A stretch of DNA of 41,423 bases from positions 1-41,423 of the IMG/VR virus record IMGVR_UViG_2728369188_000008; one strand, given 5' to 3'. Source of the stretch: a virus. Lineage: Duplodnaviria > Heunggongvirae > Uroviricota > Caudoviricetes. Both the position numbers and the translations under genes were made by a program. Numbering within the stretch: position 1 is the first letter of the stretch; every line of letters starts with the position of its first letter. The notes beneath the pieces were generated by a model. That model was not told the origin of the DNA and ran no database searches. It saw only the letters and a program-made list of their open reading frames with translations. Of the stretch, positions 1-41,423 are shown piece after piece.

Positions 1-201
1 TTACCCATTGGCGCGGCTTAAGAGCTTATTTTTGAATTCACAATGGTCACGATATAACCATCTTGCTCGCCCGTGGATAACTTTGGCTTTTGGCAGGTCG
101 CCGGACTTAATCCGGTCATAGATGAAGGTCTTACCGAAGCCAGTATCAGCCATGATGAATTTCAAATCAACCAGTGAATCAGGTTGTAGTTCGTGTTGCA
201 T
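1..201 (-). CDS. xis: Excisionase / AlpA-family small DNA-binding protein (xis-like)
   Basis: 66-aa ORF immediately upstream of int in transcription order once the window ends are joined; basic helix-turn-helix-like segment (FIYDRIKSGDLPKAKVIHGRARWLYR). True start may be the internal Met. Confidence 0.6.
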   Translation of the reverse strand: MQHELQPDSLVDLKFIMADTGFGKTFIYDRIKSGDLPKAKVIHGRARWLYRDHCEFKNKLLSRANG

Positions 202-242
202 GAGTGCTATCTCCGAATATGGAATCGAACCTGCAAATCAGG

Positions 243-268
243 CAAGAAAAAGCCGCATTGATGCGGCG
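243..268 (-). terminator. Candidate intrinsic terminator between the 114-aa gene and xis
   Basis: Minus-strand hairpin gccgcatcaatgcggc followed by tttttctt. Confidence 0.4.
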
Positions 269-336
269 ATGGTAGGTCTGGATATCATTGAGCAATGAAC
301 AGGCCTCATCGAGAGTGAGGCGGTGTTATTTCATGG

Positions 337-681
337 TTAGTCCTTGCGTAGCTCGCTGATTCTTCTGTAAGTCTCTGGTGCTTTGTTTCCGTGTATCTTC
401 ATTTCAGACTTCAACAGAGCAACGAGGGAATCCCATTCGTTGAGGATTCCTTTGAATGCCGGAACGCGCTTTGCAACCTTGTTGAATGAATCTCTGATTT
501 CTGGAATCTGCTCAACAAGTGCAACGCATCGTCTGAAATCGGCTGCGTCATGGGGAGCGCCGAAGTGATGACCATAGATATTCTTTTTCAGTCCACATGC
601 GATTGAGGCAAGAGTTGCGCTACTGATGCCGACATCGCCAGTCGATTGCCATTTCAAAACCTTCATAGCCAAATCTGACAT
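337..681 (-). CDS. Hypothetical early-left protein (114 aa)
   Basis: Long ORF co-oriented with the left operon; no motif recognised. Confidence 0.5.
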   Translation of the reverse strand: MSDLAMKVLKWQSTGDVGISSATLASIACGLKKNIYGHHFGAPHDAADFRRCVALVEQIPEIRDSFNKVAKRVPAFKGILNEWDSLVALLKSEMKIHGNKAPETYRRISELRKD

Positions 682-781
682 TTCTTGTCTCCATAAAACA
701 AAACTCGCCGTAGCGAGTTCAGATAAAAGAAATCCCCGCGAGTGCGAGGATTGTTATTCACCTTTAACGGCAAGTTGCAGG

Positions 782-1336
782 TTAGCCACGGTTAACCTCC
801 TGAGGCGGTTCTGGTAGAGGCATCCAGTGAGTTGCCTGCTCAATACCATTACCCGGCTTAATCGTTACTTCTCCTCGCCGGAATGTGCTTCCTGTATAGC
901 GTGCGGAGCATATTAGCGGTTCAACCAGATCACTATCGAAATTCACCGAAATAAGTACGTTCTGGTTCTTTTCTGGCATTTGCTCACTACAGCTTATCCA
1001 ACTATCCGGAGTTCCCGGAGAGTTGCCATTTACATCGAAGTTTGGCTCTGCGTCCTGAACCAGGAGGATGTAACCATTCTTGGCAGTATCAAGTTCTGAC
1101 ACCTCGGTGACGGTGCCGAAATAGCGATTACCTAAATCAGCATCACAAGTGCTTACATCAATGGAAACTTCCATGCCTTCGATTAATTCTGGCAAGTTGT
1201 AAGTTTGGCTTACAGGCTCTGCTTCCAGCGATGCCAGTGCAATTCGTGCCAGTTCCATTTGTTCGCCACGAGTAAGTCCGTTATCAAGCGGATTTTTAAT
1301 GAATAATTCGATACGTTCTTTGGTAATAGTGGTCAT
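782..1336 (-). CDS. Hypothetical protein, possible DUF551-like C-terminal domain
   Basis: ATG at 1336 preceded by AAGGAGAG RBS and overlapping the upstream stop (TGAGATGA); C-terminal HWMPLPEPP motif. Track ORF 782-1378 trimmed to the RBS-supported start. Confidence 0.55.
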   Translation of the reverse strand: MTTITKERIELFIKNPLDNGLTRGEQMELARIALASLEAEPVSQTYNLPELIEGMEVSIDVSTCDADLGNRYFGTVTEVSELDTAKNGYILLVQDAEPNFDVNGNSPGTPDSWISCSEQMPEKNQNVLISVNFDSDLVEPLICSARYTGSTFRRGEVTIKPGNGIEQATHWMPLPEPPQEVNRG

Positions 1337-1337
1337 C

Positions 1338-2066
1338 TCACTCTCCTTTGATGCGAATGCCAGCGGCGCGGGAATCATTCCATCGCTTTACTTCTTCACG
1401 AATTACGTCAATGCATTCTTTCGAATCCATTAGGTAATCTTCATCAAAAAGACGTTCCTGTTCGTTTTCTATCGCAACAATGATTGCTTCAACTAACTTT
1501 TGTGCCTGAGAACCACTTTCTAACTCTGCTATGCGCTTACTTCCATCCGCGATTACTCCCTCGTAATATTCACGCTGCTCGTTGAGTTTTGATTTTGCGG
1601 CTTCCAGCGCCGCAACCAATTCGTCTACAGTTCCGGCAGCTTGCAGTGCGTAATCGGTAATAGACATCTCATGATCAATTTCAGTACCGTTCTCATTAGT
1701 TGAGGTGATAGCAAAATAATCAGAGTCGATTTCGTTATCAGCTAAGTGGCGTAGCGTATCGGCAACAAGCTGACCGTTTTCGATTAACAGCTTCCCTACC
1801 GTTAGCGCAATATCCTCGTTCTCCTGGTCGCGAGATTTGATGTATTGCTGGTTTCTTTCCCGTTCATCCAGTAGCGCCAGCACGGTTTCTGGTCCGGCCA
1901 GAATTTTGAAGGCGTTGAGCGCATCAATATCAACACCGCTATCTTTAAGTTCCTGCTCGCTTATCAGATCATCATCAACTGGCAACATTAACAGGCGTTC
2001 CATTGCCTGAATTGCACGCTCTGCCGCCTCACGCAGTGCCTGATAGTTAATTGTCATTCTCGCCAT
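1338..2066 (-). CDS. Hypothetical acidic helical protein (242 aa), Ea22-like by position
   Basis: Long ORF in early-left operon; acidic, coiled-coil-like composition. Confidence 0.5.
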   Translation of the reverse strand: MARMTINYQALREAAERAIQAMERLLMLPVDDDLISEQELKDSGVDIDALNAFKILAGPETVLALLDERERNQQYIKSRDQENEDIALTVGKLLIENGQLVADTLRHLADNEIDSDYFAITSTNENGTEIDHEMSITDYALQAAGTVDELVAALEAAKSKLNEQREYYEGVIADGSKRIAELESGSQAQKLVEAIIVAIENEQERLFDEDYLMDSKECIDVIREEVKRWNDSRAAGIRIKGE

Positions 2067-2740
2067 CCTTCACAGTTGTAATCACTACAGCCTTCAAAAT
2101 CATATGGGCTGTACTGCCAGGTAATTTTTCCGCAATGCGGACAATTCCAACGCACCTTCCCGCTTCGCGACTTCTTTCTTCTGTTCTGCTTTTTCAACCA
2201 GTCAGGCATGACCAAACCTGCGCCCTGAACCATTGTTCTGCGGTTAAAGTTATTGATATTGAACGTCCGGCGCTTTGCTGAATCAGCAATGGAAAATGGC
2301 AACCAAACTATTCCTGGTTCGTTTTTGTTGGCGACGCTAAAGATGGTCGCTTTACTGAAGTCATCTGTTGGCAATCCACCGTGTTGAAGCCAGTAAACAT
2401 CGTTGCCGTTCCAGCTACCTTTTTTGTAGGCCACATACGCAGTGCAATCTGACTCAATCAGGCTTTCTGTAGGGATGTACTGGCAATCAACGTGCCACAC
2501 AGCCATTGCATCCACGCTATCAGCGCAAACAGGCTGATCGATATCTCGTCCACAATTCCAGGCTTTTTGGGCTTCTTCCAGCGTGTAAACATGAGCGCGA
2601 TCGATATCAGAACTGTAACCATTGCCGTTATGGCAATGGAATGAGGCGTTATTACCCACAGTTTCACGCAAGCACATCATGTAAAAACGGTTACTCACTG
2701 GTTGCCTCCTTTGCTGGGCTTTCGAATGTATCAAACTCAA
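2054..2740 (-). CDS. Hypothetical Cys/His-rich protein (up to 228 aa), start uncertain
   Basis: Long ORF; C-terminal CPHCGK...C..YNCEG zinc-ribbon-like cluster; 5' end overlaps upstream gene so the true start may be the internal MM pair near 2680. Confidence 0.45.
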   Translation of the reverse strand: MSLIHSKAQQRRQPVSNRFYMMCLRETVGNNASFHCHNGNGYSSDIDRAHVYTLEEAQKAWNCGRDIDQPVCADSVDAMAVWHVDCQYIPTESLIESDCTAYVAYKKGSWNGNDVYWLQHGGLPTDDFSKATIFSVANKNEPGIVWLPFSIADSAKRRTFNINNFNRRTMVQGAGLVMPDWLKKQNRRKKSRSGKVRWNCPHCGKITWQYSPYDFEGCSDYNCEGWRE

Positions 2741-2990
2741 ACAACTTAACTACGTCATCAAACAGGACATAATCGCCATCAGAATCTTCAGTCATGTCAG
2801 CGCCACAATCCTGACCGAACGAGTCACAACCATCCATATCAAGCTCGTATCGCTTCAGGTTTGCGATATTTGATAAATTCAGCGCCAGTACAGCCAGGTC
2901 ATAAACCTCGTCAGCGGTATACCCTGCACCATGCCCATACATTTCAATGCGGGATATGATTTCTTCTACACGTTGTTTTGTGATCGTCAT
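2691..2990 (-). CDS. Hypothetical acidic protein (99 aa)
   Basis: ORF tightly packed (4-nt overlap) with the downstream 232-aa gene. Confidence 0.45.
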   Translation of the reverse strand: MTITKQRVEEIISRIEMYGHGAGYTADEVYDLAVLALNLSNIANLKRYELDMDGCDSFGQDCGADMTEDSDGDYVLFDDVVKLFEFDTFESPAKEATSE

Positions 2991-3685
2991 TTTTGCTCGC
3001 CTCCCTGTTCTTCCAGAAAAATACGCATAGCCTCAAGCATCTCTTCGGTGTCATACGGAGACAGCTTGTCACGCAGGATGTGTTCAATGCTGTTAATGAA
3101 CTTTCGGATTGCTTTGCGTTCAATTTCATCCAGGAAAGCATCGGTGGCTGGGGTTTCGACATTAGGTCGAAGCTCATAATCACAAACTCTTTCAATCCAT
3201 GGTGATACTCTGTCGCATTTCCTCTTCTTGCGTTCACCGACCTTGGTTGCCTGCTGAATAATTACCCCCCAGCAAATGCTTTCGACCTCTTCGCTCCATC
3301 CATCGCAAGCATCGCCTCTATAGTCGTCAATTGCAGCCTCAGCAGCAGCGATAGCCTCCTCAGCAGTTTTGTGACACTCGAAACTAAATTCAGAGCCATA
3401 TGAGAAATACATAGCCCCGGCCTTCAGCGCCGCATTCTCCGCCGCCAGCGCTGAAAACTTCTCGTGTGCCAACTTAACAGCCGAATCAGCCTGCTTAATT
3501 GACTCAATCGCTCTCTGCTGGTCTTCGGACAGAGCCGAAATCTTGGCCTCCGCTTCAGCAAATTTACGCACCAGATATTCAGCGTTTGTTTCGTTAACCT
3601 TTAAATCTCGTGGTATGCATTTACCTTTCAGAAATCCATCCATCTCAATTAGTGACATTAGTTTCATTTCTTCCCACTCCGCCAC
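2987..3685 (-). CDS. Hypothetical protein (232 aa)
   Basis: Long ORF in early-left operon; helical composition; no motif recognised. Confidence 0.5.
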
Positions 3686-3861
3686 ATAGCATTCAGATAT
3701 TTGTTGTCATTAACAGAACCGAAACTATTTCTCTTAAGCAATTCCTCTCTCGATGGCATTGGCTTTACGCTTTGGCGAATAATCATTTCTGCCGGAAGAA
3801 TGCCGGGATTGTATGCAAGTCCTCTCATGGTAAATTCCTCAGTCATTACTGATAGCGCCAT
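3664..3861 (-). CDS. Hypothetical small protein (65 aa)
   Basis: ORF packed between neighbours in the same operon. Confidence 0.35.
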
Positions 3862-4135
3862 AGCGTGAGCGGTAATTACGCAGGCGCGGGTCGATATATT
3901 CAGGGAAGTGGGTATATGTGGCTTTACGGAATGGTCGGATTGATGTTTCGTTTATTCGGTCTTTTTCCTGTTTTTCTGCGAGTTGTATATCGCGTCGGTA
4001 CTTCCGTTCTTCTTTTGTTTCTGGTGGCAGAGCAAGAAACGCGTCGAGATTATTCTTGATATTTTCCAGCACCTCCGATACGGAATTGCCGGAGCAGTTG
4101 CGCGGGTCATCCTCACCATACAGAGGCGCTGGCAT
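3839..4135 (-). CDS. Hypothetical protein (98 aa)
   Basis: ORF immediately downstream of the ssb-like gene in the recombination cluster. Confidence 0.45.
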
Positions 4136-4158
4136 AATTAAATCCTTATTTTTCCAAA

Positions 4159-4542
4159 TCAGAATGGGATGGAATCGTCGTATTCAGGATGATTTTGATG
4201 ATTGCTACTTTGCTGCTGTTGGCTGTTTCCTGAAGTTGCAAATCCAATCTTTGCATTCAGTAATTCAAGAGTGATTGATTGACCATTTTGCCCCTGATAA
4301 ACATCAACCCTGATGTTTTCTCCGGTAATTTCCACAATGCCACCTTCAACAAGAACACTACGGTAGTAATCCGCTTGCGCTCCCGGCTTGGCAAATACAA
4401 CGGCGCTGTAGTTTGTCCATTCTTTCTTTTTTGTCTGGCGATCGTAATACTGAACGCCAGCACGGATGTTGAATCCGATATTTTCCCCGGCCTGAAACTC
4501 TCTTGCGGGCTTGTTTAGTCTTACAGTAATCGAATGTGCCAT
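4159..4542 (-). CDS. ssb: Single-strand DNA-binding (SSB-like) protein
   Basis: ATG at 4542 overlaps erf stop (TAATG); C-terminus QQQQSSNHQNHPEYDDSIPF resembles the acidic DDDIPF tip of bacterial SSB. Track ORF 4159-4632 trimmed. Confidence 0.55.
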   Translation of the reverse strand: MAHSITVRLNKPAREFQAGENIGFNIRAGVQYYDRQTKKKEWTNYSAVVFAKPGAQADYYRSVLVEGGIVEITGENIRVDVYQGQNGQSITLELLNAKIGFATSGNSQQQQSSNHQNHPEYDDSIPF

Positions 4543-5147
4543 TAAGCAGCCGCTCCTTCTAATTCGTCTCGTCTGATGTTGTAAACGTCCTGCGCTTTGT
4601 GCTGCTCCGGTGTGCCTTCGAGCAGCTTCCACGCTTTGGCGAACGCCTGTTTAAGCTCTTCTACGGTGTTTTTCTGCATTGCTGCGTCAGTGAATGCTTT
4701 TAGAACCTGTTCAGGTGTAGGTAATGGTTTTGATTGCTTTGCTGCTGCGTTCTGCTGATGTTTATGCTCGTCGGTATCTGCATCTTTCGCATCATCAATG
4801 CCGAATAAACCATTGAGGCAATACTTGCGTGCATAAGAGCTTGTAGCTCCCGTAACTTGTGCAGAATCCATTCCTTTCTTGCTTTCTTCCTCTCGTGCAA
4901 GAGCGGTTGCTTTATGACTGTTTTCGCCATCAGTAATAGTTGCCGTTGCTTTCACGTAATACCGATCACCAATCAACACAACTTCATCGCTGATTGATAA
5001 AAACAGGCCATTCAGTAACGGCTTAACACCCTCAAGAATGTCTTCGCAGCTTCTGTATTTATATTTGCCGAATGAGTTGTATTGATTCTTTGGCGCGTTC
5101 AGATTCTCCTGAATAGCTGCCAGCCTTGCGTAAAATTCTTTGCTCAT
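4542..5147 (-). CDS. erf: ERF-family single-strand annealing recombinase
   Basis: Protein beginning MSKEFYARLAAIQENLNAPKNQYNSFGKYKYRSCEDILEG matches my memory of P22 Erf; start taken at the internal Met of track ORF 4542-5177. Confidence 0.8.
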   Translation of the reverse strand: MSKEFYARLAAIQENLNAPKNQYNSFGKYKYRSCEDILEGVKPLLNGLFLSISDEVVLIGDRYYVKATATITDGENSHKATALAREEESKKGMDSAQVTGATSSYARKYCLNGLFGIDDAKDADTDEHKHQQNAAAKQSKPLPTPEQVLKAFTDAAMQKNTVEELKQAFAKAWKLLEGTPEQHKAQDVYNIRRDELEGAAA

Positions 5148-5248
5148 ATGTTTGTTCTCAGAATGGACATTCCCCAAGGAAATAACGCTGATTTAATACT
5201 TCGACTCGGGACAAATTAAGGCATACCCGCATTCCTTCGCGGTCGCCA

Positions 5249-5407
5249 TTATGGCGATGCCAGAGAGCTTTCTGCGTGTACATGCGTCTCTGTAACTTGC
5301 TCTCCTTCACTGTGGTTGCAAGTGACATGAATATCTCCTTCGTTACCGATTAATTCTTTCATCTGACGAATGAATTCTTCGTCTGACCAGTTATCTGTAA
5401 AACTCAT
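5249..5407 (-). CDS. Small hypothetical protein (52 aa) in the kil/arf position
   Basis: ATG overlaps cIII-like stop (ATGA); located between cIII-like and erf. Confidence 0.35.
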   Translation of the reverse strand: MSFTDNWSDEEFIRQMKELIGNEGDIHVTCNHSEGEQVTETHVHAESSLASP

Positions 5408-5574
5408 GGACGGCCTTGTTGTTTCAAAATATCCCAAAGCTTTTCGAGCAAACTTTTCATTCTTGGTTGTTTAAAGTCTGCTCCGGTTAAAATATTTTTT
5501 CGTGAATGCTGTACCGATAAAATCGGGTTGAAAGGGCGAACCGATGCCGCCCCTGCAATAGCGAACTGTTGCAT
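5404..5574 (-). CDS. cIII: cIII-like protease inhibitor (56 aa)
   Basis: N-terminus MQQFAIAG and central amphipathic KSLLEKLWDIL segment resemble lambda cIII; correct map position. Below the 60-aa ORF-track cutoff. Confidence 0.5.
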   Translation of the reverse strand: MQQFAIAGAASVRPFNPILSVQHSRKNILTGADFKQPRMKSLLEKLWDILKQQGRP

Positions 5575-5664
5575 AGGATGCTCCTTCTGTTTGATTGCAT
5601 AACGAAAACGCCTCGAGTGAAGCGTTATTGGTATGCGGTAAAGCCGCCAACAGGCGGCTATTTG

Positions 5665-5898
5665 CTATTGATTCTTTTCAAGAACATCAATGATGTCGTC
5701 CGGGTTGTCTCCGTTGTCTTCACAAAATGCTTCGAATTCAGCCCATTTCGCGCTGATAAAATCAATTACTCTCATTAATTCGTATTCCATATTTTTCTCC
5801 AGACCAAAAGAATGCCGCCCATATAGAGCGGCAAGACTATCAAGGAATGATTTCCAATAATCAGAACAAGTCGGCTCCTGTTTAGTTACGAGCGACAT
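5665..5898 (-). CDS. Hypothetical small acidic protein (77 aa)
   Basis: ORF with GGAG RBS between ral and cIII-like. Confidence 0.45.
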   Translation of the reverse strand: MSLVTKQEPTCSDYWKSFLDSLAALYGRHSFGLEKNMEYELMRVIDFISAKWAEFEAFCEDNGDNPDDIIDVLEKNQ

Positions 5899-5999
5899 TG
5901 CTCCGTGTATTCACTCGTTGGAATGAATACACAGTGCAGTGTTTATTCTGTTATTTATGCCAAAAATAAAGGCCACTATCAGGCAGCTTTGTTGTTCTG

Positions 6000-6179
6000 T
6001 TAACCAAGTTCTCTGGCAATCATTGCCGTCGTTCGTATTGCCCATTTATCGACATATTTTCCATCTTCCATTACAGGAAACATTTCTTCAGGCTTAACCA
6101 TGCATTCCGATTGCAGCTTGCATCCATTGCATCGCTTGAATTGTCCACACCATTGATTTTTATCAATAGTCGTAGTCAT
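6000..6179 (-). CDS. ral: Ral-like restriction alleviation protein
   Basis: 59-aa ORF (MTTTIDKNQWCGQFKRCNGCKLQSEC...) resembling lambda Ral; just downstream of N. Not in ORF track (below 60 aa). Confidence 0.6.
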   Translation of the reverse strand: MTTTIDKNQWCGQFKRCNGCKLQSECMVKPEEMFPVMEDGKYVDKWAIRTTAMIARELG

Positions 6180-6257
6180 ACGGATAGTCCTGGTATTGTT
6201 CCATCACATCCTGAGGATGCTCTTCGAACTCTTCAAATTCTTCTTCCATATATCACC

Positions 6258-6584
6258 TCAAATAAGTGGTTTGCTGCCTAATTTCATTTTCTGGCGACCA
6301 ACACAAGTCACACCCATTTCACTGCGTGGCTTGCTGTACCATGTGCGCTGATTCTTGCGCTCAATACGTTGCAGGTTGCTTTCAATCTGTTCGTGGTATT
6401 CAGCCAGCACTGTAAGGTCTATCGGATTCAGTGCGCTTTCTACTCGTGATTTCGGTTTGCGATTCAGCGAGAGAATAGGGCGGTTAACTGGTTTTGCGCT
6501 TACCCCAACCAACAGGGGATTTGCTGCTTTCCATTGAGCCTGTTTCTCTGCGCGACGTTCGCGGCGGCGTGTTTGTGCATCCAT
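6258..6584 (-). CDS. N: Antitermination protein N
   Basis: MDAQTRRRERRAEKQAQWKAANPLLVGVSAKPVNRPIL... matches lambda N with its Arg-rich boxB-binding motif; downstream of nutL/PL. Confidence 0.95.
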   Translation of the reverse strand: MDAQTRRRERRAEKQAQWKAANPLLVGVSAKPVNRPILSLNRKPKSRVESALNPIDLTVLAEYHEQIESNLQRIERKNQRTWYSKPRSEMGVTCVGRQKMKLGSKPLI

Positions 6585-6782
6585 CTTGATTCTCCTGTCA
6601 GTTAGCTTTGGTGATTGGATGGCCGGCGCTGAACCCCGGCTTACTGGTTAGAGCGCCCGCACTACCAGTGACGCTGTCTTGAGGCGCAGATTGGTTACTG
6701 CTTGCCATGAGCGCTGTTTATACATTGGTCGAGCATCAGCCTGCTCATTCATCCAATCCCAAAGCCTTCTGCTTTGAATGCT

Positions 6783-6813
6783 GCCCTTCTTCAGGGCTTA
6801 ATTTTTAAGAGCG
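6783..6813 (-). promoter_or_regulatory. nutL (boxA CGCTCTTA and boxB GCCCTGAAGAAGGGC hairpin)
   Basis: Reverse complement of 6783-6797 is GCCCTGAAGAAGGGC; boxA complement at 6806-6813. Confidence 0.9.
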
Positions 6814-6852
6814 TCACCTTCATGGTGGTCAGTGCGTCCTGCTGATGCGCTC

Positions 6853-6915
6853 AGTATCACCGCCAGTGGTATTTATGTCAACACCGCCAGAGATAATTTA
6901 TCACCGCAGATGGTT
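6853..6915 (-). promoter_or_regulatory. PL promoter with OL1, OL2, OL3 operators
   Basis: Three 17-bp sites TATCACCGCCAGTGGTA (6855-6871), CAACACCGCCAGAGATA (6879-6895), TATCACCGCAGATGGTT (6899-6915); -35 and -10 on the minus strand. Confidence 0.9.
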
Positions 6916-7061
6916 ATCTGTATGTTTTTTATATGAATTTATTTTTTGCAGGGGGGGCATTGTTTGGTAGGTGAGAGATCTGAATTGCTATGTTTAGTGA
7001 GTTGTATCTATTTATTTTTCAATAAATACAATTGGTTATGTGTTTTGGGGGCGATCGTGAG

Positions 7062-7090
7062 GCAAAGAAAACCCGGCGCTGAGGCCGGGT
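7062..7090 (-). terminator. tImm-like intrinsic terminator after rexB
   Basis: Minus-strand hairpin cccggcctcagcgccggg followed by ttttcttt, overlapping the rexB stop. Confidence 0.75.
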
Positions 7091-7524
7091 TATTCTTGTT
7101 CTCTGGTCAAATTATATAGTTGGAAAACAAGGATGCATATATGAATGAACGATGCAGAGGCAATGCCGATGGCGATAGTGGGTATCATGTAGCCGCTTAT
7201 GCTGGAAAGAAGCAATAACCCGCAGAAAAACAAAGCTCCAAGCTCAACAAAACTAAGGGCATAGACAATAACTACCGATGTCATATACCCATACTCTCTA
7301 ATCTTGGCCAGTCGGCGCGTTCTGCTTCCGATTAGAAACGTCAAGGCAGCAATCAGGATTGCAATCATGGTTCCTGCATATGATGACAATGTCGCCCCAA
7401 GACCATCTCTATGAGCTGAAAAAGAAACACCAGGAATGTAGTGGCGGAAAAGGAGATAGCAAATGCTTACGATAACGTAAGGAATTATTACTATGTAAAC
7501 ACCAGGCATGATTCTGTTCCGCAT
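7090..7524 (-). CDS. rexB: RexB, membrane component of the Rex exclusion system
   Basis: 144-aa multi-pass hydrophobic protein matching lambda RexB; downstream of rexA in the PRM transcript. Confidence 0.95.
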   Translation of the reverse strand: MRNRIMPGVYIVIIPYVIVSICYLLFRHYIPGVSFSAHRDGLGATLSSYAGTMIAILIAALTFLIGSRTRRLAKIREYGYMTSVVIVYALSFVELGALFFCGLLLLSSISGYMIPTIAIGIASASFIHICILVFQLYNLTREQE

Positions 7525-7539
7525 AATTACTCCTGATAA

Positions 7540-8379
7540 TTAATCCTTAACTTTGCCCACCTGCCTTTTAAAACATTCCAGTATATCACTTTTCATTCTT
7601 GCGTAGCAATATGCCATCTCTTCAGCTATCTCAGCATTGGTGACCTTGTTCAGAGGCGCTGAGAGATGGCCTTTTTCTGATAGATAATGTTCTGTTAAAA
7701 TATCTCCGGCCTCATCTTTTGCCCGCAGGCTAATGTCTGAAAATTGAGGTGACGGGTTAAAAATAATATCCTTGGCAACCTTTTTTATATCCCTTTTAAA
7801 TTTTGGCTTAATGACTATATCCAATGAGTCAAAAAGCTCCCCTTCAATATCTGTTGCCCCTAAGACCTTTAATATATCGCCAAATACAGGTAGCTTGGCT
7901 TCTACCTTCACCGTTGTTCGGCCGATGAAATGCATATGCATAACATCGTCTTTGGTGGTTCCCCTCATCAGTGGCTCTATCTGAACGCGCTCTCCACTGC
8001 TTAATGACATTCCTTTCCCGATTAAAAAATCTGTCAGATCGGATGTGGTCGGCCCGAAAACAGTTCTGGCAAAACCAATGGTGTCGCCTTCAACAAACAA
8101 AAAAGATGGGAATCCCAATGATTCGTCATCTGCGAGGCTGTTCTTAATATCTTCAACTGAAGCTTTAGAGCGATTTATCTTCTGAACCAGACTCTTGTCA
8201 TTTGTTTTGGTAAAGAGAAAAGTTTTTCCATCGATTTTATGAATATACAAATAATTGGAGCCAACCTGCAGGTGATGATTATCAGCCAGCAGAGAATTAA
8301 GGAAAACAGACAGGTTTATTGAGCGCTTATCTTTCCCTTTATTTTTGCTGCGGTAAGTCGCATAAAAACCATTCTTCAT
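7540..8379 (-). CDS. rexA: RexA, sensor component of the Rex exclusion system
   Basis: 279-aa protein matching lambda RexA; directly downstream of cI. Confidence 0.95.
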   Translation of the reverse strand: MKNGFYATYRSKNKGKDKRSINLSVFLNSLLADNHHLQVGSNYLYIHKIDGKTFLFTKTNDKSLVQKINRSKASVEDIKNSLADDESLGFPSFLFVEGDTIGFARTVFGPTTSDLTDFLIGKGMSLSSGERVQIEPLMRGTTKDDVMHMHFIGRTTVKVEAKLPVFGDILKVLGATDIEGELFDSLDIVIKPKFKRDIKKVAKDIIFNPSPQFSDISLRAKDEAGDILTEHYLSEKGHLSAPLNKVTNAEIAEEMAYCYARMKSDILECFKRQVGKVKD

Positions 8380-8491
8380 AATTCAATCCATTTACTATGT
8401 TATGTTCTGAGGGGAGTGAAAATTCCCCTAATTCGATGAAGATTCTTGCTCAATTGTTATCAGCTATGCGCCGACCAGAACACCTTGCCGA

Positions 8492-9208
<717 letters not shown>

Positions 9209-9211
9209 TTA

Positions 9212-9283
9212 AATCTATCACCGCAAGGGATAAATATCTAACACCGTGCGTGTTGACTATTTTACCTCTGGCGGTGATAATGG
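9212..9283. promoter_or_regulatory. OR3-OR2-OR1 with divergent PRM and PR
   Basis: TATCACCGCAAGGGATA (9216-9232), TAACACCGTGCGTGTTG (9239-9255), TACCTCTGGCGGTGATA (9263-9279); PR -35 TTGACT 9253-9258, -10 GATAAT 9276-9281. Confidence 0.95.
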
Positions 9284-9296
9284 TTGCATGTACTAA

Positions 9297-9506
<210 letters not shown>

Positions 9507-9513
9507 ATAACCC

Positions 9514-9545
9514 CGCTCTTACACATTCCAGCCCTGAAAAAGGGC
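9514..9545 (+). promoter_or_regulatory. nutR (boxA CGCTCTTA, boxB GCCCTGAAAAAGGGC)
   Basis: boxA at 9514-9521 and boxB hairpin at 9531-9545 directly after cro. Confidence 0.9.
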
Positions 9546-9604
9546 ATCAAATTAAACCACACCTATGGTGTATGCATTTATTTGCATACATTCAATCAAT
9601 TGTT

Positions 9605-9645
9605 ATCTAAGGAAATACTTACATATGCAACTTACAAGTACTCGC
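9605..9645 (-). promoter_or_regulatory. Candidate PRE with CII box (TTGC-N6-TTGT) over the cII start
   Basis: Minus-strand TTGCGAGTACTTGT at 9632-9645, at the same offset from the cII ATG as the TTGC-N6-TTGC box of lambda. Confidence 0.45.
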
Positions 9646-9903
9646 AAGAAAGCGAATGCAATTACAAGCAACCTCCTGAATCGAATTGCTGTACGTGGTC
9701 AGCGAAAGGTTGCCGACGCGTTAGGGATTAATGAATCGCAAATTTCGCGATGGAAAGACAGCTTTATCCCAAAGATGGCCATGCTTCTGGCTGTGCTGGA
9801 ATGGGGTGTTGAAGACGAGGAGTTGGCGGAACTGGCTAAGCAAGTAGCCAGAATGCTGACAAAAGAAAAAGCCCCGAAGAACGGCGAATTCTTCGAGGCC
9901 TGA
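9625..9903 (+). CDS. cII: CII-like transcriptional activator (non-lambda allele)
   Basis: 92-aa protein; ESQISRWK...[13 protein letters not shown] core resembles lambda CII but flanks diverge; AAGGA RBS; start is the internal Met of track ORF 9565-9903. Confidence 0.8.
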
Positions 9904-9937
9904 TGTAGAAAGACTGGATCAATCCACAGGAGTAATT

Positions 9938-10084
9938 ATGACAAAACAACTCAGTCCTTACCAGGACAAAATTCACAAACACATACTACGTGATCGCTTC
10001 CTGTCCAGCTTCAAGCAGCCTGGTCGATTCCGGGCTGAGTTGGAAAAAGTGAAGCTGATGCAGAAGGAGAAAGGTCATGAGTAA
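9938..10084 (+). CDS. Hypothetical small basic protein (48 aa), translationally coupled to O
   Basis: ATG at 9938 with AGGAG RBS; stop overlaps the O start by 8 nt. Below ORF-track cutoff. Confidence 0.4.
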
Positions 10085-10937
10085 TCTTGCAACCGTAACA
10101 CATTTAAGGCCTTCACAACGGCCTGTGGAGCGTCGTGTGGCAGAAGTTGAAGATGGTTATACCCGTCTTGCAAATGCCCTGTATGAAGAGCTTATCGGCG
10201 CAGATTTAACGAAAAATCAGAGCAAGGTTGCCCACGCCATATGCCGTAAAACATACGGCTACGGTAAAAAGATGGATCGCATCTCTGATAGTCAGTTAGC
10301 TCAAATTACCAGGCTGCCAAGACAGAAGGTAAACAAGGCCAAGAATGAGCTTATCGCGATGAAGGTAATCCTTCGCGAAGGCCAGCAAATCGGGCCTAAC
10401 AAGAACATCGAGGAATGGCAAATCGAAGGGTGTCACTACTCTGGTGATAATGTCACTGCATTGGTGACAAAAAGTGTCACCAAAACGGTGACAGCGCTGT
10501 CACCAAAACAGGGACACACAAAAGAAACTATTACAAAAGAAAAAAGAAATAATAAAAACACTATGTCCGAAAGTGTTCGGACGGAGTGTGAAAAATCATC
10601 TGACCGTCACGAAGAAACCGACAAGGCATTCGAGGAAATATTCTGGTGTGCAGGCATGCGGAAAGCCGGGAAGAAAAACGCAGCTTCGGCATTCAGAACA
10701 CAGTTCAGGGAATGGCGTAAAACTACCAGGGGTACGGCAAGCGAGTTTGCCACGATGCTGGCAGAAGACATCGCATGCAGGAATGGTAAGCAGTTCGGAT
10801 TCGACAGGTTGTTACCATCGAGCTACCTGAACGGTCAACGCTGGAACGACGAGAAGCCAGAAACTATTCAACCACAATCCAAACCATCATCCGCAATCAC
10901 CGTATCGAAAACTGGCTACGTGTTTTTCGACAGGTGA
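10077..10937 (+). CDS. O: Replication initiator O-like protein
   Basis: N-terminal domain resembles lambda O ([14 protein letters not shown]...[10 protein letters not shown]...[24 protein letters not shown]); iteron origin lies inside the gene. Confidence 0.85.
10430..10560. repeat. Replication origin: iterons plus AT-rich tract inside O
   Basis: Repeated palindromic units of form GGTGACA-N5-TGTCACC (10462-10517) followed by an A/T-rich run 10520-10560. Confidence 0.75.
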
Positions 10938-10940
10938 ACC

Positions 10941-11048
10941 ATGAAATCAAAAATCAAATCGCTACTGGTCGCTGGTTATAACCACGGCTGGTTAAGTATT
11001 TCGTTTGTCGATTTCTGGTTTAAAAATCTCAATCTGAGGGAATCATGA
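10941..11048 (+). CDS. Hypothetical small protein (35 aa) between O and the primase-helicase
   Basis: ATG 3 nt after the O stop; stop overlaps the primase start (ATGA). Below ORF-track cutoff; weak. Confidence 0.25.
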   Translation: MKSKIKSLLVAGYNHGWLSISFVDFWFKNLNLRES

Positions 11049-12925
11049 CGCCAAGTGAACTTAGCGACCTGCTTTGGGCGCAGGTTGACAGGGTGGCTCC
11101 GCACCTGTTGCCAAACGGCAAGAAAGAGGGGCATGAGTGGGTTGCCGGTAACGTCAACGGTGACAAGGGAAACAGCCTTAAGGTCAACCTTAGCGGCAAG
11201 AAAAAATGGGCTGATTTCGCTGAGGGAGACGGCGGTGACATGCTTGATTTGTGGATGGCATGTCGTGGAATTAACCTGCATCAGGCTATGCAGGAAGCGA
11301 AAGCATTTCTCGGTATCAAGGATGACGATCACCATTTCGATGCCAAACGTGAGAAGAAATTCTCCAGACCTGATCGCAAGAAAATCGCCCGCTACGTTAC
11401 CAGAACAGAATCCCATCTTGAGTACCTGCAATCGCGTGGCATATCGCCAGAAGTCGTAAAGCGCTACGAGGTTGTCAGCGGCAAGGTGTGGAATGGAGAG
11501 CGGGAACTGGATGCTCTGGTGATTCCGTACAAACGCGATGGTGAGTTGTTGCAGGTCAAGCGAATCAGCACTGAGCGCCCGGACGGGAAGAAAGTCATTA
11601 TGGCAGAAGGTGATTGCGAACCTTGTCTGTTCGGATGGCAGGCTCTGGACGCTGGCGTGAGGGCGGTTGTACTTTGCGAAGGCGAAATTGATTGTATGAG
11701 CTATGCGCAATACGGCATCTCGGCGTTATCCGTGCCGTTTGGTGGCGGGAAAGGCGCTAAGCAGCAGTGGATTGAGTTTGAGTATCACAATCTCGACAGG
11801 TTTGAGGAAATATTCATCTCGATGGACGTTGATGATGTTGGTCGTGAAGCCGCAAGGGAAATCGCAAGCCGACTCGGTGAACATCGTTGCCGTCTTGTTA
11901 CTCTGCCGTACAAAGACATCAACGAATGCCTGATGAACGGTGTTACCGAGGATGAAATCTGGCAGTACATCGGCACGGCATCCTACTTCGACCCTGAAGA
12001 ACTCTACAGCGCGCGAGAGTTTTACCAGGACACTATCAGCGCTTTCTACGGCAAGCAGCAGTATCTGTTTAATCCACCGTGGGAATCTCTGGCAGATAAA
12101 TTCCAGTTCCGTGAGGCCGAGTTGACGCTGGTCAATGGTGTGAACGGTCACGGAAAAACGGAGGTTGTCGGGCATATGGCACTTGAGGCAATGCGTCAGG
12201 GTGTGAAGACGTGCATCGCGTCACTTGAGCTGAAGCCTGGTATTCTCCTTAAGCGCCTTACCCGTCAGGCGACGTGCTGCAAGATGCCGCCAGTGCTGGA
12301 AATTGACTCTGCATTTAAATTTTATGACGAAAGACTTTGGGTGTTTGGCCTGACCGGAACGGCGAAAGCCGACAGGCTGATCGAAATATTCGACTACGCT
12401 CGCCGCCGATACGGCATCCAGTTATTCATCATCGACAGCCTGATGAAATGCGGCATAGGTGACGATGACTATAACGGGCAGAAAGCATTTGTTGACTCGA
12501 TTTGTGACTTCAAAAACAAAACAAACTCCCACGTCATTCTCGTTACTCACTCCAGAAAAGGAGATAGCGAAGAAAAACCAACCGGGAAAATGGACGTAAA
12601 AGGCTCTGGAGCGATAACAGACCTGACAGACAACCTTTTCATCATCTGGCGTAACAAGGCTCGCGAGAGAGCGTTACAGAGAGTTCAGAGTGGTGAAAAG
12701 ATGTCAGAGAAGGACGAACAGCTACTGGCATCTCCGGCATCTGTTTTGATGCTTGAAAAACAACGTAACGGCGAAGGTTGGGAAGGTGGTGTCCCGTTGT
12801 TCCTTGACGAGCAATCGCACCAGTTCCTGCAACTTGAATCAGGATCGCCATATAGCTACATCGCCAATATGCCGAAATCGGAATATGACGAGGCGTGGAG
12901 ACAGGAAAACGTGACGGAGTATTAA
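11045..12925 (+). CDS. Bifunctional DNA primase-helicase (TOPRIM domain plus RecA-fold/DnaB-like helicase)
   Basis: 626 aa; TOPRIM acidic motifs (CEGEIDCMS, SMDVDDVG); Walker A GVNGHGKTE and Walker B-like FIIDSL in the C-terminal half; occupies the lambda P position. Confidence 0.8.
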   Translation: MTPSELSDLLWAQVDRVAPHLLPNGKKEGHEWVAGNVNGDKGNSLKVNLSGKKKWADFAEGDGGDMLDLWMACRGINLHQAMQEAKAFLGIKDDDHHFDAKREKKFSRPDRKKIARYVTRTESHLEYLQSRGISPEVVKRYEVVSGKVWNGERELDALVIPYKRDGELLQVKRISTERPDGKKVIMAEGDCEPCLFGWQALDAGVRAVVLCEGEIDCMSYAQYGISALSVPFGGGKGAKQQWIEFEYHNLDRFEEIFISMDVDDVGREAAREIASRLGEHRCRLVTLPYKDINECLMNGVTEDEIWQYIGTASYFDPEELYSAREFYQDTISAFYGKQQYLFNPPWESLADKFQFREAELTLVNGVNGHGKTEVVGHMALEAMRQGVKTCIASLELKPGILLKRLTRQATCCKMPPVLEIDSAFKFYDERLWVFGLTGTAKADRLIEIFDYARRRYGIQLFIIDSLMKCGIGDDDYNGQKAFVDSICDFKNKTNSHVILVTHSRKGDSEEKPTGKMDVKGSGAITDLTDNLFIIWRNKARERALQRVQSGEKMSEKDEQLLASPASVLMLEKQRNGEGWEGGVPLFLDEQSHQFLQLESGSPYSYIANMPKSEYDEAWRQENVTEY

Positions 12926-12954
12926 ATGACCATCTACATCACTGAGTTAATAAC

Positions 12955-12986
12955 AGGCCTGCTGGTAATCGCAGGCCTTTTTATTT
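12955..12986 (+). terminator. tR2-like intrinsic terminator
   Basis: Hairpin AGGCCTGCTGGTAATCGCAGGCCT followed by TTTTTATTT, immediately upstream of ninB. Confidence 0.8.
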
Positions 12987-13002
12987 GGGGGAGAGGGGAG
13001 TC

Positions 13003-13443
13003 ATGAAAAAACTAACCTTTGAAATTCGATCTCCAGCACATCAGCAAAACGCTATTCACGCAGTACAGCAAATCCTTCCAGACCCAACCAAACCAATCGT
13101 AGTAACCATTCAGGAACGCAACCGCAGCTTAGACCAAAACAGGAAGCTATGGGCCTGCTTAGGTGACGTCTCTCGTCAGGTTGAATGGCATGGTCGCTGG
13201 CTGGATGCAGAAAGCTGGAAGTGTGTGTTTACCGCAGCATTAAAGCAGCAGGATGTTGTTCCTAACCTTGCCGGGAATGGCTTTGTGGTAATAGGCCAGT
13301 CAACTAGCAGGATGCGTGTAGGCGAATTTGCGGAGCTATTAGAGCTTATACAGGCATTCGGTACAGAGCGTGGCGTTAAGTGGTCAGACGAAGCGAGACT
13401 GGCTCTGGAGTGGAAAGCGAGATGGGGAGATCGGGCTGCATGA
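13003..13443 (+). CDS. ninB: NinB (Orf family recombination mediator)
   Basis: MKKLTFEIRSPAHQQNAIHAVQQILPDPTKPIVVTIQERNRSLDQNRKLWACLGDVS... matches lambda NinB; start is the internal Met of track ORF 12985-13443. Confidence 0.9.
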   Translation: MKKLTFEIRSPAHQQNAIHAVQQILPDPTKPIVVTIQERNRSLDQNRKLWACLGDVSRQVEWHGRWLDAESWKCVFTAALKQQDVVPNLAGNGFVVIGQSTSRMRVGEFAELLELIQAFGTERGVKWSDEARLALEWKARWGDRAA

Positions 13444-13967
13444 CTATCAAATCAAATACGCCAGCACACGACAAGGACTGCTGGCAAACGCCGCTTTGGC
13501 TTTTTGATGCACTGGATATTGAGTTTGGATTCTGGCTGGATTCGGCAGCGAGCGACAAAAATGCTCTGTGTGCTCACTGGCTAACTGAGGCCGACGACGC
13601 GCTCAATTCTGAGTGGGTAAGCCACGGTGCAATCTGGAATAACCCACCGTACAGCAATATCAGGCCGTGGGTGGAAAAAGCCGCTGAGCAGTGCATACAA
13701 CAGCGACAGACGGTAGTTATGCTTGTGCCAGAGGATATGTCAGTCGGATGGTTCAGCAAGGCTCTGGAGAGTGTCGACGAAGTTCGCATTATCACTGATG
13801 GACGGATTAATTTTATCGAACCATCGACAGGGCTGGAGAAGAAGGGAAACAGCAAAGGCTCCATGCTGCTGATTTGGCGACCGTTCATCAGTCCTCGACG
13901 GATGTTTACTACCGTATCCAAAGCGGCATTGATGGCGATCGGGCAGGGCGTCAGGAGGGCGGCATGA
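13440..13967 (+). CDS. Phage DNA N6-adenine methyltransferase (Dam-like)
   Basis: 175-aa protein with NPPYS catalytic motif ([12 protein letters not shown]); start overlaps ninB stop (ATGA); replaces lambda ninC/ninD. Confidence 0.75.
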
Positions 13968-14146
13968 GGCGACAGCGACGAAGTATCACCGACATCATCT
14001 GCGAAAACTGCAAATACCTTCCAACGAAACGCACCAGAAATAAACGCAAGCCAATCCCAAAAGAATCTGACGTAAAAACCTTCAACTACACGGCTCACCT
14101 GTGGGATATCCGGTGGCTTAGAGAACGTGCGAGGAATACAAGGTGA
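13964..14146 (+). CDS. ninE: NinE
   Basis: [51 protein letters not shown]... matches lambda NinE. Confidence 0.85.
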
Positions 14147-14313
14147 TTGACCCAAATCGAAGTTACGAACAAGAAAGCGTCGAGCGAGCTTTAACGTGCG
14201 CTAACTGCGGTCAGAAGCTGCATGTGCTGGAAGTTAACGTGTGTGAGCACTGCTGCGCAGAACTGATGAGCGATCCGAATAGCTCAATGTACGAGGAAGA
14301 AGACGATGGCTAA
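14143..14313 (+). CDS. ninF: NinF
   Basis: GTG-initiated 56-aa ORF ...[54 protein letters not shown] matching lambda NinF; overlaps ninE stop. Not in ORF track. Confidence 0.75.
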
Positions 14314-14917
14314 ACCAGCGCGAAGACGATGTAAAAACAATGAATGTCGGGAATGGTTTCACCCTGCATTCGCTAATCAGTGGTGGTGCTCTCCAGAGTG
14401 TGGAACAAAGATAGCACTCGAACGACGAAGCAAAGAACGCGAAAAAGCGGAAAAAGCAGCAGAGAAGAAACGACGACGAGAGGAGCAGAAACAGAAAGAT
14501 AAACTTAAGATTCGAAAACTCGCCTTAAAGCCCCGCAGTTACTGGATTAAACAAGCCCAACAAGCCGTAAACGCCTTCATCAGAGAAAGAGACCGCGACT
14601 TACCATGTATCTCGTGCGGAACGCTCACGTCTGCTCAGTGGGATGCTGGACATTACCGGACAACTGCTGCGGCACCTCAACTCCGATTTGATGAACGCAA
14701 TATTCACAAGCAATGCGTGGTGTGCAACCAGCATAAAAGCGGAAATCTCGTTCCGTATCGCGTCGAACTGATTAACCGAATCGGGCAGGAAGCAGTAGAC
14801 GAAATCGAATCAAACCATAACCGCCATCGCTGGACTGTCGAAGAGTGCAAGGCGATCAAGGCAGAGTACCAACAGAAACTCAAAGACCTGCGAAATAGCA
14901 GAAGTGAGGCCGCATGA
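14306..14917 (+). CDS. ninG: NinG (Rap) structure-specific endonuclease
   Basis: 203-aa basic protein with Cys clusters matching lambda NinG/Rap. Confidence 0.9.
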
Positions 14918-15120
14918 CGTTCTCAGTAAAAACCATTCCAGACATGCTCGTTGAAGCATACGGAAACCAGACAGAAGTGGCACGCAGACTGAAATGTAGT
15001 CGCGGCACGGTAAGAAAATACGTTGATGATAAAGACGGGAAAATGCACGCCATCGTCAACGACGTTCTCATGGTTCATCGCGGATGGAGTGAAAGAGATG
15101 CGCTATTACGAAAAAATTGA
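14914..15120 (+). CDS. ninH: NinH
   Basis: 68-aa protein [37 protein letters not shown]... matching lambda NinH. Confidence 0.85.
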
Positions 15121-15769
15121 TGGCAGCAAATACCGAAATATTTGGGTAGTTGGCGATCTGCACGGATGCTACACGAACCTGATGAAAAAACTGGAGACGA
15201 TAGGATTCGACACCAAAAAAGACCTGCTTATCTCGGTTGGCGATTTGGTCGATCGCGGTACAGAGAACGTCGAATGTCTGGAATTAATCACATTCCCCTG
15301 GTTCCGAGCTGTACGTGGAAACCATGAGCAAATGATGATTGATGGCTTATCAGAGCGCGGAAACGTCAATCACTGGATGCTTAATGGCGGTGGCTGGTTC
15401 TTTAATCTCGATTACGACAAAGAAATTCTGGCTAAAGCTCTTGCCCATAAAGCAGATGAACTTCCGTTAATCATCGAACTGGTGAGCGAAGGTAAAAAAT
15501 ATGTCATCTGCCACGCCGATTATCCTTGTGACGAATACGAGTTTGGAAAGCCAGTTGATCATCAGCAGGTAATCTGGAACCGCGAACGAATCAGCAACTC
15601 ACAAGACGGGATCGTGAAAGAAATCAAAGGCGCGGACACGTTCATCTTTGGTCATACGCCAGCAGTGAAACCACTTAAATTTGCCAACCAAATGTATATC
15701 GATACCGGCGCAGTGTTCTGCGGAAACCTCACATTGATTCAGGTACAGGGAGAAGGCGCGTGGGCATAA
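15098..15769 (+). CDS. ninI: NinI serine/threonine protein phosphatase (calcineurin-like metallophosphatase)
   Basis: GDLHGC, GDLVDRG, GNHE metallophosphatase motifs; matches lambda NinI; start at internal Met (MRYYEK) of track ORF 15023-15769. Confidence 0.9.
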
Positions 15770-16248
15770 GAGAACTAAACCTCACCAAAGAGCAGCACGA
15801 GTGGCTGAATGGCTGGCTTGAACTGTGGGGTGCATGGGTTTATTCAGGTCGTCTGGAAAAGCGCATGAGCAGCGTAATAGCGAAGTTCATGGAGAGCGTA
15901 GAGCCAGGAAGAGTTATGACAAGGCCAATGTGCAATGATGATGATGGAATGTTGATTTCTCAGGTCGTCGATTCCGTCATGTACATTGACAAGAAAGCCT
16001 TTGGCATCCTCCTCAGCTACTACGCTCATGGATCTTCCAAGCACGCCATTGCATCTTACTATCATCGCGTCGCAAGACCTCGCAAGATGTTATGCCGGGG
16101 CGGCGGGCGCATTCAAAAACCATCGCTCGCAACCTGTCGTCGGGAAGTTGACGAAATCCTCAATGCCTCGTTGTTTATGATTTACCCGGTTCTGGATAGT
16201 GCGTTTAAAACCAGGAAACGTGTAGAGAAAATTAAACATGTAGCATAG
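15760..16248 (+). CDS. Q: Late antiterminator Q (non-lambda, QuuD/phage-21-like type)
   Basis: GTG start with GGGAGAAGG RBS; motifs WGAW and MCNDDD resemble what I recall of the E. coli prophage antiterminator QuuD; sits between ninI and the late promoter/lysis genes. Confidence 0.7.
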
Positions 16249-16254
16249 AACGTG

Positions 16255-16340
16255 TTGACATCATTGAGCAAATGAGCAACACTATTCGCATAAGCTGCCG
16301 TTAGTGACTCTTAAGTTGCAACGGTGGCTTTTTTTGTTTG
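16255..16340 (+). promoter_or_regulatory. Candidate late promoter PR' / qut region ending in a tR'-like terminator
   Basis: TTGACA at 16255-16260 right after the Q stop; hairpin 16296-16329 followed by TTTTTTTGTTTG; downstream sequence to S is lambda-like. Confidence 0.5.
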
Positions 16341-16772
16341 CACAACAGGTAAGAGCATTGAGTCGATAATCGTGAAGAGTCGGCGAGCCTGGTTAGCCAG
16401 TGCTCTTTCCGTTGTGGTGAATGCACAGGCTGATGTGCAAGGGCAAGAATCTTTCGCTGGATTCGGTGTGGCCACGTAGCCCGCTGTAGGCAGTTGCAGC
16501 AAACCGGAGATCAGCACCGGTCGCCACAATCCAAACTGAGCGTAGCCACTGGCTATCCTGAATTCATCAGTGATAGTTACGCTGCGGCCTTCTACACATG
16601 ACCTTCGTGAAAGCGGGTGGCAAGAAGTTGCGCTAACAACCTCCTGCCGTTTTGCCCGTGCATATCGGTCACGAACAAATCTGATTACTAAACACAGTAG
16701 CCTGGATTTGTTCTATCAGTAACCGACCTTATTCCTAATTAAATAGAGCAAATCCCCTTCTGGGGGTAAGAC

Positions 16773-17096
16773 ATGAAGATGCCAGAAAAACATGACCTGT
16801 TAGCTGCCATTCTCGCGGCAAAGGAACAAGGCATCGGGGCAATCCTTGCGTTTGCAATGGCGTACCTTCGCGGAAGATATAATGGCGGTGCGTTTACAAA
16901 AACAGTAATCGACGCAACGATGTGCGCCATTATCGCCTGGTTCATTCGTGACCTTCTCGACTTCGCTGGACTAAGTAGCAATCTCGCTTATATAACGAGC
17001 GTGTTTATCGGCTACATCGGTACTGACTCGATTGGTTCGCTTATCAAACGCTTCGCTGCTAAAAAAGCCGGAGTAGAAGATGGTGGAAATCAATAA
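16773..17096 (+). CDS. S: Holin S (class I, dual-start S107/S105)
   Basis: [39 protein letters not shown]... matches lambda S with Met1/Met3 dual start. Confidence 0.95.
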
Positions 17097-17556
17097 TCAA
17101 CGTAAGGCGTTCCTCGATATGCTGGCGTGGTCAGAGGGAACTGATAACGGACGTCAGAAAACCAGAAATCATGGTTATGACGTCATTGTTGGCGGAGAGC
17201 TATTTACCGATTACTCCGATCACCCTCGCAAACTTGTCACGCTAAACCCAAAACTCAAATCAACAGCAGCAGGACGTTACCAGCTTCTTTCCCGTTGGTG
17301 GGATGCCTATCGTAAGCAGCTTGGCCTGAAAGACTTCTCTCCCAAAAGCCAGGATGCTGTTGCGCTGCAGCAGATTAAGGAACGTGGCGCTTTGCCGATG
17401 ATTGATCGCGGTGATATCCGTCAGGCAATCGACCGTTGCAGCAATATCTGGGCTTCACTGCCTGGCGCTGGTTATGGTCAGTTCGAGCATAAGGCTGACA
17501 GCCTGATTGCAAAATTCAAAGAGGCTGGCGGAACGGTCAGAGAGATTGAGGTATGA
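17080..17556 (+). CDS. R: Endolysin R (lytic transglycosylase)
   Basis: 158-aa protein [39 protein letters not shown]... matches lambda R. Confidence 0.95.
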
Positions 17557-17990
17557 GCAGATTAACCGCGATTATCTCCGCTCTGGTTATCTGCATCATC
17601 GTTTGCCTGTCATGGGCTGTTAATCATTACCGTGATAACGCCATCGCCTACAAAGAGCAGCGCGATAAGGCCGCATCCATTATCGCTGACATGCAGAAGC
17701 GTCAACGTGATGTAGCAGAACTCGACGCCAGATATACAAAGGAGCTTGCTGATGCTAACGCGACTATCGAAAGTCTCCGTGCTGATGTTTCTGCTGGTCG
17801 TAAGCGCCTGCAAGTCGCCGCCACCTGTGCAAAGTCAACGACCGGAGCCAGCAGCATGGGCGATGGAGAAAGCCCAAGACTTACAGCAGATGCTGAACTC
17901 AATTATTACCGTCTCCGAAGTGGAATCGACAAGATAACCGCGCAGGTTAACTATCTGCAGGAGTACATCAGGACTCAGTGCCTGAAATAA
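17553..17990 (+). CDS. Rz: Spanin inner-membrane subunit Rz (i-spanin)
   Basis: N-terminal TM segment then coiled-coil; N-terminal third matches lambda Rz, remainder diverged. Confidence 0.85.
17746..17937 (+). CDS. Rz1: Spanin outer-membrane lipoprotein Rz1 (o-spanin), embedded in the +1 frame of Rz
   Basis: Signal peptide with lipobox LVVSAC followed by a Pro-rich mature region; entirely inside Rz. Confidence 0.75.
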
Positions 17991-18021
17991 TTTTTTTGCA
18001 AATCACAAAGTCAATTTAATG

Positions 18022-18047
18022 AGCCTCGCGATGCGGGGCTTTTTTAT
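18022..18047 (+). terminator. Intrinsic terminator after the lysis cassette
   Basis: Hairpin AGCCTCGCGATGCGGGGCT followed by TTTTTT. Confidence 0.65.
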
Positions 18048-18192
18048 GTCCGCAGTAAACGCGCTTCACACGCGCGACTTATGAACACAGAACCTTTCAG
18101 GATGACCCTTGAGGATGCCGGTTTGGTGATCGGTGCCTTTCTGTGGGCCGGAATCCTGTGTGACAAGGTTCATCACTAAAAGGTGATCACTG

Positions 18193-18723
18193 ATGAAGTA
18201 CCCAACAGTTATTATCAATGGTGTGTCCGTTCGTGTTGATGAGGATGGACGCTACAACTTAAACGATCTCCATGCAGCAGCAGTTGCAAATGGAGAGGCT
18301 ACAGAGCAACAGCGCCCAAGCCAGTTTTTGCGTAGCGCGCAGATAAAACGCTTCATAAAAGCACTGGAGGCCAAAGTGCAAAAAAGCACTTTGGAACAAA
18401 TTCAACCACTTAAAATAATCAAAGGTGGTGTAGAACCCGGTGTGTGGGGTGTTGAACTTCTGGCAATCAGATATGCAGCATGGATTAAGCCGGAATTTGA
18501 AATCGAAGTTTATGAAGTTTTCAAAACGGTTGTCCGTCTCGGCGTTGGCGCAATGTCCCGTCTGAATAGAATCGATCACATCATCAATACTGAAACCAAA
18601 GCGATAAGCCAGTGCGCAAGCCAAATGGCTAAGTGGGGCGTTGGTGGGCGAAAAAGATTGCTTCATGTTGCACGTGAGAGAGCGGCAAATGAAGTGCAAA
18701 TGTATTTGCCCGGAATGGTGTGA
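18193..18723 (+). CDS. KilA-N domain protein
   Basis: N-terminal INGVSVRVDEDGRYNLNDL and GVWGVELLAIRYAAWIKPEFEIEVYEVF fit the KilA-N/APSES pattern. Confidence 0.65.
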   Translation: MKYPTVIINGVSVRVDEDGRYNLNDLHAAAVANGEATEQQRPSQFLRSAQIKRFIKALEAKVQKSTLEQIQPLKIIKGGVEPGVWGVELLAIRYAAWIKPEFEIEVYEVFKTVVRLGVGAMSRLNRIDHIINTETKAISQCASQMAKWGVGGRKRLLHVARERAANEVQMYLPGMV

Positions 18724-18910
18724 TTTCGCAGGTTAATCCAGTTTTTGCATTACGGCAGTACAGCGAAGCAACACAAGCCAGAAAGTGGGGAAATAACACT
18801 GGCAGCCACTGAAAGATGAACCTCCTGCCTTATGGCAAAAAAGATTCTTTGTGGTGGCGGACTGATGGAAAGACATCCTAATCAAGCAACTACTCTACAG
18901 GGTCATAATT

Positions 18911-19282
18911 ATGAACGACAAGCAAATTGAAAAAGAAATCGCAGCCAAGGGTAAGACGGCGGCTCGCGTTACTCCTGAACACATTGCCAGCATAATCGCC
19001 AGCGAACATTACTTTACGGCCGCTGATGGTGCTCGCTTTGCTCATGTGCAGAGAAGCGAAACATACAGCGTAAAAATCCCAGACCAGCCTGACGAGCTGG
19101 AGCTGCTGACATTCTGCGTTCTGGTGCTGAGGAATGGCTTTACGGTCACCGGGGAAAGCGCCTGCGCCAGCCCAGAGAACTTCGATGAAGAAATCGGGCG
19201 CAAGATTGCTCGCCAGAATGCTGTAAACAAAATCTGGATGCTTGAAGGTTACTTGCTGAAGCAGAAGCTAAGCGAACAGTAG
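18911..19282 (+). CDS. Hypothetical phage protein (123 aa)
   Basis: ORF between lysis and packaging modules; no motif recognised. Confidence 0.5.
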   Translation: MNDKQIEKEIAAKGKTAARVTPEHIASIIASEHYFTAADGARFAHVQRSETYSVKIPDQPDELELLTFCVLVLRNGFTVTGESACASPENFDEEIGRKIARQNAVNKIWMLEGYLLKQKLSEQ

Positions 19283-19385
19283 TTATTACAAAAGCCATTC
19301 CCTACAGAGTGGCTTTGATAATGGCTTATACCCTACACGGGATAACTTAACTGATATCCCTTTTAACGGATAAACGGAGCCAACA

Positions 19386-19628
19386 ATGGCAGAGATTATT
19401 CCCATGACTGAAGAACAGAAATTCCAGTTAGAGATTTACAAGCTGGTCATGAACCAGAACGCAGCCGCAGAAGAAGCATTTCAGTTCATTGGCACTGACG
19501 AACTGAAGCTTGAGCTATTCAAAATTCACTTCCAGTCAGGCGGCGCTAATTCAGATATCACGATCCGCACATTCGAAGCGGTGCGTAAATCGAAGGAAGC
19601 GTTAGACCTGTTCACCACCGGAGCATAA
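19386..19628 (+). CDS. Hypothetical protein (80 aa)
   Basis: ORF ending 3 nt before the TerS start. Confidence 0.45.
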   Translation: MAEIIPMTEEQKFQLEIYKLVMNQNAAAEEAFQFIGTDELKLELFKIHFQSGGANSDITIRTFEAVRKSKEALDLFTTGA

Positions 19629-19630
19629 AC

Positions 19631-20071
19631 ATGGCGCGCCCAACGAAGTATCAAGAGGCGTATGCCGAACAGGCACGCAAACTGTGCTTGCTGGGCTATA
19701 CAGACGCCGAACTCGCTGACTTCTTTGAAGTTAGCGAGGCAACAATCAACAATTGGAAATTGGAATATCCGGAGTTTTTAGAGTCCATAAAAAAGGGTAA
19801 GGCCGTCGCTGATGCAGAAGTTAGTGATCGTCTTTATCAACGCGCTATGGGCTTCGTGGCTCCAGACATCGATATTCGTGTTATTGAAAACAGAATTGTC
19901 GAAACTCCGCTTGAGAAGTATTACCCGCCTGATACAACCGCCGCCATCTTCTGGCTTAAGAACCGACAGAAGGATAAATGGCGCGACAAGGTTGATCACG
20001 AGCTAACAGGCAAAGACGGCGGCGCAATCCAGATTGAAACATCACCGATGAGCACTCTATTCGGAAAATGA
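19631..20071 (+). CDS. Terminase small subunit
   Basis: 146-aa protein with N-terminal HTH-like segment (LGYTDAELADFFEVSEATINNWK); immediately upstream of and overlapping TerL. Confidence 0.8.
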   Translation: MARPTKYQEAYAEQARKLCLLGYTDAELADFFEVSEATINNWKLEYPEFLESIKKGKAVADAEVSDRLYQRAMGFVAPDIDIRVIENRIVETPLEKYYPPDTTAAIFWLKNRQKDKWRDKVDHELTGKDGGAIQIETSPMSTLFGK

Positions 20072-21483
20072 CCTCGATTAATCCTATCTTTGAACCGTTC
20101 ATTGAGGCGCATCGCTACAAAGTCGCCAAAGGCGGTCGAGGTAGCGGTAAATCATGGGCAATTGCGAGACTGCTTGTTGAAGCGGCGCGTCGGCAGCCGG
20201 TGCGTATTCTCTGCGCTCGCGAACTGCAAAACAGTATCAGCGATTCGGTAATCCGGTTGCTTGAAGATACCATCGAGCGTGAAGGGTATTCGGCTGAGTT
20301 TGAAATTCAGCGTTCCATGATTCGTCATCTCGGAACGAATGCTGAGTTCATGTTCTACGGCATCAAAAACAACCCGACGAAGATTAAATCGCTCGAAGGT
20401 ATTGATATCTGCTGGGTGGAAGAAGCGGAAGCGGTAACGAAGGAATCATGGGATATCCTGATCCCAACCATCCGTAAGCCGTTCTCTGAAATATGGGTGA
20501 GCTTTAACCCGAAGAACATCCTCGACGATACCTATCAGCGATTCGTCGTAAATCCTCCCGATGATATTTGTCTGCTGACGGTGAACTACACCGACAACCC
20601 GCACTTTCCTGAAGTTCTCCGTCTGGAGATGGAAGAGTGTAAACGCAGAAATCCGACACTGTATCGTCACATCTGGCTTGGTGAGCCAGTAAGCGCAAGT
20701 GATATGGCAATCATCAAACGTGAATGGCTTGAAGCCGCAACCGATGCGCACAAGAAACTCGGATGGAAAGCGAAAGGCGCTGTTGTTTCTGCACATGACC
20801 CGTCAGATACAGGGCCAGATGCTAAAGGTTACGCATCGCGCCACGGTTCGGTAGTTAAGCGCATTGCCGAAGGTCTGCTGATGGACATCAACGATGGTGC
20901 TGACTGGGCTACTTCGCTGGCGATTGAAGACGGCGCTGACCACTACCTGTGGGATGGTGATGGTGTTGGTGCCGGGCTACGCAGACAGACAACGGAAGCG
21001 TTCTCCGGCAAGAAAATCACCGCCACGATGTTCAAGGGCAGCGAATCGCCATTCGATGAAGATGCACCGTATCAGGCCGGAGCATGGGCCGATGAAGTCG
21101 TACAGGGCGACAACGTTCGCACTATTGGCGATGTATTCCGCAATAAGCGAGCGCAATTCTATTACGCGCTGGCTGACAGGCTGTATCTGACATATCGGGC
21201 GGTTGTTCATGGTGAGTATGCAGACCCCGACGACATGCTGAGTTTCGACAAAGAAGCGATAGGCGAGAAGATGCTGGAGAAGCTGTTTGCAGAACTGACG
21301 CAGATTCAGCGCAAATTCAATAACAACGGGAAGCTGGAGCTAATGACTAAGGTCGAAATGAAGCAGAAGCTCGGTATTCCATCTCCTAACCTGGCTGATG
21401 CGCTGATGATGTGTATGCATTGCCCGGAGTCGGCTGCGCAACCCGACTATTCCAGTTACTCAATTCCTTGTGGTGTAGGTTGA
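20068..21483 (+). CDS. Terminase large subunit (ATPase/nuclease)
   Basis: Walker A KGGRGSGKS near the N-terminus, Walker B-like DICWVEEAE; 471 aa. Confidence 0.9.
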   Translation: MTSINPIFEPFIEAHRYKVAKGGRGSGKSWAIARLLVEAARRQPVRILCARELQNSISDSVIRLLEDTIEREGYSAEFEIQRSMIRHLGTNAEFMFYGIKNNPTKIKSLEGIDICWVEEAEAVTKESWDILIPTIRKPFSEIWVSFNPKNILDDTYQRFVVNPPDDICLLTVNYTDNPHFPEVLRLEMEECKRRNPTLYRHIWLGEPVSASDMAIIKREWLEAATDAHKKLGWKAKGAVVSAHDPSDTGPDAKGYASRHGSVVKRIAEGLLMDINDGADWATSLAIEDGADHYLWDGDGVGAGLRRQTTEAFSGKKITATMFKGSESPFDEDAPYQAGAWADEVVQGDNVRTIGDVFRNKRAQFYYALADRLYLTYRAVVHGEYADPDDMLSFDKEAIGEKMLEKLFAELTQIQRKFNNNGKLELMTKVEMKQKLGIPSPNLADALMMCMHCPESAAQPDYSSYSIPCGVG

Positions 21484-21484
21484 T

Positions 21485-23683
21485 ATGGCAGAAAAAAAGA
21501 TGGCTGACTGGCATCGCAAGGTGCTGTGCAACTTTGATAATGCCTGGTCAGCAACGCAGGATATGCGTGAGCAGATTATTGAGGCTCAACGTTTCGTCAG
21601 GGTGTCCGGTGCACAGTGGGAAGGCAGCACAAACGCTGGTTACTCATTTGATGAAGGCAGGTTTGAGCATTACCCGCGCTTTGAACTAAATAAGATTGCC
21701 CGTGAATGTGATCGCATCATTGGCGAGTATCGACAGAATCGCATCAGCGTTAAATTCAGGCCGAAGGATGACAAGGCATCGGAAGCGTTAGCCGAAAAGA
21801 TGAACGGCAAATTCCGCGCTGACTATCAGGAAACATCAGGTGGTGAAGCGTGTGATAACGCATTTGATGATGCTGTAACGGGCGGATTCGGTTGTTTCCG
21901 CATGTGTGCCGATTACGAAGATGAAATGGATCCGAGTAACGAGCAGCGCCGCATCAGCCTTCTTCCTGTTTACGACCCAGCGACATGCGTCTTCTTCGAT
22001 CAGGACAGCAAGCAATATGACCGCTCTGATGCTATGTGGGCTATGGAAATGTTCTCCATGACCCCTAAAGCGTTCGAGGCTGAATACCCTGATTCCATCG
22101 CGGCAAGCCTTTCTCGTGATGACACTGGTACTCAATATGACTGGTCAACGCCCGATGCCATCTATGTTGGACGCTACTACGAAGTTCGCATAGAGAAGGT
22201 GAAGCTCACGGCGTGGCGCAACCCTGTTAGCGGAGAAACGGCAATCTATGATGAAGAGCAAATCAAAGATATTGTCGACGAGCTGACCGATGGTGCATTC
22301 GAACTGATTGGCGAGCGAACGGTGAAGAAGCGCCGCGTTTATTGCGGTCTTCTGTCTGGCGCTGAATGGCTGGAAGAACCGAAGCGTATTCCGGGTGAAC
22401 ATATTCCTCTCATCCCGGTATATGGGCGTCGCTCATTTGTTGATAATCAGGAGCGAATCGAAGGCCACGCAGCAAAAGCGATGGATGCACAGCGTCTTGA
22501 GAACCTGATGGTTTCCATGATTGCAGATAACGCTACTCAGGCTGGCGGTGATGGCATTCCTATCGTGGATGTTGATTTCATTCCCGGTCCATTAATGAAT
22601 CACTGGGCAGAGAGGAATAAGAAAAGACCTGCAGTTCTTCCCATGACCAGCAAGAAGGACAAAAACGGAACGGTCATTTCAGAGGCTCAGGTTGCTGGCT
22701 GGACACCTCCGACACAAATGCCTCCAGCTCTTGCCGGGCTATTGCAGTACACCGGAACGGCTATTCAGCAAATTACAGGTGCGTCGCAGCTTGAGAATAT
22801 GCCGAGCAACGTCGCTACCGATACCGTTGATAGCATCTTTAACCGGATGGACACGCAGTCCTATATCTACATGGACAACATGGCTAAATCCATGCGCCGT
22901 GCTGGCGTCGTGTGGCTTTCTATGGCTCGTGAAGTCTATGGCAGCGATACGCCAATGCGCATCGTTAATGAGGATGGCAGCGATGACGTGGCGCTGATGA
23001 CTGGTGAAGTGGTTGACCGTCAGACAGGACAGGTTATCGCGCTTAACGACCTTTCGCAGGGTAACTATGAAGTGACTGTCGATGTCGGTAAGTCGTTCGC
23101 TACTCGCCGTGATGCAACGGTTAAGTCGTTACTTTCCATGCTGGCACTTATCCCACCAGGAACGCCGAAGCACGACCTTGTATCGTCGATGATTCTCGAC
23201 AATATGGACGGCGAAGGGATGGACGACCTTAAAGAATACAACCGCAATCAGTTGCTTCTGTCTGGAGTTATCAAGCCGAGAACACCAGAAGAACAGCAGA
23301 TGGTTGAGCAGGCGAAACAACAACAGGCCAGTCAGCCAGATCCGGCTATGGTTGCAGCGCAAGGTCAGCTTCTTGCTGGTCAGGCTGAATTGCAGAAAGC
23401 GCAGAACGAACAGGCAGCCATTCAGGTTAAAGCATTCCAGGCACAGACTGATGCTCAGGTTGCAGCGGCAAATGTTGTGAAAATACTCGCATCTGCCGAT
23501 AGTCAGCAGAAATCTGATATCCGCGAGGCTCTGAAACTGCTCGGACAGTTCCAGCAACAGCAAGGAGATAATGCCCGTGCTGATGCAGAGCTTGTCCTGA
23601 AAAGTCAGGCACAGGGCCATGCGCAGCGCATGGACATCAGCAGCATCCTGCAAAAATCAACTCAGCAACAACCACAGCAGTAA
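21485..23683 (+). CDS. Portal protein (P22 gp1-like)
   Basis: 732 aa, follows TerL; similar in size and local motifs (DYEDE...) to the P22 portal; Gln-rich C-terminal barrel region. Confidence 0.85.
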   Translation: MAEKKMADWHRKVLCNFDNAWSATQDMREQIIEAQRFVRVSGAQWEGSTNAGYSFDEGRFEHYPRFELNKIARECDRIIGEYRQNRISVKFRPKDDKASEALAEKMNGKFRADYQETSGGEACDNAFDDAVTGGFGCFRMCADYEDEMDPSNEQRRISLLPVYDPATCVFFDQDSKQYDRSDAMWAMEMFSMTPKAFEAEYPDSIAASLSRDDTGTQYDWSTPDAIYVGRYYEVRIEKVKLTAWRNPVSGETAIYDEEQIKDIVDELTDGAFELIGERTVKKRRVYCGLLSGAEWLEEPKRIPGEHIPLIPVYGRRSFVDNQERIEGHAAKAMDAQRLENLMVSMIADNATQAGGDGIPIVDVDFIPGPLMNHWAERNKKRPAVLPMTSKKDKNGTVISEAQVAGWTPPTQMPPALAGLLQYTGTAIQQITGASQLENMPSNVATDTVDSIFNRMDTQSYIYMDNMAKSMRRAGVVWLSMAREVYGSDTPMRIVNEDGSDDVALMTGEVVDRQTGQVIALNDLSQGNYEVTVDVGKSFATRRDATVKSLLSMLALIPPGTPKHDLVSSMILDNMDGEGMDDLKEYNRNQLLLSGVIKPRTPEEQQMVEQAKQQQASQPDPAMVAAQGQLLAGQAELQKAQNEQAAIQVKAFQAQTDAQVAAANVVKILASADSQQKSDIREALKLLGQFQQQQGDNARADAELVLKSQAQGHAQRMDISSILQKSTQQQPQQ

Positions 23684-23773
23684 TTAACCCATAACGTGCA
23701 ATGGCTGTCTTTATGAGGCCTGGCACCCTATTGCCTTCCGATGGGCTGAACATCGAGTAAACAGGGGTAACAA

Positions 23774-24667
23774 ATGGACCAGATGGCAGAAAACACACCA
23801 GAAGTTGAAATCGAAACCGACGCGTCAGAGCAGATTCCTGATGATGTCGAACTGGCTGAAGAAGTCGAAACAGAAGATGGCAGTGAGTCCTCCGGCAATG
23901 ATGCAGAGGAAGCTACTGAAACTGATGACGACGAATCAGAGCAGGAATTCTACTTTGGTGATGAAAAGCTGGATTCGCCAACCAGCGAAGATAGCGCAGA
24001 GCATGGACTGGTAAAACACCTGCGCAAGACGATTAAAGAGAAAGACCGCGAGCTGAAAGAGCTGATGCGTCAGTCTCAGAAACCCGTCGAGCAGCAGCCG
24101 GTAATCACTCAACCACCGCGAATGCCAAAACTGGATGATGAGGACATCGGTTTCGATGAAGAAATCTATCAGCAACGCATGGCTAAGTGGGCAGAGGATA
24201 ACGGAAAGTACCAGCAACAGGAGATGGCTCGCAAGCAGAAGGAGCAGGAGCTTCAGGCTGCTTATCAAGAGCGATTATCCAAATATCAGCAACGTGTTAA
24301 GGCTCTCAAGGTTCCTGGCTATCAGGAAGCAGAACAGGCCGTACTCGAGGAAATCCCCATCGAGACACAAAACGCGATCCTGTTTGAGTCAGAGAAGCCG
24401 GAAATCGTTGTTCTGGCGCTTGGTCGCAACGCTGAACTGCGCAAGCAACTGGCAGAAGCTACCAACCCCGTAGCAATTGGTCGTCTGCTGGAACGTATCG
24501 AATCTAAGGCCAGAATCATGCCAAAAGCAAAAACCACGGCAGCCACAACCCCGACAGTTAAGGGGAGCAACGGCGCAGTAATCAACAACCTCGACAAATT
24601 GAAAGCCAAGGCGCTGGAAACTGGTGACTGGACGCCGTATTTCGCCGCTAAAAAGGCAAAAAAATAA
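23774..24667 (+). CDS. Scaffolding protein (P22 gp8-like)
   Basis: 297-aa highly acidic N-terminus, helical, basic C-terminal tail; between portal and coat. Confidence 0.8.
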   Translation: MDQMAENTPEVEIETDASEQIPDDVELAEEVETEDGSESSGNDAEEATETDDDESEQEFYFGDEKLDSPTSEDSAEHGLVKHLRKTIKEKDRELKELMRQSQKPVEQQPVITQPPRMPKLDDEDIGFDEEIYQQRMAKWAEDNGKYQQQEMARKQKEQELQAAYQERLSKYQQRVKALKVPGYQEAEQAVLEEIPIETQNAILFESEKPEIVVLALGRNAELRKQLAEATNPVAIGRLLERIESKARIMPKAKTTAATTPTVKGSNGAVINNLDKLKAKALETGDWTPYFAAKKAKK

Positions 24668-24685
24668 CCTATCGGAGCATTAAGC

Positions 24686-25939
24686 ATGGCTAACCAATTA
24701 GCAAAAGACCTTGAAATCATGTTCGAAAACTACGTTGAAGGCTTTGAGGCCGCCTGCGTAGTTTCCCGTAACGCTAAAAAATTCCGTCCCGGTGATACAG
24801 CAATGCAGCGAGCAGGTGATGTTCTGTATCGTCCGCAGCATTACCACATGAACATTGAGGAAGGCCTAGATCTCAGCGGCAAAACGCCAACAGCACTGGT
24901 TCAGCGCCTTGTTCCTTCTGTGTTCAAGGAGCCGAAAAACATTCTGTACACTCTGGATGCGCGTGAAATGCGTGACCCGGAACATAAAACTGAAGCTGGT
25001 CGCGCCGCAGGTATGCGCCTTGCTGCACAGATTGACTCTGACCTGATTTCCATGGTCACGCAGCGTGCTACTAACGTGATCACAATGGCTGACTCAACCA
25101 CTGGTTCACAGGGCCGTGATTTGTGGAACTGTGCGGCAGGTATTGATGCCACCATGACGGCGATTGGTGTACCTCAGGGTATCAACCGTCGCTCTTTCTG
25201 GAACCCCTTCAACTACAAAGACCTTGCTGGCGAGCTTGGTCACCGTGCCTATGCTCAGGGCGCAACCCTGACAGCATACGAAAAAGCGCAAATCCCTCCG
25301 GTTGCGTCCTTCGATAGCTACAAGACCGATATTTCTGGTCGTGTTCCGAAGGGTACAGCAACTTCCATTACGCTGGCAGCAGCACCTGCGCACAAGGTTG
25401 AAGCGAAAGATGCTAACGATATGCCAGTGGATAACCGACAGGGGACCATTACGGTATCTGCTGAAGGTTTGCAGGTTGGCGATGCGTTTACCATCGCAGG
25501 GGTGAATTCCGTACACCAGATCACCAAAGATACCACCGGGCAGCCGCAGGTATTCCGCGTTCTGGCAGTAAGCGGAACGACAGTAACTATCTCCCCGAAA
25601 ATTCTGCCGCCTGACAACGCGGATGTCGCCAGCCGACCATATGCAAACGTTGATGCTAACGCGGCAAGTAGCGCAGCAATCACCATTCTCAACAAGAATG
25701 CCGCACCGGCTAACCTGTTCTGGGCTGATGGTTCTGTTGAACTGATGTACGGCAAACTGGCGTTCCCGACTGGTCAGGGTCCACAGGTAATGACAGCAAC
25801 CACCGAGCAGGGCGCTACGCTGATCATGTCTTATGCCTTCGACCACATCAAAGGCGTAACCACTGCTCGTTTCACCACTCTGTACGGTTGCTCTGTACTT
25901 GTTCCTGAATATACGGGCATCGTTATTGCCGGGCAGTAA
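24686..25939 (+). CDS. Major capsid (coat) protein (P22 gp5-like)
   Basis: 417-aa protein directly after scaffold; strong terminator follows. Confidence 0.85.
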   Translation: MANQLAKDLEIMFENYVEGFEAACVVSRNAKKFRPGDTAMQRAGDVLYRPQHYHMNIEEGLDLSGKTPTALVQRLVPSVFKEPKNILYTLDAREMRDPEHKTEAGRAAGMRLAAQIDSDLISMVTQRATNVITMADSTTGSQGRDLWNCAAGIDATMTAIGVPQGINRRSFWNPFNYKDLAGELGHRAYAQGATLTAYEKAQIPPVASFDSYKTDISGRVPKGTATSITLAAAPAHKVEAKDANDMPVDNRQGTITVSAEGLQVGDAFTIAGVNSVHQITKDTTGQPQVFRVLAVSGTTVTISPKILPPDNADVASRPYANVDANAASSAAITILNKNAAPANLFWADGSVELMYGKLAFPTGQGPQVMTATTEQGATLIMSYAFDHIKGVTTARFTTLYGCSVLVPEYTGIVIAGQ

Positions 25940-25946
25940 TTTTGGT

Positions 25947-25969
25947 GGGGCTTCGGCCCCATTTTTATT
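25947..25969 (+). terminator. Intrinsic terminator after the coat gene
   Basis: GGGGCTTCGGCCCC hairpin followed by ATTTTTATT. Confidence 0.8.
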
Positions 25970-25980
25970 GGGAGAAGACA

Positions 25981-26169
25981 ATGGCACGAACAATGCTCTA
26001 TAAGCCGGGCAACATGATCACCTGTGGTCAGTTTGCTGTCGATTACATCATTGTTGATGACGAAGAAGTTAAATCTCACCTGAAAAAAGGCTGGGTAAAA
26101 ACTCCTGAAGAAACCGCAACGAAGCATAAAGTGGCTAAGGCGGAAGAAGATGGCGAAAACGAAGGGTGA
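25981..26169 (+). CDS. Hypothetical small protein (62 aa)
   Basis: ATG with GGAGAAG RBS after the coat terminator; start is the internal Met of track ORF 25942-26169. Confidence 0.45.
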   Translation: MARTMLYKPGNMITCGQFAVDYIIVDDEEVKSHLKKGWVKTPEETATKHKVAKAEEDGENEG

Positions 26170-26611
26170 TCTCGTTCTTAAGGCTTTACGAAAAGCCGGG
26201 CTGTATTCCAATGCCACGTTGACAGATGCTGACCCTCAGGCAATTGAAGATGCCATTAATGACCTCGAAGACATGATGGCAGCATGGCAGGCGAAAGGTA
26301 TCGAGCTTGGGTATCAGTTTGCTGATACAGAAAACGGCATCATGCCGTTACCTGACGATGATTCAGGTATCCCTGCATGGGCAAATGATGGCGTCGCTTT
26401 GAAACTCGCTGTGCAAGTGTGCATGGATAACGTCATTCAGCCGTCGGATGCTCTCCTGACCGCTGCTGACAGCGCATATCAGACAATTTGCATCGCTTTA
26501 ACCAAAATACCACCACTTGAGCGGCGAAATGACATGCCTCGCGGTAGTGGTAACAAAAGCGCGTTTACGTGGAATCGGTTTTACATCGAGAAAGATGATC
26601 CGAGTACGTGA
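26150..26611 (+). CDS. Head completion / tail adaptor protein (P22 gp4-like)
   Basis: 153 aa; position and size match P22 gene 4. Confidence 0.6.
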   Translation: MAKTKGDLVLKALRKAGLYSNATLTDADPQAIEDAINDLEDMMAAWQAKGIELGYQFADTENGIMPLPDDDSGIPAWANDGVALKLAVQVCMDNVIQPSDALLTAADSAYQTICIALTKIPPLERRNDMPRGSGNKSAFTWNRFYIEKDDPST

Positions 26612-26620
26612 GGTGAATAA

Positions 26621-28039
26621 ATGCCGATTCAGCAACTTCCGCTTATGAAAGGTGTCGGCAAAGACTTTCGAAACGCCGACTACATCGACTATCTGCCAGT
26701 GAATATGCTGGCTACACCCAAAGAAATACTCAACAGCAGCGGATATCTTCGCTCATTCCCGGGCATTGCCAAACGTTCTGATGTGAATGGTGTATCGCGC
26801 GGTGTCGAGTACAACATGGCGCAGAATGCTGTTTATCGCGTTTGCGGTGGCAAGTTGTATAAGGGCGAAAGCGAGGTCGGTGATGTTGCCGGAAGTGGTC
26901 GCGTATCAATGGCGCATGGTCGAACATCTCAGGCGGTAGGCGTTAATGGTCAACTGGTCGAGTATCGCTATGATGGCACGGTTAAAACAGTCTCAAACTG
27001 GCCTACAGACAGCGGATTCACTCAGTATGAGTTAGGTTCGGTTCGCGACATTACGCGTTTACGTGGGCGTTATGCGTGGTCAAAAGACGGTACTGATTCA
27101 TGGTTCATAACTGACCTTGAAGACGAATCTCATCCTGACCGTTACAGCGCACAATATCGTGCCGAGTCTCAGCCTGACGGAATCATCGGCATCGGAACAT
27201 GGCGAGACTTCATCGTCTGCTTTGGTTCATCGACGATTGAATATTTCTCCCTGACTGGTGCAACCACCGTTGGTGCTGCTTTGTATGTCGCACAGCCATC
27301 ACTGATGGTGCAGAAAGGCATTGCCGGAACTTACTGCAAAACGCCGTTTGCTGATTCCTATGCGTTTATCAGCAATCCGGCAACAGGTGCGCCGTCTGTG
27401 TACATCATCGGTTCCGGTCAGGTATCACCAATCGCCAGCGCGAGTATTGAGAAAATCCTCCGCTCCTACACTGCTGATGAACTGGCTGATGGCGTAATGG
27501 AGTCTCTGCGATTTGATGCGCATGAGTTGCTGATTATCCACCTTCCGCGCCATGTTCTCGTGTACGACGCATCTTCAAGCGCCAATGGTCCGCAATGGTG
27601 TGTGCTGAAAACAGGCCTGTATGACGATGTGTACCGCGCTATCGACTTCATTTACGAAGGCAATCAGATAACGTGCGGCGATAAGCTGGATTCCGTGACC
27701 GGGAAATTGCAGTTCGATATCAGCAGCCAGTACGACAAGCAACAGGAACACCTGCTGTTTACTCCACTGTTCAAAGCGGATAACGCCAGAGTGTTCGACC
27801 TTGAGGTTGAATCGTCAACTGGCGTTGCGCAGTACGCCGACCGCCTGTTCCTCTCTGCAACCACTGACGGCATAAATTATGGTCGTGAACAGATGATTGA
27901 GCAGAATGAACCGTTCGTTTACGACAAACGCGTTTTGTGGAAGCGAGTTGGGCGCATCAGGAAAAATGTCGGCTTCAAATTGCGCGTTATCACTAAGTCA
28001 CCTGTCACTCTGTCAGGCTGCCAGATAAGGATCGAGTAA
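26621..28039 (+). CDS. Head completion / tail hub protein (P22 gp10-like)
   Basis: 472 aa; position and size match P22 gene 10. Confidence 0.65.
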
Positions 28040-28992
28040 TGGCTGATTCGAATCTCAATGAGCCGGTAATCATTCAGGCTACACGACTCGACACATCAGT
28101 CCTTCCACGCAATATCTTCTCGCAGTCATATCTGCTGTACGTTATCGCACAGGGTACTGATGTTGGTAACGTGGCTAACAAGGCCAACGAAGCAGGGAAG
28201 GGAGCTTATGATGCACAGGTGAAGAATGATGAGCAGGATGTCACCCTTGCAGACCATGAATCCAGAATTGCTGCTGCTGAAGCAACTCTCGTCAATCATG
28301 AACATAGAATTGCAGCAGCGGAAAGCACTCTTGCAGATCATGAAACAAGGATTACGGCTGCTGAAACAGAGCTGGCTGATCACGAGACGCGAATTGCTGC
28401 CAATGAATCTGAGTTAGCAGATCATGATGCGCGCATAACTCAGAATACAACCGATATCGACGCACTTGATACCAGGCTCACAGCGGCAGAGGGAAGTATT
28501 TCGACGCTACAAAGCACAGTTGGTGATCACTCAACAAGAATATCTGCGCTTGAGTATGCCACCACGCGCAAGAAATCAGAGGTTGTTTACTCAGGGGTAT
28601 CGGTAACAATTCCGACAGCGCCTACCAACCTTGTTAGCCTGCTGAAAACGCTCACGCCGTCATCCGGCACGTTGGCACCATTCTTCGACACCGTTAACAA
28701 CAAGATGGTTGTGTTCAACGAGAACAAAACCTTGTTCTTCAAGCTGTCGATCGTCGGGACGTGGCCCAGCGGAACAGCCAACAGGTCAATGCAGCTAACC
28801 TTTTCCGGCTCTGTTCCTGACACACTGGTAAGCAGCCGCAACTCGGCGACAACGACCGATAACATCCTGTTAGCTACGTTCTTCAGCGTGGATAAAGACG
28901 GCTTTCTTGCCACAAATGGCAGTACGTTAACTATTCAGTCTAATGGTGCGGCGTTTACTGCCACAACCATCAAAATCATTGCGGAGCAGTAA
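28039..28992 (+). CDS. Tail needle protein (P22 gp26 / Sf6-type with C-terminal knob)
   Basis: Conserved-looking N-terminal tip, long [10 protein letters not shown] heptad repeat coiled coil, beta-rich C-terminal domain. Confidence 0.75.
28240..28560 (+). repeat. Intragenic near-tandem repeats encoding the needle coiled coil
   Basis: Repeated units such as gcagatcatgaaacaaggattacggctgctgaa / gctgatcacgagacgcgaattgctgccaatgaa encoding ADHETRI(A/T)AAE. Confidence 0.6.
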
Positions 28993-29447
28993 TGATTCAG
29001 TTCAAACCAACGCGAAACATCGACCTGATCGAAGCAGTAGGAAATCACCCTGACATTATCGCTGGTAGCAACAACGGTGATGGATACGACTACAAACCTG
29101 AATGCCGTTACTTTGAGGTGAACGTGCACGGGCAGTTCGGCGGCATTGTTTACTATCAGGAGATTCAGCCGCTGACATTCGATTGCCACGCCATGTACCT
29201 GCCAGAGGTTCGCGGATTCAGCAAGGAAATCGGTCTGGCGTTCTGGCGATACATTCTGACTAACACCACCGTTCAGTGCGTAACATCGTTCGCTGCACGC
29301 AAATTCCGCCACGGTCAGATGTACTGCGCAATGATTGGCCTTAAGCGTGTAGGAACCATCAAGAAATACTTCAAAGGCGTGGATGACGTGACGTTTTACA
29401 GCGTCACGCGCGAAGAACTAATCGACTTCCTGAATCACGGGAGATAG
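28992..29447 (+). CDS. P22 gp14-like protein
   Basis: 151 aa; assigned by position after the needle gene. Confidence 0.55.
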   Translation: MIQFKPTRNIDLIEAVGNHPDIIAGSNNGDGYDYKPECRYFEVNVHGQFGGIVYYQEIQPLTFDCHAMYLPEVRGFSKEIGLAFWRYILTNTTVQCVTSFAARKFRHGQMYCAMIGLKRVGTIKKYFKGVDDVTFYSVTREELIDFLNHGR

Positions 29448-29449
29448 CC

Positions 29450-30145
29450 ATGTTATATGCATTTAAGCTGGGCAGAAAACTGCGCGGCGAGGAACCTTAT
29501 TGCCCTGAAAAAGGCGGGAAAGGTGGTAGCTCTGATAAAAGCGCAAAGTATGCAGCAGAAGCTCAGAAGTATGCCGCAGACCGGCAAAATCAGCAGTTCA
29601 ACACCATCATGAACAACCTGAAGCCGTTTACTCCTCTGGCTGATAAGTATGTCGGCAGCCTCGAGAACTTATCGTCTCTGGAAGGGCAAGGTCAGGCACT
29701 TAACCAGTATTACAACTCTCAGCAGTACAAAGATCTTGCTGGTCAGGCTCGCTATCAGAGTCTGGCGGCAGCGGAAGCAACAGGTGGATTGGGTTCCACT
29801 GCAACCGGTAATCAGTTAGCAACAATCGCACCAACGCTTGGTCAGCAATGGCTATCTGGTCAGATGAACAACTACCAGAATCTGGCAAATATTGGTCTTG
29901 GTGCGCTGCAAGGTCAGGCAAACGCCGGGCAGACATATGCCAACAACATGAGTCAGATTTCGCAGCAAAGTGCGGCTCTTGCAGCGGCAAATGCCAACAG
30001 ACCATCAGCAATGCAATCTGCTATTGGCGGAGGTGCGTCTGGTGCTATTGCTGGGGCTGGACTTGCGAAATTAATTGGTTCATCAACTCCGTGGGGGGCT
30101 GGTATCGGTGCTGGTATCGGTCTGCTTGGTTCACTGCTTTATTAA
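29450..30145 (+). CDS. Ejection protein (P22 gp7-like)
   Basis: 231 aa; Gln/Ala/Gly-rich low-complexity C-terminus; position in the ejection-protein series. Confidence 0.6.
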   Translation: MLYAFKLGRKLRGEEPYCPEKGGKGGSSDKSAKYAAEAQKYAADRQNQQFNTIMNNLKPFTPLADKYVGSLENLSSLEGQGQALNQYYNSQQYKDLAGQARYQSLAAAEATGGLGSTATGNQLATIAPTLGQQWLSGQMNNYQNLANIGLGALQGQANAGQTYANNMSQISQQSAALAAANANRPSAMQSAIGGGASGAIAGAGLAKLIGSSTPWGAGIGAGIGLLGSLLY

Positions 30146-30155
30146 GGGGTAATCA

Positions 30156-31571
30156 ATGGCTACGTGGCAACAGGGTATTAATTCTGGTGGTTTTCTGGCT
30201 GGCATTGGTGCGCAAAACGAGAATGCGCCAAAGGCAAGCGACATTAATGCAACGCTTGGTCTGATCCGCGAAAACAATGAACTTGCTCGCTCAGGTGTAA
30301 ATAACGTTGGCCTGACCGCGTTACGTGGTCTGGCTGGAGTTGCTGATATTTACAATCAGGAACAGCAACAGAAAGCTATTAGTGCGTTCAATAAGGTTCA
30401 CGCTGATGCATGGGCTTCTGGTGATCCATCGGGACTATTTAAGTTTGCCCAGGAAAATCCAGCGTTTGTTGCACAGGCACAACAGGCGTTTTCTGGTCTT
30501 AATGATCAGCAACGCAACGATATGGGCGATTTAGCCATGAGGGCTAACGTCGCTCTTTCTCAGGGACCGGAAGCCTACAGTAAATTCATTACTGACAACA
30601 AGGACAGGTTAAATCGCGTTGGTGCTAATGCTGACTGGATGATTCAGACAGGTATCCAGAATCCAGAGCAGCTATCACACATGCTGACTACTATGTCTCT
30701 CGGTGCGCTTGGACCAGAAAAGGCGTTTGCTGTTCAGGATAAGATGGCTGGTCGTGAAATTGACCGAGGCAGGCTGGCAGAGACAATCCGCAGCAATCAG
30801 GCTGGTGAAGCACTTCAGGCGAGAGGGCAAAACCTTTCCTATCAGTCAGCAATGACTGGGCACAATATCGCAGCACAACGTTTGGCTCTGGATCAGCAAG
30901 AGTTCGGGTTTAAGATGCAGCAAGCGCAGGAAAAGGCTCAGCAGTTGATTAGTGAAGCACCTAAGCTGTCAGTAAACATGGAAAAAGGCATCGAGACGGC
31001 TGTAAACAATGCCACAGCATCATCAAACTCAGCCAATTCTATGAGTGCGCTTGCTCAACAGTTCAGAGCAGAAAAACCAACGACAGGTTTGTTCGGTAAC
31101 GCACAGAACATGTTCGCAAAACTTACCGGAAGCGATACGACATTGCGTGATTTGCGCATTCGCCAAAATGCCCTTGTTAACAGTCAGGTTCTTAAATTCC
31201 TACCTCCCGGCCCAGCAACGGATAAAGACGTTGAGATCGTTCGGCAGGGTGCGCCAACTGACATGGATAACCCTGAGACGGTCGCAAGATGGCTTGATGC
31301 AATGGCAAACCTTGAGCGACGAAACGCGCAGTTTAATGAGTTTAAAGCTGAGTGGATGAGCGCGAATGGCAATCCTGGACAATCGCGTAATGGCGGTCAG
31401 ATATTGGGGTTGGATGTTAAAAAAGGTGAATCATTGGGGAGTGCCGTTAAGCGGTATATGTCATTGAATACTGACGCAGCGCCAGCACAAGATTCGACAC
31501 CTTCAGGAGAACCACGGAATCAGGTTGGATCATATACCTCAAAATCAGGCATTCAATTTACGGTGGAATGA
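30156..31571 (+). CDS. Ejection protein (P22 gp20-like)
   Basis: 471 aa; position and size match P22 gene 20. Confidence 0.6.
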
Positions 31572-33703
31572 TGAAAGTAACTGCAAACGGTAAGACATTT
31601 ACCTTTCCTGATGGTACGAGCACCGAAGATATTGGCACCGCCATTGATGAGTATTTTGCTGGTCAGGCTGTTCAGCAACAAACAGTTAATCAGGCCAATA
31701 ATGCACCAACACGGGAAGAACCATCATTGATGCAACAAGCTGGCGATTGGCTCACTGGTGGTCAAAGTGCAGGGCAAATTGCGGAACAGGCTGGTCGTGG
31801 TCTGGTAAACATACCATTTGACGTATTGCAGGGCGGCGCAAGTCTGATTAATGCAATCAGCCAGGGGCTTGGTGGCCCCAAGGTTTTGGACGATGTCTAT
31901 CGTCCAGTCGATCGACCGACAGACCCTTACGCGCAAGCCGGTGAAACAATTGGTGGGTATCTCCTGCCAATTGGCACAGCGGCAAAAGCTGCTGGAGCGC
32001 CAGCAAAGCTCGCTGGAGATATCGGTTCCGCAGGAAACATGATTGCAGGTTCTCTTGCTGATGCTGCAAATCAGGAGGGCGACTTTGCACAAAATGCTGC
32101 CATTAACGGTGGTATCAATATTGGTGCTCAGGGGATACTTTCTGGGGCTGGAAGGATCTTAACCTCTAAATCACCTCAAGTTCTTGGTGGCGGGGCAATA
32201 AATTCCGCTGCTGATGTTTCGAAAATGGCAAAGTCTGGTACAGGAAGAGAGATTATTGCCAGACAGTCAGCTAATGTGTCAGACGAAATAGCAAAAGCAG
32301 CAGATACTGCTGGAATAGATATCAACGCATTAACTCCTGGCATGAGATCAGGTAGTCGTGGTCTTGCTCAGGCGGAGGGGATTCTGGCGTCAAAGCCCGG
32401 AATTACACAGGATGCACACACCAAAGCATTCAGTGAAATAGAGTCGAAATTTAACTCAGCATTGGATGAGTTTGGGGCTGAAGCAGGAACTGCATCAGAA
32501 AAAAGTGCAGCCATAAAACAAAGGGTTTTGGCAAGTATTGATAAAATGAAAAATTCAGAAAAGGCCGCATGGGATAGCGTCCGCTCCACGATGCCTGACG
32601 CAAAGGCCAGAATGTCAAACCTGAACGCTACAATTCAGGGTGATATTTTGGCTGGCATGCCGCTAACTCCTGAGATGAAACAATTCGCATCTGCTTATGC
32701 TAAAACTGGTAAAAAAGGAATCACGTTTGATGCCATGAAGGCATGGCGAAGTAAACTTGCTGACGCAGAGCAGAAGTATATAAGGTCTGGTGAGGCAAAT
32801 ACGGCAAGGCGCATGGCTGAGCTTCGTGATGCAGCAACGGAAGATATGCGCATAATGGCTCAAAATGGCGGTTTTCTTGATGACTGGCAAAAAGCTAATG
32901 ATCTGTCAAAGGCAAGATTTACAGCACAAGAACAGGCTGAAGCAGCGTTTGGTAGAGACCTTGCAACTGATCAGTTGGTAACTAATGGATCTAAGGCGTT
33001 ACAGGGTTCAGCAAAAAGTGGAACAGGTCAGTTCCATAAAATAATAAGCGCCCTACCTGAGTCGGAACGCGCGCCAGCAATTGCATCAATATTACAAGAT
33101 GCAATGTCGCAAGGGGTACGCGGAGGTAAGTCTGAAGAGGCTGGAATTAAGCATATCGCGACTATTCTTACCCCACAAAACGTGAAGGCAATTAGTCGAT
33201 ATTCTCCAGAACTTGGCAGGATTACAAGTTCATACGGAGAACTTGCACGAGCAGCAACAAAGCCACTTCGATATGTTGAACAGACAGGGCGATCTATGCC
33301 AGCCATTAGCACTCTTGAGAATGGCCTTCATCCAGTTTTAGAGAGCGCATTGTCTGGCGCTTTTAGAACTACTGGCACTATCGCAGGGTTCTCTGGAGGA
33401 GGCGTTATTGGAGCAATAGCGGGTGGCGCTGCAGGTGGGGCAATTGATGCAATGGCAAAAGGAGCGATAGCGAAATTATCCGCAACTAGAAGCGGTCGTT
33501 ACGCTATTGAAAAGGCTGTTCAAGAGGCAACAAAGGCAGTTAAGGTTGGGGCAAGTGATGGTGCATTAGCGGCGGCGGAACGCAGATTTATGGCAAATAA
33601 GGCCGCCGTAAAAGCAATACGCGAGGCACTAGGAAACGAAGAGTTCCAGCGTTTAGCAAGAGCTGGAATTGTGGCATCGCTAAGCGGAATGGCACAGGAG
33701 TAA
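31568..33703 (+). CDS. Ejection protein (P22 gp16-like)
   Basis: 711 aa; Gly/Ala-rich segments; last gene of the ejection-protein series. Confidence 0.6.
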
Positions 33704-34033
33704 TTAGTCATCCATGGATGGATTGAGCTTATCTCGTGTTGATGTGGCAATTTTCCCAACATTTTTCAACCAAGATTTTAAGAAGGATATGTCGTCCTTA
33801 ATATCATGAATATCCTCATTCTTTATACGCTCAACCTTATCCTCTAAGCTCTCTATAGAACGCTCAATGCTAGACAGAGAGATTTTTAAGTCCCCTTGCT
33901 CACGTTCCAGTGAGGATTTGAGAGCACAATATTCGTTTTCTAGAATTCCTATTTTTTTTGTTAGAGAGTGCATTCGATACTCATACACCAAACCAGAAAC
34001 GACTAATGCAGCCAACAGAAACCATTCAAGCAC
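33704..34033 (-). CDS. Hypothetical membrane-anchored coiled-coil protein (109 aa), candidate superinfection-exclusion factor
   Basis: N-terminal TM helix LEWFLLAALVVSGLVY followed by a charged helical region; convergent with gp16-like; occupies the P22 sieA position. Confidence 0.45.
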   Translation of the reverse strand: MLEWFLLAALVVSGLVYEYRMHSLTKKIGILENEYCALKSSLEREQGDLKISLSSIERSIESLEDKVERIKNEDIHDIKDDISFLKSWLKNVGKIATSTRDKLNPSMDD

Positions 34034-34112
34034 ACCAACCTCCTTAGTTTTGAGCAGGATACCAGATGATGTATAGGAGTGGGAGTAAAGTTAGTCGGTG
34101 ATAGAACGGTGG

Positions 34113-34141
34113 TTGCATAATGATATCACGTGACGTAGAAT
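34113..34141 (+). promoter_or_regulatory. Candidate sigma70 promoter for the 34209-35233 operon
   Basis: TTGCAT (34113-34118), 17-nt spacer, TAGAAT (34136-34141); spacer contains the palindrome TGATATCA. Confidence 0.5.
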
Positions 34142-34208
34142 TACTGCGCATAGCGTGTATTCAATGGATACATAGCTATTGATAATCTCCGATAAGAAGG
34201 AGGTTTGT

Positions 34209-34775
34209 ATGAGCAATGAGACTAATGGGATTGATGAAATGTTTAGCTTGAACGCTGCCAAAGCTGGAGTCGCAATAGGTTTGCTATTACAGCAAGCTTC
34301 TGCGTTCAGTTGTGAGGTGGTTGTTACTGATAACGTTCAGCACGCTTACCATCAATCCTCATTCAGCAGTGAACGGGCTAATGATGAGCTTCATGAGGCG
34401 GTGTCTTCGATTAAAGAATTGTCTCGAATGCTGAAATACGCTTATCGTGTTCTTGCAAACGCTACCGATGAGAATGTAGACAATGTGTTGTCTATCATTG
34501 AACCAGAAAAGTCTCGATTGATAGAGCATCAATTGAGAGGACTTGAAGGGGCAATGAAATCGGTATTCAAAGAAGCTTCTGCTGATTTTAAAGAGATCGC
34601 AAGAGATATCTATATCGTTGTTGCTGATGCTAGATCTGCCGTAACTAACCTGAATAGTCTTATTAAACAACGCTCATGTGTTCCGGTTGTTTTTGATAGT
34701 TCCGTAGATATGGCTGGTTTGCGTGCGCTTGCTGAGCACGGGACTCGTGTGTTTCACTCTGGTAACTTCCACTGA
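34209..34775 (+). CDS. Hypothetical helical protein (188 aa), first gene of a two-gene accessory operon
   Basis: ATG at 34209 preceded by AAGAAGGAGG; no TM segment and no motif recognised; 8 nt upstream of the YafO-like gene. Track ORF 34179-34775 trimmed. Confidence 0.6.
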   Translation: MSNETNGIDEMFSLNAAKAGVAIGLLLQQASAFSCEVVVTDNVQHAYHQSSFSSERANDELHEAVSSIKELSRMLKYAYRVLANATDENVDNVLSIIEPEKSRLIEHQLRGLEGAMKSVFKEASADFKEIARDIYIVVADARSAVTNLNSLIKQRSCVPVVFDSSVDMAGLRALAEHGTRVFHSGNFH

Positions 34776-34783
34776 GGTAAAAC

Positions 34784-35233
34784 ATGCAAGTAACCGTGGA
34801 ATATAATCAGGATAGTTTTGACTATTTTTTCTCCCCGGTTTTTGTTGAGTTTCCTGATTTAAAACAAACACTTGTAGATGATTTTATCATCTACAAGTCT
34901 ACGGGAACGTTGCCCAGCTATTTTGGCAGAGACACCTCTTATCATCGGCCTCCTGATATTGAAGATGCAGGTCTTATGCACCTTCATTTAGCAATTGGTG
35001 AAAATAAATTTGAGCCAATAAAAAATGGCACAGATATCAGCACACCGCAAAAGTTGCAGTGGCATAAAACATCCAATACCGCTCTCGTTTATGCACAAAA
35101 TCTTTTTGATGAGAACAGGTATTCATTGATTGCTCTTTTTCATCCTGTAGCTCACATGTCTGCTAACAATCATAATAGAATGAGAGTGTTAGCAGGGTAT
35201 GCGAGAGACTTTAGAAACACTATGTTTGACTAA
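34784..35233 (+). CDS. YafO-like toxin-family protein (149 aa)
   Basis: Motifs DDFIIYK, LPSYFGRD, HLHLA, ALVYAQNLFDE, SANNHNRM and RDFR align with what I recall of E. coli YafO; GAGG RBS; intrinsic terminator follows. Confidence 0.55.
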   Translation: MQVTVEYNQDSFDYFFSPVFVEFPDLKQTLVDDFIIYKSTGTLPSYFGRDTSYHRPPDIEDAGLMHLHLAIGENKFEPIKNGTDISTPQKLQWHKTSNTALVYAQNLFDENRYSLIALFHPVAHMSANNHNRMRVLAGYARDFRNTMFD

Positions 35234-35257
35234 ACCCGCCGTCAGGTGGGTTTTTTA
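35234..35257 (+). terminator. Intrinsic terminator after the YafO-like gene
   Basis: ACCCGCC-GTCA-GGTGGGT hairpin followed by TTTTTT; overlaps the convergent mnt-like stop. Confidence 0.7.
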
Positions 35258-35496
35258 TCTTCTCCGTACATGCTACTGAGAGTCTTAAGAAGAGCCTCCC
35301 TAAATTTTTCAGATTCTTGTTGAGCAAAACCTTCTATTGATCTTGGTGATTTTTCTTCATCAATAGCAGCTTGCAAGATCATAACTATTTCTGAATTTAA
35401 TGAGCGTCCGTTTTTCGATGCTCTTATGGTCAGGTCGCGCTTGAGGCTATCTGGCATTCTTACGCTATATGGGGCTATGTCTCTAACCTTCGTCAT
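35242..35496 (-). CDS. mnt: Mnt-like ribbon-helix-helix repressor
   Basis: 84 aa; N-terminal RHH segment SVRMPDSLKRDLTIRASKNGRSLNSEIVMILQ; divergent from the arc/ant operon as in P22 immI. Confidence 0.75.
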   Translation of the reverse strand: MTKVRDIAPYSVRMPDSLKRDLTIRASKNGRSLNSEIVMILQAAIDEEKSPRSIEGFAQQESEKFREALLKTLSSMYGEDKKPT

Positions 35497-35499
35497 ACT

Positions 35500-35585
35500 T
35501 ACACCGTGATAATCACATTGATATCACAGTGTATTCAAAAAAATTTTGACTTGATATAGTCACAGTGATATGTTTGTGATTCACA
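35500..35585. promoter_or_regulatory. Divergent Pmnt/Pant promoter region with palindromic operator candidates
   Basis: Palindromes GTGATAATCAC (35506-35516), TGATATCA (35518-35525), TCACAGTGA (35560-35568); Pant -35 TTGACT 35546-35551, -10 TATGTT 35569-35574. Confidence 0.6.
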
Positions 35586-35605
35586 ATAACTCACATGGTG
35601 GCGGT

Positions 35606-35758
35606 ATGGAAAAAGAAGTTAGCAGAATTTTGGTGAGAATGCCTCAGTCGCTAAAAGATGCGATTACAGGAAAGGCCAAAGAAGAATGCCGGTCGTTTAA
35701 CTCGGAAGTGATTAAGCGATTGCTGGACAGCCTGAAGAGAGAGGGGGTAGTGGTATGA
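35606..35758 (+). CDS. arc: Arc-like ribbon-helix-helix repressor
   Basis: 50 aa from the internal Met of track ORF 35570-35758; RHH segment VRMPQSLKDAITGKAKEECRSFNSEVIKRL. Confidence 0.7.
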   Translation: MEKEVSRILVRMPQSLKDAITGKAKEECRSFNSEVIKRLLDSLKREGVVV

Positions 35759-35946
35759 AAAACCGCAGATGTTGTTTTTGTGGGTGTAGTAAAGAAACGA
35801 CTGGCAGGGGCTTTGTTGTGTCAAAAAATACCGAAGAAGCAATTTGTGACTCATGCGTTACAGATATTGTTATTTTCATGCATGGCGAGAAGGGGTTAGA
35901 TGAAAAGCTAGAGAGTATTCCAGTTGAAGGCGCTGATAAAAGTTGA
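35755..35946 (+). CDS. Small Cys-rich (zinc-ribbon-like) protein, translationally coupled to arc
   Basis: 63 aa with CCFCGC...CDSC; GAGGGGG RBS; ATG overlaps arc stop (ATGA). Confidence 0.5.
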
Positions 35947-36008
35947 AGCCCCAACTGCGGGAACAGTCAGGGCTTCGGTATCAACAAATCGGATTAGGAA
36001 ATATTGAC

Positions 36009-36887
36009 ATGAAAAGTATAGCAAAGGCACAAAACGATTTCACCATCTTCAAATTCGGCGACAGTGAAATCCGCGTCATCAACAAATGCGGTGAGCCGTG
36101 GTTTGTAGCAAAAGATGTTTGTGATGCTTTAACCCTGACTAACTCACGCAAGGCGCTTACTGCACTTGATGACGATGAAAAGGGAGTAACTTTAAGTTAC
36201 ACCCTTGGTGGTGAGCAGAATCTAAGCATTGTTAGCGAATCAGGTATGTATACATTGGTTCTGCGCTGCCGCGATGCTGTCAATAAAGGTTCGGTCCCGC
36301 ACAAATTCCGCAAGTGGGTAACAGCAGAAGTTCTACCTTCAATTCGCAAACATGGCGAGTATGTGAAAGGCAAGAAAACCACTGTTGAGGAAAGAACGCC
36401 GCTACGCGATGCAGTAAACATGCTGGTAGGAAAGAAAGGACTTCGCTATGACGATGCATACAATATGGTTCATCAGCGTTTTGGTATTGACAGCATTGAT
36501 GAACTTTCAATTGAACAAATCCCGCTGGCCGTAGAGTACATCCACAGGGTAGTGCTTGAAGGCGAGTTTATCGGCAAACAAGAGAAGAAGACCAACGATC
36601 TTTCTGCAAAAGAAGCAAACAGTCTTGTATGGTTATGGGATTATGCCAACCGCTCACAGGCATTATTCCGCGAACTGTATCCGGCGCTAAAACAAATTCA
36701 ATCGAACTATTCCGGCAGATGCTACGACTACGGTCATGAATTCTCGTATGTTATCGGAATGGCGAGAGACGTTTTAATAAACCACACACGAGATGTTGAT
36801 ATTAATGAGCCAGACGGACCAACGAATCTTTCCGCATGGATGAGACTTAAGAATAAAGAATTACCTCCTTCAGTACATAACTACTGA
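36009..36887 (+). CDS. ant: Antirepressor Ant (Bro-N domain)
   Basis: N-terminal Bro-N motif [16 protein letters not shown]...; start at internal ATG with AGGAAA RBS (track ORF 35943-36887 begins at a TTG). Confidence 0.8.
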
Positions 36888-36905
36888 CAGATAACCAACG
36901 CAACG

Positions 36906-36930
36906 ACCCAGCTTCGGCTGGGTTTTTTTA
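36906..36930 (+). terminator. Intrinsic terminator after ant
   Basis: ACCCAGC-TTCG-GCTGGGT hairpin followed by TTTTTTTAT. Confidence 0.8.
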
Positions 36931-36987
36931 TGCCCAAAATTCACCGTAGCTACGCTGCGGCGATTCCTTGTATCTGGAGCAAATTAA

Positions 36988-39090
36988 ATGACAGACATTA
37001 CAGCCAATGTGATCGTATCGATGCCTTCGCAACTCTTCACTATGGCTCGTTCTTTTAAAGCCGTAGCCAATGGCAAAATTTATATAGGTAAAATTGACAC
37101 TGACCCTGTAAATCCTGAAAACCAGATTCAGGTTTATGTGGAGAACGAAGACGGCTCTCACGTTCCTGTATCGCAACCAATCATCATTAACGCTGCTGGA
37201 TATCCGGTATATAACGGACAGATTGCCAAGTTCGTTACTGTGCAGGGCCATTCTATGGCTGTTTATGATGCGTATGGTTCTCAGCAGTTCTATTTTCCAA
37301 ATATTTTAAAGTACGATCCTGACCAATTGAGGCAGGAATTAAGCAATCCTGCAGATGGCGTCGGCGATGCTTTGATCGCTGTAAAACAGCCTGTTGATGG
37401 CTCGATTGCTGTAACTCAGCATGATAAAAACGCTGAGAACATCAGTGCGATTGATTTTGGTGCTAAGGGTGATGGTGTCACTAACGATGTTGCGGCTTTG
37501 CAACTGATGGCTACCAAGGTGGGTTATATCCGCCTCACGAGAGGAAGTTACTTCCTTACCACCTCTACCATTGATGTTCCAGTCATCTTCGAAGATGGTG
37601 CGGCTTTAGTTTCGGCGCAGAGCAACACTGTCACCATCACTGGCGCTGTCACCTCGATTCGTCAGTGGATATTTAAAGGTGATGGCCTGTACTCGCTGAG
37701 TAATGACACTAACAGCGGTGAAAACTCCAGGGAGATTCACGCGTCATGGTTTGGCGTATTTCCAACCGGCACAACCGAAATAGACCAGTCAACCGCGCTT
37801 AATAAGGCACTGTCCTCTCTTGGTACATCGCGAGAGGGAGTCGTTCATTTTGATATTGGTCGCTATACGCTGGGAGCTGCCGTGCAGGTTCCCCGTGCGA
37901 TTGAGATCAGAGGGAAAGGAAGTCGCAGGACAATTTTTAACGTAACAGCCAACGGCTTCGACGTTTTCACTCCTCAGGCTAACGGGGTTAAGTTCACTGG
38001 AATTCAGTTTGAGCCATCACCAAACCTGTCGACAGGATTCCGAAGCGCTGGACACTGGATAAACCTGTCTCAGCAACTTTGCGAGGTAGATGATGTCTGG
38101 ATGGGAAGGGCATTCCAGAGCCTGAAAGTTACCGCAGGGCAGTGCAAGCTGCGACGTATATCAGCGACCTATTCAGAGAACGTGGGTTCTGGTTCTTATC
38201 TGATTTCAATTCAGGGATCAGATTGCTCGCTGGAAGGCGTGCACGTTGCCAGTTCAAACTTTGGTCCAACGAGGATAGTTGAGGTTGGTGGTGAAACAAC
38301 ATCAAACGTGTCAAATGTCCTGGTTGATAATGTCACCTTCAATAACCCATCCATTGGCATTTCAATCAACACCACCGTGAGGATCATATCAGGAATAATC
38401 ATTCGCGCTATTCGCTGCAAAGGTAATGCAACCTATCCTGCGATTCGTTGTGTTGAGCTGACAACATCAGGGGCCGGAACAGGCAATATTAATAATGTGG
38501 TGATTGATGGAGTGACGGCTAATGAATACGTTACTCACTGCCTGCTTATTTCCCAGGGGAATAGCGGGTCAATCACCAAGGTGTCCGCGAGCAACTTTAA
38601 GGTAAATGGATCCACAGGGGTTGGGATTAACTTTGTTCAAACGCTTGGCAGCCTTTCAACAATAGTCATCGGTGACACTGTGGATGTTTCGGCATATGCA
38701 ACTCCTTACCAGTACAGCGGAACAATGAGTAATGTTGTGGTGGCTGCGGAAGCTAACCCAATTACTAACACTGCTCTATGTTACGACTACACAATTAATG
38801 ATGACTCAGTTGTTTCCATTGATCTTCACAGACAAATGTTTACTGGATTCCTGATGGTAAGTGTGGGTGCCGAGGAGTATGCAATTCTCGTTATAAGAGC
38901 TGCGGCAAGCCAGAGAATATTGACTGTGCAGGTTTCAGGGAACGTCAATACAACAACAGGCGTATTAACTGGAACAACCGGTGCTGATGGAAAATTTACT
39001 ATTGGGATAGCGAACAGCGCCCTCTATTTTGAGAACAGGCTTGGCAACTCTCAGCGAGTAAGTGTTTCAACACTATTTGGCATTCGTTAA
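36988..39090 (+). CDS. Tailspike protein (P22 gp9-like head-binding N-terminus, divergent receptor-binding body)
   Basis: First ~115 aa ([13 protein letters not shown]...[27 protein letters not shown]...[13 protein letters not shown]...LKYDPDQ) match the P22 gp9 head-binding domain; remainder differs. Confidence 0.85.
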
Positions 39091-39093
39091 CAA

Positions 39094-39117
39094 GGCGACT
39101 AAGTCGTCTTTTTTATT
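39094..39117 (+). terminator. Intrinsic terminator after the tailspike gene
   Basis: GGCGAC-TAA-GTCGTC hairpin (one G-U pair) followed by TTTTTTATTT. Confidence 0.65.
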
Positions 39118-39128
39118 TGGAGATAGAA

Positions 39129-39470
39129 ATGCCTCAATTCTTTAACTCTTCTACGCCTGTCACGTCTTATGTAGCGTATCTGAGCGGAATCGTAGCACCA
39201 TCATTCCAGCTGTCGGTATCAGGACCTGGCACCCAACCGACTGGTCACTGCACCAACAGGCGGCGCGAGCGCCATCATGGGGTACAACGCCGCGATAACC
39301 ACCAACCTGATTACAGTGAACGAATCACCTAATGGTACGGGAGGTGTGCTGAAAGTAACAAACATCGGCCCCGGCAACGTGCACGGATGGATTCCCGCAG
39401 GAAAGTATGTGCGGATCAGGACAGTAGCAGCCAGCGGTACGCCGACCTTCACTTATGTGAGGGGGGGAAG
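39129..39470 (+). pseudogene. Possible decayed coding remnant with frame break and G7 homopolymer
   Basis: Two overlapping frames (track ORFs 39117-39332 and 39277-39648) each protein-like for a stretch (e.g. TGGVLKVTNIGPGNVHGWIPAGKYVRIRTVAASGTPTFTYV); run of seven G at 39461-39467. Confidence 0.3.
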
Positions 39471-39477
39471 AAGTGCT

Positions 39478-39573
39478 TCAATAATCGTTATCCACATCAT
39501 CAGCCGCCGACCTGAATATCAGCCAGGCGGCGATCACAAACACCAATGCAACCCCACCAATTGCCAACCACAT
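39478..39573 (-). CDS. Candidate 31-aa single-pass membrane peptide
   Basis: Minus-strand ORF MWLAIGGVALVFVIAAWLIFRSAADDVDNDY with one hydrophobic helix; weak RBS. Below ORF-track cutoff. Confidence 0.25.
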   Translation of the reverse strand: MWLAIGGVALVFVIAAWLIFRSAADDVDNDY

Positions 39574-39708
39574 AGACACCCCCGCTTCGACAATCTAAAT
39601 CTCCTTGCTTCTCATGGTCTTTTCAATTCGTGCATTCGATCTTCTTGATCAAATTCACTGATCGATATTACTGTATATGCATACAGTAATCATCAGGAGG
39701 GACAAGCG

Positions 39709-39948
39709 ATGCCCCGAGACTACGACATTCCATATGCTTTCACGCTAGCCATCACACCAAACGCCAGAGGTGTGCAGGTCGTCGCCACATCAGTATTCCG
39801 CCGTGAACTACACAAGCTTAATCACGACTGGACTCTGCAGCGCTGCAATGAGTGGATAATTAGCAGGCAGACGTTCTTCGCGGACATCACCGAAGGTGAT
39901 TCAGTTGATGGTACTTACGCGCTACGCAACATGGGGAGGGTTCTCTAA
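39709..39948 (+). CDS. Hypothetical protein (79 aa), possibly ImpC-like leader gene of a decayed mutagenesis operon
   Basis: Good RBS CAGGAGGGA; stop overlaps start of the umuD-like remnant (TAATG). Confidence 0.45.
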   Translation: MPRDYDIPYAFTLAITPNARGVQVVATSVFRRELHKLNHDWTLQRCNEWIISRQTFFADITEGDSVDGTYALRNMGRVL

Positions 39949-40267
39949 TGGGATTTCCTTCACCGGCAACTGATTATGTTGAAGAACGCATTAACCTCAA
40001 CCGCATATTCATACCCAATCCAGCGAACACCTTCATGATTGAGACATCGACCGGCTGCATTCTGGTTGACAGGGTGGCTAAGGTTTCGCCTGGCGATTTG
40101 GTTGCGTTCCAGATGGAGGCAATCCCATGCTTGGAAAATGGTACCCGAAGCACCTGATGACGGATGACGGTTTGATAGAGGGTGAGCAACTGGAAGAGGT
40201 AATAGTGCTGGGTGCGGTGACGGTGGAAGTGCTGACGCTGGATGAGAAGTGGAGGCCGACTATATAG
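39948..40267 (+). pseudogene. umuD/impA-like (peptidase S24) remnant, truncated and frameshifted
   Basis: Begins MGFPSPATDYVEERINLN, resembling UmuD around the Cys24-Gly25 cleavage site; the GDSM active-site Ser region is missing; C-terminal similarity (EEVIVLGAVTVEV) continues in another frame from about 40125. Confidence 0.55.
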
Positions 40268-40271
40268 GGGA

Positions 40272-41423
40272 TTACTCCCCATCAATCCAGTCCGCCCACC
40301 ATTGCATCATTTCTCTGCGCTTATCGAGATACTGAGCATGGTTGTAAATTCCACGCACAGATCCGCCGTTGGCATGTGCCAGTTGCACTTCAATAGCGTC
40401 AGCAGGCCATTCGTGCTCGTTCATAATCGTGCTGAATTCATGCCTGAATCCGTGACCGCTTTCCAGACCCTCATAGCCGATTTGTTTGATCACAAGTAGA
40501 ACCGCGTTCTCGCAGATTGGCTTCTTCTTATCGTTGCGCCCGGCAAAAACAAACTCTGATACTGGTTTGGTGATGGAGCTTAGCGTAGTGAGAAGTTCAA
40601 CCACCTGGTCTGACATCGGGACCACATGAATTTTGCGTCCCTTCATCACACTGGCGTCGATGGTGATAATCCTGTTTTCAAAATCGACGTTCTTCCATAG
40701 CATGGAACGAAGCTCTTTCGTTCTTAGGGCTGTGTAGCGTAAAACTTTGGTCGCAATGAGCGATACGATACTTCCTGAAAATGTTGCCAGTGCTTTGTTG
40801 AATGCAGGGATCTGGTCTGCAGGAAGAAACGGGAAGTTCTTCTTGCGGTATCCCTTCATGGCGTCAGCAAGGTCAGGTGCTGGGTTATATTTAGCCCTGC
40901 CGGTGACAATAGCGTAACGGAAAACCTCGCCGCATCTTCTGCGGGCTTTGTTGGCTCGCTCCATTGCACCGCGATCTTCGAATCTGCGGATTACTTCCAG
41001 CAGTTGCATCGGCTCAATATCCTGAATCTCAAGGCCGCCGATGATGGGTAAAATGTCGTCATCAAACATTTTGGCAAGTTCAGTTGCATAGCCTACTGAC
41101 CAGACTTGCTTCTTGTGCTCGTACCATTCCTTGTAAATCGCACTAAATGAATTGTTGTTAGACGAAGCCTTTTTCGCCTTTACCGGATCGATGCCAACCG
41201 AGATGTCTTTCCTAGCGGTCCATGCTTTATCCCTTGCTTCCTGCAAAGTCATAAGCGGATATTTTCCGACGGTCAGGATTTTCTCCTTACCGTCAATCTT
41301 GTAGCGAAGCTGCCATACCTTTTTCCCGGATACAGGGACATAAAGGTACAGGCCATTACCATCGAGAAGGCGGTATGGTTTTTCTTTCGGCTTTGCTGCT
41401 TCAATCTGCTTAACGGTGAGCAT
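40272..41423 (-). CDS. int: Tyrosine integrase (P4-type)
   Basis: 383 aa; N-terminus MLTVKQIEAAKPKEKPYRLLDGNGLYLYV typical of P4-family integrases; C-terminal catalytic region with R...HGFRH...Y context; start codon is the last 3 nt of the window. Confidence 0.9.
   Translation of the reverse strand: MLTVKQIEAAKPKEKPYRLLDGNGLYLYVPVSGKKVWQLRYKIDGKEKILTVGKYPLMTLQEARDKAWTARKDISVGIDPVKAKKASSNNNSFSAIYKEWYEHKKQVWSVGYATELAKMFDDDILPIIGGLEIQDIEPMQLLEVIRRFEDRGAMERANKARRRCGEVFRYAIVTGRAKYNPAPDLADAMKGYRKKNFPFLPADQIPAFNKALATFSGSIVSLIATKVLRYTALRTKELRSMLWKNVDFENRIITIDASVMKGRKIHVVPMSDQVVELLTTLSSITKPVSEFVFAGRNDKKKPICENAVLLVIKQIGYEGLESGHGFRHEFSTIMNEHEWPADAIEVQLAHANGGSVRGIYNHAQYLDKRREMMQWWADWIDGE

Follow-up and report, generated by a model that had tools for sequence, protein, structure and literature searches.

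Probable early-left accessory genes of a P22-like phage, with a predicted Abc2 and a conserved Cys-rich protein borne on a single-gene cassette

Results

Gene content and start codons

The window, the whole stretch of viral DNA analysed here (41,423 nucleotides, IMG/VR record IMGVR_UViG_2728369188_000008), contains a block of minus-strand genes downstream of a phage recombination module. The first-pass annotation had described five tightly packed minus-strand ORFs of 228, 99, 232, 65 and 98 aa downstream of the erf/ssb recombination genes; all five are present with exact coordinates, and both the erf and the SSB-like gene are confirmed (Table 1).

Table 1. Features at and around positions 2054-4135 of the window
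Feature	Position	Strand	Family matches and remarks
98-aa ORF, predicted abc2	3839-4135	minus	PF11043, phrog_656, PDB 8b1t/8b1u
65-aa maximal ORF (probably 54 aa), DUF2737	3664-3861	minus	PF10930, phrog_1117
232-aa maximal ORF (probably 226 aa), putative mosaic EaE/Ea22-type acidic protein (orf232)	2987-3685	minus	phrog_614, 14548, 492, 368
99-aa strongly acidic protein (orf99)	2691-2990	minus	phrog_3126
228-aa maximal ORF (probably 214 aa), Cys-rich protein (orf228)	2054-2740	minus	phrog_2457
Single-gene cassette with the 214-aa gene	2020-2714	minus	From the RBS to the first codons of the next Ea22-like gene
erf	4542-5177		PF04404 at 3.6e-44; one gene upstream of abc2
SSB-like gene	4159-4632
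Neighbouring 242-aa Ea22-like ORF	1338-2066		PF13935 at 1.5e-31

The five ORFs are real, translationally coupled genes. At the junctions the stop codon of one gene overlaps the start of the next in ATGA or GTGAGTAA, Shine-Dalgarno sites lie ahead of the starts, every ORF matches a PHROG family at E <= 5e-37, and the protein homologues per ORF range from hundreds to thousands. For the four testable ORFs dN/dS against diverged copies is 0.07-0.38 (0.14-0.35 for the DUF2737 ORF); orf99 was left out of this scoring because of gaps in its alignments. The maximal ORFs have weak start codons (TTG or GTG) and share sequence with ORFs in alternative frames, as would be expected if some of them were chance open frames, but the PHROG families, the many homologues, the dN/dS values and the plausible RBSs before the refined starts contradict such a reading and leave it a vanishingly small probability. 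The true starts likely lie downstream of the maximal-ORF starts and give shorter proteins. For orf228 the start is probably GTG 2698 behind AAGGAGG (214 aa, the same as the RefSeq annotation), for the 65-aa ORF probably ATG 3828, preceded by the RBS TGAGGA (54 aa, agreeing with DUF2737 and P22 orf56), and for orf232 probably ATG 3667, in an ATGA overlap with the DUF2737 stop. The resulting 226-aa product of orf232 is 100% identical to a protein present on 99 contigs (P0121).

Operon setting and comparison with P22 and lambda

The region corresponds to the 'ea' region of P22 and to the exo-xis region of lambda. A pattern scan placed a lambda-type pL promoter match at 6881-6853 and detected no strong terminator-like site within 2054-4135, the sole candidate (3419-3391, inside orf232) having just 4 G-C pairs in 11; from this layout, the five genes would be transcribed from pL. 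Scans for Rfam families, tRNAs and repeats revealed no non-coding feature in the region. Measured against P22 (NC_002371, erf-abc1-abc2-orf56-eaE-orf45-eaF-eaD-eaI-eaA-...-xis-int), the segment erf-abc-orf56-eaE is collinear, and the position and order of erf, abc2, orf56, eaE-like, eaD/Ea22-like, eaA/DUF551 and xis genes are the same, as is the tight packing. P22 has abc1 where the window has an SSB-like gene, the place of P22 orf45 and eaF is taken by orf99 and the 214-aa gene, both without a P22 homologue, and the immunity is of lambda type (pL/N/rex) in contrast to c2 in P22. The exo-xis region of lambda and Stx phages (Ea22, Ea8.5, Orf73, Orf63) is likewise non-essential and lies between the recombination genes and xis; among its products are Ea22-type coiled-coil proteins of mosaic make-up and small proteins that bind zinc, and its published phenotypes concern lysogenisation and induction (PMC7093339, PMC10834534, PMC8614690). 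The 214-aa protein shows no sequence or fold similarity to Ea8.5 or Orf73, and orf232 stays below the threshold of the Pfam Ead_Ea22 model.

Abc2 and the DUF2737 protein

The 98-aa ORF is identified, by homology to a solved structure, as Abc2, the P22-type RecC-binding modulator. It matches PF11043 at E = 6.9e-43 and 145.2 bits (cut-off 25), with residues 1-98 on positions 1-97 of the 97-position profile, as well as the PHROG family labelled 'abc2 anti-RecBCD' and the PDB entries 8b1t/8b1u (E = 3.8e-39 to 8b1t_A, residues 1-98 to 1-97). Identity to P22 Abc2 is about 70-75% (69% to P22 abc2 by tblastn). The full-length alignment, Pro68 (read from the sequence within an 'IRPFRK' motif) and the adjoining Erf-type recombinase gene, in the gene order of P22, are shared with P22 Abc2, whereas about a quarter of the residues are changed in this variant, in which RecC binding is predicted from homology. 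The small basic protein encoded next is, from its sequence, the P22 orf56 equivalent: residues 12-63 of the 65-aa ORF match PF10930 (DUF2737) at E = 2e-29 and 101.7 bits (cut-off 25), the ORF falls in phrog_1117 and is 74% identical to P22 orf56, and both genes directly follow abc2.

All five ORFs had been called unassigned in the first-pass annotation, a description that holds for the 99-aa and Cys-rich proteins, which have no Pfam family, is too strong for the DUF2737 protein, and is wrong for Abc2, the one ORF with homology to a characterised phage protein. Abc2 and the orf56 equivalent had both been missed there.

The acidic proteins encoded by orf232 and orf99

The product of orf232 is best described as a putative mosaic EaE/Ea22-type acidic protein. 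It reaches no Pfam family at E <= 0.1, including PF13935 (Ead_Ea22), and the assignment therefore rests on mosaic relatives and short motifs. The relatives number at least 7,997, many bearing the source name ead/Ea22-like, and three that carry PF13935 (P0133, P0148, P0159) are 82-93% identical to orf232 over 74-86% of the query. Similarity to P22 EaE is local (E = 2e-4 over 63 aa) and includes the AAENAALK and TPATDAFL motifs. Two of the four PHROG families matched (phrog_614, 14548, 492 and 368), namely phrog_368 and phrog_14548, are shared with the window's own Ea22-like protein, to which BLASTP similarity is not significant, and the version in IME10 lacks the middle part. The label 'HNH endonuclease', carried by relatives in RefSeq and source annotations, was rejected, as no HNH domain was detected in Pfam or NCBIfam and no nuclease among PDB matches; a PDB sequence search with orf232 returned nothing at E <= 0.1. 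In PADLOC it has only a stretch-less match to SngA (E = 0.0058), and the protein models of that library are otherwise unmatched by all five ORFs.

The 99-aa protein matches phrog_3126 at E = 3.5e-62 and has no match in Pfam, NCBIfam or PADLOC. It has 264 homologues; among the 120 matches listed, all from enterobacterial prophages and phages, identity is at least 78%, and the alignment contains 37 invariant columns. With a pI of 4.05 and a net charge of about -16 it is strongly acidic, a property that does not set it apart, since the neighbouring ea-region proteins are all acidic as well (Ea22-like -27, DUF551 -17, orf232 -15). Its AF2 model is of low confidence (pLDDT 54.7), too poor to test DNA mimicry. 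A pairing of orf99 with the 214-aa gene, considered in view of their 8-nt overlap and acidic and basic charges, was rejected because the two adjoin in only 4 of 80 loci.

The 214-aa Cys-rich protein

The 214-aa protein comprises an acidic globular N-terminal domain (about residues 1-150), a basic linker (151-181; predicted helix, pI 12, charge about +9) and a C-terminal cluster of four cysteines (C186, C189, C204, C209). The first-pass annotation had pointed to a Cys/His-rich protein ending in a cluster suggestive of a zinc ribbon. The cluster is real and conserved: in the pattern CPxCG-x14-C-x4-C, C186, C189 and C204 occur in 30 of 30 diverse homologues, down to 47% identity, and C209 in 28. 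The His of 'CPHCG' is found in just 6 of the 30 and the site is thus Cys4. The invariant cysteines, two short predicted beta-strands in the C-terminal segment and a weak resemblance to eL43 support the zinc-ribbon suggestion, and the C-terminus is predicted from these sequence features to be a Cys4 zinc ribbon. Ribosomal protein eL43/L37ae consists of a basic N-terminal segment and a C4 zinc ribbon and binds rRNA. Its ribbon in several species matches residues ~156-208 of the family profile at E 0.2-2.6, which is not significant; both proteins have a basic lead-in followed by a Cys4 ribbon, and the alignment covers the lead-in and the first CxxC knuckle region, whereas the spacing of the second Cys pair (C-x4-C in the 214-aa protein) differs and the 150-residue N-terminal domain has no counterpart. 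The likeness is treated as an analogy of architecture only.

In temperate phages infecting Proteobacteria the family, phrog_2457, forms 869 clusters at 50% identity; it has no Pfam model, and its members consistently lie in early, integrase- or repressor-proximal regions. Sequences from E. coli to Acinetobacter and Vibrio are ~50% identical, with invariant polar residues Y28, Q44, D71, Q73, N99, D100 and K142. In the N-terminal domain C9, H21, H36 and C/H72 might form a Cys/His catalytic or second metal site, which is noted and not claimed, as each of them is kept in only 26-28 of the 30 sequences. An internal duplication of this domain is weakly indicated (hhalign E = 4e-4, probability 34%), and a domain-fusion search of eight longer family members gave no Pfam domain in their extra parts. 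Structure prediction yielded a confident AlphaFold model (pLDDT 92.7, against 54.7 for orf99), for which neither the PDB nor the set of named viral models offers a related structure. Nothing relevant emerged from literature searches on DUF2737, the PHROG and RefSeq identifiers or signature peptides, which extended to the supplements of one published accessory-gene screen, and no homologue with an annotation points to a role for the 214-aa, 99-aa or DUF2737 proteins.

Mosaicism

The 214-aa gene forms a cassette on its own, with sharp borders. Similarity to the window begins 11-16 nt upstream of its GTG in 76 of 80 IMG/VR loci and stops 25-46 nt beyond its stop in 66 of them. The slot upstream is filled by at least 8 unrelated families among the 80 loci, and no conserved partner gene was found in these close loci or in 51 diverse loci at species level. 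In E. coli Nord1 the same block from the DUF2737 gene to the 214-aa gene is joined to a RecT/Gp157 module in place of Erf/Abc2. Of 5,426 complete E. coli genomes, 2,075 contain some part of the five-gene stretch, but in just one does a single place cover 80% or more of it, and that copy lacks abc2.

Discussion

The region 2054-4135 probably forms the part of the pL (early-left) operon that lies farthest from the promoter, in a P22-like phage whose immunity is of lambda type, and its five translationally coupled genes are independently exchangeable accessory genes, not one system. The first-pass annotation had treated them as a run; because the genes assort independently, a five-gene functional unit is unsupported. 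Tight packing on one strand, stop/start overlaps and a single IMG/VR contig in which the whole block is 100% identical would all suit a co-adapted module, an 'island' of cooperating products. The comparative data have largely refuted it: the sole genome of 5,426 with at least 80% coverage is without abc2, orf99 lies beside the 214-aa gene in only 4 of 80 loci, the gene upstream comes from any of at least 8 families, the cassette borders fall at gene boundaries, and P22 has abc2-orf56-eaE without orf99 and the 214-aa gene. Such a module is accordingly highly improbable.

Host-modulating genes of lambdoid phages sit in the non-essential early-left region of ea or exo-xis type. The placement of these ORFs in a region of host-takeover or anti-defence genes, as the first-pass annotation had it, was right, and Abc2 is, by its homology, a bona fide RecBCD modulator; the three remaining proteins without an assigned domain (orf232, orf99 and the 214-aa protein) have no match of that kind in PADLOC, Pfam or NCBIfam. 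P22 Abc2 binds RecC, and the host protein PpiB engages Pro68 (Wilkinson et al. 2022, PMC9836394). The Abc2 encoded here would likewise bind the RecC subunit of host RecBCD, with PpiB on Pro68, and RecBCD redirected in this way is thought to pass its ssDNA product to Erf, the annealing protein of the phage, whose gene lies just upstream. The EaE/Ea22-type protein, if analogous to lambda Ea22, may be an oligomeric coiled coil that biases the lysis-lysogeny decision via a host partner.

For the 214-aa protein, a tentative proposal is that it works without a partner early in infection, as a binding protein directed at nucleic acids. The conserved Cys4 site, the basic linker, the repeated weak match to eL43, the lack of a conserved partner and the early location point in this direction. 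The linker and ribbon would hold DNA or RNA, or a host enzyme bound to nucleic acid, and the conserved acidic N-terminal domain, with a fold without a known relative, would give a specific activity or target recognition. Given ~50% identity across distant hosts and the invariant polar residues, an enzyme fits as well as a binder. Zinc ribbons also make protein-protein contacts, e.g., those of TraR and lambda Orf73 on RNA polymerase (PMC8614690).

It is rather doubtful that the 214-aa protein, and possibly orf99 too, is a counter-defence or host-takeover effector that inhibits a host immune or DNA-repair component early, with orf99 as a DNA mimic. The two genes share an operon segment with Abc2, and the wider family offers suggestive neighbourhoods: the homologue in Vibrio D96a adjoins a Mu Gam-like end-protection gene, an exonuclease and a DNA methyltransferase, that of F116 lies downstream of three methyltransferase genes, and an Acinetobacter locus has an N6_N4 methyltransferase within 5 kb. 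This association is, however, loose, with no neighbour recurring in the 51 species-level loci; no library family with such a function is matched, and the supplements of the accessory-gene screen do not contain the signature peptides. Known anti-defence proteins usually diverge fast, whereas the 214-aa family is strongly conserved. As to mimicry, Arf and other small, acidic proteins of phages have been named as possible DNA mimics (PMC9836394), and the pI and net charge of orf99 would agree with this, but its ea-region neighbours are equally acidic and its model is poor. Considered as an anti-restriction mimic of the Ocr/ArdA/gp5.9 kind, orf99 gave no family hit in favour.

It is also unlikely that the 214-aa protein controls the lysis-lysogeny decision, or transcription in the host, in the manner of Ea8.5, Orf73/TraR or Ea22. 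Ea8.5 is a homeodomain/zinc-finger protein, and Orf73/TraR is a C4-zinc binder of RNA polymerase. The gene lies in the exo-xis-equivalent region, and exo-xis proteins, zinc-binding modulators of transcription among them, influence lysogenisation (PMC8614690, PMC7093339, PMC10834534); an Ea22-like gene follows the 214-aa gene in 78 of 80 loci and adjoins a 40%-identical homologue in Vibrio phage R19R. Against this, neither Ea8.5, TraR/Orf73 nor any transcription factor resembled the protein in sequence or fold in PDB searches, and the adjacency to Ea22 in E. coli may be simple linkage, because the cassette boundary falls inside the Ea22 start. A bolder reading, also improbable, is that phrog_2457 founds a new family and fold (internally duplicated N-terminal domain, basic linker, Cys4 ribbon) that spreads as a self-contained cassette among temperate phages whose hosts include Enterobacterales, Vibrio, Acinetobacter and Pseudomonas, and that it acts on a nucleic-acid machine conserved across these hosts, e.g., as a so far unrecognised counter-defence or host-takeover factor or an enzyme.

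The locus itself is ordinary, a case of textbook lambdoid mosaicism in which the one functionally understood gene, abc2, was already known. The practical value of the analysis lies in triage, which leaves two of the five ORF families (phrog_3126 and phrog_2457) without an assignment. Of these, the 214-aa protein is an attractive target, being widespread and conserved, with no Pfam model, a confident structural model without a relative and a clean single-gene cassette, in a stretch parts of which are present in many E. coli genomes. Knowing its role would give an annotation to hundreds of genes in phages and prophages together, and temperate phages might prove to have a new means of early host manipulation.

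Operon setting and gene starts

The five minus-strand ORFs at 2054-4135 lie exactly where the first-pass annotation listed them, and their position after the erf and SSB-like genes is likewise borne out (see table). All five are real genes, as indicated by a PHROG family match for each at E ≤ 5e-37 and by hundreds to thousands of homologues apiece. Values of dN/dS against diverged copies, covering four ORFs with orf99 left out owing to gapped alignments, are 0.07-0.24 for the 214-aa gene, 0.10-0.26 for orf226, 0.14-0.35 for the DUF2737 gene and 0.38 for abc2. Scans of the stretch found no Rfam family, tRNA or notable repeat.

Features of the early-left region and neighbouring modules
Feature	Position	Strand	Remarks
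114-aa ORF, basic	337-681	minus	between DUF551 gene and xis; phrog_1229
DUF551 gene	782-1378		downstream of five ORFs
Ead/Ea22-like gene	1338-2066		downstream of five ORFs; 242 aa; Pfam Ead_Ea22 1.5e-31
orf228, Cys-rich	2054-2740	minus	228 aa maximal ORF
orf99	2691-2990	minus	99 aa
orf232	2987-3685	minus	232 aa maximal ORF
orf65	3664-3861	minus	65 aa maximal ORF
abc2 ORF	3839-4135	minus	98 aa
SSB-like gene	4159-4542	minus	127 aa; phrog_44; ATG at 4542
Erf recombinase gene	4542-5177		upstream of five ORFs; PF04404 at 3.6e-44
N	6258-6584		lambda-type immunity/early region
pL-like promoter match	6881-6853		TTGACA-17-GATACT
rexB	7090-7524		lambda-type immunity/early region
rexA	7540-8379		lambda-type immunity/early region
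sar RNA	35941-36007	minus	Rfam RF00262, 71.6 bits

Start-site inspection shows the ORFs to be translationally coupled throughout, and three true products are likely shorter than the maximal frames. For the Cys-rich orf228, GTG 2698 behind AAGGAGG is the likeliest start, giving 214 aa; RefSeq uses the same start, and there is an 8-nt overlap with the orf99 stop. The most likely start of orf232 is ATG 3667 (226 aa, ATGA overlap), and a 226-aa protein recorded on 99 contigs is 100% identical to this product, orf226. For orf65, the best candidate is ATG 3828 (54 aa), which coincides with the start of the DUF2737 and PHROG profiles and gives a length comparable to the 56 aa of P22 orf56.

On gene order, the lambda-type immunity region and the promoter match, the stretch is assigned to the promoter-distal part of the early-left (pL) operon. 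The erf stop and the SSB-like gene start overlap as TAATG, and the SSB-like gene takes the position held in P22 by abc1, between erf and abc2. The five ORFs are followed by the Ead/Ea22-like gene, the DUF551 gene, the 114-aa ORF and xis. The 114-aa ORF has no Pfam match, and many related loci hold it at 96-100% identity. Virion and replication genes are P22-like (Lederbergvirus), and the joining of a lambda-type immunity/early region (6258-8379) to P22-like structural genes marks a hybrid lambdoid/P22-like phage. The sar RNA, in P22 an antisense RNA belonging to immI, indicates that a P22-type ant/immI module is carried besides the lambda-type immunity region. Of the two segments searched, 1-8500 and 8500-33000, neither is covered to 80% or more by any record in the phage collection.

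Genes of recognisable type

The first-pass annotation had called all five ORFs unassigned, which does not hold for the 98-aa ORF and is too strong for the 65-aa ORF. The former is established as Abc2, an already characterised family, by full-length similarity to PF11043 (6.9e-43), a match to cryo-EM chain 8b1t_A (3.8e-39) and retention of Pro68, the residue through which Abc2 engages host PpiB (PMC9836394). In P22, Abc2 docks on the RecC domains that recognise Chi, leaves the helicase unblocked, and has been proposed to route the ssDNA product of RecBCD to the phage recombinase (PMC9836394). The 65-aa ORF is a DUF2737 gene (PF10930 at 2e-29) with 74% identity to P22 orf56, which occupies the same site directly after abc2.

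The orf232 protein has no Pfam match and belongs to a mosaic family of at least 7,997 relatives, frequently labelled ead/Ea22-like and some containing PF13935, and it has PHROGs in common with the 242-aa Ea22-like protein. Local similarity to P22 EaE (E = 2e-4) includes the AAENAALK and TPATDAFL motifs, and the IME10 version lacks the middle third; with the abc2 and orf56 matches, the order abc2 - orf56 - eaE-like is collinear with P22. The operon holds two different Ea22/EaE-type mosaic genes, the 242-aa copy and the 226-aa copy at 2987-3667. Pfam Ead_Ea22 is matched by the former and not by the latter, and BLASTP detects no similarity between the two proteins. The name 'hNH endonuclease' on some RefSeq/PGAP relatives is unsupported by any HNH profile (Pfam, NCBIfam) or PDB nuclease match and is probably a propagated misnomer. 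In E. coli Nord1 only the C-terminal 141 aa of a relative are annotated (locus L095, 4434-4859), probably a truncated gene call. By analogy with lambda Ea22, the EaE/Ea22-type protein may form oligomers and favour lysogeny (PMC7093339, PMC10834534).

With a pI of 4.05, the orf99 protein (phrog_3126) is very acidic. AlphaFold gives no reliable model for it (pLDDT 54.7), and its relatives among the matches listed are enterobacterial prophage or phage proteins of at least 78% identity that carry no annotation. Its charge raises the idea of a DNA mimic, but unrelated neighbour proteins are equally acidic.

A single-gene cassette

The first-pass annotation had treated the five ORFs as one run, a view contradicted by 80 IMG/VR loci with the 214-aa gene at 94-100% identity, where orf99 lies directly upstream in only four. 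That slot is filled by at least eight unrelated gene families, DUF2737 among the commonest. In 76 of the 80 loci, similarity to the window sets in 11-16 nt ahead of the GTG, and in 66 it breaks off 25-46 nt past the stop; these boundaries at both gene ends define the exchange unit as the 214-aa gene with its ribosome-binding site. The five-ORF run is not supported as a functional unit. The ending ...EA(T/S)SE* is common to all the unrelated upstream genes because the cassette boundary, including AAGGAGG, falls within their last codons; the stretch 2699-2714 is a clean mosaic junction that rewrites the neighbour's C-terminus. An Ead/Ea22-like gene lies directly downstream in 78/80 loci, and since the other boundary falls inside its first codons, the adjacency may reflect linkage rather than function. 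The pairing is also seen in Vibrio phage R19R, whose 40%-identical homologue has an Ea22-like gene beside it.

Among 5,426 complete E. coli genomes, 2,075 contain parts of the 2.1-kb stretch, but a place covering at least 80% of it exists in a single genome, Nord1, where the DUF2737-to-214-aa block is joined to a RecT/Gp157 recombination module and not to Erf/Abc2. Across 51 species-level loci no recurring neighbour was found apart from generic repressor and integrase genes, and distant phages carry the homologue in early regions close to integrase or repressor genes. In Vibrio phage D96a (locus L089, 3686-6271) it directly follows an exonuclease and a Mu Gam-like end-protection gene and precedes a DNA methyltransferase, and in Pseudomonas phage F116 (locus L090, 1-4642) it lies downstream of three methyltransferase genes. 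Such neighbours are suggestive of a DNA-related accessory role, the link being loose and inconsistent.

The 214-aa family and its putative zinc ribbon

Homologues of the 214-aa protein (phrog_2457) keep a constant length of about 210-220 aa and occur in Enterobacterales, Yersinia, Pantoea, Acinetobacter, Methyloprofundus and others at identities down to 47%, all labelled 'hypothetical'. A full HMMER profile search recovers 869 clusters (50% identity) at E ≤ 0.001, 201 of them at E ≤ 1e-10. The family is present in 161 deposited phage records, among them P22-like and P1-like (SJ46) phages, many Vibrio phages, Pseudomonas F116 and Burkholderia phiE058, with 'putative zinc finger protein' as the best annotation. 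The family has no Pfam model and no structural relative in the PDB or among named viral models, nor do its longer members have recognisable extra domains.

An alignment of 30 diverse members has 24 invariant positions, and conservation is unusually strong for an accessory gene. The cysteines of the C-terminal CPxCG-x14-C-x4-C motif are kept in 30/30, 30/30, 30/30 and 28/30 members. The proposed zinc ribbon is therefore retained as a conserved Cys motif, though as a Cys4 rather than a Cys/His site, since the His of CPHCGK is present in only 6/30. An acidic N-terminal part (1-150, pI 5.2) leads into a linker that is very basic (151-181; pI 12, about +9) and then into the ribbon. Residues about 156-208 repeatedly give a weak match (E about 0.2) to the ribosomal zinc-ribbon protein eL43 in a PDB-sequence profile search. 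The N-terminal domain may be internally duplicated, as residues 6-43 align with 88-125 (hhalign E = 4e-4, probability 34%). Within it, C9 is present in 26/30 members (otherwise Ser), H21 in 28/30 and H36 in 26/30, and 28/30 have either Cys or His at position 72, between the invariant D71 and Q73; these residues could form a second metal or active site.

Possible function and significance

We infer that the 214-aa protein would act alone. In the preferred reading, which we hold tentatively, the basic linker and Cys4 ribbon would tether it either to nucleic acid itself or to a host enzyme bound to nucleic acid, and the N-terminal domain would supply specificity or activity. The host-takeover or anti-defence role raised by the first-pass annotation, in the form of a counter-defence effector, is somewhat less probable; PADLOC models give no match to the protein. 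Less probable still is a modulator of lysis-lysogeny or transcription, like other exo-xis proteins. The three readings overlap as categories.

The original interpretation is partly supported: the early-left placement and the predicted zinc ribbon are upheld, Abc2 and the orf56 equivalent went unrecognised, and the five genes are not supported as one functional run. The locus is the same well-known kind of region as the P22 ea and lambda exo-xis regions; parts of familiar kinds are newly combined in it, and identical or near-identical sequences are already in public databases. Taken as a whole it is ordinary; the phrog_2457 family is the sole element with real novelty potential, and offers one good candidate for experimental follow-up.

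Follow-up and report, generated by a model that had tools for sequence, protein, structure and literature searches.

The region at 9938-12925 of the analyzed viral DNA (IMG/VR record IMGVR_UViG_2728369188_000008, Caudoviricetes; the complete stretch of 41,423 nucleotides is called the window) is, judged by its sequence, an ES18-type lambdoid replication cassette, in which an O-like initiator with an internal origin is combined with a T7-gp4-like primase-helicase that replaces lambda P. The order cII-O-P-ren of phage lambda has become cII'-orf48-O'-orf35-primase/helicase in the window. The cassette is placed between flanks which are identical to lambda on both sides (9265-9627 and 12926-13359), and cro and ninB are 99-100% lambda.

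All four genes of the module are on the forward strand and a Shine-Dalgarno-like motif was found before each of their starts. The first is a 48-aa ORF (DUF2740; 9938-10084), the stop of which overlaps the start of the initiator gene by 8 nt (ATGAGTAA). The initiator O', of 286 aa, occupies 10077-10937 and has the Phage_rep_O domain in its N-terminal half; its stop is separated by 3 nt from the ATG of a 35-aa ORF (10941-11048; phrog_21848, the equivalent of ES18 gp60), and the stop of the latter overlaps the start of the 626-aa primase-helicase of T7 gp4/Twinkle type (11045-12925) in the sequence ATGA. The junction coordinates and ORF calls agree with the initial annotation, which had described two small ORFs translationally coupled at both ends of O. 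Identity to lambda restarts at 12926, and a terminator-like GC hairpin with a T-run was located by consensus scan at 12955-12978 on the forward strand (8-bp stem with 6 GC pairs, then TTTTATTT). It lies directly downstream of the module, bounds the cassette on the right and may work in the manner of lambda tR2. The scan of 8000-14000 against Rfam for oop-like or other RNA gave none at E up to 0.1.

The domain search of the 626-aa protein returned Pfam Toprim_2 over Pfam's cutoff (3e-12) along with weaker matches to AAA_25 (28 bits) and DnaB_C (23.9 bits) against cutoffs of 27 bits, and the PHROG match is phrog_239 'DNA primase/helicase' (6e-171). By sequence the protein matches T7 gp4 (2e-23) and Twinkle (7e-14), and its AlphaFold2 model (pLDDT 91.8) was matched to T7 gp4 by Foldseek with an E of 1e-27 and a TM of 0.76, so that the TOPRIM primase-helicase which had been proposed in the place of P is borne out by sequence and by fold. 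From the N-terminus, a Cys-less region resembling a zinc-binding domain comes first, then the TOPRIM domain, which is the RNA polymerase, and last a RecA-type helicase of SF4.

The alignment of 129 homologues was used for profiling of the catalytic positions, and E212, G213, E214, D216, D261, D263, D291, K371, E395, D464, H502, K505 and R536 were found to be invariant or near-invariant. Among these the TOPRIM residues E212, D261, D263 and D291, which align to T7 E157, D207, D209 and D237, are at least 90% conserved, and in the helicase K371, E395, D464, H502 and K505 are invariant and R536 near-invariant. The Walker A Lys, the catalytic Glu, the Walker B Asp and the R536-N537 pair are all invariant or near-invariant in the same set; the pair aligns to the RN motif of T7 gp4, to which we presume an arginine-finger role.

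The N-terminal domain is of a different kind. The dnaG model TIGR01391 fits residues 26-143 (8e-10), and C73 is the one Cys among residues 1-190, which is in line with the earlier suggestion of a zinc-binding-domain-like layout without Cys ligands. All four zinc-ligand positions are non-Cys in 123 diverse family members, having Gly, Ser, Asp or Thr instead; the protein has the TOPRIM and SF4 parts of the T7 gp4/Twinkle type and lacks its N-terminal Cys4 zinc-binding domain. T7 gp4 without the zinc-binding domain makes no template-directed primers, and metazoan Twinkle, which is without zinc ligands, is not a primase and has also lost the TOPRIM residues. Because loss of the zinc ligands accompanies loss of priming in these two proteins, primase activity of the 626-aa protein is not assured, and it may be proposed that it unwinds DNA only, priming having been lost with a degenerate zinc domain and the primers being supplied by host DnaG or by RNA polymerase transcription. 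We consider this unlikely, since the acidic residues of TOPRIM, which metazoan Twinkle has given up, are retained here and the Cys-less domain itself is strongly conserved (G35, G39, G42, S44, G51, D57, F58, G64, D65 and L69 in at least 90% of the 129 sequences), which argues for a selected function and not for decay. Moreover, recruitment of DnaG goes via the N-terminal domain of DnaB, which is absent from the 626-aa protein.

The initiator O' is related to lambda O in one half only. Residues 20-114 are Phage_rep_O (PF04492; 1e-37, 128.8 bits against a cutoff of 28.7), TIGR01610 phage_O_Nterm is also matched (2e-30, 105 bits against 45.5), and BLASTP with lambda O gave 49% identity which is confined to residues 1-157. 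No significant alignment to the lambda O C-terminus was found by BLASTP past residue 157, i.e. for the C-terminal half of about residues 157-286, which matches phrog_33384 (2e-88) instead. The C-terminus of lambda O contacts P. O' therefore shares with the lambda O type the N-terminal domain and the origin in its own gene, and lacks the P-interacting C-terminal domain and the downstream P gene. The AlphaFold2 model of the C-terminal domain, made from a 13-row alignment, is of low confidence (pLDDT 56.7) and shows three helices followed by disorder. The protein search with this domain gave mostly partial fragments, among which two N-terminal Pfam types were present (PF04492 and PF13730).

The same C-terminal half of O and the same helicase are found behind three types of N-terminus and iteron: the window has TGTCAC-type iterons, ES18 those of lambda type, and Stx2a_F403 combines an HTH_36 domain with GGGGCAGGAGCTGCCC repeats. 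The order of O C-terminal half, orf35 and helicase was kept in 79 of 79 IMG/VR loci, which is a narrow sample as all retrieved O C-terminal loci are at least 98% identical; the diverse loci were obtained by individual look-ups and not from the IMG/VR retrieval. Where helicase identity has fallen to 48%, in one further module, the C-terminal domain of the initiator is still homologous (E 7e-7) and its gene directly overlaps the helicase start. As the pair is co-inherited while the O N-terminus and the iterons are swapped freely, we infer that the non-lambda C-terminal domain of O' may recruit the primase-helicase. The primase-helicase is not tied to this initiator domain, because a 73%-identical copy follows an unrelated 372-aa protein in another E. 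coli prophage.

Genes for lambda P, a DnaC-like protein or a DNA polymerase were searched among the 10 ORFs scanned at 9565-13967 and the 30 largest ORFs elsewhere in the window, and none was found; orf35 and the primase-helicase come next after O, and lambda P is missing as had been noted. With intact helicase motifs and no loader gene among the scanned ORFs, it is reasonable to infer that host DnaB is probably not recruited by the phage. The opposite arrangement, in which host DnaB is still the helicase of the fork, being recruited by O' or by an accessory such as orf35, and the 626-aa protein has its main use in priming or in a later mode of replication, is in our judgment very improbable: the SF4 helicase motifs are not only intact but invariant, no P-like or DnaC-like loader is present among the scanned ORFs, and the C-terminus of O' is unrelated to the P-contacting C-terminus of lambda O and is co-inherited with the phage helicase.

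The predicted origin lies inside the O' gene (10077-10937), as the initial annotation had it, with GGTGACA/TGTCACC iterons and an AT-rich tract, and can now be described in detail. Four dyad-symmetric iterons of 19 bp with the form TGTCAC-N7-GTGACA, the predicted O-binding sites, occupy 10431-10516 and start at 10431, 10451, 10475 and 10498. Their start-to-start spacing of 20/24/23 bp is exactly that of the lambda iterons (39034/39054/39078/39101), and their distance from the O start is 354 nt in the window and 348 nt in lambda. The iteron consensus with at most 3 mismatches had 3 matches against 0.04 expected; the pattern TGTCAC-N7-GTGACA with at most 2 mismatches recovered all four iterons and one extra site at 11147, which is probably due to chance. 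The window has 12 copies of GGTGACA where 4.0 are expected, and four of them are at most 42 bp from the origin. It was asked whether the copies at 11159 and 11234 and the dyad at 11147 might be O sites outside the origin, and they were set aside as probable chance occurrences (1.4 such dyads expected). The same type of iteron with the same spacing is present in a Proteus prophage of about 68% nucleotide identity.

The iterons are followed by the predicted DNA-unwinding element at 10517-10557, a tract of 41 bp with 83% AT and an A-biased strand (71% A), which is the most A-rich 41-mer of the window and aligns with the AT-rich regions of lambda and ES18. The mosaic joint at which the two halves of O meet coincides with this tract, homology beginning at 10504 with Salmonella phages and at 10553 with Stx phages. 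To its right is a palindrome at 10558-10589, which the initial annotation did not contain, an inverted repeat with arms of 14 nt that are 86% complementary; in the alignment its segment takes the position to the right of lambda's AT tract and is common to ES18 and Stx2a_F403 and not to lambda. The iterons translate into a repetitive V-T-K peptide, and DNA repeats and peptide repeats are inseparable by sequence alone, but the reading that they are a by-product of a peptide linker in O', with the true origin elsewhere, can hardly be maintained given the dyad symmetry of each unit, the spacing of lambda's functional iterons, the A-rich tract and palindrome which come next in lambda order, and the three unrelated iteron sequences which take this position in related modules, the N-terminal domain being a different one in each case.

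The two small ORFs are both real genes. The 48-aa ORF matches Pfam DUF2740 (9e-29) and is named 'DUF2740 family protein' by PGAP in E. coli genomes. It also matches phrog_1913 (3e-28), the label of which, 'tail protein', is unlikely given the place of the gene in an early replication operon. It is a separate mosaic unit, and the slot holds unrelated ORFs of 53-58 aa in ES18, Proteus and Xenorhabdus; DUF2740 was searched in the 53-aa ORF of that slot in ES18 and no match was found.

The 35-aa ORF matches phrog_21848 (4e-26), a PHROG of unknown function. It has exactly 35 codons in the copies of E. coli, Salmonella, Stx phages, Proteus and Xenorhabdus, and its substitution pattern (pS 0.45-0.87 against pN 0.17-0.29) is that of purifying selection. 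All 79 IMG/VR loci having room for the gene contain it, and more distant modules lack it. Searching of Pfam with the 35-aa protein of four orthologues at E up to 10 gave no match, and NCBIfam gave none. The possibility that it is a split-off C-terminus of the initiator was rejected, as no similarity was found to the initiators which directly abut the helicase. This gene, though conserved, usually goes unannotated.

On these comparisons the module is not new; it is already catalogued and is common. The whole 2988 bp are 99% identical to Sf101 and mEp043, parts of the module were found in 520 of the 5426 complete genomes of E. coli (about 10%), and clustering of the helicase family at 50% identity gives over 8,000 clusters. 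The GenBank entry of ES18 (AY736146, 2005) annotates gp59, gp60 and gp61, with a 'rep_origin similar to lambda ori' and with gp61 as 'putative primase/helicase; similar to phage T7 gene 4', and the same module type is described in P22-like phages in a 2023 paper (PMC10307801). The literature search for experimental work on the ES18-type module yielded genome descriptions alone. Recognition of the module in the window adds nothing new in itself.

ES18 has the same gene order (gp59 O-like, ori, gp60, gp61) between cII and the nin region, which places the window in the ES18 type, and 88% nucleotide identity over 10504-12929 of the window, i.e. the O C-terminal half, orf35 and the primase-helicase. 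It differs in that its iterons are of lambda type (ATCCCTCAAAACGAGGGA) and the N-terminus of its O is lambda-like, where the window has iterons of TGTCAC type, and in an upstream ORF of 53 aa which gave no match to DUF2740. With lambda itself the window shares the O N-terminal domain (49% identical), the origin within the O gene, the four dyad iterons at the same 20/24/23 bp, and the AT-rich tract and right-hand palindrome after them, whereas it has no P, a C-terminal half of O that is not detectably homologous, a distinct iteron sequence, and a helicase encoded by the phage in place of host DnaB.

The likeness to T7 gp4 and mitochondrial Twinkle is in domain order, fold and catalytic residues; the differences are an identity of about 20%, an N-terminus without Cys/His ligands, and the setting of the gene in a temperate phage beside an iteron-binding-type initiator. 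T7 uses transcription-dependent origins and its own polymerase.

The Eru5 region of Stx phages (reference phage Stx2a_F403, AP012529; PMC8951638; also Phi24B and Min27) is 96-98% nucleotide-identical from position 10553 of the window through the O C-terminal half, orf35 and primase-helicase. Its initiator has an HTH_36 N-terminal domain and its own repeats and is followed by a primase gene next to cI/cro/cII, whereas the N-terminus in the window is Phage_rep_O, and the window does not belong to Eru5. The Eru5 primase-helicase has 968 aa because a Hint/LAGLIDADG intein of 342 aa is inserted at the Walker A loop; the copy in the window is without intein. The gene 18/gene 12 module of P22, which takes the same slot in P22-like genomes, likewise pairs an O-like initiator with a phage replicative helicase in place of P (PMC10307801), but gp12 of P22 is a DnaB-family helicase without primase domain, and the primase-helicase is called 'nonhomologous' to it in that paper.

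Taking together what was observed of the anatomy of the module, the identities of its domains, its conserved catalytic residues and its co-inheritance, we hold it probable that initiation of lambda-O type is joined to a phage gp4-like primase-helicase via the C-terminal domain of O'. The overlapping genes would be expressed as one operon, by early transcription that starts in the pR/cro region, which is identical to that of lambda, and runs rightward. Dimers of the winged-helix N-terminus of O' would bind the four iterons within the gene and form a lambda-like 'O-some', and the adjacent A-rich tract would then melt; these steps, like those that follow, are suggested by analogy with lambda O and T7 gp4. 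The C-terminal domain of O' would bring in the hexameric T7-gp4-like primase-helicase of the phage, replacing the hijack of host DnaB by P, after which the helicase would unwind the DNA and the TOPRIM domain would lay RNA primers. Elongation would be by host DNA polymerase III, as no polymerase gene of the phage is among the scanned ORFs. The 35-aa protein may be a lineage-specific accessory to the pair of O' and helicase. By the same analogy, the phage is likely to be independent of host DnaB, DnaC and DnaG.

A more specific version, which we put forward tentatively and with somewhat less than even confidence, is that the C-terminal domain of O' is an adaptor, perhaps acting with the 35-aa protein, which loads a gp4-type ring at a lambda-type iteron origin, and that the Cys-less domain is a metal-free template-recognition module still supporting priming. 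If this adaptor reading is true, the module would represent a hybrid pathway of initiation, of a kind never reconstituted so far, and the phage would do without DnaB, DnaC and DnaG of its host.

The under-described points of this family are the helicase-linked C-terminal domain of O, the 35-aa gene and the zinc-free zinc-binding-domain-like region. Shiga-toxin phages of Eru5 type replicate by parts of this module, and the rate of replication affects toxin output there. A phage having its own primase-helicase should also evade those host controls and defences which act via DnaB, DnaC or DnaG.

The window represents an essentially complete temperate phage genome of the P22-like type, in which a P22-type portal, coat protein, tail needle, injection protein and tailspike head-binding domain are encoded along with an integrase. 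In the immunity region it corresponds to phage lambda: RexA, RexB and N are encoded, and cI and cro are sequence-identical to those of lambda (RexB, RexA, cI and cro at 7090-8379 and 8492-9506). The phage can be described as a hybrid of lambda immunity and P22 morphology, and an Erf recombinase is also present (4542-5177). From cro to the cII ATG (9265-9627) the identity to lambda is 100%, and it returns at 99% from 12926, a position equivalent to the lambda ren end (12926-13359, running into ninB). Because lambda identity stops at the cII ATG and returns at the ren end, lambda cII-O-P-ren is replaced by a cassette at 9628-12925. The borders of this exchange are base-precise with respect to lambda, at the cII start codon and right after ren.

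The replication module (9938-12925) is formed by four co-directional ORFs, namely a 48-aa ORF (9938-10084), an O-like gene of 286 aa (10077-10937), a 35-aa ORF (10941-11048) and a 626-aa primase-helicase ORF (11045-12925), all of which overlap or abut. The picture favoured with good confidence is that a lambda-style O-some would assemble on four iterons and melt an A-rich tract, after which the phage's own gp4-like hexamer would be loaded by the O C-terminal domain, unwind the DNA and prime it. Elongation would be left to host Pol III, because a search of 10 ORFs at 9565-13967 and of the 30 largest ORFs elsewhere in the window brought up no gene for a polymerase, for P or for a DnaC-like protein.

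The 626-aa protein showed a Toprim_2 domain (3e-12) with weaker AAA_25 and DnaB_C helicase matches, and by sequence it matched the solved structures of T7 gp4 (2e-23) and Twinkle (7e-14). An AlphaFold2 model was built with 129 homologues (mean pLDDT 91.8), and its best PDB matches were T7 gp4 chains (E 1e-27, TM 0.76), followed by Twinkle, DnaB and Aquifex DnaG with its zinc-binding and RNA-polymerase domains. Residues 26-143 match the dnaG model, and only one cysteine occurs in residues 1-190. The initial annotation, which had proposed a TOPRIM primase-helicase in place of P, with a zinc-binding-domain-like N-terminus without obvious Cys ligands, is borne out on both points. It is rather unlikely, though the main rival reading, that this zinc-free domain leaves the protein primase-dead, with primers supplied by DnaG or transcription. 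Against it, the TOPRIM residues are intact: E212, D261, D263 and D291 align with T7 E157, D207, D209 and D237 and, together with helicase residues K371, E395, D464, H502, K505 and R536, are either invariant or conserved to at least 90%. The zinc-free domain is also strongly conserved; in 123 diverse family members Gly, Ser, Asp or Thr occupies the zinc-ligand positions, while strong conservation is seen at the Gly, Ser, Trp, Asp and Phe positions next to them. The N-terminal domain is a conserved zinc-free variant and not a decayed one. That replication still depends on DnaB, which the initial annotation had also doubted, is very unlikely.

Residues 600-626 of the primase-helicase, its C-terminal tail, have low model confidence, and the last of them are acidic and aromatic (...EYDEAWRQENVTEY). 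T7 gp4 contacts its polymerase through an acidic C-terminal tail, which the tail of the present protein resembles; the latter may serve to contact a protein of the host replisome.

The O-like protein carries a Phage_rep_O domain at residues 20-114 (1e-37; TIGR01610 also matches) and is 49% identical to lambda O up to residue 157, where the AT-rich tract ends; beyond this residue no significant similarity to lambda O was found. A second mosaic joint lies inside the cassette at this tract, as Salmonella phages match only from 10504 on and Stx phages only from 10553 on. In front of one and the same O C-terminal half, 35-aa ORF and helicase, the DNA-binding N-terminus comes in three kinds, each accompanied by repeats of its own: the TGTCAC type in the window, the lambda type in Salmonella phage ES18 (AY736146) and, in Stx2a_F403, an HTH_36 domain with GGGGCAGGAGCTGCCC repeats. 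The O C-terminal half was followed by the 35-aa ORF and helicase in 79/79 IMG/VR loci with enough sequence, a narrow sample in which every copy is at least 98% identical. Even where helicase identity is down to 48%, in one further module, the initiator C-terminal domain is homologous (31% identity, E 7e-7) and shares the motifs FEEFW and P-x-TYLN-x-RRW-x-DE. Lambda O uses its N-terminus for iteron binding and its C-terminus for contact with P, and from this analogy we infer that the O C-terminal domain may recruit the primase-helicase. As a counter-example, a 73%-identical helicase in an E. coli prophage locus (JACYIN020000002, 1127-4884) stands behind an unrelated 372-aa protein without a Pfam match, with a Rha/ANT-domain protein also upstream, and neither the O-like gene nor the 35-aa ORF is present at this locus. 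The 372-aa protein is a different, uncharacterised initiator partner of the same helicase family, and therefore the helicase can work with other initiators.

Within the O-like gene, four 19-bp iterons with an internal dyad TGTCAC-N7-GTGACA start at 10431, 10451, 10475 and 10498. Their consensus gave 3 matches at up to 3 mismatches against 0.04 expected, and a spacer-free dyad pattern recovered 4/4. The start-to-start spacing of 20/24/23 bp is that of the annotated ori-lambda iterons (39034, 39054, 39078, 39101), and the iterons lie 354 nt from the O start codon, nearly as in lambda (348 nt). After the iterons come a 41-bp AT-rich tract (10517-10557; 83% AT, 71% A), the most A-rich 41-mer of the window, and then a palindrome whose arms measure 14 nt (10558-10589); lambda shows this order too. 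That the repeats are merely a coding by-product is highly improbable. A Proteus mirabilis prophage whose module DNA is only ~68% identical keeps the TGTCACC iterons and the 20/24/23 spacing, which argues for functional constraint on iteron type and spacing and not chance.

An O-like initiator with an iteron origin in its own gene, flanked by two coupled small ORFs, had been described initially, and both descriptions agree with the present data. Stop and start overlap at the junction of the 48-aa ORF with O (ATGAGTAA) and again at that of the 35-aa ORF with the 626-aa ORF (ATGA), the O stop falls 3 nt ahead of the 35-aa ATG, and a Shine-Dalgarno-like motif occurs at each start. Both small ORFs are real genes. 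The 35-aa ORF (phrog_21848, 4e-26) has exactly 35 codons in the E. coli, Salmonella ES18, Stx2 phage, Proteus and Xenorhabdus copies, between which pS is 0.45-0.87 (synonymous sites near saturation) against a pN of 0.17-0.29; the domain search detected no family or function for its product. It is missing in more distant modules, where the initiator gene directly overlaps the helicase gene. It is annotated in the ES18, epsilon34 and g341c records, but left unannotated in the 2025 mEp043 record and, by NCBI's PGAP, in the listed E. coli genomes. The 48-aa product belongs to Pfam DUF2740 (9e-29) and phrog_1913, labelled 'tail protein', a label repeated in the RefSeq Sf101, mEp043 and SEN22 records; this is almost certainly a misannotation because the gene sits in an early replication operon.

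On the minus strand a strong antisense terminator-like hairpin (9901-9869; 14-bp stem and T-run) overlaps the cII 3' end, and the 33 nt just downstream (9913-9945) resemble, at 91% identity, the lambda sequence surrounding the O start, the two together suggesting a candidate oop-like antisense RNA; no Rfam family matched it. Immediately after the helicase stop, a 26-aa ORF (12926-13006) occupies the position of an ES18 ORF, likewise of 26 aa, annotated as similar to P22 NinA, and a terminator-like GC hairpin with T-run within it (12955-12978) is possibly the tR2 equivalent.

This module type is already known and very common. The 2988-bp module (9938-12925) shows 99% identity to Sf101 and mEp043 and 91% to Salmonella phage SEN22; among 5426 complete E. 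coli genomes, 520 have at least part of it and 169 cover 80% of it or more. In the 2005 ES18 record, gp59 is given as similar to lambda gpO, the rep_origin 'similar to lambda ori', gp60 unknown and gp61 a 'putative primase/helicase; similar to phage T7 gene 4'. The type is also described for P22-like phages in a 2023 paper (PMC10307801), which calls the primase-helicase 'nonhomologous' to the DnaB-family helicase gp12 of P22. Over its right-hand two thirds (O C-terminal half, 35-aa ORF and helicase) the module matches Stx2a_F403, Phi24B and Min27 at 96-98% identity; among Shiga-toxin phages, Stx2a_F403 serves as the reference for the 'Eru5' replication type (PMC8951638). The primase-helicase homologue of these three phages has 968 aa, whereas the 626-aa copy is without intein; the extra 342 aa are an in-frame intein with Hint and LAGLIDADG homing-endonuclease domains, placed at the Walker A lysine (residue ~371; ~3108-4131 in the Stx2a_F403 locus, AP012529, equivalent to window 12155/12156). 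In GenBank the intein-bearing gene is split or mislabelled as 'P' plus 'DNA primase'.

Experimental work on modules of this kind was not found in the literature searched. The initial observation is confirmed and its interpretation supported, and three features are possibly noteworthy: the helicase-linked O C-terminal domain, the 35-aa gene, which is conserved but usually unannotated, and the zinc-free region, resembling a zinc-binding domain, that is found across the helicase family.

Follow-up and report, generated by a model that had tools for sequence, protein, structure and literature searches.

The Q antiterminators fall into separate families, and the Q21 family (PF06530) is distinct from both the lambda-Q family (PF03589) and the Q82 family (PF06323); lambda Q and Q21 nevertheless both work by a nozzle mechanism (PMC9388147). 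For phage 21, promoter-proximal pausing, Q loading and the nozzle mechanism have been described (bioRxiv 10.1101/651190; PMC6606751). The Q-binding element (QBE) of this phage was defined by Shi et al. 2019 as two direct TGAGCA repeats, with C residues at −21 and −13, and in the 21Q-engaged structure the bubble spans +3 to +15 in a complex arrested at +14 (PMC6606751). The phage 21 record OL657228 annotates a −35, two QBE subsites (QBEu and QBEd), a −10, a start site, an element for sigma-dependent pausing (SDPE) and a terminator.

Here, we analysed a stretch of DNA of 41,423 nucleotides (hereafter the window), which corresponds to positions 1 to 41,423 of the IMG/VR virus record IMGVR_UViG_2728369188_000008. 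In this stretch, a first-pass annotation had described a non-lambda Q gene fused to a lambda-type lysis cassette, with a very short late leader. We consider it highly probable (about 0.94) that the segment 15760–16340 is a canonical phage 21 late antitermination cassette (Q21, pR', QBE, SDPE and tR'), located between a lambda-like ninI and lambda-like S/R genes in a P22-like temperate phage or prophage. The mechanism that we propose for it rests on sequence identity to the experimentally characterised phage 21 system. The earlier observation is confirmed with small corrections of coordinates, and its interpretation is partly supported.

The Q gene encodes a protein of the Q21 family

The Q gene and the elements lying within or just upstream of it are listed below; all positions are those of the window.

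15749..15752, plus strand: ribosome-binding site of Q, GGAG, identical to the one annotated in phage 21 (OL657228)
15760..16248, plus strand: Q21-family antiterminator Q (162 aa), from a GTG start to a TAG stop (ORF listing, PF06530, PDB match)
16053..16085, minus strand: paQ, an antisense promoter located within Q; the paQ and CII features of OL657228 are identical
16053–16058, minus strand: −10 of paQ, TAAGAT (OL657228 annotation)
16072–16085, minus strand: CII site of paQ, TTGCGAGGTCTTGC (OL657228 annotation)

When the Q ORF (15760–16248) was searched against Pfam, PF06530 was the only family to score above its curated cut-off (E=8.8e-25). A match to DUF1133 remained below the cut-off, and the same search gave no match to PF03589, which places Q outside the lambda-Q family. 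Comparison with solved structures revealed that 161 of the 162 residues are identical to the phage 21 Q chains of PDB 6JNX and 6P18, the sole difference being N150T, and the gene differs from that of phage 21 (OL657228) by 12 nt. As described earlier, Q starts with GTG and is a phage 21-type, not a lambda-type, protein.

Phage 21 starts its Q gene with ATG, whereas the window has GTG at 15760. A GTG start was found in nearly all loci in which ninI lies upstream (the window, JEP4, 2851, phi458 and Sf6), while ATG was found where ninH or a ninH fragment is upstream, in loci that include the IMG/VR set. Moreover, in the reading frame of ninI, which overlaps here, the A/G difference is silent (GCA or GCG). 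Judging from these loci, the GTG start is a common allele and no sign of decay; translation of Q could be lower with GTG than with the ATG of phage 21.

The paQ promoter and the CII site within Q are identical to those of phage 21, and a CII-dependent antisense control of Q is therefore probably retained.

The late promoter, the Q-binding element and the pause element are those of phage 21

The window aligned without gaps to OL657228 over 15747–16340 (97.8% identity), and all 12 differences located upstream of the terminator fall inside Q. No mismatch is present over 16249–16335, which begins directly after the Q stop and ends with the T-run; the comparison with the phage 21 late region, which had been suggested as a check, thus gave base-for-base identity. 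The annotations of OL657228 were carried onto the window by a constant offset, giving the following elements.

16255..16260, plus strand: −35 of pR', TTGACA, same position and sequence as in the phage 21 annotation
16263..16278, plus strand: Q-binding element (OL657228 annotation; repeats and oligonucleotide of Shi et al. 2019)
16263–16270, plus strand: QBEu, ATTGAGCA (OL657228 annotation)
16271–16278, plus strand: QBEd, AATGAGCA (OL657228 annotation)
16278..16283, plus strand: −10 of pR', AACACT, after a 17-bp spacer (phage 21 annotation mapped onto the window)
16290..16290, plus strand: late transcription start, +1 = A (annotated start site of OL657228)
16291..16297, plus strand: sigma-dependent pause element TAAGCT(G), −10-like, +2 to +8, identical to the SDPE of OL657228
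16292..16339, plus strand: intrinsic terminator tR', a 17-bp hairpin followed by U7 and GUUU (fold; annotation in phage 21, Sf6 and HK75)

The −35 hexamer assigned earlier coincides with the annotated −35 of the phage 21 pR'. The same reading had found no convincing −10 at standard spacing; AACACT, 17 bp after the −35, is nevertheless the annotated −10 of phage 21. It had been missed because it keeps only 3 of the 6 consensus positions, with A(−11) and T(−7) retained. Likewise, a generic promoter and terminator consensus scan of 15700–16900 found neither pR' nor tR', because the −10 is weak and the hairpin is long and bulged. The scan result reflects these two features and is no proof that the elements are absent.

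The two TGAGCA cores (16265–16270 and 16273–16278) form direct repeats, set 8 bp apart in the interval from the −35 to the −10; nowhere else in the 41-kb window is TGAGCA doubled in this way. The oligonucleotide GCAAATGAGCAACA, used in the binding assay of Shi et al. 2019 (PMC6606751), matches 16268–16281 exactly. Moreover, the C residues of the QBE at 16269 (−21) and 16277 (−13), in the numbering of these authors, independently give +1 = 16290. Changing these C residues to G is reported to abolish readthrough in phage 21. By these matches, the qut site is the published Q-binding element within the promoter spacer.

Overall, the cis elements that precede the start site all lie within the 41 nt between the Q stop and this site, which is precisely the phage 21 layout. 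Two features account for the compactness of this region: the promoter spacer houses the QBE, and at +2 to +8 the pause element shares its sequence with the 5' arm of the terminator hairpin. It had been anticipated that the promoter and the qut site would be either compact or overlapping with the 3' end of Q: they are indeed compact, but they do not overlap Q, as the −35 begins 6 nt past its TAG stop.

The terminator and the short late leader

The tR' hairpin extends over 16292–16330, with its core from G16294 to C16328, and U7 is at 16329–16335. When the tR' RNA was folded from +1, the minimum free energy was −20.2 kcal/mol (z=−5.0), and none of 200 shuffled sequences folded as well. The hairpin through U7 is identical to that of phage 21.

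Counted from +1 through the final U of the tract, the leader measures ~46 nt, and the annotation of OL657228 gives a start-to-terminator interval of ~46–50 nt for phage 21. The late leader of lambda is ~194 nt. The distance from the Q stop (16248) to the T-run, previously estimated at ~90 nt, is 80 nt to the first T (16329) and 87 nt to the last, compared to 264 nt from the Q stop to the T-run in lambda. The short leader might be taken for a by-product of the fusion. This view does not hold, since phage 21 has the same interval and the window is identical to it; as this identity indicates, the ~46-nt leader is the native phage 21 design and no product of fusion.

Proposed mechanism of late antitermination

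The locus combines the features of a Q21-family cassette, namely a PF06530 Q, a sigma-70 promoter directly after Q, the QBE repeats, a pause element (recognised by its sequence) and an intrinsic terminator before the late genes, and S and R are found downstream of Q on the same strand. By analogy with phage 21, the sigma-70 holoenzyme would initiate at A16290 from TTGACA / 17 bp / AACACT. Sigma region 2 would then re-bind the −10-like TAAGCT (+2 to +7), and RNA polymerase would pause or backtrack at ~+14 to +18. Two Q21 protomers would occupy the two TGAGCA repeats in the promoter spacer, the upstream one forming a ring, or nozzle, at the RNA-exit channel through which the very short nascent RNA would thread. 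In the Q-modified polymerase, the tR' hairpin (+3 to +41) would be blocked and the U-tract (+40 to +46) read through, and readthrough would proceed past tR' and later terminators to reach S, R and Rz as well as the structural genes. In the absence of Q, the transcript is expected to end after ~46–48 nt.

Loading of Q would take place while the RNA is shorter than ~20 nt, at a stage that precedes synthesis of the hairpin's 3' arm (+25 to +41), so that a 46-nt leader should present no difficulty. Such a short leader would suit a factor that loads at this RNA length. Q-dependent terminator readthrough was shown with phage 21 Q on the identical cis sequence (PMC6606751), and the same outcome is predictable for the window from its identity to that tested sequence.

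Boundaries of the module and neighbouring genes

The flanking genes and the junction with lambda-like DNA are the following.

15098..15769, plus strand: ninI, serine/threonine phosphatase (PF00149, E=8.9e-17), whose last 10 nt overlap the start of Q
16336..16341, no strand assigned: right mosaic junction from phage 21-like to lambda-like sequence (three-way alignment of the window, lambda and phage 21, and mismatch list)
16341..16772, plus strand: untranslated late leader from tR' to S (blastn against lambda; no tRNA, no Rfam family)
16773..17096, plus strand: S holin/antiholin of lambda type (PF05106), 106 of 107 residues identical to lambda S
17080..17556, plus strand: R endolysin of lambda type, 156 of 158 residues identical to lambda R

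On the left side, lambda-like ninI sequence reaches 15759 and Q begins at 15760; the equivalent point in lambda (43884/43885) has a misc_recomb feature in the record of that phage, and the 3' end of ninI is 96.5% identical to lambda 43800–43885. On the right side, the sequence past the T-run reads G-TTTG-CACAACAGGTAAGAGC, which is the lambda sequence directly after the T-run of the lambda tR'. The single base next to the U-tract differs from phage 21 (G at 16336 instead of A). The exchanged module is therefore bounded precisely by the first codon of Q (15760) on one side and by the end of tR' on the other.

The late leader is lambda-like at 16341–16422 and again from 16525 through S and R, as determined by blastn against lambda. 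The claim that the downstream DNA is lambda-like through S and R thus stands apart from 16423–16524, but its onset had been placed at about 16320, and the junction lies ~16–20 nt further to the right; the hairpin and the T-run are phage 21 sequence. The intervening patch of ~100 bp (16423–16524), which is not lambda-like, is covered by JEP4 and HK629 at ~91.5% identity. ARAGORN found no tRNA gene in the whole window; phage 21 and Sf6 carry a tRNA-Asn/Thr pair after tR', of which neither the genes nor a remnant could be detected here. A permissive Rfam scan of 15500–17000 returned no family, apart from a chance match to snoU85 (E=0.17).

The lysis genes themselves are not uniform in origin. By their residue identities, S corresponds to the class I dual-start holin of lambda and R to its transglycosylase. 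The spanin genes are not of the lambda Rz/Rz1 type: Rz (17553–17990, 145 aa) shares 88 identical residues with the 153-aa Rz of lambda and is lambda-like over about its first 110 nt only, the DNA similarity to lambda dropping after ~17665. By these comparisons, the lysis cassette is itself mosaic. The start of Rz also has a 93.8% match to the phage 21 Rz. A 176-aa ORF (18193–18723) is situated after the lysis genes and before the following ORF block; in lambdoid phages, accessory (moron) genes are often found at this position.

Related loci and spread of the arrangement

Phage 21 (OL657228; PDB 6JNX, 6P18 and 6P19) shares with the window an identical −35, QBE subsites, −10, start, SDPE, hairpin and U7, as well as the ~46-nt leader and the internal paQ/CII site. 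The two differ in their surroundings: phage 21 has a ninH fragment upstream of Q, whereas the window has a full ninI, and phage 21 has tRNA-Asn, tRNA-Thr, the S21 pinholin and a SAR endolysin downstream, where the window has lambda-like DNA and the lambda S/R genes.

Lambda follows the same plan, in which the Q gene is succeeded by a constitutive promoter that contains a QBE, by sigma-dependent pausing close to the promoter, by an intrinsic terminator and finally by S/R, and its DNA is homologous to that of the window from just past tR' onward. Its Q is from the unrelated family PF03589. Lambda Q needs NusA.

The P22-like Escherichia phage JEP4 (MT740315) has the same combination as the window, namely ninI, a GTG-started Q21, tR', the junction sequence TTTTTTTGTTTGCACAACAGG and a lambda-type S, and it is 95.4% identical over 1101 bp, with few point differences. 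HK75 has the same junction sequence but carries ninH upstream, an ATG start and a 172-aa Q variant. The BEN2908 prophage also has this junction sequence, save for a T8 run instead of T7, and differs by an upstream ninH and an ATG start; three E. coli genomes, BEN2908 included, match the junction segment at 99.5%. In the Stx2c phage 2851 (FM180578), ninI, the GTG-started Q21, pR' and tR' are present at 96.4% identity, but the terminator is followed by tRNA genes and stx2, whereas the window has lambda-like leader DNA.

We also compared the variant Q of 172 aa found in Sf6, HK75, CUS-3 and HK629 (Sf6 561–1140, HK75 512–1090 and window 15760–16340). In these phages, ~94 N-terminal residues match Q21, tR' is identical and a lambda-type S follows downstream. 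The C-terminal, DNA-binding half differs (H95R, R128N and others), H95R and R128N being two changed base-contact residues among those named by Shi et al. 2019. Their spacer repeats are TAGCCA (TATCCA for the upstream copy in HK75), exactly at the positions of the two TGAGCA repeats of Q21, and, unlike in the window, the promoter overlaps the 3' end of Q, whose stop codon lies inside the downstream repeat. The 172-aa Q looks like an intragenic mosaic with a co-varying binding site, which would be a second specificity class in the Q21 family. In the Sf6 record, pR', qut and tR' have been assigned from their homology with phage 21, and a lambda-type S comes after them.

At a larger scale, 16 phage records cover at least 80% of the Q-to-S stretch, and 486 contigs of IMG/VR encode a relative. 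Among the best 80 of these 486 contigs, 71 have an identical terminator core, and three upstream contexts and two downstream contexts (phage 21-like tRNA DNA or lambda-like DNA) occur in most combinations. The Q21-to-lambda junction is also present in HK75, in E. coli prophages and in IMG/VR contigs. The 71 loci encode Q proteins that are 98–99% identical, and their pR'–tR' stretch is almost invariant, with the exception of a recurrent polymorphism at 16286–16287 (−4/−3), which reads TTCGCAT or TTGGCAT, and rarely TTCACAT or TTCTCAT.

The cassette of the window is thus already known: it is another copy of a structurally solved system, in a mosaic combination present in sequenced phages and prophages. 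Its value is that of a correct annotation, with precise coordinates for pR', QBE, SDPE, the start site and tR'. A short leader is normal for the Q21 family. The cassette offers a clean example of lambdoid modular exchange and has little importance beyond annotation.

Alternative interpretations

The short leader could also be taken to mean that the late promoter and the qut site overlap the 3' end of Q, or that transcription starts further upstream, in Q or in ninI. An overlap of this kind does exist in Sf6 and HK75, where the −35 and the Q-binding repeats sit inside the coding sequence of the 172-aa Q, but in the window the −35 (from 16255) lies past the end of Q (16248), as it does in phage 21. 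As for a start further upstream, the only other promoter-like match (15916–15945) is no better than those of shuffled sequence. A promoter overlapping Q was consequently rejected for the window, being true only of the 172-aa variant, and we give this interpretation as a whole hardly any credence. We regard as very improbable, too, that the cassette is an inactive relic in a decaying prophage, either because Q was disabled by the GTG start and point changes or because the lambda-like downstream DNA is incompatible with it. The GTG in place of the phage 21 ATG, N150T and the one base change beside the U-tract would fit such decay. The GTG start, however, tracks an upstream ninI in the isolated phages JEP4, Sf6, phi458 and Stx2c phage 2851 and is silent in the ninI frame, and was rejected as a sign of decay; T150 is found in the BEN2908 prophage as well. 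Moreover, the ORF is intact, every cis element is identical to that of phage 21 and the rest of the window matches complete P22-like phages. Which genes lie downstream is of no consequence, since Q, once loaded, acts on terminators in general.

Two further ideas concern the terminated leader itself. It may have a function of its own, as has been asked of the lambda 6S RNA; alternatively, the tR' hairpin and its U-tract may be a preferred recombination joint through which Q modules are exchanged as precise functional units. With regard to the first idea, 'aRNA' is the annotation of the terminated leader in AJ237660, an older phage 21 record. As to the second, CUS-3 is annotated with a 'boundary sequence' that extends from the Q stop to tR', and the tR' stretch occurs with either of two Q specificity types and with either of two kinds of downstream sequence. 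Neither idea is new, nor does the window bear specifically on them; we see only a very slight chance that they apply here. The canonical phage 21 cassette remains our preferred reading.

Genome context

The whole window resembles P22-like phages, namely CUS-3, phiv205-1, vB_EcoP-720R6 and Sf101. Within 6258–9205, minus-strand ORFs are presumably lambda-type N (6258–6584), rexB (7090–7524), rexA (7540–8379) and cI (8492–9205), as read from their translations only, and an ORF at 9565–9903 (plus strand) is taken to be CII-like, again from its translation only. A lambda-type immunity region thus appears to be carried by a genome with P22-like structural genes.

Follow-up and report, generated by a model that had tools for sequence, protein, structure and literature searches.

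The window (the whole stretch of viral DNA analyzed, 41,423 nucleotides, from a P22-like E. coli prophage) carries a tight two-gene cassette in which a YafO-family gene follows a gene for a 188-aa protein that, as judged by sequence comparison, is not YafN. We interpret it, with a probability of about 0.7, as a mobile toxin-antitoxin-type module consisting of a YafO toxin and a dedicated new antitoxin family replacing YafN, in which the first protein would be toxic and the second would neutralize it. The family of the 188-aa partner was found only upstream of YafO_toxin genes, and this position, together with a coupling junction, co-divergence and purifying selection, is the signature expected of a cognate antitoxin. 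The toxin-antitoxin reading put forward in the initial annotation is therefore supported by the comparative data, and the YafO toxin family would thereby gain a second class of partner, one dedicated to it.

The downstream gene (34784..35233, plus strand; RefSeq WP_001198454.1) encodes a 149-aa putative mRNA interferase. Residues 37-145 of the protein matched positions 3-101 of the 101-position Pfam profile PF13957 (YafO_toxin) with 78.9 bits and an E value of 3.4e-22. Since the gathering cutoff is 25, the YafO-like motifs of the initial annotation, which a profile search empty of YafO hits was to overturn, were instead confirmed with a wide margin. The protein is 38% identical to K-12 YafO over 120 residues (E 7e-20) and keeps all family-invariant residues (D33, F34, Y37, P44, F47, G48, Y53, H66, H68, Y103, E110, P121 and H124), but its score against NCBIfam PRK09885 (79 bits) was under the equivalog cutoff of 153. 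These comparisons indicate that it is a member of the YafO family and not an orthologue-level match to K-12 YafO. The toxin is acidic (pI 5.7), an AlphaFold2 model of the toxin alone was unreliable (pLDDT 53), and sequence and profile searches of the PDB revealed no relative. YafO has been placed in the RelE/ParE superfamily (BECR / RelE-like fold) in the literature (PMC11980606). The toxin gene also contains a palindrome with a 13-bp stem, but this is lineage-specific and does not represent a conserved element.

The upstream gene (34209..34775, plus strand; ATG start, Shine-Dalgarno AAGGAGG; PHROG 8416) is deposited as RefSeq WP_000064337.1, 'hypothetical protein'. Its 188-aa product gave no match in Pfam, NCBIfam, PADLOC or the PDB in sequence and profile searches, and neither the known structural nor the known regulatory phage protein whose match was to speak against the proposal appeared. 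In agreement with the helical character proposed earlier, AlphaFold2 predicted a bundle of six helices (pLDDT 79.4); a structure search with this model returned only generic helical bundles and no informative neighbour. The comparison with YafN, which has 97 aa, gave no Pfam hit, a BLAST E value of 36 and an hhalign probability of 0.2%, consistent with the original view that the protein is both unrecognized and different from YafN. The partner is atypical of type II antitoxins in being larger than its toxin and in its predicted structure, a folded bundle of helices where a small DNA-binding domain and a disordered tail would be usual; no HTH, RHH, AbrB or Phd domain was detectable with Pfam and NCBIfam. 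A DNA-binding domain for autoregulation is common, though not universal, in type II antitoxins.

The most conserved region of the partner was the C-terminal third (approximately residues 139-188), which ends in the invariant ...LA.HG..V..S..FH. At the N-terminus a mildly hydrophobic segment is conserved throughout the family and is signal-peptide-like in distant members, whereas in the window this end is net acidic, reaches a maximum 19-residue hydropathy of 1.63 and makes no convincing signal peptide or transmembrane helix. A secreted protein or lipoprotein was considered but is not supported, given this acidic, borderline hydrophobic N-terminus and a Cys that is not conserved.

The partner family comprised 23 clusters at 50% identity among 1.84 billion (1.84e9) representative proteins, and a YafO_toxin gene was immediately downstream in every one of the more than 45 loci examined, which reach down to 22% identity. 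The linkage was complete in the 33-locus set (33/33) and in the most distant homologues, which share 18-28% identity (4/4), and was also seen in Klebsiella IncFIB plasmids, HK639, a P. aeruginosa phage and the chromosomes of Pluralibacter, Enterobacter, Pseudomonas and Stutzerimonas. A scan of genome contigs with a narrowed pattern yielded 6 loci. K-12-type YafO genes have YafN as partner instead, which defines two alternative partner classes. Adjacent and co-oriented genes, tight or coupled spacing and strict co-occurrence are what is generally looked for in a type II toxin-antitoxin pair, and all were found here.

Partner and toxin diverged together, with a Mantel r of 0.80 that was equalled by none of 5000 permutations (0/5000), and the partner evolved faster (mean identity 46%, compared to 60% for the toxin). 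The correlation with toxin divergence was only marginally higher for the C-terminal partner region (0.82) than for the other regions (0.69-0.79). A single pair of loci (L011 and L027) suggests that the two genes can recombine. The dN/dS values, 0.09-0.21 for the partner gene and 0.02-0.16 for the toxin gene, indicate that both are under purifying selection. Since the homologues are under such selection and more than 45 independent loci have kept the pair together, the observation is far beyond chance.

The three open reading frames of the initial annotation (188, 149 and 109 aa) are present as described, and the sequence agrees with a two-gene operon with 8-nt spacing. At the junction, TGA-GGTAAAAC-ATG (34773..34786, plus strand), the partner stop codon overlaps the toxin Shine-Dalgarno (GAGGT), implying translational coupling. 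Of the 33 loci, 31 have TGA GGT(G) at this junction and a gap of 8 nt, and TTG is the start codon of about half of the toxin genes; the two genes are likewise 8 nt apart in HK639, in a Klebsiella plasmid and in a Pseudomonas phage. The claim that the operon has its own terminator was upheld by a terminator scan, which located a hairpin and T-run at 35232-35253, directly after the 149-aa stop codon; the whole element, with a 9-bp stem (5 GC pairs), is placed at 35232..35263 on the plus strand. This terminator is back-to-back and common to the cassette and the convergent Mnt-like RHH gene (35242-35496, minus strand), the identity of which was confirmed by Pfam Arc. The Mnt-like protein was itself considered as the true antitoxin and was rejected because the module retains the helical partner in contexts where no Arc/Mnt gene exists.

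The proposed promoter fared less clearly. The element TTGCAT-17-TAGAAT is present at 34113..34141 on the plus strand (-35 at 34113-34118, -10 at 34136-34141), within a non-coding block (34034-34208) conserved at 81% column identity, and holds the same position in the P22-type loci L005, L006, L009 and L021; on the other hand, it fits the consensus at only 8/12 positions and was not called in a promoter scan, so that it is best described as promoter-like. Downstream of it, a leader hairpin was predicted at 34184..34205 (plus strand), in which the anti-SD AAUCUCC (34184-34190) pairs with the partner Shine-Dalgarno GGAGGUU (34199-34205). The fold has an MFE of -19.7 kcal/mol (z -2.5), and by sequestering the Shine-Dalgarno may regulate translation of the partner itself. 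A sibling subgroup has an equivalent invariant CUCC-N10-GGAG stem in its leader; as the stem never varies, it has no covariation support. A search of the leader and cassette against Rfam found no family. A likeness of a 63-aa Cys-rich ORF to a ClpX zinc finger had no Pfam support.

The cassette occupies the region between gene 16 and mnt, an accessory slot of variable content. The sieA position given to it in the initial annotation, including its orientation, is actually held by the 109-aa gene, and the cassette lies in the adjacent orf59a slot by the mnt terminator. Occupancy of this slot varies, as in HK620 and 611R6. Its own terminator, the conserved promoter-like block and this variable occupancy are suggestive of moron-like carriage. 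The carriers include P22-like prophages, siphovirus tail modules (HK639), a Pseudomonas phage, Klebsiella IncFIB plasmids and several bacterial chromosomes; in some the cassette adjoins an integrase or cI gene, and in L040 and L041 it is directly 3' of a CI-type repressor gene. Pathogens are among the hosts (ExPEC/APEC E. coli, Salmonella, P. aeruginosa, and Klebsiella through its plasmids).

These features are compatible with the following model. The 149-aa protein would be an endoribonuclease of the YafO family that cuts mRNA and thereby arrests translation, and the helical 188-aa partner would be its dedicated neutralizer, acting most likely by direct binding and probably via its C-terminal third. 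In lysogens both genes would be transcribed from the moron-type promoter 5' of the partner gene as far as the terminator shared with mnt. With the toxin ribosome-binding site overlapping the partner stop codon, toxin would be made only by coupled translation and below the level of the partner. The cassette moves as a unit on temperate phages (in the P22-like immI-proximal slot, in siphovirus tail clusters and beside cI) and on plasmids.

What such a module would do for its carrier is a separate question. In a lysogen, abortive infection or superinfection defence seems somewhat more likely than pure addiction of prophage or plasmid. In its fullest form, which we offer tentatively, the defence reading describes a two-gene abortive-infection system not previously described, spread by temperate phages and plasmids through Enterobacterales and Pseudomonas; the partner would be both antitoxin and infection sensor, possibly associated with the membrane via its N-terminus, and would free the YafO RNase when superinfection perturbs it. 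Post-segregational killing that stabilizes prophage or plasmid, with no anti-phage function, is a possible, somewhat less likely alternative. This is what type II modules on mobile elements classically do (Leplae 2011, PMC3141249), and the cassette was found on 43 large Klebsiella plasmids, where it is IS5-flanked; single E. coli genomes carry as many as three copies, all of them in prophages. Likewise, PADLOC-DB v2 defence models gave no hit to the toxin and only a chance-level 14-bit ZorA hit to the partner. Integrated prophages, however, are rarely lost by segregation, the slots beside the sieA position and 3' of cI are those usual for superinfection-exclusion and defence morons, and many prophage toxin-antitoxin modules have proved to be abortive-infection systems (reviewed in PMC11980606). 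Use of the module in the lytic cycle, as an inhibitor-timed RNase that shuts off host mRNA or processes transcripts and is expressed by read-through of the late operon, appears improbable. In every phage context (P22-like, siphovirus tail clusters and HK639) the cassette points the same way as the late or structural genes beside it, so that late antiterminated transcripts would cover it, but morons normally have such an orientation. The cassette is moreover dispensable, being absent from HK620, CUS-3, P22 and nearly all of the 50,697 deposited phages, it also resides on plasmids and beside integrase or cI genes, and its terminator and promoter-like block are its own.

Two further alternatives concern the proteins themselves. 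Instead of sequestering the toxin, the 188-aa protein could serve it as an obligatory accessory, such as a regulator, a sensor associated with the membrane, or a subunit that activates or targets it; any neutralization would then work otherwise. Its size and predicted stable bundle are unlike the classic labile antitoxins, and the lack of a detectable DNA-binding domain, the hydrophobic N-terminal segment and the predicted leader hairpin, which suggests that its translation is perhaps regulated, are in keeping with this idea. We nevertheless consider it unlikely: upstream position, coupling to weak TTG toxin starts, faster evolution and strict co-occurrence make up the pattern of an antitoxin, a neutralizer would be needed for a toxin whose family is validated as toxic and neither a third conserved gene nor an Rfam RNA is present in the cassette loci, and the N-terminus in the window is the acidic one described above. 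Finally, the score under the equivalog cutoff, the unusual acidic pI and the low-confidence model of the toxin could be taken as signs of a decaying remnant with an inactive YafO-like protein. This is very improbable, since 55 E. coli genomes carry both genes intact and with identities of at least 99%, dN/dS is low for both (0.02-0.21), no family-invariant toxin residue has been lost and the architecture is kept from Escherichia to Pseudomonas.

The closest characterized relative of the putative toxin-antitoxin module is the K-12 YafN-YafO pair of the dinB-yafN-yafO-yafP operon. The two share the toxin family with its invariant residues and the order of genes, with the neutralizer gene upstream and tightly spaced from the toxin gene. 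They differ in the partner (a 188-aa helical bundle compared to a Phd/YefM-type protein of 97 aa), in the spacing (8 nt with the overlap of stop codon and Shine-Dalgarno compared to 2 nt), in carriage (prophages and plasmids compared to a chromosomal, SOS-regulated dinB operon) and in the sub-threshold equivalog score of the toxin. A paper on 'YafN-YafO' in APEC concerns the chromosomal operon and not the cassette, and no toxin is listed for the LF82 prophage Gally in the paper that describes it. Leplae et al. (2011; PMC3141249) paired YafO toxins with Phd-type partners or with unclassified, untested 'associated-by-guilt' partners. Within the RelE/ParE superfamily, type II modules are likewise known to combine one toxin family with alternative unrelated antitoxins (PMC3141249, PMC11980606), but here the partner family is delineated, exclusive to YafO and not promiscuous, and mostly borne by phages and plasmids.

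Conceptually, then, the cassette is one more case of partner swapping and should be a moderate surprise to the specialist. To our knowledge, no structure has been solved for the YafO family, and a single antitoxin of it has been studied. YafO genes annotated as a toxin alone in prophages, as in the P. aeruginosa phage vB_PaeS-D14L and in HK639, are in fact paired, and the abortive-infection reading, if true, would account for the repeated reports of 'orphan YafO toxins' in prophages. If the cassette confers phage exclusion or stability of its element, it would bear on prophage ecology and on host range in phage therapy.

The position of the cassette recalls the exclusion morons of lambdoid and P22-like phages. 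Like these it lies in the variable slot between gene 16 and mnt, beside the sieA position, and in relatives it takes a lambda RexAB-type position directly 3' of the repressor gene, with a terminator of its own. There is no sequence relationship to P22 SieA and no PADLOC model match. [quoted passage not shown] The same slot in HK620 is the hkcB-hkcC region, where an unrelated hkcC stands in place of the partner and YafO genes.

The divergent 109-aa protein of the window (33704..34033, minus strand; GTG start, Shine-Dalgarno AAGGAGG; PHROG 5962) is 98% identical to HK620 HkcB and gave no alignment to P22 SieA at E <= 100. Its N-terminal hydrophobic helix, followed by a coiled coil, agrees with the membrane protein described initially, but its assignment to the cassette does not hold. 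In other carriers of the cassette, HkcB was absent or exchanged for unrelated genes of 107, 111+75, 140 or 297 aa, indicating that it is a neighbour and not a part of the module.

The 149-aa protein encoded at 34784-35233 (+) matched Pfam PF13957 (E 3.4e-22, 78.9 bits against a cutoff of 25) and showed 38% identity to K-12 YafO over 120 residues (E 7e-20), bearing out the YafO-family assignment of the initial annotation. It corresponds to RefSeq WP_001198454.1, named 'type II toxin-antitoxin system YafO family toxin'. When the full diversity of its subfamily was aligned with K-12 YafO, all invariant polar residues (D33, Y37, Y53, H66, H68, Y103, E110 and H124) were found to be kept in the toxin, which on its sequence is judged a bona fide member of the family. 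The score against the NCBIfam equivalog PRK09885 was 79 bits, below the cutoff of 153, indicating that the toxin belongs to a paralogous subfamily and is not an orthologue of K-12 YafO. PF_YafO is one of 13 BECR-fold RelE/ParE-superfamily toxin families (PMC11980606). No PDB relatives of the toxin were found, profile search included, and its AF2 model had a pLDDT of 53.

The 188-aa partner encoded upstream (34209-34775, +; WP_000064337.1) is 'hypothetical' or 'uncharacterized' in every public source and falls in PHROG 8416, of unknown function. It had been described as helical, unrecognised and distinct from YafN, and each of these points held. Searches of Pfam, NCBIfam, PADLOC and PDB gave no significant match, and no similarity to YafN was seen by BLAST or by hhalign profile-profile comparison (probability 0.2%). 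An AlphaFold2 model built with a 21-sequence alignment was all-helical and fairly confident (pLDDT 79.4, pTM 0.66), with helices at residues 16-37, 47-83, 90-97, 99-122, 125-156 and 168-184 and a pLDDT around 90 over the core (56-188). Structural searches returned generic helical bundles only, with nothing at E <= 1e-3 by Foldseek on PDB and BFVD. All partner homologues carry a moderately hydrophobic N-terminal segment of ~15 residues (..A.A.GLL.Q..; window 34239-34320), which resembles a Sec signal peptide in the distant partners of Proteus, Providencia and Pseudomonas; in the window the segment follows an acidic N-terminus and its hydrophobicity is only borderline.

Few proteins make up the partner family. 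Six 90%-identity clusters came from a word-indexed search of 5.8 billion proteins; an exhaustive HMM search through 1.84 billion representative sequences gave only 23, of 167-190 aa bar three short matches of 77-137 aa, with the common motifs LRGLE, VAKARSA, LN.L..Q and F.S.ID...L..LA.HGT. A PF13957 gene lay directly downstream of the partner homologue in every locus that could be examined: P22-like prophages of Salmonella and unidentified hosts, siphovirus tail-gene clusters and one lambdoid early region (where the upstream ~190-aa proteins are partner homologues of 34-41% identity), 20 IMG/VR viral contigs, the tail cluster of the isolated phage HK639, 43 Klebsiella plasmids, the chromosomes of Pluralibacter, Enterobacter, Pseudomonas fuscovaginae and Stutzerimonas, the four most distant homologues tested (18-28% identity), and P. 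aeruginosa phage vB_PaeS-D14L, for which the literature reports YafO as a toxin alone (PMC10449497). On the other hand, in E. whittamii and Klebsiella indica it is YafN, instead of the partner, that lies upstream of the K-12-type YafO genes, indicating that YafO toxins have two mutually exclusive partner classes.

The two genes also bear the signatures of a cognate pair. The gap between them was exactly 8 nt in 31 of 33 loci, with a junction F-H-TGA|GGT(G)....|ATG or TTG in which the toxin Shine-Dalgarno sequence overlaps the partner stop codon, and about half of the toxins have the weak TTG start. Translational coupling through such a stop/SD overlap is an arrangement that keeps the upstream antitoxin in excess. 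Over 25 unique pairs, identity between partners was correlated with identity between toxins (Mantel r 0.80, 0/5000 permutations as high), the partner diverging faster (mean identity 46% versus 60%). Both genes are under purifying selection, omega being 0.09-0.21 for the partner and 0.02-0.16 for the toxin in comparisons with unsaturated dS. Conservation within the partner peaks in the C-terminal third (60% mean identity), and the correlation of this third with the toxin was r 0.82, against 0.69-0.79 for other regions, which is only suggestive of a toxin contact region there. In one comparison (loci L011 versus L027) the partners were closer than the toxins, hinting at occasional recombination within the module.

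We consider it likely, with a probability of about 0.7, that the two genes form a mobile toxin-antitoxin-type module in which YafO is paired with an antitoxin from a new, dedicated helical family, in line with the reading of the initial annotation. Unlike a typical antitoxin, the partner exceeds the toxin in size, appears stably folded in the predicted structure and lacks a recognisable DNA-binding domain; its conserved, mildly hydrophobic N-terminal segment and the acidity of the toxin (pI 5.7) are further caveats. Such a module may serve in abortive-infection defence, in addiction or in both roles; PADLOC models matched neither protein. The literature search found no paper on the pair, and the nearest prior statement on YafO partners is that of Leplae et al. 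2011 (PMC3141249), in which YafO toxins pair with Phd-type or unclassified, untested 'associated-by-guilt' partners and occurred at that time on neither plasmids nor phages. A dedicated antitoxin family would represent a putative case of toxin-antitoxin partner swapping, giving YafO a new antitoxin.

The window represents a mosaic E. coli phage or prophage of P22-like (Lederbergvirus) type; its right half is matched in patches, at 92-96% identity, by CUS-3, Kapi1, phiv205-1 and others. The three ORFs of the initial annotation were recovered exactly: the partner gene, with its ATG six bases 3' of AAGGAGG, the toxin gene, starting 8 nt past the partner stop, and a divergent 109-aa gene (33704-34033, -), with a GTG start preceded by AAGGAGG. 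A canonical intrinsic terminator 3' of the toxin stop (AAACCCGCC-GTCA-GGTGGGTTT plus T-run, 35232-35253) is common to the toxin gene and the convergent Mnt-like gene. The proposed promoter (TTGCAT-17-TAGAAT, 34113-34141) is present in sequence and its position is kept in related loci, but it matches only 8/12 consensus positions and was not called by the promoter scan. The whole 175-nt block upstream of the partner showed 81% column identity, exceeding that of the partner coding sequence.

The P22 gene order is 16(+), sieA(-), orf59a(-), mnt(-), so that the 109-aa gene holds the sieA position and the cassette, earlier placed at that position, lies adjacent in the orf59a slot. The 109-aa membrane protein is 98% identical to HK620 HkcB and unrelated to SieA. 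Since HkcB is missing or exchanged for other genes in other cassette carriers, it is an independent neighbour and not part of the module, with which the initial annotation had grouped it. The slot is variable, holding hkcC in HK620 and a 322-aa ORF in vB_EcoP-611R6. Cassette coding DNA was found in 55 of 5,426 complete E. coli genomes (including APEC O1, S88, ATCC 11775 and ST95 strains), always chromosomal, at least 99% identical and in one to three copies per genome; in those E. coli loci that were examined it sat within a P22-like prophage, with gene 16 on one side and the mnt/arc/ant module on the other. None of 50,697 deposited phage genomes gave a cassette DNA match. Homology of the cassette to other E. 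coli prophages has its left boundary exactly at 34031, the hkcB start codon.

On the IncFIB plasmid p1-0213293972 of Klebsiella pneumoniae (L050:3592-7062), two identical IS5-family transposase genes bracket the module and one small ORF, suggesting mobilisation as a composite transposon on Klebsiella plasmids; a lacZY cluster adjoins the bracketed module. In two metagenomic prophage fragments (L040:1315-3189 and L041:457-2331), whose partner clusters with Pseudomonas aeruginosa sequences, the pair immediately follows a CI-type repressor gene (HTH_3 + Peptidase_S24) in the same orientation. This position, typically lysogen-expressed, echoes that of rexAB after cI in lambda.

A 7-bp hairpin was predicted at 34184-34205 (MFE -19.7 kcal/mol, z -2.5), in which an anti-SD AAUCUCC pairs with the partner SD GGAGGUU. 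An equivalent invariant CUCC-N10-GGAG stem recurs in the sibling subgroup, whose leaders are otherwise dissimilar, and this suggests structural regulation of partner translation. A 15-nt inverted repeat is made up of the ribosome-binding regions of hkcB and the partner gene (34031-34045 and 34197-34211), because both divergent genes use AAGGAGGTT(T/G)GT(A/G)TG. Within the toxin gene a perfect palindrome (34870-34898; 13-bp stem, 3-nt loop, ACTTGTAGATGAT-TTT-ATCATCTACAAGT) encodes LVDDFIIYK; it is lineage-specific, since the stem is 8 bp in Salmonella P22-type alleles and absent from other alleles encoding the same peptide.

In the siphovirus/lambdoid subgroup ~125 nt upstream of the partner are conserved (L011:4300-4425, L013:4297-4422, L014:4300-4425, with equivalents in L016 and L022-L035). 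A palindrome-bearing promoter-like box (cTTGCTCAaaaaTGAGCAAtggTATTAGAAT) is followed by a GC-rich hairpin with stems varying by locus (GCCGAAGC/GCTTCGGC, CCAAAC/GTTTTGG, GCTGAAGG/CTTCGGCC), a T-run and the invariant GTCAGAGGTACTCC...AAGGAG..CGTTATG. From its sequence, this stretch resembles a promoter with a terminator/attenuator and an SD-sequestering leader after it, or it may be a small RNA; it had no Rfam match. The GC-rich hairpin is missing from the P22-type subgroup of the window.

At 35941-36007 (-) the window encodes sar, the antisense RNA belonging to immI of P22 (Rfam RF00262, 71.6 bits against a gathering threshold of 43), which overlaps the ant start region as in P22. Between arc and ant, a 63-aa Cys-rich ORF (35755-35946, +) contains two CxxC pairs (CCFCGC...CDSC); a resemblance to a ClpX-type zinc finger was not supported by Pfam, which gave no match, and small ORFs of variable length take its place in other loci. 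In the APEC O1 prophage an inserted 178-aa ClpP-like protease gene (L001:9252-9788, -; Pfam CLP_protease, 44 bits), lacking in the window, separates the YafO cassette from the mnt-like gene, with which it apparently forms an operon; beside a toxin-antitoxin module, this is a curious location for a prophage ClpP.

Follow-up and report, generated by a model that had tools for sequence, protein, structure and literature searches.

The tailspike gene of the window, by which we mean the whole 41,423-nucleotide stretch of DNA analysed here, is probably the functional gp9 equivalent of a P22-like (Lederbergvirus-type, CUS-3-related) temperate Escherichia coli phage and consists of two separable modules, and its product is very probably a receptor-binding tailspike of anchor plus beta-helix design. 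An ORF check found the 700-aa reading frame uninterrupted from its ATG start on the + strand (window 36988-39090). The exact protein is already deposited as WP_061309341.1/KXL12037.1 under the name 'phage head-binding domain-containing protein', and is present in several mosaic E. coli prophages. The features of the gene and its surroundings are collected in Table 1.

Table 1. Coordinates of the tailspike gene, the domains of its product and the neighbouring features in the window
Feature	Position	Strand	Basis or remark
YafO-toxin-family ORF, variable immI region	~34784-35233	+	PF13957, precomputed annotation of identical locus L034
sar RNA, antisense regulator of ant	35941-36007	-	Rfam RF00262, 71.6 bits versus gathering score 43
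Terminator-like hairpin and T-run, after antirepressor gene ant, upstream of tailspike gene	36905-36924	+	Consensus scan
Ribosome-binding site GGAG	36976-36979	+	8 nt before ATG, read directly from sequence
Tailspike gene	36988-39090	+	Intact ORF, 700 aa
P22-type head-binding (particle-anchoring) domain, residues 1-113	36988-37326	+	Pfam PF09008, identity, foldseek
Linker/neck with a 16-residue motif, residues 114-148; recombination junction zone	37327-37431	+	DNA/protein similarity ends
Beta-helix cap (12-residue motif, helix 168-178) and first short rungs, residues 149-245	37432-37722	+	PF12708, AF2, profile search
Main right-handed parallel beta-helix, residues 246-590	37723-38757	+	AF2, foldseek, conservation profile
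C-terminal beta-sandwich, residues 591-700 and stop codon	38758-39090	+	AF2 strands 597-697, PHROG 14558 C-terminal match
Terminator-like hairpin and T-run, directly 3' of tailspike stop codon	39092-39110	+	Consensus scan
Non-coding relic, last ~80 codons of a different receptor-binding protein gene	39223-39465	+	Similarity to AVO22989.1
69-aa ORF, UmuD/S24 peptidase N-terminus-like	39948-40157	+	Similarity

A preliminary description of this DNA had proposed that only the first ~115 residues resemble P22 gp9, and the limit was reproduced closely. PF09008 (Head_binding) matched residues 1-113 over all 113 model positions with E=6e-67 (223 bits versus a cut-off of 24), and these first 113 residues are 76% identical to P22 gp9 and 92% identical to Sf6 gp14. 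When the protein was searched against PDB sequences using phmmer, P22, Sf6 and other chains were recovered with E values of 1e-45 to 6e-78; the alignment to P22 gp9 was confined to residues 1-119 (E~1e-51) and this search detected no likeness to gp9 beyond residue ~119. Structural comparison using foldseek gave TMt values of 0.7-0.85 between the N-domain and the P22/Sf6 N-domain structures. Full-length similarity to P22 gp9 was absent by Pfam, by phmmer and in a DNA search of phage genomes; the architecture put forward earlier, a P22-type head-binding domain on a non-P22 body, was confirmed.

The short neck that follows has low pLDDT in the monomer model (residues 114-148), joins both modules and acts as a recombination zone. 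DNA similarity to CUS-3 stops at nucleotide 354 of the gene (window 37341) and that to HK620 at nucleotide 345, and across 50,697 phage records all DNA matches to the tailspike gene stop at gene nucleotides 315-443, with none of these records covering more than 21% of the gene at the DNA level. Relative to CUS-3, the window-specific segment runs from 37342 to 40279 and comprises the body and 1.2 kb downstream. The left junction is a zone (residues ~114-165) rather than a single point, because similarity to phage 611R6 extends at the DNA level up to 37430 and at the protein level up to residue ~163, with 66% identity over residues 114-163. The Sf6 gp14 alignment reaches residue ~196 (phmmer versus PDB sequences), and weaker similarity to some other tailspikes runs through the neck/cap motif, a 10-residue stretch followed by TQHDKN and DFGAKGDG.

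For the remaining ~585 residues the preliminary description had suggested a different beta-rich domain, to be compared with the Sf6, HK620 and CUS-3 tailspikes. AF2 modelling bears this out: a beta-helix was predicted, and the body sequence is unlike all three. The full-length model had a pLDDT of 84, and a body-only model (residues 146-700) reached a pLDDT of 91.1 and a pTM of 0.82 with regular short strands across residues ~160-590. The C-terminal domain carries the conserved motif LTGTTGxDGK...YxENRLG. In the full-length Foldseek search the N-domain and the flexible hinge prevailed (TM ~0.2); the search was therefore repeated with the body-only model, which matched phage tailspikes/depolymerases and other beta-helix enzymes with a probability of 1.0, at TM values of 0.3-0.44 and identities of 9-13%. 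The neighbours include the spikes of Acinetobacter phages P1 and Fri1, of HK620 and of Sf6, as well as Depo32, AlgE epimerases and rhamnogalacturonase A, and the best structural matches are all phage tailspikes/depolymerases. Podovirus beta-helix tailspikes studied so far are nearly all depolymerases or deacetylases. On the model, the body belongs to the broad beta-helix depolymerase fold class; it would probably cleave a glycan.

The fold class is known, yet the body is without a close solved or characterised relative. Besides PF09008, the sole Pfam match on the whole tailspike is a marginal one to the pectate-lyase-like PF12708 (residues 153-233 only, 28.1 bits versus a cut-off of 27), a model that is matched in 13 of 20 family members with a best E value of 7.5e-14. 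NCBIfam has no model for the body, the search for a characterised body homologue returned none (database names are generic), and tblastn of the body against phages reached no more than 37% coverage, with 26% identity. A family profile searched against PDB sequences recovered only the generic cap motif (Sf6 and GH55 caps) and the Sf6 neck, and neither Pfam nor this profile search revealed an endosialidase or known lyase signature in the tailspike. Because the likeness to solved tailspikes is only at the level of the fold, catalytic residues cannot be transferred by homology. We also considered an internal duplication, as the consensus contains two cap-like motifs (DFGAKGDG... at 153-233 and HASWFGVFP...REG...GxGxRRT at 249-320), and rejected it since the local alignment of residues 149-246 with 247-346 was no better than that of shuffled sequences (z=0.1).

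The body is part of a modest family that carries no name. A word-indexed protein search returned ~19 full-length body relatives with identities of 31-50%, a number that an exhaustive HMMER search (E<=1e-30) raised to 147 cluster representatives among 1.84 billion, ~100 of which span the whole body. The bodies of these proteins start anywhere from residue ~9 to ~886. Related loci are present in IMG/VR phage contigs and Sinorhizobium prophages, and the bodies are preceded by P22-type head-binding domains, T7 tail-fibre N-termini or several unrelated types of anchor. Four contigs of Sinorhizobium fredii, S. glycinis and S. medicae (L007-L010) carry body relatives with 36-38% identity over ~530 residues, which lie in alpha-proteobacterial prophage regions and have long unrelated N-terminal extensions of 246-280 aa; these show a very wide host span for the body module family.

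Three prophage contigs of a single isolate (IMG 2839365859) are particularly informative. L015, L016 and L017 (IMG/VR UViG_2839365859_000006, _000002 and _000004, respectively) have bodies that are 96-99% identical from residue ~114-134 onward on unrelated anchors, a head-binding domain in L015 and another type in L016 and L017. Megablast of L015 and L016 against phages gave att-site matches only, or none. The tailspike copy of L017 is frameshifted near residue 541. The occurrence of near-identical bodies on unrelated anchors within one genome shows that the body goes with the host and the anchor with the phage, the body being the exchangeable, host-tracking module.

Conservation within the family is uneven along the body. 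Identity to the query is 40-51% at residues 146-345 and 47-49% at residues 646-695, and falls to 19-35% at the central rungs (residues 346-545); conserved ends with variable central rungs are the pattern expected of a conserved scaffold with a diversifying glycan groove. Residues 245-366 contain an invariant or near-invariant charged cluster (E245, H251, R282, E283, D289, Y293, R303, R313, R314, E342 and E366) situated in the N-terminal third of the main beta-helix, and we infer that E342 and E366, about one rung apart, are the best candidates for an acid pair. The cluster could instead be structural or form an inter-subunit interface, since part of it lies in the structural cap region.

The genomic setting of the gene is that of a P22-like phage. 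Positions 17000-41423 of the window constitute a P22-like (Lederbergvirus-type) genome whose closest relative is CUS-3 (64% coverage, 93% identity), and locus L034 (GCA_001571725.1) matches the window with 100% identity along 11.4 kb, so that the window evidently comes from this assembly or from a prophage identical to it. The tailspike gene is preceded by P22-type gp4, gp10, needle, gp7, gp20 and gp16, then by a variable immI region (Arc-family repressors, sar RNA) and by ant; in L033 and L034 the upstream matches are P22_Tail-4, Phage_stabilise, Phage_tail_NK, P22_gp7, Inj_translocase, P22_gp16, Arc and P22_AR (ant). The sar RNA overlaps the start region of ant, like in the immI region of P22, and the position of the YafO-family ORF is occupied in other lysogens by SieA, ClpP-like or P63C genes. 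The hairpin between ant and the tailspike gene has an 8-bp stem with 5 GC pairs and is followed by TTTTTAT (consensus scan and sequence reading). Downstream of the tailspike are small ORFs and then a convergent integrase adjoining yfdC-mlaA-fadL-fadIJ, which is the argW locus. The adjacency of tailspike and int had raised the possibility of a circularly permuted genome, which was rejected because L032-L036 show the CUS-3-type argW layout, with attL, int and the tailspike converging on int.

We then compared the region 36372-40326 of the window with L001 (NZ_OZ501607.1) and L032-L036. The tailspike cassette occurs at two integration sites with different integrases: at argW, next to yfdC, and, in NRZ105822, between sbcB and dacD (window 36372-40326, 97% identity). 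The recurrent left mosaic boundary of the shared cassette falls at ~36554, within the part of ant that encodes the conserved C-terminal domain P22_AR_C, where the similarity to CUS-3 also begins. The identical 700-aa tailspike is found on at least 10 contigs with differing immI regions, and the 90% cluster to which it belongs has 41 variants and extends over more than 100 E. coli contigs. An identical protein across differing immI regions, together with a cassette at two integration sites, argues for a maintained, exchanged and functional unit. Among 5,426 complete E. coli genomes the body is carried by one, NZ_OZ501607.1.

Some 130 nt past the tailspike stop codon, an 81-residue stretch (39223-39465) with in-frame stop codons upstream is similar to residues 656-737 of AVO22989.1 (60% identity over an 83-column alignment, E=3e-27), a 742-aa protein of Erwinia phage Bue1 (Ackermannviridae) that carries Pfam Tail_spike_N. 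Among the complete E. coli genomes it is confined to the one that also carries the body, and we interpret it as what is left of the 3' end of a receptor-binding gene that was displaced. One lysogen, L032 (GCA_013360035.1), has a 612-bp direct duplication that covers the 3' end of the tailspike gene and sequence downstream of it (L032 12281-12892, equivalent to window 38648-39259); this creates an extra 121-aa ORF copying the spike C-terminus, and shows how such relics arise. At the position of the 69-aa S24-like ORF, NZ_OZ501607.1 has a longer annotated gene, a 106-aa 'S24/S26 family peptidase', so the ORF is probably a decaying moron.

A mechanism can be proposed from the established biology of P22, Sf6 and HK620 and from PMC10408124, applied to the two-module architecture and the P22-type virion genes found here. 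The tailspike would trimerise, and six trimers would dock via their N-domains on the gp4/gp10 tail hub of the same prophage. The beta-helix body would bind the host surface polysaccharide and probably cleave it, so that the virion would gradually reach the outer membrane, the site of action of the needle and ejection proteins. The preliminary description had further deduced a receptor and host range different from those of P22. This deduction is supported by four results: the prophage resides in E. coli rather than Salmonella, its body is of the beta-helix type found in depolymerase tailspikes, near-identical bodies occur on unrelated anchors, and work on Lederbergvirus receptor-binding proteins (RBPs) agrees that the body sets the receptor and host range (PMC10408124); the receptor itself is putative.

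We lean slightly towards an O-antigen as the substrate and glycoside hydrolysis as the chemistry. The only complete-genome lysogen, NZ_OZ501607.1, has a wzx-wzy segment 100% identical to that of E. coli S88 ('S88 variant O45'); its serogroup was called from the RefSeq annotation and this DNA identity to strain S88, and NCBIfam models gave no match to its Wzx/Wzy. S88-type O45 occurs in 37 of the 5,426 complete genomes, 36 of which are without this spike. An S88-type O45 receptor is thus a working hypothesis, a lead from n=1 genome, and the specific identification of the O-antigen as S88-type O45 is tentative, being less likely than not. It is tempting to speculate that an uncharacterised family of beta-helix depolymerases (~150 clusters, from E. 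coli to Sinorhizobium) has in this body its founding E. coli member and possesses its own conserved catalytic centre, formed by E245/H251/R282/E283/D289/R313/R314/E342/E366 near the N-terminal rungs, and that this particular member specifically recognises and cleaves S88-type O45 O-antigen; taken as a whole, this proposal is doubtful.

A spike of the same design could instead be directed, perhaps with lyase chemistry, at a capsule or exopolysaccharide (K antigen, colanic acid or similar). We consider this rather unlikely, and it stays live because CUS-3, the closest backbone, has a capsule-specific endosialidase spike at the same position. Several structural neighbours (Fri1 gp49, Depo32, Acinetobacter P1) are also capsule depolymerases, and a capsule-tropic P22-like E. 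coli phage has been reported (bioRxiv 10.64898/2026.05.19.726188). The best full-length PHROG match is likewise annotated 'tail spike protein with colanic acid degradation activity' (phrog_8280, E=9e-117); however, nearly all of this match comes from the head-binding domain and the body alone gives E=0.0015 (19 bits), so the label is carried by the shared anchor and was rejected as evidence of function. Moreover, neither Pfam nor the family profile search showed a signature of an endosialidase or known lyase, and O-antigens are the target of most characterised P22-like spikes (PMC10408124). Less probable still is a binding-only adhesin, a beta-helix that recognises its receptor, be it glycan or protein, without catalysis: PfbA and other non-enzymatic beta-helix adhesins are among the structural neighbours and no catalytic residues can be assigned by homology, but the family retains the invariant acidic residues E342/E366 on adjacent rungs and the studied podovirus tailspikes of this architecture are almost without exception enzymes of the two kinds named above (PMC10408124). 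That the prophage is cryptic and the gene in decay, with no working spike made from it any more, as the nearby relics and pseudogenes (the RBP 3' relic and the truncated S24-like ORF) and decay elsewhere (the frameshifted relative in L017, the partial duplication in L032) might suggest, is very improbable, given an intact ORF that is identical on at least 10 contigs despite otherwise different flanks, the number of variants and contigs in its cluster, the complete P22-type virion gene set upstream and the intact RBS and terminators.

The two-module build represents the ordinary tailspike modularity of these phages; it fits the established model and will not surprise a specialist. The preliminary description's word 'chimeric' is therefore apt for the build, but denotes the normal condition across the P22-like group rather than an anomaly. 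Since the swapping of anchors and receptor-binding domains (RBDs) has already been described, the novelty lies in an uncharacterised body type within a known modular design. Tailspike bodies decide which surface polysaccharide is recognised and hence which strains are infected, and any newly found body type might supply a serotype-specific depolymerase for use in typing, in phage engineering or against virulence; assignment of the substrate would add one entry to the E. coli RBD-to-glycan map. If the body does cleave S88-type O45, which belongs to a neonatal-meningitis/ExPEC lineage, it would serve, as it stands, as a reagent for typing or against virulence. The locus also illustrates in a compact way how modules move, with a conserved left joint (ant C-terminal domain, head-binding domain and neck), a downstream relic of the displaced gene and a cassette at two integration sites.

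Compared with known systems, the tailspike shares with P22 gp9 (Salmonella, endorhamnosidase) the head-binding domain, the gene position after the ejection proteins, immI and ant, and the overall plan of anchor, neck, beta-helix and C-terminal domain. In contrast, the bodies superpose only at the fold level (TM ~0.2 in the full-length search), the catalytic triad of gp9 is not alignable, and the host of P22 is Salmonella whereas that of this prophage is E. coli. Sf6 gp14 (Shigella, endorhamnosidase) has the closest solved N-domain, with similarity through the neck and cap to ~196, and its body is among the better structural matches (TM 0.35-0.40), yet the structural alignment gives only 10-12% identity, and the Sf6 body is shorter and differs in its C-terminal region. 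CUS-3 and HK620 share a head-binding segment that is 90-93% identical at the DNA level. In CUS-3 the similarity breaks at codon ~115-118 and resumes in int; its body is a K1 endosialidase, with neuO downstream, and that of HK620 gp9 (endo-N-acetylglucosaminidase) is an O18A1-specific beta-helix (TM ~0.3), both without sequence similarity to the body described here. The best body Foldseek E values (2e-8) were obtained with the podovirus beta-helix depolymerase spikes of Acinetobacter vB_ApiP_P1 (6e1r) and Fri1 gp49 (6c72), which differ in having TM values of 0.32-0.35, identities of 10-13%, and other anchors, hosts and substrates. Tailspike exchange has been described among P22-like phages, Ackermannviridae and T7-like phages (bioRxiv 10.64898/2026.05.19.726188). 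The RBPs of Lederbergvirus prophages combine an anchor conserved across the genus (in the HK620 RBP, the first ~124 aa) with a horizontally exchanged beta-helical RBD that correlates with the O serogroup of the lysogen, under the assumption that a prophage RBP matches its lysogen (Pas et al. 2023, PMC10408124). The RBD subtype found here and its accessions are absent from that paper and its supplements, and the principle of the anchor/RBD swap is the same. Altogether, sequence comparison places the protein among the P22-like tailspikes by its anchor and genomic setting, and outside the body families of P22 gp9, Sf6, HK620 and CUS-3.

Follow-up and report, generated by a model that had tools for sequence, protein, structure and literature searches.

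HumD of phage P1 is, to our knowledge, the sole experimentally studied example of a phage protein of the UmuD' type. It can reportedly stand in for UmuD' in complementation, and is said to bind UmuC and RecA filaments. In the passage of one account that deals with HumD, this UmuD' homolog is presented as an already activated, shorter UmuD (PMC7092418). LexA-controlled prophage operons that contain small regulators have been described in the Gifsy phages, in 186 and in N15 (PMC3121763).

The window, by which we mean the whole stretch of 41,423 nt that was analysed, is a P22-like (Lederbergvirus) prophage of E. coli. On the side of its first base it is bounded by the stop codon of a xis/TorI-like gene, and at its far end by the ATG of an IntS-type integrase, which shares 96–98% DNA identity with the int genes of CUS-3, Sf6 and HK620. 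Between the tailspike gene and this integrase lies a patchwork of ordinary prophage cargo (Table 1). The reading that we regard as probable is that this cargo comprises a tail-fiber relic and a LexA-controlled two-gene phage cassette, that the second gene of the cassette is broken and likely had a HumD-like role, and that the attachment site lies at argW. An earlier reading made from the sequence alone (the sequence-only reading) had described the interval as a decayed region. This holds for 39129–39484, which is a true relic, and fails for 39645–40267, which is a complete, conserved cassette with one lesion. A megablast of the interval against phages gave no match, and the sole match in a distant blastn was the junction of the two cassette genes, one encoding a 79-aa protein and the other a UmuD'-like protein.

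Table 1. Features of the interval between the tailspike gene and the integrase gene, in window coordinates.
Feature	Position	Strand	Basis or description
Intrinsic terminator of the tailspike gene	39092..39119	+	39092-39110: 8-bp stem and 3-nt loop, then a T run
Tail-fiber-like pseudogene relic	39129..39484	+	Comparison with P0173 after two frame repairs
G7 homopolymer, one base longer (+1) than in the ancestral frame	39461..39467	+	Comparison with near-identical prophages
Orphan 31-aa ORF, MWLAIGGVALVFVIAAWLIFRSAADDVDNDY (putative)	39478..39573	-	One predicted membrane helix, acidic tail
C5 tract	39579..39583	+	Reads G5 on the minus strand, where it occupies the Shine-Dalgarno position of the 31-aa ORF
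SOS promoter and operator (predicted)	39645..39688	+	Motif layout, conserved in relatives
Intact 79-aa gene, phrog_3893	39709..39948	+	AGGAGG at 39695-39700; PHROG match
UmuD'-like pseudogene, phrog_3469, intact form 106 aa	39948..40267	+	Alignments, PHROG, intact alleles
Single-base deletion in GATGGAAGGC (AA to A)	40117..40117	+	Comparison with intact alleles

The second gene of the cassette had been called umuD-like, and this is borne out by alignment with UmuD and UmuD', by a match to phrog_3469 and by the match of a structural model to 1UMU and 1AY9. In its current reading, the gene gives 69 aa (39948–40157), followed by an out-of-frame tail of 46 aa (40127–40267). The intact allele in E. 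coli NRZ105822 encodes 106 aa and is annotated as 'S24/S26 family peptidase'. The repaired or intact protein matched phrog_3469, 'UmuD-like protein', with residues 1–97 aligned to positions 1–97 of 106 (E 6.5e-20). On the 69-aa fragment, the Pfam model Peptidase_S24 scored 13.8 bits, under its cut-off of 23.3.

The protein begins M-GFPSPA, and its residue 2 aligned to UmuD Gly25, at which UmuD' begins. Residues 2–53 aligned to UmuD 25–73 and to UmuD' 1–49, and the first 35 residues are almost identical to the UmuD' N-terminus. An 11-residue gap lies over the UmuD Ser60 loop, which is kept in both UmuD and P1 HumD. The sequence-only reading was thus correct in placing the start of the gene near the UmuD autocleavage site, and in noting that the region of the catalytic Ser is missing. 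A Lys aligned with UmuD K97, and the catalytic Ser is absent, as are the N-terminal pro-segment and the Cys24–Gly25 site. Because the protein would be made 'already cut' and without the Ser60 loop, RecA-assisted self-cleavage would be neither needed nor possible.

The AF2 model of the UmuD'-like protein (pLDDT 76.8) had its best structural matches in UmuD' 1UMU and 1AY9 (E 1e-4, TM 0.60–0.64, over the whole length), with LexA and lambda cI C-terminal domains next. An S24 beta fold is predicted by this model. A 23-nt inverted repeat within the gene, in which the start codon (39948–39970) would pair with the site of the frameshift (40106–40128), was considered as a translational-coupling hairpin and rejected; its fold was no better than that of shuffled sequence (z = 0.53), and the repeat is therefore ascribed to chance. 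PADLOC and Rfam scans found nothing. The next gene in the window is int, 4 nt away and on the other strand.

Homologs of the UmuD'-like protein in Pantoea, Erwinia, Raoultella and Klebsiella keep a length of 106–107 aa from 94% down to ~40% identity, and the phage family of Ser-less UmuD'-like proteins spans 104–112 aa. Comparison of the E. coli allele with a metagenomic relative gave a dN/dS of 0.059 for the UmuD'-like gene and of 0.107 for the first gene. Since the family length is constant and selection is purifying (dN/dS 0.06–0.11), the missing N-terminus and Ser loop are the normal state of the protein. The start at the cleavage site and the absent Ser loop are a family-wide, selected state, and not erosion.

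The 79-aa protein matched phrog_3893 from end to end (residues 1–79 to profile positions 1–79 of 79, E 1.6e-21). This family contains 710 clusters at 90% clustering, nearly all of 79 aa and from Enterobacterales, and has no Pfam domain. The exact 79-aa protein of the window was recorded ~350 times. Searches of the 79-aa protein against Pfam and NCBIfam, ImpC and DinI included, gave no match. Its AF2 model (pLDDT 92.4) shows the order H-S-H-H-S-S, and a winged-helix-like fold is tentatively predicted. The ORF, which the sequence-only reading had described as coupled to the UmuD'-like gene, overlaps the ATG of that gene in TAATG. In P0022, the 79-aa gene and the UmuD'-like gene occur as a natural fusion.

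Ahead of the 79-aa ORF, a predicted LexA box, TACTGTATATGCATACAGTA, is located at 39669–39688 (core 39671–39686), and is a perfect match. The pattern CTGT-N8-ACAG has a single occurrence in the 41-kb window, 22 nt before the ATG of this ORF. A -35 element, TTGATC (39645–39650), is followed after a spacer of 17–18 nt by a -10 element, T(T)ACTG(T) (39668–39674), which lies inside the box. HK140, Pantoea phage AH07 and Klebsiella phage RothC likewise have a perfect box 20–25 nt before the ATG, with TTGATC ~17 nt ahead of TACTGT. This arrangement of box, -35 element and spacer extends to P1 and to most loci of a set of 59 at species level. The survey that gave this set used the peptide MGFPSPA[TQ]D as its seed, and a start at the cleavage site in all members is in part a consequence of this sampling. 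In ~40 of the 59 loci, the 79-aa gene is present and the box lies 272–291 nt before the ATG of the UmuD'-like gene; in ~13, the 79-aa gene is absent and the box lies 32–38 nt before that ATG, similar to P1 humD.

The conserved layout of box and promoter implies that the -10 element doubles as the left half-site of the operator. TACTGT counts as a weak -10 element under the rule of a sigma-70 promoter scan, which for this reason did not report the SOS promoter. With a predicted box that overlaps the core promoter and is conserved in relatives, this would be a promoter of the LexA-regulon type.

A frame switch near 40125 in the UmuD'-like gene had been noticed from the sequence alone, and was confirmed. 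The window has GATGGAGGC where intact alleles have GATGGAAGGC, so that one A is missing. Intact versions, which the sequence-only reading had proposed to seek in related prophages, are present in NRZ105822 and in L013, whose UmuD'-like gene is of the window's haplotype and differs just in retaining the A. The broken allele was found in four independent assemblies (L008, L009, L014 and L015), each 100% identical to the window over 39091–40271; three of them carry it at argW and one at sbcB/dacD. Contigs with the 69-aa product number 51; the intact 106-aa product is present in exact form on 192 contigs, and as close variants on 25 more. Because the deletion recurs in four independent assemblies at two integration sites, with its product on 51 contigs, it is a real, recent pseudogene allele and not an error specific to the window. 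This single-base deletion truncates the protein to 69 aa, and the window allele could accordingly make just the 79-aa protein and an N-terminal fragment of the UmuD'-like protein. Among the 59 species-level loci, the UmuD'-like gene is disrupted in 4, at various positions. In Pantoea genomes, 46-aa pieces are called as separate genes.

The tailspike terminator and two overlapping protein-like frames beyond it had been described by the sequence-only reading, and both were found, the frames being the plus-strand ORFs 39117–39332 and 39277–39648. By tblastn and PHROG, frame 1 of 39220–39459 resembles the extreme C-termini of tail-spike/tail-fiber-like proteins. Gp152 of Erwinia phage Bue1 (742 aa), which ends in FVRAEEVLQ and a stop, has 62% identity to the relic frame, and phrog_28908 was matched by the relic at profile positions 666–742 of 742. 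A HMMER scan with the relic gave 134 hits, nearly all at the C-terminus of proteins of ~140–800 aa, and the best match was P0173 (360 aa, 82% identity). Relatives of P0173 are present in phages, and partial matches include genes annotated as tail fiber or baseplate.

The frame of the relic was repaired by taking one C out at GGACCTGG (~39224) and one G out of the G7 run, which gave a protein of 117 aa. Its residues 32–52 are identical to residues 33–53 of P0173, and its residues 53–117 match residues 295–360 near-perfectly, including the terminal GEEVLQ and stop. The internal loss relative to P0173 is ~241 codons, with the deletion joint near 39285/39286. Since the repaired reading aligns to these two segments of P0173, the relic is the dead remnant of a 360-aa tail-fiber-like gene, from which ~241 codons were lost internally before two +1 frameshifts arose. 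Its first 31 codons (MPQFF...), of uncertain origin, have a weak phrog_16217 match (E 1.6e-5) and no other. The N-terminal 57 aa gave no meaningful match by tblastn. Kinship of the N-terminal part to Bue1 gp152 was rejected, as 182 of 500 shuffles reach the same score.

The run of seven G had been singled out as a likely slippage site, and this is correct, because the run is G6, G7 or G10 among near-identical prophages. It is G7 in 9 of 11 near-identical E. coli loci and G6 in the other two (L007 and L012), while the G10 version occurs in P0167. The G6 form restores TFTYVRGEEVLQ followed by a stop at 39482–39484, and gives a 68-aa ORF that ends in EEVLQ. Intact ORFs in relatives had been named as evidence against decay; G6 alleles do exist, yet the internal deletion and the first frameshift stay in the relic. 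By itself the G7 run is unremarkable, as two such runs are observed in the window against ~1.7 expected, and it takes its meaning from the relatives. The C5 tract is C6 in L007, L012 and L013. Slippage of the G run in sister prophages is apparently without consequence. The run sits inside a gene already dead for other reasons. Part of the homopolymer length differences between assemblies could be sequencing errors.

A hydrophobic 31-aa peptide had also been reported on the opposite strand, and the ORF was confirmed within 39478–39579. It may start either at an ATG at 39573 (31 aa) or at a GTG at 39579 (33 aa). The exact 31-aa peptide is called as a gene on 80 contigs, and a variant with two substitutions exists. 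No homolog was found in PHROGs, Pfam, NCBIfam, PADLOC, the phage collection or the fetched loci, and tblastn with the 31/38-aa peptide gave none beyond the prophage lineage. At this ORF, an Rfam scan revealed no element such as an antisense RNA, and the sigma-70 promoter scan gave no site for the minus-strand peptide. Signs of a type I toxin or of a known small membrane protein were sought, and neither a homolog nor an associated antisense RNA was seen. We treat the ORF as a putative, unconfirmed orphan gene.

The sequence-only reading had expected the attachment site in 40158–40271, to be located against host tRNA genes. HK620 and CUS-3 have their attP/attL core upstream of int, in the stretch between int and xis. 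In L008, the tRNA-Arg(CCU) gene argW lies 162 nt past the int start codon. A search of the window for the argW-derived tRNA-Arg 3'-end core, TGGTGTCCCCTGCAGG, with up to 3 mismatches allowed, gave no match. By these three results, the attachment site is at argW, upstream of int and beyond the window, and thus on the other side of int from the expected position.

From the anatomy of the cassette, which is seen in the sequence, we infer how it would operate. LexA would occupy the box that holds the -10 element of the TTGATC-N17-TACTGT promoter. Upon DNA damage, cleavage of LexA would derepress the promoter, and the 79-aa winged-helix-like protein would be made. In intact alleles, the 106-aa UmuD'-like protein would be translationally coupled to it, and early in the SOS response would join, or modulate, the host machinery of UmuC and RecA filaments as a UmuD'-type protein that needs no processing. 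By analogy with HumD, such a partner or modulator role is the most likely one for the intact 106-aa protein.

A functional cassette might instead supply something other than a pol V subunit, and act on RecA filaments, on the turnover of UmuD/UmuD' or on the cleavage of repressor, as a regulator or a decoy, thereby tuning prophage induction or the host SOS response in the manner of DinI-like and antirepressor genes of other LexA-controlled prophage operons. Small regulators in LexA-controlled operons of the Gifsy phages, 186 and N15 (PMC3121763) would fit this alternative, as would the divergent dinI adjoining the cassette in HK140, the score of the 106-aa class below the HumD model cut-off, the fusion of the two genes in P0022, and the tight coupling of a first gene with a predicted fold of the DNA-binding type. 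However, near-identity to UmuD' over the N-terminal 35 residues suggests shared partners, and this P22-like phage has its own ant/arc/mnt region; we consider this alternative unlikely. It is a similarly tentative proposal that the 79-aa gene and the Ser-less 'mini-UmuD'' of 104–112 aa form a distinct phage SOS module, a conditionally costly two-component modulator of RecA filaments, UmuD/UmuC or prophage induction and not a shorter HumD. A conditional cost of carriage would account for recurrent breaks near the same codon, in the window, in P0022 and in the 46-aa pieces of Pantoea.

Three further explanations treat parts of the interval as damage, artifact or switch. Phase variation, with the G and C tracts as switches for expression of either the 68-aa C-terminal fragment or the 31-aa membrane peptide, would agree with the variation of both tracts among near-identical prophages, and with the Shine-Dalgarno position of the C5/C6 tract. 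It is nevertheless very unlikely, given tracts of 5–7 nt, a promoter scan that gave no promoter-like site, a terminator just upstream, a 31-aa peptide without homologs outside the lineage, and no Rfam element. The sequence-only reading had spoken of the eroded edge of a mutagenesis operon or cargo; on the operon view, the pair would be a decayed impCAB/umuDC stub that has lost its N-terminal region, catalytic Ser and umuC. The impCAB operon also begins with a small first gene, and the gene in the window is UmuD-like, short and frameshifted. Yet its Ser-less short form belongs to a constant-length family under purifying selection, a LexA box and promoter lie directly ahead of the cassette, the 79-aa protein has no DinI/ImpC match in Pfam, and no umuC or other polymerase gene was annotated or called beside the cassette among the relatives whose gene tables were examined. 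An eroded operon edge is not compatible with this combination, and we find a decayed stub hardly credible. Least credible of all is an error of sequencing or assembly behind both the frame change at 40117 and the G7 run, in a phage whose genes are intact. Homopolymers are error-prone, and one E. coli complete genome has the UmuD'-like gene intact; on the other hand, the change of AA to A involves no long homopolymer and recurs with 100% identical flanks in the four independent assemblies and through its product on the 51 contigs, G7 is the majority state of the 11 loci, and the G6 allele still has the internal deletion and first frameshift of the relic.

With a tail-fiber relic and a LexA-controlled, HumD-like cassette as the preferred reading, the corrected annotation consists of a tail-fiber pseudogene, a phrog_3893 gene with predicted LexA regulation, a frameshifted UmuD'-like gene, and an attachment site beyond int. 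Cassettes of this kind, predicted to be SOS-inducible and located near the attachment region, are common in temperate phages of Enterobacterales and unstudied; the first gene accounts for >700 protein clusters, and the second was seen at 59 species-level loci. Should host mutagenesis or the timing of the SOS response be altered by the short class, lysogeny by such phages would affect mutation supply under DNA-damaging antibiotics.

The closest characterized relative of the UmuD'-like protein is P1 HumD, yet the protein fails the score cut-off of that family: the HumD model NF051876 gave 39 bits over residues 1–37 only, against a cut-off of 120. P1 HumD and the protein in the window share the MGFPSPA start at the UmuD' N-terminus, the lack of a umuC partner and a LexA box just upstream, which in the P1 record is a LexA site 19 nt before humD. 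They differ in that HumD is 129 aa long, with the Ser and Lys positions retained, whereas the protein here has 106 aa and the Ser loop is gone. The 106-aa class may therefore not behave like HumD, as the deleted loop takes away the Ser that P1 HumD keeps. The surroundings also differ: P1 has no 79-aa gene and a divergent lxr upstream, whereas in the window the 79-aa gene is present and the UmuD'-like copy is frameshifted.

E. coli UmuD/UmuD', of the S24 LexA-like peptidases (PDB 1UMU, 1AY9), resemble the protein in the N-terminal 35 residues, in the predicted fold and in LexA control, which is predicted here. Unlike E. coli UmuD, the protein lacks the 24-residue pro-segment, the cleavage site, the catalytic Ser and a downstream umuC. 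The dinI-antirepressor-irsA operons of the Gifsy phages are alike in that small prophage genes located outside the immunity region are directly controlled by LexA (PMC3121763), and differ from the window cassette in gene content; phrog_3893 is not known to act as an antirepressor. Homology of the cassette to Gifsy-type antirepressors was considered and set aside, no sequence link having been found.

The cassettes of HK140 (gp27-gp28), RothC and AH07 have the same organization as that in the window, with a gene of 79–80 aa followed by a UmuD'-like gene, and with the same promoter and LexA box. Their genes are annotated merely as hypothetical, UmuD-like or 'repressor'. HK140 gp28 scored 221.8 bits against NF051876 and represents the long HumD class, whereas RothC and AH07 carry the short class. 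In all three phages the cassette occupies the same position as in the window, between the tail-fiber genes and att/int.

The block comprising the 700-aa tailspike gene, the tail-fibre-like relic and the SOS cassette is carried by prophages at three chromosomal sites, and the integrase modules of these prophages differ. The L001 prophage carries an HK140-type int at its opposite end; despite this, its cassette is followed by ~55 nt similar to the IntS gene's 3' end (window 40272-40326).

Block carriers by integration site, and genes lying divergently upstream of the cassette in related phages
Feature	Locus and position	Place
Block carriers	L001, L010-L014, L016	dacD side
Block carrier	L012	ybhB-bioA
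Block carriers	L007-L009, L015	argW
dinI	L002 1936-2202 (HK140)	divergent, upstream of cassette
OpgC-like acyltransferase	L017 1146-2258 (AH07)	divergent, upstream of cassette

The first three bases of the window (1-3) are the xis/TorI-like gene's stop codon and the last three (41421-41423) are the int ATG; relative to the circular phage map, ~250 bp are absent, the attP core among them. The window looks like a provirus trimmed at gene boundaries. Sixteen nucleotides of the T-arm of argW, the tRNA-Arg gene at which the attachment site for this prophage's IntS-type integrase lies, are found identically at window 222-237 (GGAATCGAACCTGCAA); the argW segment adjoins the att core. This copy is upstream of xis, ~300 nt from the expected position of the att core, and may be a displaced fragment of the tRNA-derived att region. 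HK620 carries the same 16 nt in the equivalent place (L004 1677-1692).

The UmuD'-like and int genes converge, and a short palindrome, GGGGATTACTCCCC (window 40268-40281), spans the 4-nt gap and overlap of their stop codons; it might act as a weak bidirectional terminator. Within the UmuD'-like gene, the break point near codon 57 may be recurrent. In P0022, a protein from a jgi contig, a single ORF joins the 79-aa-like protein to the UmuD'-like protein, with a 1-nt deletion that is distinct from that of the window and at most ~3 nt away from the window's deletion site. The 46-aa C-terminal piece is called as a separate protein in several Pantoea genomes (P0159-P0161, from Pantoea vagans, dispersa and agglomerans).

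In locus L013, whose UmuD'-like gene is intact, the SOS promoter has a -35 of TTAATC rather than TTGATC (position equivalent to window 39647). The C5 tract at window 39579-39583, which on the minus strand lies 6-10 nt ahead of the ATG of the orphan 31-aa ORF, is C6 in L007, L012 and L013. A second G7 homopolymer of the window is located at 6951-6957.

The cargo divergently upstream of the cassette varies between phages: this place is occupied by the tail-fibre relic in the window, whereas it holds dinI in HK140 and the OpgC-like acyltransferase gene in Pantoea phage AH07.
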